A DNA stretch of 38,264 bases from assembly GCA_001782515.1 (NCBI GenBank), contig MFOV01000003.1:40446-78709 (forward strand), in the 5' to 3' direction. The notes beneath the pieces are model-generated. The model worked only from the letters and a program-made list of their open reading frames with translations, ran no database searches and had not been told where the DNA came from. The position numbers were made by a program, and so were the translations under genes. The DNA is from Candidatus Levybacteria bacterium RIFCSPLOWO2_01_FULL_39_10. Lineage in GTDB: Bacteria; Patescibacteriota; Microgenomatia; Levybacterales; UBA12049. This document shows, in pieces, positions 1 through 38,264 of this stretch (positions within the stretch are counted from its first letter, which is position 1; each line of letters opens with the position of its first letter).

Positions 1-31
1 CGAAAACTTCCCTAAGTCTTTGATTATCCAT
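1..31 (-). CDS. 5' end of an ORF that runs off the left edge (MDNQRLREVF...). rbfA often follows infB at this position, but ten residues cannot confirm that
   Basis: ATG at 31..29 on the minus strand, open to position 1. Confidence 0.2.
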   Translation of the reverse strand, partial: MDNQRLREVF

Positions 32-67
32 ATTAATCGCTTAAGCTCAAAATAAAAAATTAAAGTT

Positions 68-89
68 ATATCTAAAAGATTTTAGATAT
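68..89 (-). terminator. AT-rich hairpin downstream of infB
   Basis: Perfect inverted repeat ATATCTAAAA-GA-TTTTAGATAT (68..77 / 80..89). It is followed on the minus strand by AACTTTAATTTTTTATTTT and lies inside a longer heptad-periodic imperfect palindrome at 49..107. Confidence 0.45.
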
Positions 90-127
90 TATTTATTATT
101 TTTAATTTGCATTCTATAGGCTTAAAT

Positions 128-1564
128 TTAGCTATGGCATATTACCATATCGCCTATATCAAAGTCAAGCTCAGGACCCAGTATTATTCCAGCTTCCTGC
201 CCCTCATCAACTTTTGATATAGGATCTTTTCCTTGTCTGACTGAAACAATTCGCGCTTCACCTATTACCTTGTCCTCCCTTTCAACTCTTACCCTGTCTC
301 CTTTTGCAACTCTTCCCTCAAGAATCTTAATGCCCATGACTTTGGATTTATTGAAAGGGAAGCTGGCCTGAACTTTGGCAATTCCGAATACCTGTTCTTT
401 GAATGAAAGTTCTTTCCCTTCAACTACATCATTTAACTCATCAAGCATCTCATATATAACAGTGTAGTTTTTAAGAGGCACTTTCTCGTTTGAAGCAAAA
501 CTCGCTATATCCGGCTTGATTTTGGTATTAAATGAAAGAATTAGTGCCCCTGTTGATTTTGCAAGCAAAATATCAGATTCTGTGACCTCTCCTGTTTTTT
601 TTAGGATTACGTCTGCTTTCGGCGGTACTGATGCAAGAATTGCTTCAAGTGAACCAACATAGTCTGCAACAAGAATAAGGGAAATAATACTGTCTTTATT
701 TTTTGCATTTTGTGACTCTTCTTTTTTTATTTCACTTTTACTTCCTAGTTTTTCTTTTGTTATAACTGACCCGACATCAGGAGTTTTTTCAAATCCTAAT
801 ATTTCAACTGCGTCACCCACAGTTGCTTGGGTTACCGGTTTACCAATATCAGACAAAAGATTTCTTACTTTGCAGGTAATGTCATTTGCCCAAACCTCAT
901 CCCTGACATTAATTGTTCCGTTTTTAACAACAATTGTTGCTTTTGCGCCTGCTTTTGGATCTTGTTTTGATTCAATAACAACTGCCTCAAAAGGGGAGAG
1001 GGGGGAAGGCTGAGGCTCTTTTGGGTGAAGATCATAAACCAACAAAATTAAATCCAATAACTCTTTAATGTTCGTATTCTGCTTTGCAGAAACCTCAATC
1101 ACTGGAACGTTTCCGCCGTACCCTTCAACCATAACTTTTTCTTTTGCAAGATCCTTTTTAACTTTTTCAGGATTTTTCCCAGGGGAATCGATTTTTGTAA
1201 TAACAACAATGTATGGTATTTTTGACGCTTTAAGAAGTGCTATGCTTTCCTTGGTCTGTGGCATAACAGAGTCGTCAGCGGATACTATCAAAAGCCCAAC
1301 GTCCGAAGCCAGTGCGCCGCGGCTTCTCATCTTTACAAACGCCTGATGTCCCGGTGTATCAATAAAAGTAATCCATCTTTTTTTACCCTCGTGATCGATT
1401 TCAACGCTTGATGCGCCGATTCGCTGAGTTATTCCTCCGCTCTCCCTCTCAGATATAGAGGTTTTTCGAATCACATCAAGAAGCGTGGTTTTGCCATGAT
1501 CAACGTGACCAAGTACGGCTACAACGGGAGGGAACTTTTGAATATTTGTGTCTTTGGTATCCAT
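128..1564 (-). CDS. infB: Translation initiation factor IF-2, minimal form (G domain starts at about residue 13)
   Basis: 478 aa. GTPase motifs VAVLGHVDHGKTTLLD, DTPGH and TKID. C-terminal IF-2 beta-barrel region. Sits directly after nusA as in the conserved operon. Confidence 0.95.
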   Translation of the reverse strand: MDTKDTNIQKFPPVVAVLGHVDHGKTTLLDVIRKTSISERESGGITQRIGASSVEIDHEGKKRWITFIDTPGHQAFVKMRSRGALASDVGLLIVSADDSVMPQTKESIALLKASKIPYIVVITKIDSPGKNPEKVKKDLAKEKVMVEGYGGNVPVIEVSAKQNTNIKELLDLILLVYDLHPKEPQPSPLSPFEAVVIESKQDPKAGAKATIVVKNGTINVRDEVWANDITCKVRNLLSDIGKPVTQATVGDAVEILGFEKTPDVGSVITKEKLGSKSEIKKEESQNAKNKDSIISLILVADYVGSLEAILASVPPKADVILKKTGEVTESDILLAKSTGALILSFNTKIKPDIASFASNEKVPLKNYTVIYEMLDELNDVVEGKELSFKEQVFGIAKVQASFPFNKSKVMGIKILEGRVAKGDRVRVEREDKVIGEARIVSVRQGKDPISKVDEGQEAGIILGPELDFDIGDMVICHS

Positions 1565-1575
1565 AAATTAAATTT

Positions 1576-1670
1576 CGAAACTCGAATATCGAAGCTCGAA
1601 ACAATATCAAAATTCAAATGTTCAAATTTTCTAAACATAGGTTTCGTATTTCGTGCTTCGTATTTCGGAT
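1576..1670. repeat. Inverted pair of 7-nt-periodic arrays filling the nusA-infB spacer
   Basis: CGAA at 1576, 1583, 1590 and 1597. TTCG at 1643, 1650, 1657 and 1664. The arms pair as 4-bp CGAA:TTCG helices separated by 3-nt mismatches. Confidence 0.8.
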
Positions 1671-2879
1671 TTATTCATTTTTTGCGTCTGTGTCAGGATT
1701 TTCAGACTCCATTGGTTGATTTTCAGATACTTCCTCGACTACTTCAGGTGGCTGTTTTTCTGCTTTTGTCACTTCAGCACTTTCTGTTGAAACTGCCTCT
1801 GGTTCAGCCTTAGGCTTTTCTGCGGGTTTTTCTACTGCTTCAGCCTTTTCTTTTTTTTCAGATGCTTTTTCTTCCACTGCTTCCAGCTCCTTTTGTTTTG
1901 CCTCTTTTTGTGCTCTTTCTGAAACTAGAGTTTCATCTCCTTCAATCTCAATTCTGTATCCTGATAATTTTGATGCGAGCCTTACATTCTGGCCATCTTT
2001 TCCAATTGCAAGAGAAAGTTCTTCTTGGGGAACTCTTATGTGTGCTGTTTTTTCTTTTTCATCTATATCAACAACCAGATTTTTAGCAGGGGAGAGAGCT
2101 TGGGTTATAAATTCCTTTGGATCTTCCTGCCATTGGATTATGTCTATTTTTTCAATTCCATTGAATTCATTTATAATTGCCTGCACTCTAACTCCTTTTT
2201 GTCCGACGCATGATCCTACTGGATCAATTCCTGATTGAGTTGATGCAACAGCAATTTTTGCCCTGTTTCCAGCTTCTCTTTCTATTTGCTTTATCTCAAC
2301 CGATCCCTGGGCAACCTCAGGAACTTCACGTCTCAGAAGACCCTCAAGTAAACCATTGTCGGCTCGTGAAACAACAACCTCTTCGCCTCTTGGCCCTTCG
2401 TGAATTTCTTTAAGATATACTGCAAGTTTCTGGTTTAGGAAGTACTTTTCATTTGCAATCTGCTCTTGTGGAGGCATAATTCCTTCTGCTTTTCCAATAT
2501 CAACTATGATATTTGGGCCTGCAAATCGCAATATCATGCCGTTTACAATTGTTCCAATTCTGACTTTATAATCTGTGATTATGGCTTCTTTTTCTTTTTC
2601 ACGGATTTTCTGAAGTATCACTTGTTTTGCAGTTTGGGCTGCAATTCTTCCAAAACCAGGTGGCGTAACATCCTCACCCTTATGAAATATCCTCGCCTCC
2701 CCCGAATTCGGGTCTAGCGTCGCAGAATATTCTTCAAGTTCGACGTCTGGATGGTCTTTTCGATAAGCTGCAACAATTGCATTTTCAACTGTCTCTAAGA
2801 CTATTTTGGGGTCTATTCCCCTCTCATTTGCTACCTGATTTAAAGCGAGTGCAAATTCGCTCCTTTGAATTGCCGGCAT
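1671..2879 (-). CDS. nusA: Transcription termination/antitermination factor NusA with a Lys/Glu-rich tail
   Basis: 402 aa. N-terminal NusA domain (IVLETVENAIVAAYRK), an S1 domain, and two KH GxxG motifs (VGQKGVRVQ, IGKDGQNVR). Confidence 0.95.
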   Translation of the reverse strand: MPAIQRSEFALALNQVANERGIDPKIVLETVENAIVAAYRKDHPDVELEEYSATLDPNSGEARIFHKGEDVTPPGFGRIAAQTAKQVILQKIREKEKEAIITDYKVRIGTIVNGMILRFAGPNIIVDIGKAEGIMPPQEQIANEKYFLNQKLAVYLKEIHEGPRGEEVVVSRADNGLLEGLLRREVPEVAQGSVEIKQIEREAGNRAKIAVASTQSGIDPVGSCVGQKGVRVQAIINEFNGIEKIDIIQWQEDPKEFITQALSPAKNLVVDIDEKEKTAHIRVPQEELSLAIGKDGQNVRLASKLSGYRIEIEGDETLVSERAQKEAKQKELEAVEEKASEKKEKAEAVEKPAEKPKAEPEAVSTESAEVTKAEKQPPEVVEEVSENQPMESENPDTDAKNE

Positions 2880-2884
2880 AATAA

Positions 2885-2919
2885 AAAGATTAAAGATTAA
2901 ACATAAAATCTTAAATCTT
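2885..2919. repeat. Five heptads forming a hairpin 6 nt upstream of the nusA start codon
   Basis: AAAGATT AAAGATT AAACATA AAATCTT AAATCTT. 2886..2898 pairs with 2907..2919 at 12 of 13 positions. Confidence 0.8.
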
Positions 2920-3018
2920 GTTTATGAAGTATACCAGAAAATGAGGCTAGCTTCAAGGCAAAGTGGAATTATTTCGTTTGACTTTTCAATTTTTGTTTAG
3001 TAATTCAATTCTGTATCA

Positions 3019-3058
3019 GTAGACTAGTCTACGGGACCGTTGCAGGTATACTAGTATA
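3019..3058. repeat. Two perfect palindromes, each centred on ACTAGT
   Basis: GTAGACTAGTCTAC at 3019..3032 and TATACTAGTATA at 3047..3058, in the spacer between the clp-like gene and nusA. Confidence 0.6.
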
Positions 3059-3077
3059 ACTGTGTTAAATATAAAAC

Positions 3078-5447
3078 TTACGCCTGTTTGGTAATCTGAA
3101 GATTTGAACTTTGATCTGCGGATATAACAATTTTATCTCCCCTTACCATTTCGCCTGATAATATCTTTTTGGCAAGAACATCATCTACATTATCCTGAAT
3201 AAATCTCCTCAGAGGCCTGGCGCCGAACTCTTCGTTATAACCATTTTTTGAAATCATATCCAAAGCAGTCTGATCAAAAGATAAGTATATATCCTGTTCT
3301 GACAGTTTTGCCGAAAGATCCTTAAGCATAATGCCAGTAATTTGGCTTATTTCTGCCTGCATAAGAGGCTTAAACATAACGACCTCGTCAAACCTATTCA
3401 AAAGCTCAGGCCTGAATATTCCTTGTTCCTGAATATATTCAAGAAGTGCTTTATTATTAAGTGTTGTGTTCAATGAATTATCTTTTACTAAACTTTCCCT
3501 GATAAACTCAGACCCGGCGTTTGAAGTTGCAATAATAATCGCGTTTGAGAAAGAAAAGGTTTTGCCAGCGCTGTCAGTCATTCTTCCGTCATCAAGAACT
3601 TGGAGAAAAAGATTTAAAATTTTGGAATCCGCTTTTTCAAACTCATCAAGAAGAACTAAAGAAAAAGGATGGGCGTGAATCTGGTCCAAAAACTTGCCGC
3701 TTCCCGATTCAATAAGACGTGTGAGTCCGTCCTCAGTTCCATATTCACTCATATCAAGTCTTACAATATTTGCTTCTCCGCCGAAGTATAGTCTGGCAAG
3801 AGTCTTGGCAGTCTCTGTTTTACCGACCCCTGTTGGACCAAGAAATAAAAATGAAATAGGTTTTTCGCGGGTAATTCCTGCTCTTATTCGCCTCATCGCC
3901 TCAGAAATTGATTTTATTGCCTCATCCTGTCCTATCACGAATTTATGCATTTCACTTTCTAAATTTAGAAGTAGGTTCTTTTCTTTTTCTTTCGGAGCAC
4001 CCATCGGGATTTTGCTCGTCACCTCAATTTTTGAGAGAACATCATCTTCTAAGACTGTTGAATCTCTTCCTTTCGATGTGTAGGCAGAGTTTGCGCTGTC
4101 CATAAGAAGATCAACTGCAATTCCCGGAAGAACACCGTCCATTTTGTATTTCTTGGCAAATTTTGCAGCGGAAACTACAGCCTTATATGAAAGGATAACA
4201 CCGTTCTCATTCTCAATTTCCTCAGTTTTTTCAAAAAGCATTCTAAGAGCATCCGAGAGTCCCGGTTCATCAAGTACGATTATTTCAAATACTTCACGAA
4301 GCGCGTTATTTTCAAAATATTTTTTATACTCCCCTTTTGTCATAGTTGCAATTATCGGCATTTTTCCGTCCTTAAGATACGGAAGCATTGCTCCCGAAAG
4401 ATCAATATTGAATGATGCGCCTCCCAATAAATTTTGAAATTCAGGTATATATAAAACTACATTTACAGAATGTTTTACTTCCTCAATTACAGCCTGAAGC
4501 CTTGTCTCAAGCTCAGATCTGTTACCTGCTCCTGCAACAAGAGGACCAATCATAAGCTCAAGAAATCTTTTGTGATTAAGTTTTTTAGGAAGCTGGCCTT
4601 CATAACTTTGGTAAATAAAATTCTCAACAAGATTTGATTTTCCAGTTCCGATGTCTCCAACAAGAAGCACATTATTGTTAGTCTCTTTCTGCATTGCATC
4701 TATGAGTGTTTTGTACTCCGTTTCTCTGCCATCCACCATGGTTTTCCTTTTAATATTTGAATAGGTATGATCTCTTGTATATTTCATGGTTTCAGGCGTC
4801 CAGCCCCAAACCAAAAGCTCTCCAATTCCAACCCCAGCGTACCGCGGCTTAAACTGCCTGGGTTCCTCCTCTTCAAATATTATTCTTGCCCAGTGGTCAA
4901 TGTTTATAATGTCTTCCTCTTTTAATTTTTTATTAAAAAGGAGCTTGGTTGTGGCTTCGGTCAAAACTAAATAGGAAGTTAAAAGATCAGTTGATGTGAT
5001 ATATTTTCCTTTGAGTTTTTTTGCGATTTCTGCAGCTTTATCTGTAAGTTCTTTTGTCGGCACGTCAAGTGAAACAATTTCATTCTCTGAGATTACTGCT
5101 TTATCTAAAAGAAACTTTGTCTGTTTTAATTTATTGACTGCTGTTAAAAAGGCGGGTGTGTTGTCTTTTTTAAAAACTGCAATGAGTGCTTCTTTTGTAA
5201 ATGCATCAAAAATGTCCTGGGGATTATCGTTTAATGAAGCAGATGGTCGTACAACTTCAAGTGAAAATTTAACGAATACTTCAATAATTATAAAAACTGA
5301 GAGTAAAAAAAGAAAAAAGTTCGGACTATTCCCTGATATATACATGAAAAGGCTCAAAAGTATCAGAACATTTATAACTGCCACTCTAACTATAAATACC
5401 GGAATTGAATGGTAAAAAAGCATTATTCTTATTTTTACATCTCTCAT
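3078..5447 (-). CDS. Membrane-anchored Clp/Hsp100-family double AAA+ ATPase (ClpA/ClpC-like layout)
   Basis: 789 aa. About 60 hydrophobic N-terminal residues, then Clp N-domain-like repeats. NBD1 has Walker A GDIGTGKS but Walker B reads VVLYIPE. NBD2 has GPTGVGKT, LVLLDEFEKA and sensor-2 GARPLRR. Confidence 0.85.
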   Translation of the reverse strand: MRDVKIRIMLFYHSIPVFIVRVAVINVLILLSLFMYISGNSPNFFLFLLSVFIIIEVFVKFSLEVVRPSASLNDNPQDIFDAFTKEALIAVFKKDNTPAFLTAVNKLKQTKFLLDKAVISENEIVSLDVPTKELTDKAAEIAKKLKGKYITSTDLLTSYLVLTEATTKLLFNKKLKEEDIINIDHWARIIFEEEEPRQFKPRYAGVGIGELLVWGWTPETMKYTRDHTYSNIKRKTMVDGRETEYKTLIDAMQKETNNNVLLVGDIGTGKSNLVENFIYQSYEGQLPKKLNHKRFLELMIGPLVAGAGNRSELETRLQAVIEEVKHSVNVVLYIPEFQNLLGGASFNIDLSGAMLPYLKDGKMPIIATMTKGEYKKYFENNALREVFEIIVLDEPGLSDALRMLFEKTEEIENENGVILSYKAVVSAAKFAKKYKMDGVLPGIAVDLLMDSANSAYTSKGRDSTVLEDDVLSKIEVTSKIPMGAPKEKEKNLLLNLESEMHKFVIGQDEAIKSISEAMRRIRAGITREKPISFLFLGPTGVGKTETAKTLARLYFGGEANIVRLDMSEYGTEDGLTRLIESGSGKFLDQIHAHPFSLVLLDEFEKADSKILNLFLQVLDDGRMTDSAGKTFSFSNAIIIATSNAGSEFIRESLVKDNSLNTTLNNKALLEYIQEQGIFRPELLNRFDEVVMFKPLMQAEISQITGIMLKDLSAKLSEQDIYLSFDQTALDMISKNGYNEEFGARPLRRFIQDNVDDVLAKKILSGEMVRGDKIVISADQSSNLQITKQA

Positions 5448-5451
5448 AATC

Positions 5452-5784
5452 TTAAAGGAATAAAATTGTAATTGTTATAAAAGGCCACCAGATAAATAGT
5501 ATAAAAACCAAAAACTCAAGGAAAATAATAAATCCAAAAATTATAAGGTCAACAAAGATAAGGGCTGTTTTTACAACTATTCCCATTCCGATTGAAAATG
5601 CAACCAGCCCTTTTCTGTATTCATTTTTAATGGGCTTAAAGAAGGTTCTAATAAGAAGCGGGAGTGATAATATTTGAATTACAGAATGGTTAATGTCAGC
5701 AAATAACTTGAATAGTCTAATTGGGGTTTCAATATACCAAAATTTTATAAATAGAACTGGTAAGGAAAGTAAAATGCTGGGCAT
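5452..5784 (-). CDS. Small polytopic membrane protein of unknown function
   Basis: 110 aa, strongly hydrophobic. Its stop codon is 4 nt from the clp-like start, so the two genes are probably co-transcribed. Confidence 0.5.
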   Translation of the reverse strand: MPSILLSLPVLFIKFWYIETPIRLFKLFADINHSVIQILSLPLLIRTFFKPIKNEYRKGLVAFSIGMGIVVKTALIFVDLIIFGFIIFLEFLVFILFIWWPFITITILFL

Positions 5785-5814
5785 TAATACAAGTATAAAA
5801 TTAGCGAGAACAAA

Positions 5815-6470
5815 TTACAAATTAGCTCTTCTTACCAGAAAATCCATTTCGGCTTTGGGGTTACCCTCCTGTTTCTCAATAATAAAACCTGCTTCGCCGA
5901 ATAATTCTTCGGGTCGTCCTTCTCTCATTGCGCCTGCGAGAAGTCTTACAAACGCAAATCTTCCGGGTTTTAATATCTGTCCGTATTTTGGTATCACCTG
6001 CTCCGGAAAATAGTAAGCTGCTCCGTTACTATCAAGTATAAAATCGAATTGTCTGTCAAATATATGTGTCTCTATTGGACCAACTATCATCTCATCCACC
6101 CTGAACCTTTCATCATATAGCGCTGCTTGTTCTGCGTGTTTGGGATGGAGTGTAATACCGGTTGTTCTTATTCTGTTACCAAGTCCTTCATACGCATGTT
6201 TTGATTCGATTCTTCCACCTTTTTAAATTGTACAAGCGCTCTTCCAATACCGCATCCGCCATCCAAAACCTCTATTCTTCTATTTGGATACCTATCAACA
6301 AGTTCCCAAAGATGGGCAAAAAAATCGAATTCAATAAGATTTAACTCAGGCAAAGGTCTATCTGTTCCATATGTATAACTATCAGCTCCATATGTAGAAA
6401 CAGGTTTTTCGTCTAATTTTAAAACATGCTCATGAGTAATCTGAAAAGGAGGTCTTAAAGGTTCATTCAT
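5815..6470 (-). pseudogene. Class I SAM-dependent methyltransferase split by a 1-nt frame change
   Basis: The upstream ORF (6470..6168) carries motif I VLDGGCGIGRAL. The downstream frame is open from 6222 (KGGRIESKHAYEGLGNRIRTTGITLHP...) and runs into ORF 6099..5815. The junction lies at an A5 run (minus-strand AAAAAG, 6219..6224). Confidence 0.7.
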
Positions 6471-6480
6471 AGTAAAAAAA

Positions 6481-7794
6481 TTAATTAACTATCGGTAGAA
6501 CAATCCGAGGGCCTGTAACTCTACCTGTTTCATCTAGTTCTTCTGAGGCAAAAATTACCTGTTCTCGAGTGGCTGGATGAAATGTAACAAAGTCTGATTT
6601 ATAATCCTCCGACTGAGGATCCTCATCTTGAATTGAATGTTGAATGCTCAAATCATGTCGCTCTAAGACTTCTCCAAATCTTCTAATACTCCCTGTTACG
6701 TCTTTCAAGCTAAATCTAAGATACCATTTCCCTTTGGATTTATTAGGATCTAGTAATCTATACCCACCATCTAATGTAGGTAATGGTTCAATTATTCCTC
6801 TTCTTCTGTAATCAGCAAGTCGTCTTAGATCAGCCATTACAGCACTTGTTGTTGCTTCTCTACCTGCCCCTGGACCTTCTATTGTAATAGGTGTTCCATT
6901 GCGGGTATTTATTCTTAAACTGTTCTGTTCATTTTTTACTTTTGAGAGAGGATTATCATTACTAACCAGTGCAGGACTTACCCAAACCTCAATTTCTTCG
7001 TTATCTTGTTTTCTAGCAACCACCATTGGCTTAATTGAATATCCAGGACCTCTTTTTCTATTCTTTCTCCTACGCATAGTCCCTATCCAGCTAGCAATAT
7101 CCATATCATCTAAGGTTACGCCTGTTATTCCCTGCGGAGTAATTTCTTCAGGGTTAAACTGAGTATTCCATGCAAGTGATGCTAAAAATATAATTTTATC
7201 TCTTGCATCTAAGCCTTGCACATCTCTATCCGGATTTGGCTCTACTAATTTTCTATCCTCAGCTAGCTGGAGTGCTTCATCATACGTCAGTCCATCTTCA
7301 AACATTCTTGTGAAGACATAATTTGTGCTGCCATTGGGAATTCCGTCTATGCTTAATATATCCTCTCCGTCGAAGTATCTTAATGCTGCCATGATTGGAA
7401 TTTTTCCACCCACTGTTGCTTCAAATCCCATATTCCGTCCCATTTTTCTTGCTGAGGCAAACTTGGTTTTAGCCTCGTATGCCATTAATTCTTTGTTTGC
7501 GGTAATAAAATCTTTCTCAGATGCAAACGCTCTATCTGCATACTCAGAAGCTGCGGATCTAACGCCAGTTAACTCAATTACAATATCTACGTCTGGCTTA
7601 TTAAAAATTTCCTCCTTATCTGTTGTATAATTATAATCTGCTGGAAATTCTCGATCTTTTGTAGGATCATCTATAAGCACTGCCTCAAGCCTTAATCCTT
7701 GATCTTCACCATGCTCATTTAATTCTCTAATGACGCCGCCTCCAACTGTACCTGCACCAATTAATCCAACACCAATCGTTTCTTTTCTTCCCAT
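6481..7794 (-). CDS. hom: Homoserine dehydrogenase with a C-terminal ACT-like domain
   Basis: 437 aa. Rossmann motif GLIGAGTVGGG, plus GFEATVGGKIPI, NGSTNY and EGPGAGREATTSAV. Confidence 0.85.
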   Translation of the reverse strand: MGRKETIGVGLIGAGTVGGGVIRELNEHGEDQGLRLEAVLIDDPTKDREFPADYNYTTDKEEIFNKPDVDIVIELTGVRSAASEYADRAFASEKDFITANKELMAYEAKTKFASARKMGRNMGFEATVGGKIPIMAALRYFDGEDILSIDGIPNGSTNYVFTRMFEDGLTYDEALQLAEDRKLVEPNPDRDVQGLDARDKIIFLASLAWNTQFNPEEITPQGITGVTLDDMDIASWIGTMRRRKNRKRGPGYSIKPMVVARKQDNEEIEVWVSPALVSNDNPLSKVKNEQNSLRINTRNGTPITIEGPGAGREATTSAVMADLRRLADYRRRGIIEPLPTLDGGYRLLDPNKSKGKWYLRFSLKDVTGSIRRFGEVLERHDLSIQHSIQDEDPQSEDYKSDFVTFHPATREQVIFASEELDETGRVTGPRIVLPIVN

Positions 7795-7811
7795 ATTTTT
7801 AGTGAGGAGTG

Positions 7812-7841
7812 ATTATACAACCTGAAGATTTATTTTAGCAA
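7812..7841 (-). promoter_or_regulatory. Candidate sigma70-type promoter of hom
   Basis: Minus strand TTGCTA-18 nt-TATAAT. The -10 box ends 17 nt before the ATG and no SD is visible. Confidence 0.4.
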
Positions 7842-7946
7842 GTTACAAAAATAAATCTGTCTATTCAGTACCGTAGACTGTACCACTGTACCGGATACCG
7901 AACTGAATTATTTTCTATTTAAGGGGTATTAAATTACAATAATTAA

Positions 7947-7970
7947 GAAGGGCTAAAACCAGCCTTTTTT
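7947..7970 (+). terminator. Orphan hairpin plus T-run in the hom-purH divergent spacer
   Basis: GAAGGGCT-AAAACC-AGCCTTTTTTC, upstream of the purH promoter. No annotated gene ends here. Confidence 0.3.
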
Positions 7971-8020
7971 CTTTGCTCCGTCAAATTCCCGAGACGATAA
8001 TAGGAATTACGTAAATCTTG

Positions 8021-8049
8021 TTGACATAGTAGTAAAACTTTTATATAAA
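8021..8049 (+). promoter_or_regulatory. Candidate purH promoter
   Basis: TTGACA (8021..8026)-17 nt-TATAAA (8044..8049). The ATG lies 12 nt after the -10 box and there is no SD. Confidence 0.55.
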
Positions 8050-8061
8050 CGGGTTAGTTTT

Positions 8062-9690
8062 ATGGCAGTTGAAGCTTTTTCTCAAACAATATCACCCGGC
8101 TCCGACACTTTATCTTTTCCTGAAACAGAACAGACACAAAGATATGCTCTTATAAGCGTTTCTGATAAAACAGGGGTTGTGGGTTTAGCAAAGATAATTG
8201 ATCGTGCGGGATACAGGATCATCTCCACCGGGGGAACTGCCAAGGCGCTTACTGATGACGGCCTTCCAGTAATCCCAATCCAGGAAATAACAGGAACCCC
8301 GGAAAGTTTTGAAGGAAGAATGAAGACAATTAGCTTCCGGATTGAAGGCGGTATTTTATTTGACAGAACAAAGACCTCCCAAGTTAAAGAAGCAGAAAAA
8401 CTCGGGGTTCCTCAAATTGATTTAGTCGTTGCTAATCTTTATCCATTCGAAAAAACTGTTGCAGATCCTAACACTACATATGATGAGGCAACAGAACAAA
8501 TCGATGTTGGAGGACCAACTATGGTAAGATCTGCTGCTAAAAATCATAAAAGCGTAGTGATAATAGTTGATCCAAAAGATTATGACCGGGTTGGGGAAGC
8601 AATAAAAGCGGGAGAAATTGACCCACAGCTGAAAAGAGAGCTCGCGGCAAAAGCATTTGGACATTTATCTTTATATGATTCTCAGATCAGACAATTTCTA
8701 GAAACAGGCGAAGATTTTGCAGAAGAATTAACTCTTCCTGGAAGAAAAACTACAGATCTAAAATATGGAGAAAATCCCCATCTGGCAGCTGCTTTATACC
8801 TTGAACCAAACACAAATTCTCCGATGAGGAAACTTAAAAGAATTGGTGGTGGAAGAGAAAGCTCAGCAACAAATATCACAGATATAAATGCAGGGATTGA
8901 ATCAGTCAGGATATTCAGAGACACCCCCGTGGTAGTTGTAATAAAACATAATACCCCTTCTGGGATCGCTCTCGGAGAAACTGTGGAAGAGGCATTAAAA
9001 AGAGCAGTTGAGGCAGATCCAATTTCAGCATATGGAGGAGTTGTGGTTTCTAATAAGCCTTTAGACATGGATTGTGTTAGGATTCTTGAAAAATTTAGAG
9101 AACAACGGGGACAAATGGATATAATATCTGCACCTTTTATACCGCCAGAAGTTTTAGAAAAACTTATTGATATCAGAAAAAATGTAGGAATTTATACTTT
9201 TGGAGAAATACCTAGGGAAAGGTCACAAAGATTTCAAGTAAAGCCAATCGACGGAGGTTTTGTTTTGCAGGAATGGGATGATGATGAAACCAATATAGCT
9301 GATTGGAAAATCGCAACTAGATCTGCGCCTACCCGCAAACAACTTGAGCTTATGAGGTTTGGCTGGGACGCGGCAAGAAGAATGAAATCAAACACTATTG
9401 TAGCTGTTGATAAAGATATTCCTATGACTCGGGGAATTGGAACCGGTCAAACATCTCGCATTGCTTCCGTTGAAATCGCCCTTGCACAGGCGGGAGGAAA
9501 TGCAATTGGAAGTATTTTAATAAGTGACAGTTTTTTCCCTTTTGGGGATAGCGTAAAACTCGCTAGGGACGCTGGGGTTGGCGCTATTCTTCAGCAAGGA
9601 GGATCTAAACGCGATAATGATTCAATTGAAGTAGCAAATGAAGCAGGAATTCCTATGGTTTTTACCGGTAGAAGAGCCTTTTGGCATTAG
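8062..9690 (+). CDS. purH: Bifunctional AICAR transformylase / IMP cyclohydrolase
   Basis: 542 aa. MGS-like domain (ALISVSDKTG, STGGTAK), KYGENPH, and C-terminal ILQQGGSKRD...VFTGRRAFWH. Confidence 0.95.
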   Translation: MAVEAFSQTISPGSDTLSFPETEQTQRYALISVSDKTGVVGLAKIIDRAGYRIISTGGTAKALTDDGLPVIPIQEITGTPESFEGRMKTISFRIEGGILFDRTKTSQVKEAEKLGVPQIDLVVANLYPFEKTVADPNTTYDEATEQIDVGGPTMVRSAAKNHKSVVIIVDPKDYDRVGEAIKAGEIDPQLKRELAAKAFGHLSLYDSQIRQFLETGEDFAEELTLPGRKTTDLKYGENPHLAAALYLEPNTNSPMRKLKRIGGGRESSATNITDINAGIESVRIFRDTPVVVVIKHNTPSGIALGETVEEALKRAVEADPISAYGGVVVSNKPLDMDCVRILEKFREQRGQMDIISAPFIPPEVLEKLIDIRKNVGIYTFGEIPRERSQRFQVKPIDGGFVLQEWDDDETNIADWKIATRSAPTRKQLELMRFGWDAARRMKSNTIVAVDKDIPMTRGIGTGQTSRIASVEIALAQAGGNAIGSILISDSFFPFGDSVKLARDAGVGAILQQGGSKRDNDSIEVANEAGIPMVFTGRRAFWH

Positions 9691-9752
9691 TATTTAAAAC
9701 CACCCGCTGTTGTTATTTGCGGATTCTTTTTCAAATTGTTCGTAATATTTAT

Positions 9753-11282
9753 TTATTGGACGATGATTTGCCCTGCGGTAATAGAAGTTGTGGGATCAAT
9801 AGTATCTGCTGCCCCTGGTTGAGAATCGTAAATCACAGCAGTATCATCTTTGATTTGGAAACGAATCTTGTCTGTTGATGAATCAAGTCCAGTGATAAGG
9901 AAGGTATAATTTCCTGTTTCATTAATTGTTCCTGTTCCTCGAAGTGTCGCTTTACCGTTTGATGTGACAAGAACAGTAATTGTGCTTGCTTCAAACTCAA
10001 TATTTGCTGCGCTAAAGTTCATACTCACTTTTCCTGTTGGCAGATTTTGGTTGTCATATTTTGTTGTAACACCAAATTTCACTTGTCCAGTTAGAGTGGG
10101 TTGATTAGGAACAGCTCCAAGTGGAGAATTAAACATTCTTACTCCTGTAAATAGTCCCTGTGGCGTTGGATTATATGCTGAAATATATTGAAATACTTCT
10201 GAATCACTTGCATTGTTGTTATCGGTTACTGTTAATGTAACCTCATACACCCCAGCTACTTGATAAACATGGCTTCCTGAAACACTTCCTGATCCATTAC
10301 TTTCTATTATTGTCCCGTTACTCGTTGATCCGTCTCCCCAATCAAAAATAGCGGTATGCGTGTCTGTTGAGTTTCCATCACTAAAGTTTGCTGTTGCAGT
10401 AGTTTGTGTCCCTATTTGAACTGGATTAACTGATGTTGTAATAGTCCCGACAACAGGTAACACATTGGCGGGTGTTGGCGCTACGCTAAAGCTCGAAAAA
10501 TAAATATTCGCTAACCCACAGACTTGAGTTGAGTCCGGACCTGTATTGCCCATTTGCACAGTCAACATATCAGCATTTGACGTTGCGTAATTTAAAGCAA
10601 AATTCTGAGTTGTGTCTGGCGTAATAGGATTTGTGTCAGTGTGCAATCTTACGAAATAGTGACCACCCTGCCCTGTATCAACAACAGACCATCCTTGATT
10701 AGTTAGGTAAGATATATTGCTATTGGGGTAAATAGCGATAGTAATATCTTTTATGTCTTCTGAGTTACTATCATTAGTTATAGAAAGTATTCCGCTATAA
10801 AACTCTGGTTGATTTATAAACGGAACGGGTGACATTGCGACTGTACAGCTATCCACCGACACAGGCACAGAAGTTGGCGTTGGAGTAGGATTGGCAGAGC
10901 AGGAAGGGTCAGGATTAAATGCATAATTAAACGTCGGGGATGAAGGATTATAACCATATATCGAAACATTCAAAGTCGGCGTGCAACTGAAAGTACCATT
11001 TGAATAATTAAATATTCCCGAACAAGTACCTGCACCTGAACTTCCTCCTGTGCAAGAAGCAGGCTCGTCATTATAACCCCACCCCGTACCAAAAATCGCT
11101 ACGCTTTCTCTGGATATATCTCCACCAGTATATCCGGAATAATAAAATGAGTAATAACCTGTGGTGTGATCCATCGTCAAACCGGTTACTGTAAACGTAT
11201 CATCTGTTGCATAAGATTTAAAAGGAAATAGTAATACAAAAAAGAGGACTGCAAACAGAATTGATCTGATCTTGTTGTCCAT
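9753..11282 (-). CDS. Secreted PKD-domain protein
   Basis: 509 aa. Signal peptide (ILFAVLFFVLLFPFKSYA). PKD signature FDWGDGSTS...HVYQVAGVYEVTLTVTD. Beta-rich C-terminal domain (FRIKD-like RFQIKDDTAVIYD). Confidence 0.7.
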   Translation of the reverse strand: MDNKIRSILFAVLFFVLLFPFKSYATDDTFTVTGLTMDHTTGYYSFYYSGYTGGDISRESVAIFGTGWGYNDEPASCTGGSSGAGTCSGIFNYSNGTFSCTPTLNVSIYGYNPSSPTFNYAFNPDPSCSANPTPTPTSVPVSVDSCTVAMSPVPFINQPEFYSGILSITNDSNSEDIKDITIAIYPNSNISYLTNQGWSVVDTGQGGHYFVRLHTDTNPITPDTTQNFALNYATSNADMLTVQMGNTGPDSTQVCGLANIYFSSFSVAPTPANVLPVVGTITTSVNPVQIGTQTTATANFSDGNSTDTHTAIFDWGDGSTSNGTIIESNGSGSVSGSHVYQVAGVYEVTLTVTDNNNASDSEVFQYISAYNPTPQGLFTGVRMFNSPLGAVPNQPTLTGQVKFGVTTKYDNQNLPTGKVSMNFSAANIEFEASTITVLVTSNGKATLRGTGTINETGNYTFLITGLDSSTDKIRFQIKDDTAVIYDSQPGAADTIDPTTSITAGQIIVQ

Positions 11283-11296
11283 ATAATTTTTTCTTA

Positions 11297-11325
11297 GGAT
11301 ATTCTTTTTTGATACCCTTTGTCAA
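11297..11325 (-). promoter_or_regulatory. Candidate promoter of the PKD gene
   Basis: Minus strand TTGACA-17 nt-ATATCC, ending 14 nt before the ATG. Confidence 0.35.
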
Positions 11326-11391
11326 TAATCAAAACCAGCTAGATTTTTTTACCTTCCCACTACCTTCCCACTTTTCATGTGGGAAGCTACT

Positions 11392-12270
11392 TTAGAACCA
11401 GCCTTTTTTCAGGGGCGTGTCCCCAAATTCACGAAGAAGATCTTTTTGCTTTCCGGACAAATTTTTAGGAACTGTTACTTTTATTCTTACGTAATGATCG
11501 CCGCGACCTGATCCTCTAACATGAGAGACTCCTTTTTTGCTTAAACGAATCACTGTATTTGGTTGTGTTCCAGCAGGAATTCTAAGCTTAACATTGCCCT
11601 CAATTGTTTCAACATTAATTTCTGTTCCAAGTGCAGCCTGAGGGAAGGTAATTTCCTCATCGGTTACAATATCGTAACCTTCACGTCGGAATTTTGAATG
11701 TGGGAGAACCTCAATTAGGACGTCGTAATTGCCAAAACGAACACGCGAGCCATTATCAACACCTGCTGGAATTTTTACTGTTTGGTTTTTTCCCTCAATT
11801 GATATTCTTTTGGTAACTCCTTTTACTGCCTCCATAAAATCTATTTCAATCGAGTAAACAGGTCGCCTCTGGGCCCTTCCGAAAGGATTTGCTCCACCAA
11901 AAAACTGTTCAAAAATTTCAAATGGGTCTGAGAAACCTCCGAAATCAAATCCCCCCATATTTCCTGAGGTTGTATAAGTATAGGTGAAAGGGCCATATCT
12001 GCCGCTTTGAGCTCCTCCAAAACCTTGTCCGAAGGGTCCCGCACCTTGTTCAAATGCAGCATGACCGAATTGATCATAAGCCTGTTTTTTTTGGGGGTCT
12101 GACAAAACTTCATAGGCTTTATTTATTTCTTTAAATTTTTCGTGAGCTTGTTTATCCTTATTTCTGTCAGGATGATACTCTAGAGCAAGTTTTCTGTACG
12201 CTTTTTTAATTTCCGCATCACTTGCTCCTTTTGTTACTCCCAAAACTTGATAATAGTCTTTGTCTGCCAT
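11392..12270 (-). CDS. dnaJ: DnaJ-family co-chaperone lacking the Cys-rich zinc-finger domain
   Basis: 292 aa. J domain (DYYQVLGV...HPDRN), G/F-rich region and C-terminal substrate-binding domains. The protein has no cysteine at all. Last gene of the hrcA-grpE-dnaK-dnaJ operon. Confidence 0.9.
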
Positions 12271-12334
12271 TGTTAATAAATTAAAAATTAAAAATGATAT
12301 CTAAAATCTTTAGCCTCGTAATTATACAATAAAA

Positions 12335-12348
12335 ACCGCATGTGCGGT
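12335..12348 (-). terminator. GC hairpin between dnaK and dnaJ (possible attenuator or partial terminator)
   Basis: ACCGCA-TG-TGCGGT, followed on the minus strand by TTTTATTGTATAAT. Confidence 0.5.
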
Positions 12349-12384
12349 CTTTTCAGATATTAGATTTAATTTATTATTTAAAAT

Positions 12385-14313
12385 TTAGTTTACGACTTCG
12401 CCCTCAACTGGTTCGTCTGAATCTTTATTCTTTTTTTCTTTTTCTTTAGACTCATTATTTGCTTCAGAATCCGAACCCTCCGAGGTTTGCGCTTCGCTTG
12501 CCTCTCCTCCTGCTTCCGAACTCTGGTTATACATTTGCTGTCCTACTTTCGAAAGTGTGTCTGAGAGATCTTTTGTTTTTTCTTCAAGATCTTCTTTTGA
12601 ACCGGTGTCTAATATGTCTTTAAGTGCTTTTGTTTTGTCCTCAATTTCTTTTTTGAGATCTTCCTGAATTTTTCCTTCTGCTTCTTTTAAGGTTTTCTCA
12701 GCAGTAAATACAAGTGAATCAGCTTGGTTTTTTGTTTCAACTTTTGCTCTTGCTTCTTCATCGTCTTTTGCGTGTTGTTCGGCATCCTTAGTCATTTTAT
12801 CGATCTCCTCATCTGTTAGCCCGGTTGATCCTGTTATTTTTATGCTCTGTTCTTTGCCTGTTGCCTTGTCTTGCGCTTTTACATTTAAGATTCCGTTTGC
12901 ATCAATATCAAATGTGACCTCAATCTGGGGAACTCCACGAGGAGCTGGTGGGATACCGTCAAGTATGAAACGTCCTAAAGATTTGTTGTCAGCCGCCATT
13001 GCCCTCTCTCCCTGCAAAACATTTATTTCAACCTGTGTCTGGTTATCGGCAGCAGTTGAAAACACCTGAGATTTTGATGCAGGAATTGTTGTATTTTTGG
13101 AAATTAAAGGAGTTGAAACTGCGCCCAGTGTTTCAATTCCCAAAGTAAGAGGGGTTATATCAAGTAACAAAACGTCTTTTACTTCTCCTCCCAGTACTCC
13201 TGCTTGTATTGCTGCTCCTACTGCTACCACTTCATCCGGATTTACGGATTTATTAGGCTCTTTTCCAAAGAATTTAGTAACAGTCTCAACAACTTTTGGC
13301 ATTCGAGTCATACCGCCAACCAAGACTATCTCATTTATGTCTCCTACTTTTACTTTTGCATCTTTAAGAGCTTGTTCTGCTGGTTTTATCGTTTTTTGAA
13401 TAAGAGGGTCTACAATCTGCTCAAGTTTTGAACGAGATAAAGTCATTGTAAGATGAAGCGGTCCCCCCTCTCCTTGAGTTATAAAAGGCTGATTTATTTG
13501 TGTTTCCTGTGATGTTGAAAGTTCAATTTTTGCTTTTTCAGCAGATTCTCTGAGTCTTTGAAGGGCTTGAGGATCTTTTTTAAGATCTACCTGATTCTCT
13601 TTTTTGAATTCTTCTGCAATGTAGTCAATAATTGCCTGATCAAAATCGTCTCCTCCTAAGTGTGTGTCTCCATTTGTTGATTTAACTTCATAAACTCCTT
13701 CTCCGAGTTCTAGAATTGATATATCAAATGTTCCTCCACCAAGATCATAAACTGCAATTGTATGTGCGTTTTTCTTATCGAGTCCGTATGCTAAAGCTGC
13801 AGCTGTTGGCTCATTTATAATTCGGAGAACCTCCAAGCCTGCAATTTCTCCTGCTTGTTTGGTAGCTTGGCGCTGCGAATCATCAAAGTATGCGGGAACT
13901 GTTATAACAGCCTGGGTTACTTTGTCACCTAAATAATTTTCGGCATCTGATTTTATTTTCTGAAGAATTTTTGCGGATATTTCCTGCGGAGTGAAAGTTC
14001 GGCCTTCCACCTCAACATCAGCCATTCCGTCGCGTCCGGCTTTAACTGTATAAGGAAGCCACTTAATGTCGTATTGAACCGACTCATCTTTATATTTTCT
14101 TCCCATGAGTCTTTTTATTGAAAATACAGTTGTTTTGGGTTTAAGTACAAGTTGCCTTTTGGCAACGTCTCCGACAACATGACTCACGGGATCAACCACA
14201 GAGGGTATAACGTTTCTGCCCTCCCTGGAGTGGATGACTTTTGGAGATCCACCTTCCATTACGGCAACGCATGAATTTGTTGTACCTAAATCTATTCCAA
14301 TTATTTTTCCCAT
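12385..14313 (-). CDS. dnaK: Hsp70 chaperone DnaK
   Basis: 642 aa. Motifs [17 protein letters not shown] and [12 protein letters not shown]-like AAAGGA lies upstream. Confidence 0.98.
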
Positions 14314-14330
14314 ATATTCCTTTCAGTCAA

Positions 14331-14397
14331 ATTAAAAATTTAAAATTAAAAGTAAAAAATTAACTTTGAACTTTTCACTTTAAACTTTCAACTTGTT
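14331..14397. repeat. Run of about ten heptads spanning the grpE-dnaK spacer and the last grpE codons
   Basis: ATT at 14331/38/45/59, then ACTT at 14363/70/77/84/91 (TTGAACT TTTCACT TTAAACT TTCAACT). Confidence 0.75.
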
Positions 14398-14851
14398 GTC
14401 GTCCTACGACAACCTGTGCTGGCCTTAACACCCTATCATTCATTATAAAGCCGGACCGCACTTCTTCCAAGACCTTATTTTCTTCCCCAGCCTTTACAGA
14501 AACACATTCCATAGTGTTTGGATTAAACACCTCATTTTCAGTTTTGATTCTTGAAACTCCTTCTTCCGAAAGTACATCCAAAAATTTTTGAATTGAAAGA
14601 TTTAATCCTTCGTCCTGAATATGTTTTTGTGCAAGAAAAAGAGTATCTAAAACCGGCAGAAGATTTAAAATTAGATTTCTGTTTCCGGACTTTATCCATT
14701 CCTGCCTCTCTTCTTCAGTTCTTTTTTCAAGGTTCTGATAGTCAGCAAGTGCCCTTTTTAACAGGTTTTCAAGTTCATTTTCTTGTATTTCAAGTTTCTT
14801 CTCTCTCCGAGCCAAAGGGCTCTCTGAGCCAGTGGCATGTTTCTTCTTCAT
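14375..14851 (-). CDS. grpE: Nucleotide exchange factor GrpE (short form)
   Basis: 158 aa. Coiled-coil N-terminus and C-terminal GrpE beta domain (MNDRVLRPAQVVV). Operon position between hrcA and dnaK. Confidence 0.85.
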   Translation of the reverse strand: MKKKHATGSESPLARREKKLEIQENELENLLKRALADYQNLEKRTEEERQEWIKSGNRNLILNLLPVLDTLFLAQKHIQDEGLNLSIQKFLDVLSEEGVSRIKTENEVFNPNTMECVSVKAGEENKVLEEVRSGFIMNDRVLRPAQVVVGRQQVESLK

Positions 14852-14855
14852 CTTT

Positions 14856-14890
14856 TCTATTGTCTATCTTCTATAATCTAACTTCTAGTT
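14856..14890. repeat. Five direct heptads filling the hrcA-grpE spacer
   Basis: TCTATTG TCTATCT TCTATAA TCTAACT TCTAGTT, with TCTA at 14856/63/70/77/84. Confidence 0.85.
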
Positions 14891-14893
14891 AAA

Positions 14894-15625
14894 CTACCAA
14901 TCGCGCGCTACTTCTTCAACTAAATTGCCGAAATATCTAACAGTTGGGACAATGTAAGTATAGTTGAGCCGAGTTGGTCCGATCACTCCTATCTCTCCTC
15001 CAGTGTGTGATGGGGTTATAAATCTTCTGAAAACAATCCCATATGGGCCCGATAGTTTTGGCCCCAAATCATCTCCTAAAAGAATATGGATATCCTCATC
15101 CTTTGCTACTGTTTCAAAAAGCTTTCTGAAATACTCAAAATCATCAATTGCCGAAAGAAATGTTTTGGTAATATCAATATCATAAAATTCGGGCATATCC
15201 AGAATATTTGCATAACCCGCAAAATAGTAGTCTCCATTATCTGTTGATGATATCGCAAGTGCTCGCGTCTTCTGTGCCAGCTCTTTTGTAATTTCCTGCA
15301 AAAACTCTCTTTCTTTTTTTCTTGAATCCCAGACTTTTTCCTTAACCGCAACTTCCTCAGCAACTGAGAGTTCTTTCTCCTTCATAAGCTGATTAACATA
15401 AAATCTCATTGCCTGGGGTGTAGGAATTCTACCGGATGATGTGTGGGGTTTTTTAAGATATCCAGCCTCAGTAAGGCGCACCATTTCATTTCTTATGGTT
15501 GCGGGGCTTGCCGACAAGTTATGCTTTTTCTCAAGAGTTTCAGATCCCACTGGATTTGCTGTCTCAATATATTCTTCAATCAGAGATTTTAGAATTTCAA
15601 TTTGCCTTTGAGTTAAATCTTGCAT
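14894..15625 (-). CDS. hrcA: Heat-inducible transcription repressor HrcA (short, 243 aa)
   Basis: N-terminal winged helix (RQIEILKSLIEEYIETANPVGSETL...SPATIRNEM) and C-terminal GEIGVIGPTRLNY motif. First gene of the dnaK operon. Confidence 0.9.
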   Translation of the reverse strand: MQDLTQRQIEILKSLIEEYIETANPVGSETLEKKHNLSASPATIRNEMVRLTEAGYLKKPHTSSGRIPTPQAMRFYVNQLMKEKELSVAEEVAVKEKVWDSRKKEREFLQEITKELAQKTRALAISSTDNGDYYFAGYANILDMPEFYDIDITKTFLSAIDDFEYFRKLFETVAKDEDIHILLGDDLGPKLSGPYGIVFRRFITPSHTGGEIGVIGPTRLNYTYIVPTVRYFGNLVEEVARDW

Positions 15626-15640
15626 GGTTCCAATTAATAA

Positions 15641-15716
15641 CTTCTGACTTCTAACTACTAATAACTTCTCTTATTTAAACTTTAGAAGTTAGTAGTTAGT
15701 TGTTAGCAGTTGTCGC
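15641..15716. repeat. Heptad-built imperfect hairpin in the hrcA leader
   Basis: Left arm CTTCTGA CTTCTAA CTACTAA (15641..15661). Right arm TTAGAAG TTAGTAG TTAGTTG TTAGCAG (15682..15709). Each heptad pair matches at 5-6 of 7 positions. Confidence 0.75.
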
Positions 15717-15741
15717 TTGAATATCTTCAAACAGACCTTGT

Positions 15742-15807
15742 CCCGCATAAGCGCCCTTTGGGAGCGCGAGGCTGTAAGCCTCCGGCACAAAGTAAGCTCT
15801 GTGCGGG
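15742..15807. repeat. About 65-nt nested hairpin (unit A1), a paralogue of the core of module copy A
   Basis: Outer stem CCCGCA/TGCGGG, middle stem CTTTG/CAAAG, apical GAGGC-TGTAA-GCCTC. GC-rich in an AT-rich spacer. Confidence 0.7.
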
Positions 15808-15808
15808 A

Positions 15809-15835
15809 TTAGCAGTAATATATCACGTCTGCTAA
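15809..15835 (-). promoter_or_regulatory. CIRCE-like HrcA operator of the hrcA-grpE-dnaK-dnaJ operon
   Basis: Minus strand TTAGCAGAC-N9-TACTGCTAA, against the canonical TTAGCACTC-N9-GAGTGCTAA (7 of 9 matches per arm, correct 9-nt spacer). Confidence 0.7.
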
Positions 15836-15845
15836 TTCATGTCAA
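15817..15845 (-). promoter_or_regulatory. hrcA operon promoter overlapping CIRCE
   Basis: Minus strand TTGACA (15845..15840)-17 nt-TATATT (15822..15817). The -10 box lies in the CIRCE spacer. Confidence 0.6.
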
Positions 15846-15949
15846 GGAGGAAGATACCGTCTGGTATCTTCCGACGATGACCCCGTATAAACGCTCTTGC
15901 GACGCGAGGATGTAAACCTCGGGAGCAAGGAAGTTTATATGGGGTCAAG
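15841..15949 (+). repeat. Copy A of the structured intergenic module
   Basis: GTCAAGGAGGAAG start. P1 GGAAGATACC-GTCT-GGTATCTTCC. Linker CGACGATGA. P2 GACCCCGTATAAAC/GTTTATATGGGGTC enclosing CTTGC-GACG-CGAGG-ATGTAAA-CCTCG-GGA-GCAAG. Ends GGGGTCAAG. Confidence 0.8.
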
Positions 15950-15959
15950 CTCAAAACAA

Positions 15960-15968
15960 TGCTATACT
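15960..15968 (+). promoter_or_regulatory. Extended -10 element in front of ORF 15976
   Basis: TGcTATACT, ending 7 nt before the ATG, with no SD. Confidence 0.4.
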
Positions 15969-15975
15969 AATTTTC

Positions 15976-16356
15976 ATGGAGAAGAAAAGAACAAGACTTC
16001 GCCCTATCTCAAGAAAAAGACATAACTATTTTTATCTTCTTACAGCAATATTAACTTTGATATTGTCTGGCTATATTTTATTTAACTTTTCTCCCCAATC
16101 AGCGTTTGAAATTTCGGAACTCGGAAATTTTACGATTAAGATTCCTTTAATTTTAATTTTTCTATTTTCCTTCTCAATCTTTATCTACTCTTTAACTACT
16201 TTTCTATTTTTCAGAAAAACTCAAGGGGTAATTTTTATTGCTTTTATTGATTCATATATCATAATGAGGCTTGCAGGTCTAACTCACTGGATATTTTTGG
16301 TTTTGGTAATTGCACTCTTTGTAACTGTAGAACTTTTTATACTTAAGAAAAAATAA
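15976..16356 (+). CDS. Small membrane protein of unknown function
   Basis: 126 aa. Basic N-terminus (KKRTRLRPISRKRH) followed by about four hydrophobic helices. Confidence 0.5.
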   Translation: MEKKRTRLRPISRKRHNYFYLLTAILTLILSGYILFNFSPQSAFEISELGNFTIKIPLILIFLFSFSIFIYSLTTFLFFRKTQGVIFIAFIDSYIIMRLAGLTHWIFLVLVIALFVTVELFILKKK

Positions 16357-16421
16357 TAACTTAATAAAGAATTTTTCTACCTCAAATTAACGTACAAGAA
16401 CTATTTTTATTATTGTGAAAA

Positions 16422-17264
16422 CTAATGGGTATCAAAATCCCAAAATCTAGCTTCTTCATAAAGAGTACCATTCAAAATAGCTGCATTGCTAAAATCTAAA
16501 TTAACTGTATCTTGCTTTCCTTCATTGTTAAATAAAATAATAAATTTATTATTATTCTTATCTACCTCGTAAACTGCTCCAAGATCACCATCTCGGCCTT
16601 TATAGACTCTTGTTTTTATATATACAAATGGTTCAATAATCTTTCCTTCATTATTTTTTAAGGTTAAAACTTTTCTAATATCATCTATTACTAAACTTTC
16701 ATTATTATTATTATGCGTGTTTTCAGTTAATGCTATACCTAAATAGTTTTTATTTTGTTTCTTATAATAAGTGAATTGCGCTTCATTGGGGGGACGGTAA
16801 TAAAAACCTGGTGCAAGATATGCTGTCTTTAAACGAAATCCATAATTATTGTATATTTTGCTTATAAATTCTTCATCAATACCTAATACTTTAGCTTCTC
16901 TATCTGTTAATGGTCTGTTTGTTGTATCGGGTAAATTTTCCAGAGAATATTCTGAACAATCGATCCCCTTACTAAAATCAGTACAAAGTTTATATTCCTG
17001 ATTACTAATAACATAGTAATTAATATTATCCATATTAATATGATTTTCGCGGTCATGTTCTTCTTTTAAATCTGAGAGGGAGTTGGGGAGTTTTCTATTA
17101 TATTTATAGTATAATTCTATAGCTTTTGATGCATATTCCAATTCTTCAAGCGTAAAATTATCATCTGAACGATTTTGATTTTCGGTACTAAGCTTATTAT
17201 CCCAAATGATTAAAATAAATAGTAAAACTGCTAGAAAACAAGTGATAATAATATGTTTAAGCAT
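16422..17264 (-). CDS. N-terminally anchored protein of unknown function
   Basis: 280 aa, one N-terminal TM helix, Asn/Lys-rich. Its start overlaps the stop of ORF 17264..17893 by 1 nt. Confidence 0.5.
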   Translation of the reverse strand: MLKHIIITCFLAVLLFILIIWDNKLSTENQNRSDDNFTLEELEYASKAIELYYKYNRKLPNSLSDLKEEHDRENHINMDNINYYVISNQEYKLCTDFSKGIDCSEYSLENLPDTTNRPLTDREAKVLGIDEEFISKIYNNYGFRLKTAYLAPGFYYRPPNEAQFTYYKKQNKNYLGIALTENTHNNNNESLVIDDIRKVLTLKNNEGKIIEPFVYIKTRVYKGRDGDLGAVYEVDKNNNKFIILFNNEGKQDTVNLDFSNAAILNGTLYEEARFWDFDTH

Positions 17265-17893
17265 TACGTAATTTCCAGAAAATCAAAAAGATAAAAGACA
17301 AAAATTAAAATTAGAGTAATAACAAATGGCAAAACACTAATAACAATTCCGGATACATTTAATAGTTGAATTCCTGTAAAAATTCCAACTATAAAAATTA
17401 AAATTAGATACAATAATACTGACCCAGCAATAAATTTTCTAAATTTATCCTTCTTAATTTCAAGGTAGTCCCTTGCCTTTTTACGAGTATATAAATACAA
17501 AAACGAAAAAATAGTAAACAGAATTACTAATGCTGTGCTGTCACCGCTTTGCTGTCCTTCATGTCCATAAGGACCGCCCTCTCCAAGTCCTAATGGTAAT
17601 AAAAGAAAATTTATTAGAAGTAGGACTGGTGTGAGAAGGGTCAAAAATATTTTATCCTTTGACAAGGAGTCAATAGAATAATCATTAGGATAATAATGAT
17701 TTATTAAGTAACCTACTTTCTCTAGAATTATAAAAACTATCCCAGCAATTAAACATAATAAAAGTAAGTAAGTAACGAAATATAATATCTTAGATTTTGT
17801 ATTTATATTTTTTATATTTGCATTTTGATTCAAATCTCGCGATGCATTATCTGGAGCGTTTTCTTTACTCGAATTTTTATCCTCTGGAGTCAT
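17264..17893 (-). CDS. Polytopic membrane protein of unknown function
   Basis: 209 aa. Polar N-terminus, about five TM helices, and a Gly-rich loop GLGEGGPYGHEGQQSGD. Confidence 0.5.
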   Translation of the reverse strand: MTPEDKNSSKENAPDNASRDLNQNANIKNINTKSKILYFVTYLLLLCLIAGIVFIILEKVGYLINHYYPNDYSIDSLSKDKIFLTLLTPVLLLINFLLLPLGLGEGGPYGHEGQQSGDSTALVILFTIFSFLYLYTRKKARDYLEIKKDKFRKFIAGSVLLYLILIFIVGIFTGIQLLNVSGIVISVLPFVITLILIFVFYLFDFLEIT

Positions 17894-17980
17894 AATTAAA
17901 GTTTATTCTTGATCAATTTATAAGTCAAACTATTAAATCCATTTATACAATTCGGATATCAGAAAAAGCAGCCTCGATTC

Positions 17981-17989
17981 TGTTATAAT
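17981..17989 (+). promoter_or_regulatory. Extended -10 promoter of metG
   Basis: TGtTATAAT, about 85 nt upstream of the metG ATG. Confidence 0.5.
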
Positions 17990-17995
17990 TACCGT

Positions 17996-18073
17996 GTCCT
18001 CAGAGGCAATGCTCCTTGAGCCGTGTTCGAACAGAACTGAAAAGGCGAAAGGTAAATGCCGGAGGAAGCTGTT
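17996..18073 (+). promoter_or_regulatory. Structured metG leader containing a partial copy of the module 3' half
   Basis: 18010..18060 aligns with 20455..20508 of copy B (roughly 80% identical by eye). The leader ends in SD GGAGGAAG (18061..18068). Confidence 0.5.
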
Positions 18074-19531
18074 ATGAACAAATTTTATATTTCAACACCA
18101 ATTTATTATATAAATGATGTTCCGCATATTGGACATGCGTACACTACTGTTGCGGCGGATGTTATTGCAAGATATTTCAAAGAAAAGTTGGGGGATGAAA
18201 ATATATTTTTCTTAACCGGAACGGATGAGCATGGCGCAAAAGTATCATCTGCGGCAAAGGAGGCTGGAAAAGAACCTCTTGAATTTGCAAATTCCATTGT
18301 TCCCCAGTTCGAATCCGCTTGGGAATTATTAAACATTAACTATTCTTATTTTTTCAGAACTACTGATCCGCGACATGAAAAAATTGTAGGCGTAATACTG
18401 CAAAAAATTTATGATAAAGGTTTTATTTATGAAGGAATTTATGAAGGACTTTACTGCGAAGGATGCGAAAAATTTCTGACAGAAGAAGATCTTGAAAGTG
18501 GAAAGTGTCCCCTTCATCCGAACAAAACCCCAGTCCGCCAGAAAGAAAAAAACTATTTTTTCAAATTATCACAGTTTAGGCAAGATTTAATTCGCTTGTT
18601 TGAAACAGAAGAAGTCAAAATTCTGCCAGAAAGCCGTAAAAATGAAATACTTGGAAAGCTAAAATCTGAGGACCTGAAAGACATTGCAATCTCCCGTGAG
18701 GAAGTCAGCTGGGGAATTCCTATTCCATGGGATAACACGCAAACCATTTATGTTTGGGTAGAAGCATTGTTTAACTATTACACGGCTACTCAATTTTTAG
18801 AAGGCAAACAAAAATTCTGGCCGGCGGATATTCACCTTATGGGTAAAGATATTTTGTGGTTTCACACAGTAATATGGTATGCGCTTTTAAAAGCTGCCGA
18901 ACTTGATTTGCCAAAAAAAGTATTTGCTCACGGATTTTTTACGATAAACGGCGAAAAAATGTCAAAGTCCGCAGGTAATGTGATTGCGCCAAAGGAATTA
19001 GTGGACAAATTCGGGGCAGATGCAACTCGTTATCTTTTACTTTCCCAATTTCCTTTTGGAAGTGACGGAGATTTTTCAATTGAAAAGCTTACCCAAAGCT
19101 ACAATGCAAATCTGGCAAACGGACTGGGGAATTTAGTTTCGCGTATTGCGAAAATTGCTGAATCAAGTAATTTCGGAAACGAGGTTAAAATTCAAGATTT
19201 TAAAGAACTAAGTAATGTTTTTCTGCTTACTGATGAAGATAAATCTTTGAGTGATAAAATAGAGAACTTCACATTACTTGAAGGAATTGAATATATACAA
19301 AACTTAATTAACAGAATAAATCAGATATTTGATCAGCATAAACCTTGGGAATTAATAAAATCAGACCAAACAAATGAATTGGATAGTCTATTATCTGAGT
19401 GTATTAGAAGTATCTTAGAAATTTCTGTATTATTACGACCGTTCATGCCCAAAACTGCAGAGATGATAGAAAAACAATTTAAAGGTCCAAAAATTAAATT
19501 ACTATCTCCGCTTTTCCCGCGAATAAAATAA
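18074..19531 (+). CDS. metG: Methionyl-tRNA synthetase
   Basis: HIGH motif (PHIGHAYT), KMSKS motif, zinc knuckle CEGCEKF...CPLH. Start placed at 18074 because SD GGAGGAAG lies 5 nt upstream. The track ORF begins at 18056. Confidence 0.93.
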   Translation: MNKFYISTPIYYINDVPHIGHAYTTVAADVIARYFKEKLGDENIFFLTGTDEHGAKVSSAAKEAGKEPLEFANSIVPQFESAWELLNINYSYFFRTTDPRHEKIVGVILQKIYDKGFIYEGIYEGLYCEGCEKFLTEEDLESGKCPLHPNKTPVRQKEKNYFFKLSQFRQDLIRLFETEEVKILPESRKNEILGKLKSEDLKDIAISREEVSWGIPIPWDNTQTIYVWVEALFNYYTATQFLEGKQKFWPADIHLMGKDILWFHTVIWYALLKAAELDLPKKVFAHGFFTINGEKMSKSAGNVIAPKELVDKFGADATRYLLLSQFPFGSDGDFSIEKLTQSYNANLANGLGNLVSRIAKIAESSNFGNEVKIQDFKELSNVFLLTDEDKSLSDKIENFTLLEGIEYIQNLINRINQIFDQHKPWELIKSDQTNELDSLLSECIRSILEISVLLRPFMPKTAEMIEKQFKGPKIKLLSPLFPRIK

Positions 19532-19538
19532 ATTTTTT

Positions 19539-19548
19539 TGCTATAATT
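19539..19548 (+). promoter_or_regulatory. Extended -10 element in front of the methyltransferase gene
   Basis: TGcTATAAT, ending 12 nt before the ATG at 19561. Confidence 0.45.
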
Positions 19549-19560
19549 ATTTTTTAATTT

Positions 19561-20205
19561 ATGATATACGACGAAAATTATTTTCTAAATATTGAAAGAT
19601 ATGCACCTTTTTCATATTTACACCCTATTACTAAAAAAAGTAATTTTGCAAAAAAACAAATAATTAACTTGATTAAAATTAAAGAAAGAGAGTATGCAAA
19701 AAGAAGATCGAGGTGGATTTTGAAGAATCTGAAAATTTCTTCTAGTCTTGATATAGGTACTGCTGACGGATCATTGGTCAAAAAATTATTATCGAACGGG
19801 GTTGATGCCTATGGACTGGATATAAGTACTTATCAAATTAATAAATTAAAATTGCAATATCCGAATAATTTTTATCTTGGAAGCACAGACAATCTTCCGT
19901 TTAAGAGTAAGTCTTTCGATTTAATTTCAGCTTATCATGTGCTTGAACATGTTATGCCCGATCAGGTTCAAAATTCAATAAAAGAGTTAGGAAGAGTAAG
20001 TAGTAAATATATAATAATTGAGCATCCTGCAAAAGAAAACTTTCATGCCTATGTAGATTCCTCCCATATCTCAATATATACATCACATGAGTGGAAAAAT
20101 ATAATCACAAAAATTCTCAATCTTAACTGGAAATTAATAAAATTTGAAGAAGCAAATTTTTATAAACCTGTTTCCTTTTTACTTCAAAGAAGAACTGCCA
20201 ATTAA
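19561..20205 (+). CDS. Class I SAM-dependent methyltransferase
   Basis: 214 aa. Motif I LDIGTADGS, GLDIS, and FDLISAYHVLEHV. Confidence 0.75.
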   Translation: MIYDENYFLNIERYAPFSYLHPITKKSNFAKKQIINLIKIKEREYAKRRSRWILKNLKISSSLDIGTADGSLVKKLLSNGVDAYGLDISTYQINKLKLQYPNNFYLGSTDNLPFKSKSFDLISAYHVLEHVMPDQVQNSIKELGRVSSKYIIIEHPAKENFHAYVDSSHISIYTSHEWKNIITKILNLNWKLIKFEEANFYKPVSFLLQRRTAN

Positions 20206-20212
20206 TTAGTTT

Positions 20213-20371
20213 TTATGGGGCAACTGCTCCTAAAACTTGCTGGCCTGTTTCTGAGAACATTAAGAATCCGCCGATTATAACTCCGATTACTCCTGCGAGA
20301 AGTGAAAACATAACTACTCCCATTTCATTTTGCTTTGTATGAAGTTTGAAACTTTTATGTTTTTTAGCCAT
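20213..20371 (-). CDS. 52-aa single-TM protein, below the ORF-track size cutoff
   Basis: MAKKHKSFKLHTKQNEMGVVMFSLLAGVIGVIIGGFLMFSETGQQVLGAVAP. A candidate promoter sits directly upstream. Confidence 0.35.
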   Translation of the reverse strand: MAKKHKSFKLHTKQNEMGVVMFSLLAGVIGVIIGGFLMFSETGQQVLGAVAP

Positions 20372-20378
20372 CAATATA

Positions 20379-20407
20379 TTTATGACTCAAACTTGGAAAT
20401 TTGTCAA
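20379..20407 (-). promoter_or_regulatory. Candidate promoter of the 52-aa ORF
   Basis: Minus strand TTGACA (20407..20402)-17 nt-CATAAA, then 7 nt to the ATG. The -35 box is the left edge of module copy B. Confidence 0.35.
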
Positions 20408-20518
20408 GGAGGAAGGTACCAGACGGTACTTTCCGACGAAGACCCGCCGATAATCGCTCCGTGAGCCGTATTCGAATAGAATGGAATAGGCGAACGGTAA
20501 GATATGGCTTGGGTCAAG
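20403..20518 (+). repeat. Copy B of the structured intergenic module
   Basis: GTCAAGGAGGAAG start. P1 GGAAGGTACC-AGAC-GGTACTTTCC. Linker CGACGAAGA. P2 CCCGCC...GGCTTGGG. Core CCGT-ATTC-GAATA-GAAT-GGAATAGGCGA-ACGG. Ends GGGTCAAG. Confidence 0.8.
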
Positions 20519-20527
20519 AGAAAAATA

Positions 20528-20533
20528 TATAAT
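20528..20533 (+). promoter_or_regulatory. -10 box in front of tatD
   Basis: TATAAT ending 7 nt before the ATG at 20541. No SD and no clear -35 box. Confidence 0.35.
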
Positions 20534-20540
20534 TAAAGCT

Positions 20541-21353
20541 ATGATCGATGTTCACTGCCATTTAAACTTTCATGCATTTAGAAAGGACTTTAATGAAGTG
20601 ATAAAAAATGCCAAAGATAATGGAGTCAATAAGATTATAAACGTAGGAACATCTATTGAAACAAGTCTGAGTGCTGTTGAGCTTGCTGAAAAATACGAAA
20701 ATTTATATGCAATCGTAGGTGTGCATCCTCACCACGCTGACAAACTTATCAGAGGCTGGGAAAAAGAGATTGAGAGAATTGCAAAGTCCTCAAAAAAAAT
20801 TGTGGGAATTGGAGAAATTGGCCTCGATTACTATTCATATAAGTCGAATGGAATTGTCGAACCAAAAATTCAGAAAGAAGTGTTCATTAAACAGATTGAA
20901 ATCGCGAACAAATTAAAACTTCCCCTGCAAATCCACAACCGACATGCAGGAGAGGACATTCTCAACATCCTCAATAGTCAATGGTCAAATGTCAATTGTC
21001 AGCCCCCCGGCATGTTTCACTGCATGTCAGGAGATGTTAATTTTCTTAAAAAAGTACTGGATTTAGGGTTTTATGTTGGTTTTGACGGGAATATTACATA
21101 CGAAGGTATTCCCAAGGGAGAAAATACTCCCCTTCCTGAACTTGTTAAAAATGCGCCAATTGATCGAATTGTTACAGAAACTGATGCGCCTTTTCTAACT
21201 CCCCAGCCTTACCGCGGTAGTCGCAACATTCCTTCCTATGTTATAATTACAGCAACCGAAATAGCCAAAATTAAGGGATTGGATTTGTCTGTCGTAGAAG
21301 CACAAACCACCGAAAACGCTAAGAATTTATTCAAACTAAACGCTAGTGGCTAA
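20541..21353 (+). CDS. tatD: TatD-family metal-dependent hydrolase/DNase
   Basis: 270 aa. Motifs HCHLNF, GEIGLDY, HNRHA and TETDAPF. Confidence 0.9.
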   Translation: MIDVHCHLNFHAFRKDFNEVIKNAKDNGVNKIINVGTSIETSLSAVELAEKYENLYAIVGVHPHHADKLIRGWEKEIERIAKSSKKIVGIGEIGLDYYSYKSNGIVEPKIQKEVFIKQIEIANKLKLPLQIHNRHAGEDILNILNSQWSNVNCQPPGMFHCMSGDVNFLKKVLDLGFYVGFDGNITYEGIPKGENTPLPELVKNAPIDRIVTETDAPFLTPQPYRGSRNIPSYVIITATEIAKIKGLDLSVVEAQTTENAKNLFKLNASG

Positions 21354-21369
21354 ATGCTAATGGCTAATT
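21342..21369. repeat. Four direct GCTA heptads spanning the tatD stop codon
   Basis: GCTAGTG GCTAAAT GCTAATG GCTAATT, with GCTA at 21342/49/56/63. The array ends 4 nt before the next ATG. Confidence 0.85.
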
Positions 21370-21372
21370 TCT

Positions 21373-22866
21373 ATGACTAATTTTTTCAATACAATTTTTA
21401 CCCGTTATCCTGTTAAAACTCAAAGATCTTTGTCCGTTCTTCCAGGGTTTGTTTCATGGTTTCTAATTCTTTTTCCAATCTGGGGATCGCTTTTTATTCC
21501 TTATGCGGTTGCATATTTTGTACTGTTTTTTGATGTTTTCTGGTTCTATAGATCTTTCTCTCTTGTTATAACAGCATACATTTCATCAAAAAAAATCAAA
21601 GATGCAGAATCTGAAAACTGGCTTGAAAAAGCAAGTAAATTAACAGGGTTTGAAAAAGTAACTCATATTATAGTTATCCCAAATTATAAGGAAACTGATG
21701 AAAAACTGAGACGAATTGTAGGAACTATTGCTGCGCAGACTTTTCCCCTAGGCAGAATCTATATATTCCTGGCTATGGAAAAACGGGAGAAAAATGCACG
21801 TCAAAAATCCGCTAAGATAATAAAGGAGTTTGAGAATATATTTGGAGGGATTTACGCAACTTACCACCCGGATATCCAAGATGAGGTTAAAGGAAAATCT
21901 TCGAACCAATCGTTTGCCGCAAAAGAAGCAAACAAGTTGTTGGTAGAAGGAGGTCTTATTGATGAAAACTTTTCAACAATTACAACCGCTGATGCCGATT
22001 CAATGTTTGACAGACAGTATTTTTCATATCTTACTTTTGGATTTTTAAAAGACGCTAAAAGATATAACAGGTTCTGGCAGTCGGCGAATGTTGACCATAA
22101 TAATTTCTGGAGTGTTCCTGCAGCAACCAGAATATTTTCCTTCTTTTCAAGTTTGTGGAGAACAGGACTTCTTGTTCAAGGAGACAGACTTATTCCAACA
22201 TCAACATATTCTTTGTCGTATCTTCTCCTAAAACGGATAGGTTACTGGGACACTGATGTAATTCCTGAAGACTATAGAGTTTTCTTCAAGGCATTCTTTG
22301 CTATGAAAGGAGATATTGCGACAAACCCAATTTTTCTTAAGACCTCAATGGACTCCCCTCTTTCTCCAACCTACATAGGATCTCTTAAAAATAAATACTC
22401 ACAAATCAGGCGCTGGTCTTACGGCGCATCTGATGACCCTTTGTTTATAAAATGGTGGTTTACAGTGCCTGGAGTTCCTTTTATAAGGAAAACAAAAATA
22501 CTTTTCCATGTCCTCCTTGATCATTTTCTCTGGCCTGTTAACTGGTTTATTTTAACAATATCGGCAAATATAATAACTCTTATTAACCCTGTTTTTGCAA
22601 AAACAACAATAGGATACAATCTTCCTATTCTTGCGAGGTTTATTCTCTCATCAACTCTTATTGCACTTATTATTATGGTGGTCATTGATTATAGAAATAG
22701 ACCCAAACACCTAAGTAAATCAAAAATAAGAGAACTTGTTTTCCCCCTTGAATTCATTTTAATGCCCATTGCGGGATTCTTTCTAAATTCTTTACCCGCA
22801 ATCATTTCACATACCCAGCTTATGCTAGGTAAAAAAATGGAGTACAAAGTCACCGAGAAGTTATGA
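21373..22866 (+). CDS. Membrane-embedded processive family-2 glycosyltransferase (cellulose/chitin-synthase-like)
   Basis: 497 aa. Motifs IVIPNYKE, TADADS (DxD), IPEDY and QIRRW (QxxRW), flanked by TM helices. Confidence 0.75.
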   Translation: MTNFFNTIFTRYPVKTQRSLSVLPGFVSWFLILFPIWGSLFIPYAVAYFVLFFDVFWFYRSFSLVITAYISSKKIKDAESENWLEKASKLTGFEKVTHIIVIPNYKETDEKLRRIVGTIAAQTFPLGRIYIFLAMEKREKNARQKSAKIIKEFENIFGGIYATYHPDIQDEVKGKSSNQSFAAKEANKLLVEGGLIDENFSTITTADADSMFDRQYFSYLTFGFLKDAKRYNRFWQSANVDHNNFWSVPAATRIFSFFSSLWRTGLLVQGDRLIPTSTYSLSYLLLKRIGYWDTDVIPEDYRVFFKAFFAMKGDIATNPIFLKTSMDSPLSPTYIGSLKNKYSQIRRWSYGASDDPLFIKWWFTVPGVPFIRKTKILFHVLLDHFLWPVNWFILTISANIITLINPVFAKTTIGYNLPILARFILSSTLIALIIMVVIDYRNRPKHLSKSKIRELVFPLEFILMPIAGFFLNSLPAIISHTQLMLGKKMEYKVTEKL

Positions 22867-24320
22867 AAACCATCTCAAAACTTGAGAAAAGTAAATATTT
22901 CTGGTTCCTTGTTCTAGCCTCTTTTATTTTTTTTCTTTTGAGATGGCCTTCTCTATATGAACCTTACTGGTACGGAGACGAAGGAGTTTATCAGGCTGTT
23001 GGGATTCTTATAAATAGCGGAGAAAAACTATACTCAGGCGCATGGGAAAATAAGCCGCCGCTCTTACCAGTTCTATACGCGCTTTTTAATTCTGATCAGT
23101 TTATTTTAAGAGGTCTCTCACTAATATCGGGTCTTGTCTCTGTTTGGTTTTTCCTTCTTGCCGCAATGAAACTTTTCCCAAAATCAAAATATGCCACAAT
23201 TATAGCAACGTCTATCTATGTATTTTTATTTGGAACTCGCTTAATTGAAGGGAACATTGCAAATGCTGAGAATTTTATGATTCTCCCAATCATGGCTTCA
23301 GCATTTCTTATAATTTCAAACGAGAACTTCAAAAAAACACTAAATTATAAAATTTATCTTTTAGCTGGATTTCTTCTTAGCATCTCTTTTTTAATAAAAA
23401 CAGTTGCTGTCTTTGATTTCCTTGCGTTTTTTACAGCTCTTTTAATCTATAAAGATCTTAGTCTTAAAGAAAAAATAAAAGAAAGAATTATCCCCTTAAC
23501 GCTGGGTTTTTCAATTCCTATATTTTTAATAATGTTTTATTTTCTGACAACTCAAAATTTCAAGGATTTCATGGATGCACTTCTGCTTCAAAATCTAGCG
23601 TATGTCGGATATGCAAATGAATTTCTTTTTCCGCAAGGCCTTCTTTTTATAAAAGGCGTATTGCTACTTTTTTTTATTATCGCCTTGTATTTATACAGAA
23701 AAAAATTAAGCATGAATGTTTTATTTATTTTCTTGTGGTTCGGGTTTTCCTTATTTAATGTTTTTTTCTCGGGGAGGGCCTACACTCACTATTTAATTAC
23801 CCTTCTTCCAAGCTTTTGTCTTATGATAGGACTCGCAATTGAGGAGAGAAAAATAAGAATTCCGACGGTTTCGGCTCTAGTTGTGGGAAGCATGCTTATA
23901 TATTTCACATTTAATCTTAAGTTTGAAGTTTTATCATATTATACAAATGTAATATCTTTTTTTGCAGGACAGAAAAGTGTCGCTGAGTATCAATCCTATT
24001 TTGATCCCAACACTCCCAGAGACTATGAGATTGCGAGGTATATAAAAATAAATACCTCCTCAGACGACAAGGTATTTATCTGGGGAAACAACGCACAAGT
24101 TTATAAGCTTACGGGTAAAACTCCTCTTATCCGCTATACAGTTACGTATCATATAATTAATTTCCCTAAAGGATTTAGTGAAATGGAAGAAGCAATAGAA
24201 AATGAGAAACCGAAATTAATAGTCGTTATGCCAAACGTACCCCAGTTCCCTTTTGGTCTGGAAAATTACACTGAGATAATGGATATAGGTGGAGCAATGA
24301 TATATGAGAAAGTACTTTAG
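22863..24320 (+). CDS. GT-C fold membrane glycosyltransferase (PMT/ArnT-like)
   Basis: 485 aa, more than 10 TM helices. Acidic first-loop motif YWYGDEGVY. Start overlaps the upstream stop (ATGA). Confidence 0.7.
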   Translation: MKTISKLEKSKYFWFLVLASFIFFLLRWPSLYEPYWYGDEGVYQAVGILINSGEKLYSGAWENKPPLLPVLYALFNSDQFILRGLSLISGLVSVWFFLLAAMKLFPKSKYATIIATSIYVFLFGTRLIEGNIANAENFMILPIMASAFLIISNENFKKTLNYKIYLLAGFLLSISFLIKTVAVFDFLAFFTALLIYKDLSLKEKIKERIIPLTLGFSIPIFLIMFYFLTTQNFKDFMDALLLQNLAYVGYANEFLFPQGLLFIKGVLLLFFIIALYLYRKKLSMNVLFIFLWFGFSLFNVFFSGRAYTHYLITLLPSFCLMIGLAIEERKIRIPTVSALVVGSMLIYFTFNLKFEVLSYYTNVISFFAGQKSVAEYQSYFDPNTPRDYEIARYIKINTSSDDKVFIWGNNAQVYKLTGKTPLIRYTVTYHIINFPKGFSEMEEAIENEKPKLIVVMPNVPQFPFGLENYTEIMDIGGAMIYEKVL

Positions 24321-24657
24321 AAATTTAAAAGAAGACAAACTACTTTTGAGGCTATTTATCGGATCATTTTTACTTATAATTATTACAATAGTTTACATTG
24401 CCGTATTCTATACCAAGCTTCCTCCGCTTCTTCCTGTTTTTAATCAGCTTGCATGGGGAGAGACAAGACTTGGTGAAACGTGGGCAATTTTTATTCCCTC
24501 AATTGTGGTTCTTGCAATACTCATAATAAATATTTTTATTTCAAATTTTTCGTATTCCTTCTCTCCTCTTCTGTCCCGACTTCTTGCAATAACAAGTTTT
24601 ATTTCAGCTCTTTTAACACTTCTTTTTGTTATTAGAACTGTCACTGTAATTATTTAA
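24304..24657 (+). CDS. Small membrane protein of unknown function
   Basis: 117 aa, three hydrophobic helices. Overlaps both neighbouring genes. Confidence 0.5.
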   Translation: MRKYFRNLKEDKLLLRLFIGSFLLIIITIVYIAVFYTKLPPLLPVFNQLAWGETRLGETWAIFIPSIVVLAILIINIFISNFSYSFSPLLSRLLAITSFISALLTLLFVIRTVTVII

Positions 24658-25742
24658 TGGAAGAAGTACTATCAAGTGTGATAATAATGCCATTTTTTAT
24701 ATCGCTTATTGCAACTGCGATTGCAACTCCTATCGCAATTGTTCTTCTTAAAAAATACAAAATAGTAGATGATCCCAGTGTCCGAAAACATCCGGGAGTA
24801 ATTCACACAAAACCCGTACCCCGCGGCGGCGGAATTCCTATGTTTTTGGGGGCACTGTTGGCAGGTCTTATATTTCTTCCCATAAACCAAACTTTTGCCG
24901 CGATTTTTCTCTCAGCCTCCATTGCGCTTCTCGTCGGAGTGCTTGATGATATTTATGACATATCTCCATACAAAAGATTTGCGGCAAATATTTTTTGTGC
25001 ACTTATTATAGTTGGTGCTGGGGTGAGCGTTAATTTTATAACAAACCCTTTTGGTGGAATTTTATATCTTAATGAAATAGGTTTTGCATTTGCAATTTTA
25101 GGATTTCAAGTTCATGTTCTTTTGTCTGATATTGTAACAATTCTCTGGATAGTTTGGGTAATGAATATGCTTAATTGGAGCAAGGGCGTTGATGGACAAA
25201 TGCCAGGAATTGTTGCAATTGCCGCAATTTTTATTGGAATTTTAAGTCTAAGATTCGGACTTTCGGAGGAGCTGACAAAATCAACAGCCACACTTTCTTT
25301 TATAATTGCAGGGTCGGCCATAGGATTCCTTTTTTATAATTTCCACCCCGCAAAAATATTTCCGGGATATGGGGCAACCGCAATTTATCTGCTTCTCGCT
25401 GTTGCATCAATTCTATCTAGCGCAAAGCTGGCAACTGCAATTCTAGTTTTAGGCGTTCCTTTAATTGACGGCGCATTTACAATCGCAAGAAGGATTCTAA
25501 CGGGTAACTCGCCTTTCTGGCATGATAAAAAACACCTTCATCATCTTCTTTTGTCCATGGGTTTTAAACAGAGGGGAATTGCATTGTTTTACTGGGTAAT
25601 TTCTGCTATATTCGGTTTAATTTCCCTCTTCTTATCAAGTAAAGGTAAATTATTTACAATCGTAATGCTTGTAATAATAGTAGGGGGTACAATTCTTTTT
25701 TTGAATTTATTGCTAAGAAGAAAAAATGAAAAAAACTTATAG
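24657..25742 (+). CDS. Polyprenyl-phosphate HexNAc-1-phosphate transferase (WecA/TagO/MraY superfamily)
   Basis: 361 aa. Motifs VGVLDDIYD, NMLNWSKGVDGQ and DKKHLHHLL. Confidence 0.8.
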   Translation: MEEVLSSVIIMPFFISLIATAIATPIAIVLLKKYKIVDDPSVRKHPGVIHTKPVPRGGGIPMFLGALLAGLIFLPINQTFAAIFLSASIALLVGVLDDIYDISPYKRFAANIFCALIIVGAGVSVNFITNPFGGILYLNEIGFAFAILGFQVHVLLSDIVTILWIVWVMNMLNWSKGVDGQMPGIVAIAAIFIGILSLRFGLSEELTKSTATLSFIIAGSAIGFLFYNFHPAKIFPGYGATAIYLLLAVASILSSAKLATAILVLGVPLIDGAFTIARRILTGNSPFWHDKKHLHHLLLSMGFKQRGIALFYWVISAIFGLISLFLSSKGKLFTIVMLVIIVGGTILFLNLLLRRKNEKNL

Positions 25743-26670
25743 CATTATAAGACTTCTCAGGCCTCGTCAGTGGATTAAAAACTTTGCAATTTTCGCATCC
25801 GTTGTATTCACCGGGGAGCTTTTCAATCCGTTGGCTGTAAATCCTGTTATTATTGGGTTTTTTGCATTTTGTGCAGCCTCATCCGCAAGCTATATAATTA
25901 ATGACTTTTTTGATGTAAAAAAAGATAGACTTCACCCAACAAAAAAATACAGACCCCTTGCTCACGGCGATTTGGATATAAGGCTTGCGCTTATTCTGGC
26001 CCTGTCACTGATTTTTGTATCCTTATGGCTATCATTTCTTATCAATATTTCTTTTGTTTTTCTAATTTTAATTTATTTATTCATCCAATTTTTCTATTCA
26101 AAACTTCTTAAAGGAATTGCAGTAATTGACATTTTAACAATTGCACTGGGATATATTTTAAGAGTAATAGCAGGTGAGGTAGCAAGTGGATATCATCTCC
26201 CGGTTTGGCTAATTCTTACTACAATCTCAATTTCGCTTTTCCTTGCTCTTGGTAAACGCAGGTCTGAGCTTACTCTATTATCTAAAACAAAAGGGGAGAA
26301 TATCTCATCAATAAGAGCCAGCCTATCGCATTACTCGGACAATCTTTTAAATGTTTATATTGCGATATTTGCAACCGCTACATTTATTTCATATTCACTT
26401 TTTACTTTTCTGGAGAACCCTAAGGGAATTTTAATATCTTTTTGGGGGGTAATTCCGCCTGAGCTTCTTCCGGGATTTTTCCAGAGAAAATGGCTGATGA
26501 TAACAATCATCCCTGTTGTATATGGGCTGATGCGTTATCTTCAGGATATTTATGAAAAGCATGAAGGCGAAAGTCCTGAAAAAGTTCTTTTTTCAGACAA
26601 ACCTCTTCTTGCAACAGTTGTTGTATGGGCAGCACTTGTTGTTTTAATAATTTATTTTATTAGTCCCTAG
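25726..26670 (+). CDS. UbiA-family prenyltransferase of the decaprenyl-phosphate phosphoribosyltransferase type
   Basis: 314 aa. Motif NDFFDVKKDRLHPTKKYRPLAHG and about eight TM helices. Confidence 0.7.
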   Translation: MKKTYSIIRLLRPRQWIKNFAIFASVVFTGELFNPLAVNPVIIGFFAFCAASSASYIINDFFDVKKDRLHPTKKYRPLAHGDLDIRLALILALSLIFVSLWLSFLINISFVFLILIYLFIQFFYSKLLKGIAVIDILTIALGYILRVIAGEVASGYHLPVWLILTTISISLFLALGKRRSELTLLSKTKGENISSIRASLSHYSDNLLNVYIAIFATATFISYSLFTFLENPKGILISFWGVIPPELLPGFFQRKWLMITIIPVVYGLMRYLQDIYEKHEGESPEKVLFSDKPLLATVVVWAALVVLIIYFISP

Positions 26671-27485
26671 TTTTTTCTTGCAAACTCAGCGCTTATCCAT
26701 CCTGTTGTACCATTTTCAAGTTTAACTTCATACCATCCTTTAACTTCTGATAATAACTTAAGCTCGTCTCCGGGATTTACAGTCGCAATTTGTGCGGAAT
26801 TAACAGAATTTTCCTCTCTTACTCTCAAAAACCCAACAGGTGTTGCAAGTATTATCACTTTTGAAGATTCTGTCTGAGCTTTCTCATCTTCTTCACTATC
26901 CTCAGTAGTTTTTATCCCAAGTACCACATTTGCTTCAAGTCTTTTTCCCTCAATTGTTTTAACTTTTAAAATTTTCTCCTTATATCCGTCTTTGAGTATT
27001 TTAATTTCGTGATCGGATGCAGTTATATCCTCAGTAAGTAGCGGTGTTTTACCTACAATTTCACTATCCAAAACTACATCTGCATTTCCCGGAAACGATA
27101 TGACCATAAGCTCAGCCTTGCCTTTGCTTGAAGGCGAAAGCGTTATCAAACTCCCTGATGAGGCAGCGCTATTTGCATCAAAAGTCCTATCAACAACAGT
27201 GAGAATTCCCGGATATATTGTTATTTTCTGCTGACTTGTTTTTAAATCTTTATTAAGAGGTATTAGCTTTATTGTATAGTCTCCGCCTTCAAGAAGCTGA
27301 GGAAGTTCACATAGGCAAAGTGGGGTTTTGCCTACGAATTTATTGTCTAAAAACACCTGGCTTTCGGGCACAGTTGTGACTTGAAGAGCTCCTTTTCCAG
27401 AATCTCTTCCCAAAACCAAAACAGATAGAAGAAATATGATCGTAATAATAAGAAGAAGCAATAAAAACAGAATTAATTTCCGCAT
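26667..27485 (-). CDS. Membrane-anchored protein with two PEGA domains and a C-terminal SH3-like domain
   Basis: 272 aa. N-terminal TM helix. PESQVFLDNKFVGKTPL and PGNADVVLDSEIVGKTPL. C-terminal GDELKLLSEVKGWYEVKLENGTTGWI. Confidence 0.7.
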   Translation of the reverse strand: MRKLILFLLLLLIITIIFLLSVLVLGRDSGKGALQVTTVPESQVFLDNKFVGKTPLCLCELPQLLEGGDYTIKLIPLNKDLKTSQQKITIYPGILTVVDRTFDANSAASSGSLITLSPSSKGKAELMVISFPGNADVVLDSEIVGKTPLLTEDITASDHEIKILKDGYKEKILKVKTIEGKRLEANVVLGIKTTEDSEEDEKAQTESSKVIILATPVGFLRVREENSVNSAQIATVNPGDELKLLSEVKGWYEVKLENGTTGWISAEFARKN

Positions 27486-27555
27486 AAACGCTTAGGAATT
27501 AAATATAACACAGCCTGCTTTGTCAGTTCAACAAAAAGAAGAATTGGGGTTTATT

Positions 27556-29193
27556 TTAATAATCCATTCCGCCAGGGGGCATCGCAGGTGCAGGAGGATT
27601 TTTTTCAGGAATATCTGTAACCAAAGCTTCAGTTGTTAAGATCATGGTGGCAACTGAAACAGCGTTTTCAACAGCAGATCTTGTTACTTTTGCCGGATCA
27701 ATAATTCCTTCTTTAACCATGTCTACATATTCCCCAGTTAAAACATTAAAACCAAATCCGGCTTCCTTTTTACTAATATTATCTATTACTACGTCACCGT
27801 TTAGTCCCGCATTCTCTACTAATTTTCTTATAGGTGCTTCCAACGCTTTCATTAGTAGTTTTACACCTGTAGTCTGATCGCTATCGCCTGAGATATGTTT
27901 TAACAATTTAGGATCAAGAACTTTTATAGCCTCCAATAAAACTACCCCTCCTCCAATAACTACACCTTCTTCAAGCGCTGCTTTTGTTGCCGAAACTGCG
28001 TCATTTACTCTTTCTTTTCTCTCTTTAAGCTCAATCTCTGTTGCTGCACCTACATTAATAACCGCAACTCCGCCTGTTAGCTTTGCTAAGCGCTCCTGGA
28101 ATTTCTCTCGGTCAAACTCTGATGTTGTTGTTTCAATTGCGCGTCTTATCTGTGCGATTCGGGCATCAAGTTCTTTTTTACTTCCTTTTCCTCCTATTAT
28201 TCTTGTGTTCTCATTATCCGCCCAGACTTTATCCGCCTGTCCCAGATGTTCAATTTGTACATTTTCAAATTTCATTCCCGTGTCTTCTGAAATTACTGTT
28301 CCGCCAGTTAAAATTGCTATATCTTCAAGCATTTCATGTCTTCTGTCGCCGAATCCTGGAGCCTTAACTGCCAAAGTATTGAATGTACCCCTAAGCTTAT
28401 TAACAACAAGAGTAGCGAGTGCCTCGCCTTCTATTTCATCAGCTATTATTACCAAATCTTTTGAGATTTTTACCAAATTTTCCAAGAATGGTAAAAGTTC
28501 CTGTAAGTTTGAAATTTTCTTATCAGTTATCAAAATATAGGGGTTTTCAATTTCTGCCTCCATTTTATCCGCATTGGTTACAAAATATGAGGAGGCATAA
28601 CCCTTATCAAATTCCATTCCTTCCTTGTATTCGATCTCGGTTGTCAGACCTCTTCCTTCTTCAACCGAAACTACCCCATCTTTTCCTACTTTTTGGAGAG
28701 CCTCTGCAACAAGTTTACCGATTTCCTCATCACCAGCAGAAATAGTAGCTATTTGTGATATCTCTGCATCATTTTTTATGCTTACTGTTTTTGCCCTACT
28801 TCTGATAAATTCAACCACTGCTTTACTTGCCTCTTCTAATCCCTTTTTAAGAAGCATGGGATTAGCGCCTGCAGTAATATTTTTGATTCCATCGTCGACT
28901 ATAGCTTGTGCAAGAACCGTTGCGGTTGTTGTTCCATCTCCTGCAACGTCTGCTGTTTTTGAGGCTGCTTCTTTTACAAGTTGTGCTCCCATATTCTCAA
29001 ATTCATCCTCAAGCTCGATTTCCTTTGCGACTGCTACTCCGTCATGAACTATGCTTGGAGCTCCCCATTTTTTATCAAGAGCTACATTTCTACCCTTGGG
29101 ACCAAGGGTGGTTGAAACTGCTTTAGCAAGTTGATCAACTCCACTTTGTAATTTTTGTCTAGCTTCTTCAGCGTAAATAAGTTTTTTTGCCAT
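27556..29193 (-). CDS. groL: Chaperonin GroEL
   Basis: 545 aa. Motifs [11 protein letters not shown] and [10 protein letters not shown]-terminal tail [10 protein letters not shown]. Confidence 0.98.
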
Positions 29194-29194
29194 A

Positions 29195-29497
29195 TTATTC
29201 TACAATCGCTAATATTTCTTCCTGGCTAACGAGCGTCCATTCCTCACTTCCTACTTTGACTTCATTTCCTCCCCATTTTTTGTACATAACTTTCTGTCCT
29301 TTTTTGACATACATTGGGGATTTTTTTCCGTCTTTTTCACGTCCCGGTCCAACTGCCATTACTTGCCCTATTTGAGGTTTTTCCTGTGCGGTGTCTGGAA
29401 GAATTATACCTGAAACAGTCTTTACATCTGCTTCAAGTGGTTTAATTAGAACGTTGTCAAATATTGGTTTTAGATTTAAATTTCCTTTTTTTGCCAT
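29195..29497 (-). CDS. groS: Co-chaperonin GroES
   Basis: 100 aa with the Cpn10 pattern ([12 protein letters not shown]...GQVMAVGPG), 1 nt upstream of groEL. Confidence 0.95.
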
Positions 29498-29519
29498 AAG
29501 TCAAAATTGATTTAAAAAA

Positions 29520-29597
29520 CCTGCCTGCTCGCCTCGATTCGGCGAAGCGGGCCGGCAGGCGGGCCTGCCCGCAAAGCGGGCTTGCATTGCAGGCGGG
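29520..29597. repeat. GC-rich cluster of nested hairpins in the groES leader
   Basis: CCTGCC/GGCAGG enclosing GCTCGCC-TCGATTC-GGCGAAGC, then GCCTGC/GCAGGC enclosing CCGC-AAA-GCGG. Shares GCCTGCCCGC with the insertion in module copy C. Confidence 0.65.
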
Positions 29598-29623
29598 TAT
29601 CAGTCAGATATTTTGTCTGCTAA
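29597..29623 (-). promoter_or_regulatory. CIRCE-like HrcA operator of groES-groEL
   Basis: Minus strand TTAGCAGAC-N9-GACTGATAC. The left arm is identical to the hrcA copy. The right arm matches the consensus at 6 of 9 positions. Confidence 0.55.
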
Positions 29624-29652
29624 TTTATACACCAAAAATTAAAAAGTGTCAA
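29624..29652 (-). promoter_or_regulatory. groES-groEL promoter
   Basis: Minus strand TTGACA (29652..29647)-17 nt-TATAAA (29629..29624), directly abutting CIRCE. Confidence 0.6.
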
Positions 29653-29781
29653 GGAGGAAGGTGCCAGACGGTACCTTGCGACGAAAACCCGCCAATAATC
29701 ACACCGTGCCTGCCCGCCTCTGAAGAGAACCGTATTCGAATAGAATGGAGCAGGCGAACGGCAAGATATGGCTGGGTCAAG
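29648..29781 (+). repeat. Copy C of the structured intergenic module
   Basis: About 90% identical to copy B outside a GC-rich insertion of about 20 nt (CCTGCCCGCCTCTGAAGAGA). P1 GGAAGGTGCC-AGAC-GGTACCTTGC. Confidence 0.8.
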
Positions 29782-29797
29782 ACCTTTTCATTTAATC

Positions 29798-29825
29798 TTG
29801 ACACCTTAACTCGTATTACTATACT
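29798..29825 (+). promoter_or_regulatory. Candidate promoter of the cohesin-like/PKD gene
   Basis: TTGACA-16 nt-TATACT, ending 11 nt before the TTG start at 29837. Confidence 0.5.
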
Positions 29826-29836
29826 ATGAAATTGAG

Positions 29837-31006
29837 TTGCTAAATTTTAATTTGCCATCTTTTTCTAAAAAGAAAGTCTTTCTCTTGGGATTTTTGTTTG
29901 TTATGCTTTTGGCAATCCCTGCAACGATTTATCTTGTTAAACAGCAACAAGACCTAAGAACTCAGGCAGTGCCTAATACTACGCTTTCATTTGCGCCGTC
30001 TAATCAGACAGCTGAAGTGGGAGACCTTGTTCCTTTTGATATATTTGTTTCTCCCGGAAATAATCAGGTCAGCTTTATTAAACTAGTGATCAAGTATGAC
30101 TCGACCTTGGTCTCAACAACAGAGGATGATTTTCTAGTTGATCCGCTTTCAAACCTGACTGTTATTCAGGGACCTGTTGTGGGAACTGATGAGTTCTCAG
30201 TTGTTTTAACAGTACAGGCTGATCCCACAAAAGTAATCCAGCAAAACACAAAAATAGGAACCATTACTTTTAGTGTTGATGCGCCCTCAGACGTACCTAC
30301 CCAGATTTCATTTGATCCTAACCAGATTCAAATTTCATCAATTGCCGCTCCTGACTCGTTTACTGAAAATGTATTTCTTAACGGAACTCCGGCAACTATA
30401 ACTATAGTAGTTGAGGGAGGGCTTACGCCCACGCCGACAGCGACTCCTTCGGGAACGTTGACTCCTACAATAACAGTAACAGGTGGACCAACTGTAACAA
30501 CTACACAGACTCCAACCCCAACAATTATAGGAGGGGCAGTTCCAACGCCTGGAACAAATGAGGCGCCAGTCTGTTCCAATTTACTGACTGATCTGGGAAT
30601 AATAGGGGTTGCCCCATATACTTTGATATTCACGGCCGAAGGATCAGATAGTGACGGAACAATTGAAAAAGCCACATTTGATTTTGGTGACGGAACAATT
30701 GAGGATATATTAGATGAAGGAGGAATAGGAACAAGCACAGTAAGTGTTCAAAGAACCCATACATATGTGTCGGCAGGTGCCTTTACAGCAAATGTTATCT
30801 TAACAGATGATTTTGATTCAGTAAGCGAAACTGCCTCATGTTCAATTGATATTACTGTTACTGATGATTCTCAGGGTCAAACAGGTCTAACCGCCACTCC
30901 ATCACCAACAATTGCACCTCCCGGTCCCGAGAGCGCCATTGTTGGAATCGGAGTATTGGGTGCAATACTTTTTGCAATAGGAGTAATTCTTTTCTTCGCT
31001 CTATAA
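29837..31006 (+). CDS. Surface protein: signal peptide, cohesin-like beta-sandwich (tentative), Pro/Thr linker, PKD domain, C-terminal TM anchor
   Basis: 389 aa. PKD signature FDFGDGT...HTYVSAGAFTANVILTD. TPTPTATPSGTLTPT linker. C-terminus PGPESAIVGIGVLGAILFAIGVILFFAL. The start could instead be the TTG at 29852. Confidence 0.65.
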   Translation: MLNFNLPSFSKKKVFLLGFLFVMLLAIPATIYLVKQQQDLRTQAVPNTTLSFAPSNQTAEVGDLVPFDIFVSPGNNQVSFIKLVIKYDSTLVSTTEDDFLVDPLSNLTVIQGPVVGTDEFSVVLTVQADPTKVIQQNTKIGTITFSVDAPSDVPTQISFDPNQIQISSIAAPDSFTENVFLNGTPATITIVVEGGLTPTPTATPSGTLTPTITVTGGPTVTTTQTPTPTIIGGAVPTPGTNEAPVCSNLLTDLGIIGVAPYTLIFTAEGSDSDGTIEKATFDFGDGTIEDILDEGGIGTSTVSVQRTHTYVSAGAFTANVILTDDFDSVSETASCSIDITVTDDSQGQTGLTATPSPTIAPPGPESAIVGIGVLGAILFAIGVILFFAL

Positions 31007-31011
31007 TTAGC

Positions 31012-31069
31012 GTTAAGGGGAAAGCAAAAAGAGTAAAGAAAACTTAACGCTTAACGCTTCACCCTTCTC
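31012..31069. terminator. Long heptad-periodic imperfect hairpin between convergent genes
   Basis: AAG at 31015/22/29/36 faces CTT at 31043/50/57/64 around an AAAA loop. About 18 of 28 positions pair. Confidence 0.45.
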
Positions 31070-31075
31070 CCTATT

Positions 31076-32824
31076 TTATTTTTCAATCAATGAAAATAGG
31101 GCATCTTGGGGAATGTCAATTTTTGCAACATCAAGCATTTTAGCTTTTCCTTTTTTTTGCGCCTCTAAAAGCTTGTCTTTTCTTGTTCTATCCCCTCCGT
31201 AAAGACCCGCGATTACATCTTTTCTGAAAGGAGGAATTTCAGTTCTTGAAATTATTCTGTCTCCCGCTACTGCTTGTATAATTTGTCTGATTTGTTTTTT
31301 AGGCAGAACTTTTTTTAGTTTTTCTGCTTTTTCCCGCCCTGTCTTCTGAAGTTCATCTCTGTAGACATATTCCGACAAAATATCTATTAGTACACTATTT
31401 ATTTTAATATCCATTTTTACAAGATCAGCACTTCTGTAATTAGTTACCTCATAGTCTATACTTGCAAACCCTGAAGTTGCTGACTTAAGTTCTGATGACA
31501 AACCTTTTATAAGCACTCCGTAAGGCATTTCATATTTAAAAATTGCCGTTTCTTGAAAATATGTTAGATCAATAAGCGTACCTTTTCTTTTTTGGCAAAT
31601 CGTAATAACTCTCCCCACATAGGAAGCTGGCGAAAATATAGTAAGGTCCATATAGGGCTCATAAATCTGCCCATTTTCTTTTGTTTCATAAATTACCTGA
31701 GGGGAAGTTAATATAACATCGAGATTCTCCTCGTTTTTTAGTCTTTGTCTTACAATATCTGCATGCAAAAGTCCTAAAAATCCCACCTTAAATCCGCTCC
31801 CCAGAAATGATGAGTATTCAGACGTTATTGAGATTGAGGTATCGTTTAGACTGTACTTAAAAAGTCCTTCTTTCAAATGAACAAGATCTGATGTTGATCT
31901 TGGATAAAGGCCGAAAAACACCATAGGTTTTGGCTTTTTATATCCGGGTAATGGTTTAAAATTTGATATTTGATTTTTGATATTTGATATTGTTACCGTG
32001 TCACCGACTTGTGCCAAATGAATATCTTTAATGCCTGTTACAATGTATCCAATTTCTCCGTTATTTATAGATTCTTTCTTGTCAAGAAACGGCTTGAAAT
32101 ACCCAACTTCCAAAGCTTTGGTTAGTTTTTGGCTGTGCAAAAAAACAATACCCTCACCCAAACTTAATTTCCCGTCAACTATTCTTACATAAACAACTAC
32201 ACCTCTATGTTCATCATAAAATGCGTCAAAAACTAAAGCTCTCAGGCTCTTTTGTGAGTTATCGGAAGGAGGCGGAATTCTCTCAATAACTCCATCAAGC
32301 AGGTTTTCTACGTTTTTTCCGCTTTTGGCAGAAACGTGGATAATTTCCTCTTTTTTAAATCCGAATATCTCATAAAGTTCAGTCTCAGTTTCTGCTATTT
32401 TCGCAGTTGGTAAGTCAATCTTATTAATAACTGGGATAATCTTAAGATTTTCTTTTTTTGCAGAATTAAAGTGTGCAACAGTCTGCGCCTGAATTCCCTG
32501 TGTTGCATCAACAAGAAGTATTACTCCTTCACAAGCAGCCAGTGTGCGAGATACCTCATATGAAAAATCAACGTGTCCGGGAGTATCAATCAGATTTAGA
32601 ATGTATTCGGTATTTCCTTTTTTATAGTTCATCCTTACTGGAGCTAGCTTGATTGTTATTCCGCGCTCACGCGACACAGGATTTTGATCAAGATATTGAT
32701 CTTGTAACTGATTCTTGGAAACAGTGCCTGTAATCTCCAGAAATCTGTCAGAAAGTGTTGATTTGCCGTGATCAATATGGGCAATAATTGCAAAATTTCT
32801 TATATTTGAACTCATATTAACCAA
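31076..32824 (-). CDS. lepA: Elongation factor 4 (LepA)
   Basis: 582 aa. Motifs IAHIDHGKSTLSDR, DTPGHVDF and NKIDL. C-terminal LepA motif GDRTRKDKLLEAQKKGKAKM. Confidence 0.97.
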   Translation of the reverse strand: MVNMSSNIRNFAIIAHIDHGKSTLSDRFLEITGTVSKNQLQDQYLDQNPVSRERGITIKLAPVRMNYKKGNTEYILNLIDTPGHVDFSYEVSRTLAACEGVILLVDATQGIQAQTVAHFNSAKKENLKIIPVINKIDLPTAKIAETETELYEIFGFKKEEIIHVSAKSGKNVENLLDGVIERIPPPSDNSQKSLRALVFDAFYDEHRGVVVYVRIVDGKLSLGEGIVFLHSQKLTKALEVGYFKPFLDKKESINNGEIGYIVTGIKDIHLAQVGDTVTISNIKNQISNFKPLPGYKKPKPMVFFGLYPRSTSDLVHLKEGLFKYSLNDTSISITSEYSSFLGSGFKVGFLGLLHADIVRQRLKNEENLDVILTSPQVIYETKENGQIYEPYMDLTIFSPASYVGRVITICQKRKGTLIDLTYFQETAIFKYEMPYGVLIKGLSSELKSATSGFASIDYEVTNYRSADLVKMDIKINSVLIDILSEYVYRDELQKTGREKAEKLKKVLPKKQIRQIIQAVAGDRIISRTEIPPFRKDVIAGLYGGDRTRKDKLLEAQKKGKAKMLDVAKIDIPQDALFSLIEK

Positions 32825-34540
32825 TTATTGTCCGATGTTGGGCTGAATTATTTTTTCACTCTTTCCTACTACTTCTTTCCAGCCGCCAACACGTTTAAAC
32901 AGAAGAAGAAATGTTCCTGCCTCTTTTACATTAAGAAGCCATGTTAGGAAAAAGTAGATTAATATTCCAATTAAGCTTGAGATTCCTGTTAAAAGAATGA
33001 GGTTTACAGTTCTTGTTGTATCGAATACTAATTGGTCCAAAAGTTTTATAGGGATATAAAGCGCGATCCCCATAAAGAGTGCGCAGATAAAAATTTTGAT
33101 CTGCGGAATTAAAAAAGATTTGATCCCGAAAAAATTAATTTTTGTATTAAGAAGAATTAAAAGAATTATTAAATTTATTATCATACCTATTGAGTATGCA
33201 AAAGCAATAGATTCAACGCCAACTGGAATAAGTCTAAAAGTAGAACTATAAACTTCAGATATTCTTTCAAGATTTGATGACCAGTATGAAACAAAAAGAA
33301 TACTAAGTAAAATTGATATTACTGTTGTTAAAGTAGTTACAATTAAAGGAGTTTTTGTGTCCTGAAGTGCATAGAATGCGCGCGACACAAGATAAATAAG
33401 AGCAACTGCAAATATTGAGAGAGAAAAAAACGCAAGAGTTCTACCAGTTAAGACTGTTGCCTCCCAGTCAAACTGAGATGCTCCGTAAATAAGCCTCACA
33501 ACCGGGATTCGAAGAACCAAGAAGAGCACTGAAACGGGCAAAATCAGATAAAGAATTTGGTTAAAGCTTCCCACAAAAAGTTCCTTAAATGTTTCAAGCC
33601 TTTCTCTCTCTTTTGATAGTATGGGAAGTGCTGCCTGTCCTATTGTCTGGCCAAAAAGTACAATTGGCGCAAAAGCAAGGGTTAGGGCATAATCATAAAT
33701 TACGTAGCTTCTGCCAGAGGAAGGAAGAAAAGAAATTATTGCAACAACAATAAGTGTTCCTAGTTGAAATATAAGAATATTTAAAGTTCTTGGACCCATA
33801 AGATTTATAACACTCATTACTCCGGGAATTTTAAGTGAAAAAGAAGGAATATACCTAAAACCTGTCTTAAATACAAAAGGCGCCTGGACCAGTGTAAAAA
33901 TAAGTGCTCCAATTATAATTCCGATAGCTGGCGCGTAAATTCCGATTTTATCTGAAAGTAGAAGTATCCCTATAATTATTCCGAAATTATAAAGAGCTGC
34001 TGACACGCCGGCTATAAAAAAATTGTTATTTGACTGAAGAATTGCGGAAAAGAAGGAAGCGACAAGAAAGATCATCTCCCCTATTATTATTACCCTCATA
34101 AGACTCGCCATTAAATCCATTTGGGAAGGGCTGTATCCTGAGCCGAGATTAAAAAACTGAAGAATAAAAGGCGCAAAAATAAATAAAATAAGTGATATAA
34201 TGCCGAAGAAAACTAATCCGATCGAAAGAAGTGTCGAGGCCATCCTGTTTGATTCATCTTTTTTACCTTTACCCAAATATTCTGAAAATATCGGAATAAA
34301 AGCGGTTGCGAGTGCTCCTGCAATTATCAGCTGAAAAAGAAAATCGGGAAATTTTGACGCCGTTAAATAAACTCCTAGAGTATCAGATGCACCGAATGTT
34401 CCGACAAGAAGCCTCTGTCTAATGAGGCCGAAGATCTGCGACAAGATAGCTGTTGCCATCAAAATAAATGCAGCAGATAAAATGTTTGTTTGTTTTTTTA
34501 GAAGAAGAGAGATACTTTTCTGAAAAAAGCGTAAAGGCAT
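32825..34540 (-). CDS. murJ: Lipid II flippase MurJ/MviN
   Basis: 571 aa, about 14 TM helices. N-terminal signature FGASDTLGVYLTASKFPDFLFQLIIAGALATAFIPIFSEY. Confidence 0.85.
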   Translation of the reverse strand: MPLRFFQKSISLLLKKQTNILSAAFILMATAILSQIFGLIRQRLLVGTFGASDTLGVYLTASKFPDFLFQLIIAGALATAFIPIFSEYLGKGKKDESNRMASTLLSIGLVFFGIISLILFIFAPFILQFFNLGSGYSPSQMDLMASLMRVIIIGEMIFLVASFFSAILQSNNNFFIAGVSAALYNFGIIIGILLLSDKIGIYAPAIGIIIGALIFTLVQAPFVFKTGFRYIPSFSLKIPGVMSVINLMGPRTLNILIFQLGTLIVVAIISFLPSSGRSYVIYDYALTLAFAPIVLFGQTIGQAALPILSKERERLETFKELFVGSFNQILYLILPVSVLFLVLRIPVVRLIYGASQFDWEATVLTGRTLAFFSLSIFAVALIYLVSRAFYALQDTKTPLIVTTLTTVISILLSILFVSYWSSNLERISEVYSSTFRLIPVGVESIAFAYSIGMIINLIILLILLNTKINFFGIKSFLIPQIKIFICALFMGIALYIPIKLLDQLVFDTTRTVNLILLTGISSLIGILIYFFLTWLLNVKEAGTFLLLFKRVGGWKEVVGKSEKIIQPNIGQ

Positions 34541-34547
34541 AAAATTA

Positions 34548-34584
34548 GCGGGCTTGCCCCGCCGAAGCTTTATGCGTAGGCGGG
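34548..34584 (-). promoter_or_regulatory. murJ leader with mutually exclusive GC hairpins
   Basis: In the minus-strand RNA, CCCGCC can pair with GGCGGG, or GCGGG-GCAAG-CCCGC can form, followed by UAAUUUU and the AUG. Confidence 0.4.
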
Positions 34585-34613
34585 TTGCGATAATAAGTAT
34601 ATCATGCTAAAAT
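34585..34613 (+). promoter_or_regulatory. rpsT promoter
   Basis: TTGCGA-17 nt-(TGc)TAAAAT, ending 6 nt before the ATG at 34620. Confidence 0.55.
34596..34604 (-). promoter_or_regulatory. Extended -10 promoter of murJ
   Basis: Minus strand TGaTATACT, back to back with the rpsT -10 box. Confidence 0.4.
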
Positions 34614-34619
34614 GCCCGC

Positions 34620-34901
34620 ATGCCAGTAACAAAAAGCGCAAAGAAAAAGTTAAGAAAAGATAGAAATCGCAAAAAAGAGAATTTAAAATTTGCTTCCGAA
34701 TATAAAGAAGCTTTAAAAAAAGCTAGGAAAAGTCCGACTGCGAAAAATGTAAGCGAAGCATTCAAAAAAATTGACAAAGCAACTAAAAAAAATTTGATAC
34801 ATAAAAATAAAGCTGGAAGACTTAAAAGTTCTTTATCAAAACTGACAGGTTCTAAAAAAACTGCCCCAAGTGCTACAAAACCCAAATCCAAGGCTAAATA
34901 G
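34620..34901 (+). CDS. rpsT: 30S ribosomal protein S20
   Basis: 93 aa, highly basic. MPVTKSAKKKLRKDRNRKKEN matches the bS20 N-terminus. Confidence 0.9.
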   Translation: MPVTKSAKKKLRKDRNRKKENLKFASEYKEALKKARKSPTAKNVSEAFKKIDKATKKNLIHKNKAGRLKSSLSKLTGSKKTAPSATKPKSKAK

Positions 34902-34914
34902 CCTCTTATTTTCT

Positions 34915-34943
34915 TTGACAAAAGCCTGGATTTACCATAGACT
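34915..34943 (+). promoter_or_regulatory. pilN operon promoter
   Basis: TTGACA-17 nt-TAGACT, ending 9 nt before the ATG at 34953. Confidence 0.5.
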
Positions 34944-34952
34944 AAAATTGTT

Positions 34953-35492
34953 ATGAAGTCTCCTTCAATTAACCTTGCGAAGCGTAAAACTAACATCGTT
35001 GATGATTTAACAAAGTGGGCGTTAACTTTTGGCAGGCTTTTAGTTATTATTGTTGAAATAATTGCATTTTCAGCTTTTATCTACAGATTTTATTTGGATA
35101 GATTGATTAATGATTTAAATGACGAAATTGAGGGAAAACAGGCAATAGTTGCCAGCCTTAAGACCCAGGAAGAGCTTTATAGAAATACGCAGGCAAGGAT
35201 TGCGCTTGCAAAAGAATTAACCAAAAAATCGGGAACAAATATAAATGTATTAAATGATATAGTGGGTTTTACACCGCCTGATATCACATTTTCAACATTT
35301 TCTATTAATGATAATAAGTTATCAATTGAAGCAAATATCGGATCTGTTACATCTCTTACAACATTTCTAAATTCTTTAAGAGAACACCCAAGTATTAGTT
35401 CTGCATCAGTTGTGCAGATTGAAAATACAACCCAGGCAGGAGCAATAAGAGCATTCATAATTTCGACTTTGAAGGAGGAGGAATTACAATGA
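34953..35492 (+). CDS. pilN: Type IV pilus alignment protein, PilN-like
   Basis: 179 aa. N-terminal SINLAKRK (INLLP-like), single TM helix, coiled coil, C-terminal alpha/beta domain. Confidence 0.6.
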   Translation: MKSPSINLAKRKTNIVDDLTKWALTFGRLLVIIVEIIAFSAFIYRFYLDRLINDLNDEIEGKQAIVASLKTQEELYRNTQARIALAKELTKKSGTNINVLNDIVGFTPPDITFSTFSINDNKLSIEANIGSVTSLTTFLNSLREHPSISSASVVQIENTTQAGAIRAFIISTLKEEELQ

Positions 35493-36088
35493 AAGTTTAT
35501 ATCAAAAACGTTGATTACAAAAAATATTATAGACAGATTCTTCCGTATTTAAAAAAAGAAAAAAATCAACAGTATTTATTTATAATTTTAACGCTTTCTG
35601 CGTCAATATTTTTTGCCTTATTTGCAATTAATCCAACACTTTCAACAATAGTAAGACTTAGACGTGAGATAAGTGACTCTCAGTTTGTGAACGAAAAACT
35701 AACTCAAAAAGTCAATAATTTATCCACTCTCACATCCGCCTACCAAGATATTGAAGAAGAGATCCCTTTTCTTCTTGATGCTGTTCCCGCTAATTCCGAC
35801 GCTCCCATCCTTGTTGGCCAGATTCAAACACTTGCCGAAGAACATGCGGTGGTTTTTACAAATATTTCGATTTCCCCTATTAACCTTAAGGTAGATTCGG
35901 CAACTAAAAGTTCTGTGCTAAATTTTGAGCTTGTGGGAAACGCTACCTATGAAAATATTTATTCGTTTCTCAGAGATCTTATAAATATGCAGAGAATTGT
36001 TGTTGTTGATGGATTTTCACTATCTAAAAATGATGAGTCGGGAAATTTGGATATAAATATTAAAGGCTCTGCCTATTATAAATACTGA
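35489..36088 (+). CDS. pilO: Type IV pilus alignment protein, PilO-like
   Basis: 199 aa. TM helix, coiled coil, ferredoxin-like C-terminus. ATGA overlap with pilN and strong SD GGAGGAGG. Confidence 0.55.
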   Translation: MKVYIKNVDYKKYYRQILPYLKKEKNQQYLFIILTLSASIFFALFAINPTLSTIVRLRREISDSQFVNEKLTQKVNNLSTLTSAYQDIEEEIPFLLDAVPANSDAPILVGQIQTLAEEHAVVFTNISISPINLKVDSATKSSVLNFELVGNATYENIYSFLRDLINMQRIVVVDGFSLSKNDESGNLDINIKGSAYYKY

Positions 36089-36420
36089 TGAAACAAAGAG
36101 ATTTTGTTATAATTCTTATTCCGCTTTTTATTTTAACTGTATTGTGGGTTATATTTAATGTTTATCATAATCTAGTTACATCAACAATTGAGGATCCCTT
36201 AAGTTACCAGATAGTTGCAATTGAAGGGAAATTTGATAACGATAGTTTGATTGATATCCTTGGCAGAAAAAGAGTTACTCCAACATATGAGATAGAAGAA
36301 AATTTGATTTTGGAGATTTCATCAAGTGATACAATTGAAGAAGAAGTTGCAACCGAATCTTCCCAAACAATCAATATTGAAGAGGGTTTAGGGACTATTT
36401 CTGCGCAGCCTAATTTATGA
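36088..36420 (+). CDS. Small TM-anchored acidic protein, in the position PilP usually occupies
   Basis: 110 aa. N-terminal TM helix and Glu/Ser-rich tail. Overlaps both neighbouring genes. Confidence 0.45.
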   Translation: MKQRDFVIILIPLFILTVLWVIFNVYHNLVTSTIEDPLSYQIVAIEGKFDNDSLIDILGRKRVTPTYEIEENLILEISSSDTIEEEVATESSQTINIEEGLGTISAQPNL

Positions 36421-37754
36421 AACATAAATTCTTAGATAAAAAAATTCCAACTCTTATTGGAATTCTAATAATTATAGTAGGAATTGGTCTTACAACTTAT
36501 CTTGTAAAGGGGGATAGCATATTTGAGCTGCAAGCTAGCCCCAGACAAAATCCTGAAAATATAAAGATAACAAATGTTACGGAAAGCTCATTTACTGTCT
36601 CTTATTCAACAGATGATAGCGCATTAGGAACTTTAAACTATGGAGAAAATCCCGCGTCACTAAATAATTTAGTTCTCGATGACAGAGATCAATTGACACA
36701 GAAAGTAAGTGCGCGAAATTCACACTCAATAACCGTTAAAAACCTCAAAGAAGACACTAATTATTTTTTCAGCATCACTTCTGGAGATGAGAGTTATTTA
36801 AACAAAGGCTCTGCCTATGAAATAAAAACAGGAAAGGCAATTGATAAAAATCCGAGTTCTCAGATACCGATTTCCGGAAAAGTGCTTCTGCCCGAAGGTC
36901 TGCCGGCAGTTGACGGTCTAATCTATGTAAAAATATTGGGTGCTCAGGACTTATCAACTTATATTAAAAATGACGGAACCTATACTATTCCTCTTAACTC
37001 CTTGAGAAACTCGCCTCTTGATGATTTTTACAGTATTGATGAAGATGACTTGATAAATATTGAAATTATTTCAGGTAATTTCGTATCAGATGTGATTGTT
37101 ACAAAATCCCAAATTAACCCTGTTCCAACAATATCACTTTCCGGAAACTACGACTTCTCCGAAGATACAACTCAGCTTGAGGAGACTGAAGCCGCAACAG
37201 AATCCTCAGGTACTTTTCCAGCATTCGGCGTAAAACAGGATGTTATTGAACCTGAAATTACAAACCCCAATGATGGAGAAGAGTTTGCAAGTCAACTGCC
37301 TAAATTCACAGGAACCGCACAGCCTAATGAAACTGTTGAAATCGAAATTCATTCAGATGAGAATATAACGGATGAGGTAATGGCAGACGAGGATGGAAAT
37401 TGGGAATACACACCTTCGTCATTTCTATCAGAAGGTGAACACACTATTACGATAACTACTGTCAATAATTTAGGTATTATTCAAAAAATTACCAAAACAT
37501 TTGAGATTCCCAAGGCACAAGGACAAGCAGTGACAAATACGCCAACGCCCACCCCAAACGGTTCTCCAACCCCTACTTTAACTCCAACAAACACCCCTAC
37601 CATTACGCCTGTTATAACAGCAACTATAACTCCTCCAACAACACTTCTTGCTGCAGGTAATTCATCTGTTGCAATTGCTGCAATTATTGGCATCATTGCT
37701 TCGGCATCAGGCATCATTCTTTACCTCTATTCACGCGGTCGAAAATCCATATGA
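36417..37754 (+). CDS. Surface protein: FN3-like, carboxypeptidase-regulatory-like and Ig-like domains, Pro/Thr linker, C-terminal TM helix with a basic tail
   Basis: 445 aa. ITNVTESSFTVSYSTDD...HSITVKNLKEDTNYFF. ISGKVLLPEG...DGTYTIPL. TGTAQPNETVEIEIHSD...GEHTITITT. C-terminus LLAAGNSSVAIAAIIGIIASASGIILYLYSRGRKSI. Confidence 0.6.
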   Translation: MKHKFLDKKIPTLIGILIIIVGIGLTTYLVKGDSIFELQASPRQNPENIKITNVTESSFTVSYSTDDSALGTLNYGENPASLNNLVLDDRDQLTQKVSARNSHSITVKNLKEDTNYFFSITSGDESYLNKGSAYEIKTGKAIDKNPSSQIPISGKVLLPEGLPAVDGLIYVKILGAQDLSTYIKNDGTYTIPLNSLRNSPLDDFYSIDEDDLINIEIISGNFVSDVIVTKSQINPVPTISLSGNYDFSEDTTQLEETEAATESSGTFPAFGVKQDVIEPEITNPNDGEEFASQLPKFTGTAQPNETVEIEIHSDENITDEVMADEDGNWEYTPSSFLSEGEHTITITTVNNLGIIQKITKTFEIPKAQGQAVTNTPTPTPNGSPTPTLTPTNTPTITPVITATITPPTTLLAAGNSSVAIAAIIGIIASASGIILYLYSRGRKSI

Positions 37755-37788
37755 ACTTCCCAAGATACTGACGGGGACTTGTTTAATA

Positions 37789-38264
37789 ATGACTCAAGAT
37801 AATAAAATGTCTAACGGGATGAAAATTGGGATAGTAGGCGCGGGCTTTACCGGGTTATCAGCTGCTTATTATTTAGGGAAAAAGGGTCACAGAGTAACTG
37901 TTATTGAAAAAGATTCAAATCCGGGGGGTCTTGCCATAGGATTTTCGGACAAAAACTGGAATTGGACTCTTGAGAAGCACTATCATCATTGGTTTACAAA
38001 TGATAAAAATGTTTTAGAACTGGCAAAAGAAATACAACACGAAGTAATAATAAAAAGGCCTAAGACCTCAGTTTACGTTGATGGAAAGATTTTTCAGTTT
38101 GATTCTCCAAAAGAAGTTTTACTTTTTCCAAAACTACCAATCATAGATAGATTTAGGATGGGACTTGTAATTGGATTTCTCAAATTCAATCCTATTTGGA
38201 AACCGCTTGAAAAAATAAACGCAACAACTTTTCTTCCAAAAACAATCGGTAAAAAAAGCTATAA
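37789..38264 (+). CDS. NAD(P)/FAD-dependent oxidoreductase (amine-oxidase / phytoene-desaturase-like), 3'-truncated by the window edge
   Basis: Dinucleotide-binding motif KIGIVGAGFTGLSAAYYLGKKGHRVTVIEKDSNPGG. Alternative starts at 37807 and 37819. Confidence 0.7.
   Translation, partial: MTQDNKMSNGMKIGIVGAGFTGLSAAYYLGKKGHRVTVIEKDSNPGGLAIGFSDKNWNWTLEKHYHHWFTNDKNVLELAKEIQHEVIIKRPKTSVYVDGKIFQFDSPKEVLLFPKLPIIDRFRMGLVIGFLKFNPIWKPLEKINATTFLPKTIGKKSY

Follow-up and report, generated by a model that had tools for sequence, protein, structure and literature searches.

The stretch of DNA analysed here (38,264 nt, hereafter the window) is G000:C3:40446-78709, where G000 designates the genome under study and C numbers its contigs. 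It belongs to a metagenome-assembled genome of 0.92 Mb and 37% G+C from an ultra-small groundwater bacterium of the Levyibacteriota (Patescibacteria/CPR). The minus-strand genes nusA and infB are separated in it by a spacer of 106 nt (Table 1), which was predicted to hold four CGAA motifs facing four TTCG motifs, each set with 7-nt spacing. Direct reading of the window confirmed both sets, at 1576-1579, 1583-1586, 1590-1593 and 1597-1600 for CGAA and at 1643-1646, 1650-1653, 1657-1660 and 1664-1667 for TTCG, and TRF called period 7 at 1575-1602 and 1642-1672. The expected 4-bp helices with regular 3-nt mismatches were likewise recovered, as the spacer folds into helices of 4-6 bp split by 3-nt internal loops. 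Relative to dinucleotide shuffles, its MFE had z = -3.1 for the sense strand (-24.5 kcal/mol) and z = -2.8 for the antisense strand (-20.7 kcal/mol). Rfam displayed no match at gathering score in the whole window, and only chance-level matches (E of about 0.5-0.9) were recorded around the nusA-infB hairpin. An intrinsic terminator was rejected by inspection, the stems being weak 4-bp helices within essential operons.

Table 1. Genes, hairpins and period-7 arrays of the window, with copies located on other contigs (C4, C15) of the same genome.
Feature	Position	Strand	Basis or remark
infB	128-1564	minus	Pfam
nusA	1671-2879	minus	Pfam
Clp-type ATPase gene	3078-5447	minus	Pfam
dnaJ	11392-12270	minus	Pfam
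dnaK	12385-14313	minus	Pfam
grpE	14375-14851	minus	Pfam
hrcA	14894-15625	minus	Pfam
lepA	31076-32824	minus	Pfam
nusA-infB hairpin, 5' arm (mRNA sense)	1642-1670	minus	four CGAA-core heptads; begins directly after nusA stop codon; homologous arms at C4, C15 and C6
nusA-infB hairpin, loop	1604-1641	minus	sense strand ...ATGTTTAGAAAATTTGAACATTTGAATTTTGATATTG
nusA-infB hairpin, 3' arm	1573-1603	minus	four TTCG-core heptads on sense; ends 8 nt upstream of infB ATG
Empty CGAA-family copies	nusA-infB; C4:17738-17854; C15:12715-12830		at least three without gene
Small hairpin, AAGATTT x2 facing AATCTTT x2	2885-2919	minus	between nusA promoter -10 box and nusA ATG; z = -4.6
grpE-dnaK hairpin, AAGTTNA heptads facing TTTTAAN heptads	14329-14400	minus	folding and reading
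Solo direct array (TAGANNN)5	14852-14893	minus	occupies entire hrcA-grpE spacer
Hairpin, AACTNCT heptads facing AGNAGTT heptads	15636-15716	minus	adjoins hrcA ATG upstream; downstream of CIRCE-like operator and promoter
Solo direct array (GCTAANN)4	21336-21369	plus	spans end of TatD-family gene and spacer before next ORF
Hairpin, CTTNNNN heptads	31007-31075		occupies spacer between convergent PKD-domain gene and lepA
In-frame array (ATTTGAT)4.4 (plus), ATATCAA on sense	31961-31991	minus	inside lepA; encodes ISNIKNQISN in variable loop
In-frame array (TCAATTG)4.4	20971-21001	plus	inside TatD-family gene
Weak AT-rich period-7 tract, TTAAAAA x3	12271-12312	minus	dnaK-dnaJ spacer; loose pairing with 12360-12384 around terminator-like GC hairpin
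Weak AT-rich period-7 tract	76-109	minus	downstream of infB; earlier listed as 49-107

Period 7 was found by TRF at no fewer than 12 loci of the window. The original prediction had listed eight spacers besides nusA-infB; four of them proved to be inverted heptad pairs (2885-2919, 14331-14397, 15641-15716 and 31015-31070; fold z from -2.6 to -5.3) two are solo direct arrays, and the last two are weak and AT-rich. The grpE-dnaK hairpin folds on the mRNA strand only (MFE of -20.1 in sense, z = -3.3, versus -5.8 in antisense). The final codons of grpE, stop codon included, are contributed by its left arm, and the hairpin is followed by a Shine-Dalgarno-like AAAGGA.

Some neighbouring features of other kinds were also recorded. 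In the dnaK-dnaJ spacer, a terminator-like GC hairpin (12325-12352, AAAACCGCATGTGCGGTCTTTTC on the plus strand) is nested between two AT-rich period-7 tracts. The hrcA promoter (15790-15850, minus strand) displays a TTGACA -35 box, and its -10 box is overlapped by a CIRCE-like inverted repeat (TTAGCAG-N13-CTGCTAA); these elements are conserved across the genus. Between them and the hrcA ATG, the genome studied here has an extra module of about 110 nt together with the heptad hairpin. GC-rich palindromic repeats occur at 29498-29586 and 34541-34606 (e.g. CCTGCCTGC...GCCGGCAGG and GCGGG...CCCGC; MFE of -44 and -19 kcal/mol, respectively) in this otherwise AT-rich genome, and form a family distinct from the heptad hairpins.

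Genome-wide, the autocorrelation of intergenic DNA peaked at lags 7, 14 and 21, and coding DNA showed no such peaks (0.92 Mb genome). Strong arrays, defined as intergenic segments with at least 17/21 lag-k identities, numbered 60 at lag 7 versus 0.35 +/- 0.8 in dinucleotide-preserving shuffles, in line with the prediction that the signal would exceed shuffled controls. The other lags between 4 and 13, as well as lag 15, yielded 0-4, and the 22 found at lag 14 correspond to a harmonic. Of 150 intergenic arrays, 60 (about 40%) had an inverted partner no more than 150 nt away, with a minimum of 16/21 matches, compared with 15 (10%) when it was sought on the flanks of another array. Interrupted hairpins, which had been proposed from the nusA-infB case, are formed by many arrays. 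Neighbouring arrays also had reverse-complementary consensus heptads much more frequently than random pairs did.

Dozens of heptad words coexist in the genome and nearly every locus has its own. Within an array, units resemble their neighbours and drift stepwise. The number of units peaks at 4-5 and reaches at most 8, in spacers and genes alike; simple heptamer slippage, suggested at first, does not fit so narrow a range of sizes. A strict rule of a 4-nt core followed by a 3-nt variable block was rejected, since variable columns were only modestly more contiguous than chance (27/84 versus 20% expected, p = 0.006; not significant for two columns).

Arrays occurred in 16% of co-directional spacers versus 8% of divergent or convergent ones, and 35 of the 80 arrays lying in co-directional spacers end 10 nt or less from the next start codon. 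The statement that arrays stop at or near ORF borders holds for part of them only, as 68 of 185 arrays genome-wide are located inside ORFs, some of them in frame. Since ancestral spacers measured 0-30 nt, any surviving insert must adjoin both ORFs, which explains the stops at borders without targeting. Fold energies and G.U pair counts displayed no asymmetry between sense and antisense in 52 co-directional array-bearing spacers (27 versus 23), nor did the arrays differ between strands in A/T or G/C bias. There was consequently no general evidence for selection acting on RNA rather than DNA, the grpE-dnaK hairpin excepted; selection on RNA only was rejected, fold energies and base composition being strand-symmetric overall and the grpE-dnaK asymmetry a single case.

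The original prediction also held that periodicity, and not a shared motif, is what the loci have in common. This is not the whole story, since the arms and loop of the nusA-infB hairpin match copies on contigs C4, C15 and C6 and many copies in relatives. Its loop and right arm match C4:17806-17839 (94% over 34 nt), and its loop motif was found repeatedly in the same spacer across Levyibacteriota. The C4 and C15 copies share a layout composed of a CGAA arm, ACAAATTC, an ATG-containing loop, GAATTTTGATATTG, a TTCG arm, GGATTT and the ATG of the next gene. At C6:2629-3087, arms of the CGAA family enclose a gene (C6:2675-3034) for a 119-aa PF05635 protein, and this cassette matches the C4 and C15 copies. 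In alignments, the loop ATG of the empty copies falls on the start codon of PF05635 (CGAAACAAATTCAAATG versus CGAAACAAATCAAAATG; 1638-1636 in the nusA-infB loop), and the right part of the loop, at nusA-infB as in the other empty copies, aligns with the sequence directly 3' of the PF05635 stop codon in full cassettes. Because the two loop halves align in this way, the empty hairpins, including that of nusA-infB, look like internal-deletion derivatives of a gene-bearing cassette.

DNA searches uncovered full homologues of the C6 cassette (both arms and ORF, 67-74% nucleotide identity) in genomes G014 (two), G006, G023, G024 and G031. Except for G014 versus G006, their flanks were unrelated, indicating that the cassette lies at different sites in different genomes. 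Arm-only copies were numerous in relatives (e.g. 21 matches in G002). The loop motif ATGTTTARRAAWTTTGRA, sought in relatives as an ORF start, was no more frequent than its reversed control. Within the genome studied here, copies are diverged and no recent identical ones were seen. The arm cores are CGAA/TTCG in G000, G014 and G006 and CTAA/TTAG, in both arms and in nearly every unit, in G023 and G024. Judging from these alignments, the change is compensatory and concerted: either the pairing of arms would be selected or one arm would be copied from the other.

Seven PF05635 genes above the Pfam cut-off were detected in the genome. Five are bracketed by pairing inverted heptad arrays, one is truncated with a one-sided array and one is associated with a non-heptad palindrome. 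With a fixed threshold, bracketing was recorded for 4/6 PF05635 genes versus 18/948 other genes (Fisher p = 3e-6). Inverted arms of short period (7, sometimes 8) were also present at most of 20 PF05635 genes sampled in 10 related genomes. In sampled DNA, strong lag-7 arrays averaged 1.5 per 100 kb in the seven PF05635-free genomes versus 10.2 in the nine with the gene (Spearman rho = 0.63), a correlation that overstates the link because these genomes are related and not independent. Three genomes with 3-9 PF05635 genes (G015, G027 and G039) displayed few or no strong arrays in samples of 40-60 kb, and the PF05635-free G009 and G003 still keep a single hairpin at grpE-dnaK or hrcA.

PF05635 is the family of 23S-rRNA intervening-sequence proteins, a four-helix bundle related to Avd. 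We know of no catalytic activity for it. Among solved structures, 2RLD, whose entry contains five chains of an uncharacterised protein, is the closest to the C6 protein, and Avd of diversity-generating retroelements is pentameric. No transposase, nuclease or reverse transcriptase tied to heptad elements was found in the genome, nor any reverse transcriptase that could be the partner of an Avd-like protein. The GxxExxY nuclease PF13366 was not found either, and its link to heptad arrays was rejected.

Other small genes were considered as carriers. None of 12 small GIY-YIG genes had heptad arrays on both sides, as would be expected for an Ssn-type association. The two Y1-transposase (PF01797) genes are flanked by GC-rich palindromes with a lag-7 score of 12 or less, hence not by heptads in a REP/RAYT-like arrangement. 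In total, about 13-16 stand-alone small GIY-YIG genes and the two Y1-transposase-like ones, flanked by GC-rich hairpins or tRNA-like sequence, make up a heavy selfish-gene load for a 0.92-Mb genome.

Comparison of orthologous spacers, suggested at the outset, revealed gain, loss and replacement of heptads. The nusA-infB junction is a hairpin-free spacer of 33 nt in eight congeners. A CGAA-type hairpin occupies it in four genomes of the genus (the one studied here, G002, G012 and G011) and in two of other genera, and hairpins of quite different heptads (AATTTTN, CTAATNN, AACTCAG) in further genomes. Among 75 Levyibacteriota, this spacer is at most 45 nt long in 23 and at least 90 nt long in 24; heptad hairpins account for most of the latter. 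In L006/G013, the AACTCAG-type hairpin overlaps the 3' end of nusA, where the repeat encodes the C-terminal residues.

In the nusA leader, about 9 nt separate the -10 box from the ATG, without hairpin, in eight congeners; hairpins of three different types were present in G000, G013, G002, G012 and G006. The nusA promoter of the hairpin-free congeners (TTGAAG-N17-TATACT, about 9 nt before the ATG) would render nusA nearly leaderless, and no Shine-Dalgarno sequence was visible. The grpE-dnaK junction is TAAT-ATG (1-nt spacer) in six congeners. In G000, G002, G009/G001, G013 and G015, it is occupied by no fewer than four unrelated heptad hairpins, placed precisely between the stop and start codons. 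The hrcA-grpE array was restricted to G000 and G013, G006 having a different heptad and other congeners 0-20 nt. The hrcA-leader hairpin is common to G000, G013, G012, G002 and G003, and is absent in G004, G007, G008, G009 and G010. No target-site duplication was seen when filled and empty junctions were compared at the nusA leader and grpE-dnaK.

Since the same junctions are empty or hold other heptads in sister genomes, the hairpins are insertions and not a host requirement; the structural requirement between cistrons that had been envisaged is unlikely, given the hairpin-free nusA-infB spacers of eight congeners and the 1-nt grpE-dnaK spacers of six. Array density was about 0-5 per 100 kb in sister genomes of the genus versus 12-25 in array-rich ones, and the period-7 signal is thus lineage-specific and confined to part of the genus. 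Neither of the two outcomes that the original prediction had set as refutations was obtained.

Among the arrays inside genes, that of lepA replaces a variable loop with a net gain of five residues and is absent from PF05635-free congeners and outgroups. Different arrays, again with the TCAA core, occupy this site in G006 and G013, and in G002 a whole CGAA hairpin is inserted in frame elsewhere in lepA. The lepA array is identical over 33/33 nt in G000, G012 and G002, three genomes between which lepA as a whole shows 67-74% identity and its third codon positions only 44-53%. Its identity in so diverged a gene indicates that it is constrained or homogenised at the DNA level. As for other housekeeping genes, perfect arrays of four to five units (e.g. 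AATTCGA, GTTCAAA) occur in frame at C1:12876-14144 (pgk) and in large ORFs at C2:40587-43460 and C23:54662-57625. They encode peptides of the NSKFEIRNSKF- or SKFKVQSSKF-type, and one 958-aa gene holds eight arrays.

We favour, with moderate confidence, the reading that the period-7 spacers are small palindromic DNA repeats with arms of four to five heptads, and that they are gene-less members of PF05635-cassette elements. Full-length members carry the PF05635 gene between two heptad arms, and the nusA-infB hairpin looks like an internally deleted, gene-less member of the CGAA family. Within only a part of the genus, such elements have come and gone, and have given way to one another, at minimal stop-start junctions as well as in 5' leaders and permissive loops of proteins. 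In a given family, the two arms change together. They may spread by copying and persist where a compact hairpin, transcribed within the operon mRNA and keeping the ends of the insert close, does little harm. By analogy with rRNA intervening sequences, the hairpin may be cut by RNase III, and the host would have no need of the elements. For most arrays, whose heptads match no other locus, an origin in situ is possible.

Such an origin in place might be extended to all arrays. A lineage-specific replication or repair defect would then duplicate 7-nt units, with arm-to-arm copying and without any mobile element, PF05635 genes merely landing there. We regard this as unlikely. It would agree with the private heptad of nearly every locus, the stepwise drift between units and the confinement of arrays to part of the genus, and the lepA loop, where arrays differ in three lineages around a common TCAA core, suggests change in place. 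Yet slippage would give a long tail of lengths, and arrays have 4-5 units and never more than 8; nor does it accommodate the enrichment of lag 7 alone, not of lags 5, 6, 8 or 9. The non-repetitive loop of the CGAA family, common to unlinked loci and to ORF-bearing cassettes at unrelated sites, also argues against it, as does the lepA array with its 33 identical nt, because a rapidly slipping tract would have diverged between genomes in which 47-56% of third positions differ.

Host cis-regulation, in which arrays would be protein-binding sites, or hairpins for RNase III or stability, tuning the downstream cistron, seems rather improbable. This function has been proposed for TAACTGA repeats and for Nostoc heptamers. 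In Nostoc constructs, deletion of heptamers changed reporter output (bioRxiv 10.1101/2022.06.06.494920). The proximity of many arrays to the next start codon, their doubled frequency between co-directional genes, the conservation of some sites across several genomes and the mRNA-strand-specific fold at grpE-dnaK could be explained in this manner; but the same essential operons work in sister genomes with hairpin-free junctions of 1-33 nt, and arrays also reside in coding regions and between convergent genes. In addition, a single sequence-specific binder is unlikely with words varying by locus, and overall neither base composition nor fold energy displays strand bias. Chance low-complexity sequence in AT-rich spacers, which might apply to the weak, very AT-rich loci 49-107 and 12278-12312, is already refuted by the 60 arrays versus 0.35 in shuffles (0-4 at other lags) and by inverted partners at four times the control rate.

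The preferred reading of PF05635-cassette elements could be carried further, albeit speculatively. It is conceivable, if doubtful, that PF05635 four-helix-bundle proteins are the trans-acting partner of widespread, undescribed mobile palindromic elements, a protein ring reading the arm with one heptad per subunit. This idea was suggested by the five chains of 2RLD, the pentameric Avd and the arms of four to five units. If true, it would account for the 7-nt register as well as for modules of four to five units, and it would unify rRNA intervening sequences with the STRR repeats of cyanobacteria and with repeats of the TAACTGA type.

With regard to known systems, STRR sequences were reportedly described in heterocystous cyanobacteria by Mazel and colleagues in 1990. 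The original claim that no described element class matches cannot be maintained, since publications on cyanobacteria, Xanthomonas and Beggiatoaceae describe heptamer repeats close to gene borders (PMC4692102, PMC4679880, bioRxiv 10.1101/2022.06.06.494920). In Xanthomonas and Nostoc, GGGAATC and GGGGA(C/T)T heptamers prefer four units and lie between aligned ORFs near start or stop codons (Rehm et al. 2015, PMC4692102). The four-unit preference of GGGAATC-type repeats was attributed to G-quadruplex formation and arrays reach 26 units (PMC4692102), the published range of maxima for heptameric arrays being 26-43 units. For Nostoc heptamers, modest regulatory effects were reported (bioRxiv 10.1101/2022.06.06.494920).

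The arrays described here share with the cyanobacterial and Xanthomonas heptamers the tandem 7-nt units, their excess in non-coding and mostly intergenic DNA, the co-directional ORFs, the proximity to start or stop codons and the preference for about four units. They lack the dominant words and the variable copy number with long arrays of that class. Those genomes have one or few G-rich words, whereas G000 has dozens of AT-rich ones; its arrays never exceed eight units, about 40% form inverted pairs and some are in frame in genes. None of its words can form a quadruplex, so that the four-to-five-unit preference cannot be explained here by G-quadruplexes.

TAACTGA direct repeats are known from marine Beggiatoaceae, some cyanobacteria and Bacteroidetes (MacGregor 2015, PMC4679880). 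Likewise, they comprise two to six heptamers a few nt upstream of start codons, essential genes included, often without canonical RBS, and their phylogenetic distribution is patchy (PMC4679880). Unlike the arrays of G000, they consist of a single word, are nearly all direct (one indirect repeat in 170 sets) and have no reported link to a carried gene (PMC4679880).

PF05635 ORFs were found in rRNA insertions of CPR bacteria (bioRxiv 10.1101/2024.02.27.582315). The full cassettes resemble such intervening sequences by a PF05635 gene enclosed in stem-forming inverted repeats and tolerated in a transcribed essential region, the nusA-infB locus corresponding to a gene-less derivative. ORF-bearing intervening sequences are a feature of the 23S rRNA of Leptospira and Coxiella. 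In contrast to these, all copies seen here are in mRNA spacers, leaders or coding loops of ORFs and none is in a 23S rRNA helix (the 23S gene is absent from the assembly), most have lost the ORF and their arms are heptad arrays.

Short intergenic palindromes with many gene-less and few gene-bearing copies, present or absent between relatives, also recall REP/REPIN repeats and MITEs. REP/REPIN repeats flank the Y1 (PF01797) RAYT transposase, which is thought to mobilise them. As in MITEs, the copies at nusA-infB, C4 and C15 have their arms and inner ends in common with a longer element that bears a gene, here the C6 cassette and its homologues. Unlike both groups, the carried gene encodes a four-helix bundle and not a known transposase, target-site duplications were not seen and the arms are internally periodic. 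Rickettsia palindromic elements (RPE), which Ogata and colleagues are said to have described in 2000, likewise occur in frame at permissive sites of conserved coding genes. They reportedly differ by a size of 100-150 bp, by the absence of periodicity and by carrying no gene.

No paper that connects heptamer arrays with PF05635 cassettes, or that reports such arrays in CPR bacteria, came up in the literature search. The many-worded form with inverted arms in a CPR bacterium, together with its PF05635 link, looks new. For 35 years, reports of heptamer repeats close to gene borders have come without a mechanism, and this genome offers a compact and clean case, with inserts in 1-nt stop-start junctions of essential operons, absent in sister genomes, with gene-bearing and gene-less forms and co-evolving arms. 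The PF05635 cassette is thereby a testable candidate for the parent element of heptamer repeats. The AT-rich arrays also show that the four-unit preference seen elsewhere is not dependent on G-quadruplexes. For the annotation of CPR genomes, odd peptide inserts in housekeeping proteins, as well as stop codons and 3' ends supplied by repeat arms, should be read as repeat-derived. A labelling problem in the public record was also encountered, TPA assemblies of many close relatives being titled 'uncultured Gammaproteobacteria bacterium' although they clearly belong to Levyibacteriota.

Follow-up and report, generated by a model that had tools for sequence, protein, structure and literature searches.

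A probable small, modular hairpin insertion element adjoining the -35 boxes of heat-shock and other promoters in a Candidatus Levybacteria genome

The window analysed here, a stretch of 38,264 nucleotides from Candidatus Levybacteria bacterium RIFCSPLOWO2_01_FULL_39_10, carries three + strand copies (A, B and C; 109-134 nt) of a structured intergenic module, at the coordinates given for them in the initial annotation. Pfam matches agreed with the gene context proposed there (hrcA operon, 52-aa ORF and groES-groEL): hrcA-grpE-dnaK lies beside copy A, a TatD gene follows copy B, and groES-groEL lies beside copy C. The total of three copies was too low, as BLAST and covariance models found two partial copies (D and E) that had been missed. 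The copies and the host promoters that adjoin them are:

15841..15949, + strand: copy A (A-type); left GTCAAG 15841-15846, right GTCAAG 15944-15949
Within copy A, + strand: P1 15849-15872 (10-bp perfect stem, loop GTCT); linker CGACGAT; P2 15879-15946
20403..20518, + strand: copy B (B-type); left GTCAAG 20403-20408, right GTCAAG 20513-20518
Within copy B, + strand: P1 20411-20434 (loop AGAC); P2 20441-20515
29648..29781, + strand: copy C (B-type, somewhat decayed); left GTCAAG 29648-29653, right GTCAAG 29776-29781
Within copy C, + strand: P1 29656-29679; P2 29686-29778; 19-nt insertion 29708-29726
17995..18071, + strand: copy D, partial (B-type P2 core, without P1 and without GTCAAG ends)
15735..15815, + strand: copy E, partial (A-type P2 module, without P1 and without GTCAAG flanks)
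15809..15845, - strand: host hrcA promoter and operator; -35 box TTGACA from 15845 to 15840, -10 box TATATT from 15822 to 15817
15809-15835: CIRCE-like inverted repeat at hrcA, TTAGCAG-N13-CTGCTAA, overlapping the -10 box
20402..20407, - strand: host -35 box (TTGACA) of the conserved 52-aa membrane-peptide gene, identified by eye
29647..29652, - strand: host -35 box for groES-groEL (promoter TTGACA-17-TATAAA), with a degenerate CIRCE-like repeat after it

The likeness between the copies was as first described: the insertion in C aside, B and C agree at about 90% of positions (11 mismatches plus the 19-nt insertion), and A has the first ~45 nt and the 3' end (the last ~10 nt) in common with them and a different core. 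The flanks of B and C are unrelated. For the 5' motif GTCAAGGAGGAAGNTNCC, 0.31 occurrences would be expected by chance; there are three, a count reached in 0 of 100 shuffles. Copy E contains a direct repeat (15765-15790) of a stretch of copy A (15903-15928), 81% identical. Copy D scored 73 bits under covariance model R2 and copy E 68.8 bits under model R3, each being among the four sequences from which the respective model was built. Three covariance models, one each for the P1 module, the A-type P2 and the B-type P2, were run over 218 kb (the window, 10 kb past each of its ends and the loci of relatives), and they revealed no copies there beyond these few promoter and leader sites; in this genome, five copies or partial copies lie within ~58 kb, all of them at promoters or leaders. 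A scan of a genome collection returned one match, attributable to chance, and scans of viral collections returned no true matches. The scan of a metagenome collection, whose recall was incomplete (it missed L002, a JGI contig already known to carry copies), returned one true copy (contig L014, same organism) and eight chance matches. Searches of the literature for such elements in these phyla yielded nothing relevant.

Full copies are built in a fixed order: GTCAAG, GAGG, the P1 hairpin, CGACGAAG, the long P2 stem and (GTC)AAG, with only GA (2 nt) between GTCAAG and the foot of P1, and with the right GTCAAG overlapping the foot of P2. P1, a near-perfect 24-nt palindrome, pairs into a perfect 10-bp stem capped by a 4-nt loop, and P2 forms a multi-helix stem of 70-93 nt; there is no sequence similarity between the two. 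No terminal inverted repeats are present (the left end, GTCAAGGAGGAAGG, is unrelated to the reverse complement of the right end, CTTGACCCAAGCC). The two parts are separable, copies D and E being P2-only copies. The existence of a repeated structured module with P1 and P2 was borne out by RNA folding far beyond shuffles: the + strands of copies A, B and C reached -60.6, -49.6 and -50.1 kcal/mol (z = -9.3, -6.8 and -4.4), and the - strands folded more weakly (-50.3, -37.5 and -45.8 kcal/mol). With DNA parameters the + strand fold was the better one in four of the five copies, in line with the preference for the + strand that had been proposed. GC skew tracked the orientation of the genes and gave no information on the replication strand.

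At least two subtypes of P2 exist (A-type and B-type), with one architecture: CGAAGACCC, an outer stem, a GCY/UAA internal loop, a helix of 4-5 bp, tandem G-A pairs, an inner helix, a variable tip and GGGTCAAG. The unpaired bases of the GCY/UAA loop, the tandem G-A pairs and the GAAYA tip loop are conserved. The compensatory changes that had been claimed to keep the stems are visible in the P2 alignments of both subtypes, which comprise only four sequences each and were fitted to the model: 92.7% of the cells were paired in the A-type (6 pairs changed on both sides; covariation 0.403, shuffled mean 0.240, reached by 0 of 500 shuffles) and likewise 92.7% in the B-type (10 pairs changed on both sides; 0.451, shuffled mean 0.169, reached by 0 of 500), and controls with slid partners gave covariation of at most 0.13 in both. 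Copy D keeps the fold through a compensatory change (CCGU/ACGG to CCUU/AAGG), with a GUUC/GAAC hairpin. The earlier statement that all one-sided changes give G-T pairs was too broad, since the changes in copy C include a G-G mismatch (P1) and two A-C mismatches (P2). The reported flip of the P1 loop was exact: GTCT in A is the reverse complement of AGAC in B and C, and the copy at the A site of relative L011 carries the loop AGAC on an A-type stem, so that the flip also separates copies at one site. The exactness of this reversal points to an inversion of the hairpin at the DNA level.

Copies A, B and C stand upstream of the -35 box of a minus-strand gene and of the promoter of a + strand gene, as expected from the claim that the module lies between divergent promoters; the claim did not extend to D and E, which are inside 5' leaders. 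The placement of A, B and C follows from the insertion target itself, the GTCAAG of the host -35 box. Of the three minus-strand -35 boxes proposed, only that of hrcA passed a consensus scan (TTGACA-17-TATATT, 11 of 12 positions), and the other two were identified by eye (TTGACA-17-TATAAA and TTGACA-17-CATAAA). Three of the four intergenic CTTGACA sites in the window are occupied. On the right-hand side, copy C does not stop just short of a + strand -10 box, as had been written, and ends 16 nt before a -35 box (TTGACA-16-TATACT). The divergent promoters of the groES locus have the same 11-mer around their -35 boxes in opposite orientations (AAAGTGTCAAG at 29643-29653 and CTTGACACCTT at 29797-29807), and the element is only at the left one.

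The + strand genes after A and B appear leaderless (a TATAAT-like box, 7 nt, ATG). A TATAAT-like box separated from the ATG by 6-7 nt that lack a Shine-Dalgarno sequence was found for TatD in all the relatives examined (L008, L009, L011, L028 and L030) and for the 126-aa gene; in the window, this layout occurs at 15963-15978 and 20528-20543. A role of the element as a riboswitch or leader of the downstream + strand gene was ruled out by this box after A and B and by a full promoter after C, and a role as the 5' leader of hrcA or groES (A and C) by the consensus promoter and CIRCE-like operator that stand between element and gene. A type I toxin-antitoxin pair with the 52-aa peptide was also rejected, as relatives with an empty site retain the peptide gene and no ORF of this kind accompanies A or C. 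The 52-aa ORF itself (20213-20374, - strand) encodes a hydrophobic peptide, MAKKHKSFKLHTKQNEMGVVMFSLLAGVIGVIIGGFLMFSETGQQVLGAVAP, with no Pfam match; it is probably a real small membrane protein, because most relatives have a called gene of 51-57 aa in this position.

The canonical CIRCE element is TTAGCACTC-N9-GAGTGCTAA. Both heat-shock operators of the window are variant CIRCE elements, unlike the canonical one; that of groES (29595-29625) is a degenerate copy, TATCAGTCAGATATTTTGTCTGCTAA, and a second TTAGCAG half-site lies deeper in the hrcA leader (~15703). The groES 5' leader (29515-29600) consists of GC-rich nested hairpins (-53.7 kcal/mol, z = -4.5), and contig L031 has one simple hairpin there (CCTGCCTGCC/GGCAGGCGGG). 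A 14-nt piece of this leader, TGCCTGCTCGCCTC (hairpin segment 29522-29535), recurs with 13 of 14 nt in copy C (29707-29720) as part of its 19-nt insertion; because of this recurrence, a second kind of small GC-rich hairpin unit also seems to be spreading locally.

Copy D is situated in the 5' leader of an aminoacyl-tRNA synthetase gene (18056-19531) and is preceded by TGTTATAAT and its extended -10 box (-10 at 17984-17989). Its 3' end, GGAGGAAG (window 18050-18058), equals the first bases of the P1 module and is located 8 nt before the ATG of the synthetase; judging from these letters, the remnant may supply the ribosome-binding site of the gene (Shine-Dalgarno-like GGAGG). The synthetase gene appears leaderless in relative L029, and leaders of variable length are found in L008, L009, L011, L028 and the window. 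Copy E is within the 5' leader of hrcA, beside the CIRCE-like operator, and runs antisense to the mRNA of that gene; at its position the relatives have only a short unrelated hairpin.

The relatives were contigs with the same gene order, with HrcA identities of 86% (L028), 84% (L008 and L035), 79% (L009 and L011) and 77% (L029 and L030). L031 belongs to the same genome as L011, and L032 to another Levybacteria genome, fetched through its GroES. The occupation of the three sites was:

A site (hrcA), filled: window (A-type); L011 (A-type, together with a B-type 3' remnant)
A site (hrcA), empty, with a single GTCAAG: L008, L028, L035
A site (hrcA), other content: unrelated hairpins in L029 and L030
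B site (52-aa ORF / TatD), filled: window (B-type); L028 (B-type P2, unrelated P1); L030 (A-type, then the start of a second copy)
B site (52-aa ORF / TatD), empty: L011, L009
B site (52-aa ORF / TatD), other content: a 206-nt variant in L008
C site (groES), filled: window (B-type)
C site (groES), empty: L031, L032

Once the flanks were aligned, every filled site read GTCAAG-element-GTCAAG and every empty site one hexamer; at empty A sites, for example, ...CTGCTAATTnnTGTCAAG is followed directly by the TATACT box of the neighbour. Consequently, the TTGACA -35 box belongs to the host and shows where insertion takes place. This also disposes of the proposal that the TGTCAA edge is a promoter element of the module: the same -35 box, with a single GTCAAG, is kept in the empty sites of the relatives. 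The hrcA promoter and operator region is conserved in relatives with an empty site, and the groES promoter and operator are conserved in L031. Full copies adjoin the 3' side of the host GTCAAG, which reads CTTGAC(A) on the other strand, the -35 hexamer of strong promoters. At the B site of L011, which is empty, the overlapping -35 boxes of both divergent promoters are contained in TTGTCAA; insertion at the B site parts these boxes, each promoter keeping one copy of the hexamer. Owing to the repeat of the hexamer at the right end, both flanking promoters thus keep a -35-like box.

Subtypes are not tied to sites: the window and L011 carry A-type copies at hrcA, and L030 carries one at the non-orthologous TatD/52-aa site. 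Tandem and truncated copies abut at GTCAAG in L011 and L030. Copies at the same site are well conserved: A and its counterpart in L011 are 82.6% identical, B and its counterpart in L028 83.5%; for comparison, hrcA of the window agrees with that of L011 or L028 at 48-50% of third codon positions. The P2 of the L028 copy matches that of B at 61 of 62 positions outside the tip hairpin (by-hand alignment count), unpaired bases included, and its P1 is unrelated; the tip hairpin, unlike the outer P2, has diverged with compensation. Selection on inserted copies would explain this same-site conservation, as would re-occupation of a few target sites from conserved master copies; both fit.

Longer multi-hairpin inserts were found directly after the same GTCAAG in L030 (9651-9844, - strand, 194 nt) and L008 (7464-7669, - strand, 206 nt). 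They differ in sequence, both have an ...AAG-AC... junction before the terminal stem, and one stretch in L030 has GTAG and then a hairpin; they may be further subfamilies. An ORF inside the L028 variant is merely an over-extended TatD start. In L011, a homologue of the 126-aa gene with a GTG start (9290-9655, - strand) had not been called in the assembly, which made the intergenic region look 880 bp long.

Known RNA families did not match the element. Rfam 15 gave no matches over the whole window at the gathering threshold, as anticipated in the initial annotation; permissive searches (E up to 10) of A, B, C and D returned only unrelated eukaryotic miRNA and snoRNA models (E 0.58 or worse), the curated transposon RNA families in Rfam did not match the element, and a tRNA/tmRNA scan found none.

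In its behaviour the element resembles the non-autonomous derivatives of IS200/IS605 (PATEs): it has hairpins near its ends, one favoured strand and no terminal inverted repeats, it adjoins a short fixed motif to which the right end carries a related one, its empty sites are precise, and tandem copies can occur. IS200/IS605 elements leave scarless donor joints, make no target duplication and have a motif adjoining the left end with a matching motif at the right end; gene-less derivatives are known, and guide RNAs of the family are encoded within the elements (PMC10055086). In PATEs, the subterminal hairpins of the two ends are similar and recognised by a single TnpA, and a DNA guide located 5' to the foot of the hairpin pairs with the cleavage motif. 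Here P1 is unlike P2, the 2 nt before P1 are too short to accommodate such a guide, and no sequence complementary to the motif was seen in its place. One GTCAAG in empty and two in filled sites fit a flanking motif plus a motif at the end of the element, and equally a 6-bp duplication. Other differences from PATEs are the long multi-helix P2 stem, the low copy number and a target that overlaps the -35 box of promoters. No Y1/HUH or TnpB domain (Pfam) was detected among the called genes of the fetched loci. By the available tests, namely unlike end hairpins, no room for a guide and no transposase in the fetched loci, the element is not a member of IS200/IS605.

REP/BIME (REPIN) sequences have hairpin units in mosaic modular elements, compensatory change and a likely single-strand mechanism in common with the element. 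REPs are short extragenic imperfect palindromes of 20-40 nt with a GTAG head, present in hundreds of copies and mobilised by RAYT transposases. In contrast, copies A-E have no conserved GTAG head, their units are far longer than 20-40 nt and they are few; REP/BIME sequences lie between convergent genes or inside operons, and the element at promoters and in 5' leaders. The pneumococcal BOX and Neisseria Correia elements are, like the element, small structured intergenic repeats of ~100-150 nt located near promoters, where they can alter expression. BOX elements, too, are assembled from modules (boxA, boxB, boxC); Correia elements have inverted-repeat ends, a TA duplication and promoter boxes of their own. 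The element, unlike Correia, has no inverted-repeat ends and the promoter box is that of the host; a relation in sequence to BOX or Correia would not be expected. Integron attC sites also combine variable sequence with conserved structure and are recombined as a folded, strand-biased single strand; however, the ends of the element are direct GTCAAG repeats and not the inverse RYYYAAC/GTTRRRY, and there is no cassette array or integrase nearby, the neighbours being housekeeping genes. Classical MITEs differ in having inverted-repeat ends and target-site duplications that vary in sequence, and the flanking repeat here is GTCAAG at every site.

The module is a repeated, modular and structured insertion: its empty sites are precise, the hexamer that flanks it is fixed, and its folding favours one strand. 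It is a real and previously undescribed element, best placed among the hairpin-type non-autonomous bacterial repeats. The reading that we favour, with modest confidence, is that of a small (~100-135 nt), non-autonomous, modular and site-specific hairpin insertion element, probably mobilised as single-stranded DNA, and not of a unit carrying a promoter. It is supported by the empty sites, the occurrence of one subtype at non-orthologous sites, the modularity, the tandem and truncated copies, the covarying structure, the strand bias, the loop flip, the lack of an Rfam match and the IS200/IS605-like behaviour (PMC10055086). Such an element would move, or would once have moved, as a folded single + strand; an enzyme of the HUH/Y1 kind, recognising the hairpin, would cut it and rejoin it beside GTCAAG; excision would leave a scarless empty site; and the near-palindromic P1 could invert at the DNA level, which would flip the loop. 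Likely side effects would be that the upstream promoter DNA is pushed ~100 nt away, and that copy D donates its GGAGG to the synthetase gene, leaderless-looking in a relative.

Several observations speak against mobility. No transposase domain is present among the called genes of the fetched loci, the copy number is low without dispersal in the 218 kb, and, P1 being unlike P2 and only 2 nt separating it from GTCAAG, the geometry is not that of IS608. Slippage between the two GTCAAG repeats could also give empty sites, and D and E have no GTCAAG flanks. The ~83% same-site identity and the conserved loops look like selection, unexpected for a dead selfish copy, and fit mobility only if the same few sites were re-occupied from conserved master copies.

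This conservation leads to the foremost alternative, which we consider unlikely: a structured non-coding RNA of the + strand, either an independent small RNA or the guide-RNA-like scaffold of a transposon remnant, with a protein-binding P2 and DNA mobility secondary. The strong covarying structure with its conserved unpaired bases, the tolerance of G-U on the + strand and the excess of same-site conservation over synonymous sites would all suit an RNA, as would copy D, which lies in a true + strand 5' leader and keeps its core by compensatory changes; gene-less IS200/IS605 derivatives and guide RNAs encoded inside the elements of that family provide a precedent (PMC10055086). However, A, B and C are upstream of the promoters on both sides, and the discrete + strand transcript suggested in the initial annotation finds no support in the promoter layout: no promoter or terminator flanks the element, with no promoter-like site for the + strand before it and no terminator after it. 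Copy E is antisense to the sole known transcript across it. The exchange of P1 for unrelated hairpins and the inversion of its loop between copies would be odd for a sequence-specific RNA, Rfam (curated transposon RNA families included) contains no match, and the sites are dispensable in close relatives.

That dispensability also weighs on the idea of a host cis-acting DNA structure, for example a cruciform spacer or insulator between back-to-back promoters, selected for its effect on heat-shock and neighbouring transcription; the element is absent at hrcA in the three closest relatives and at groES in both contigs examined. Such a structure would account for the position beside the -35 boxes of both CIRCE-controlled operons and of one other consensus -35 promoter, for the occupied share of the CTTGACA sites (3/4), for conservation that is high against neutral sites, for the flip of the P1 loop, which fits hairpin or cruciform formation in DNA, and for the different hairpins at the same positions in relatives. 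A symmetric cruciform would not be expected to show the strand asymmetry (G-T pairs and tandem G-A), copies D and E lie elsewhere than between promoters, and near-identical copies at unrelated loci are left unexplained, so that this explanation appears quite improbable. Mobilisation by a DDE transposase as a conventional miniature transposon, with a 6-bp target duplication and a strong preference for GTCAAG, would fit the hexamer directly repeated at both ends and single in empty sites, yet it is very improbable given the absence of terminal inverted repeats under any choice of boundaries, a duplicated sequence identical at every site, the strand-biased structure and the modular hairpins.

For the annotation of these genomes, the element accounts for several "long intergenic regions", and the -35 box should not be taken as part of the repeat. 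The pattern of conservation is nearer to that of a functional RNA than to that of dead repeat copies; therefore, a new structured RNA, or a motif recognised in single-stranded DNA, is a further candidate identity for the element. It is a tentative and rather doubtful proposal that the P2 fold is a new functional structured motif, namely a previously undescribed RNA (a guide-RNA-like scaffold or a protein-binding regulator) or the recognition fold of an unknown single-strand recombination system homing to -35 hexamers in bacteria of the candidate phyla radiation; if it were, selection at the level of the host or of the element would explain the ~83% same-site identity despite saturated synonymous sites. 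Genomes of the candidate phyla radiation are small, and mobile DNA is thought to be scarce in them. The -35 hexamer of strong promoters, those of both heat-shock operons included, would be an unusual choice of target for a structured element. Promoters could also readily be rewired by such an element, which would split overlapping back-to-back promoters and leave each of them with a -35-like box.
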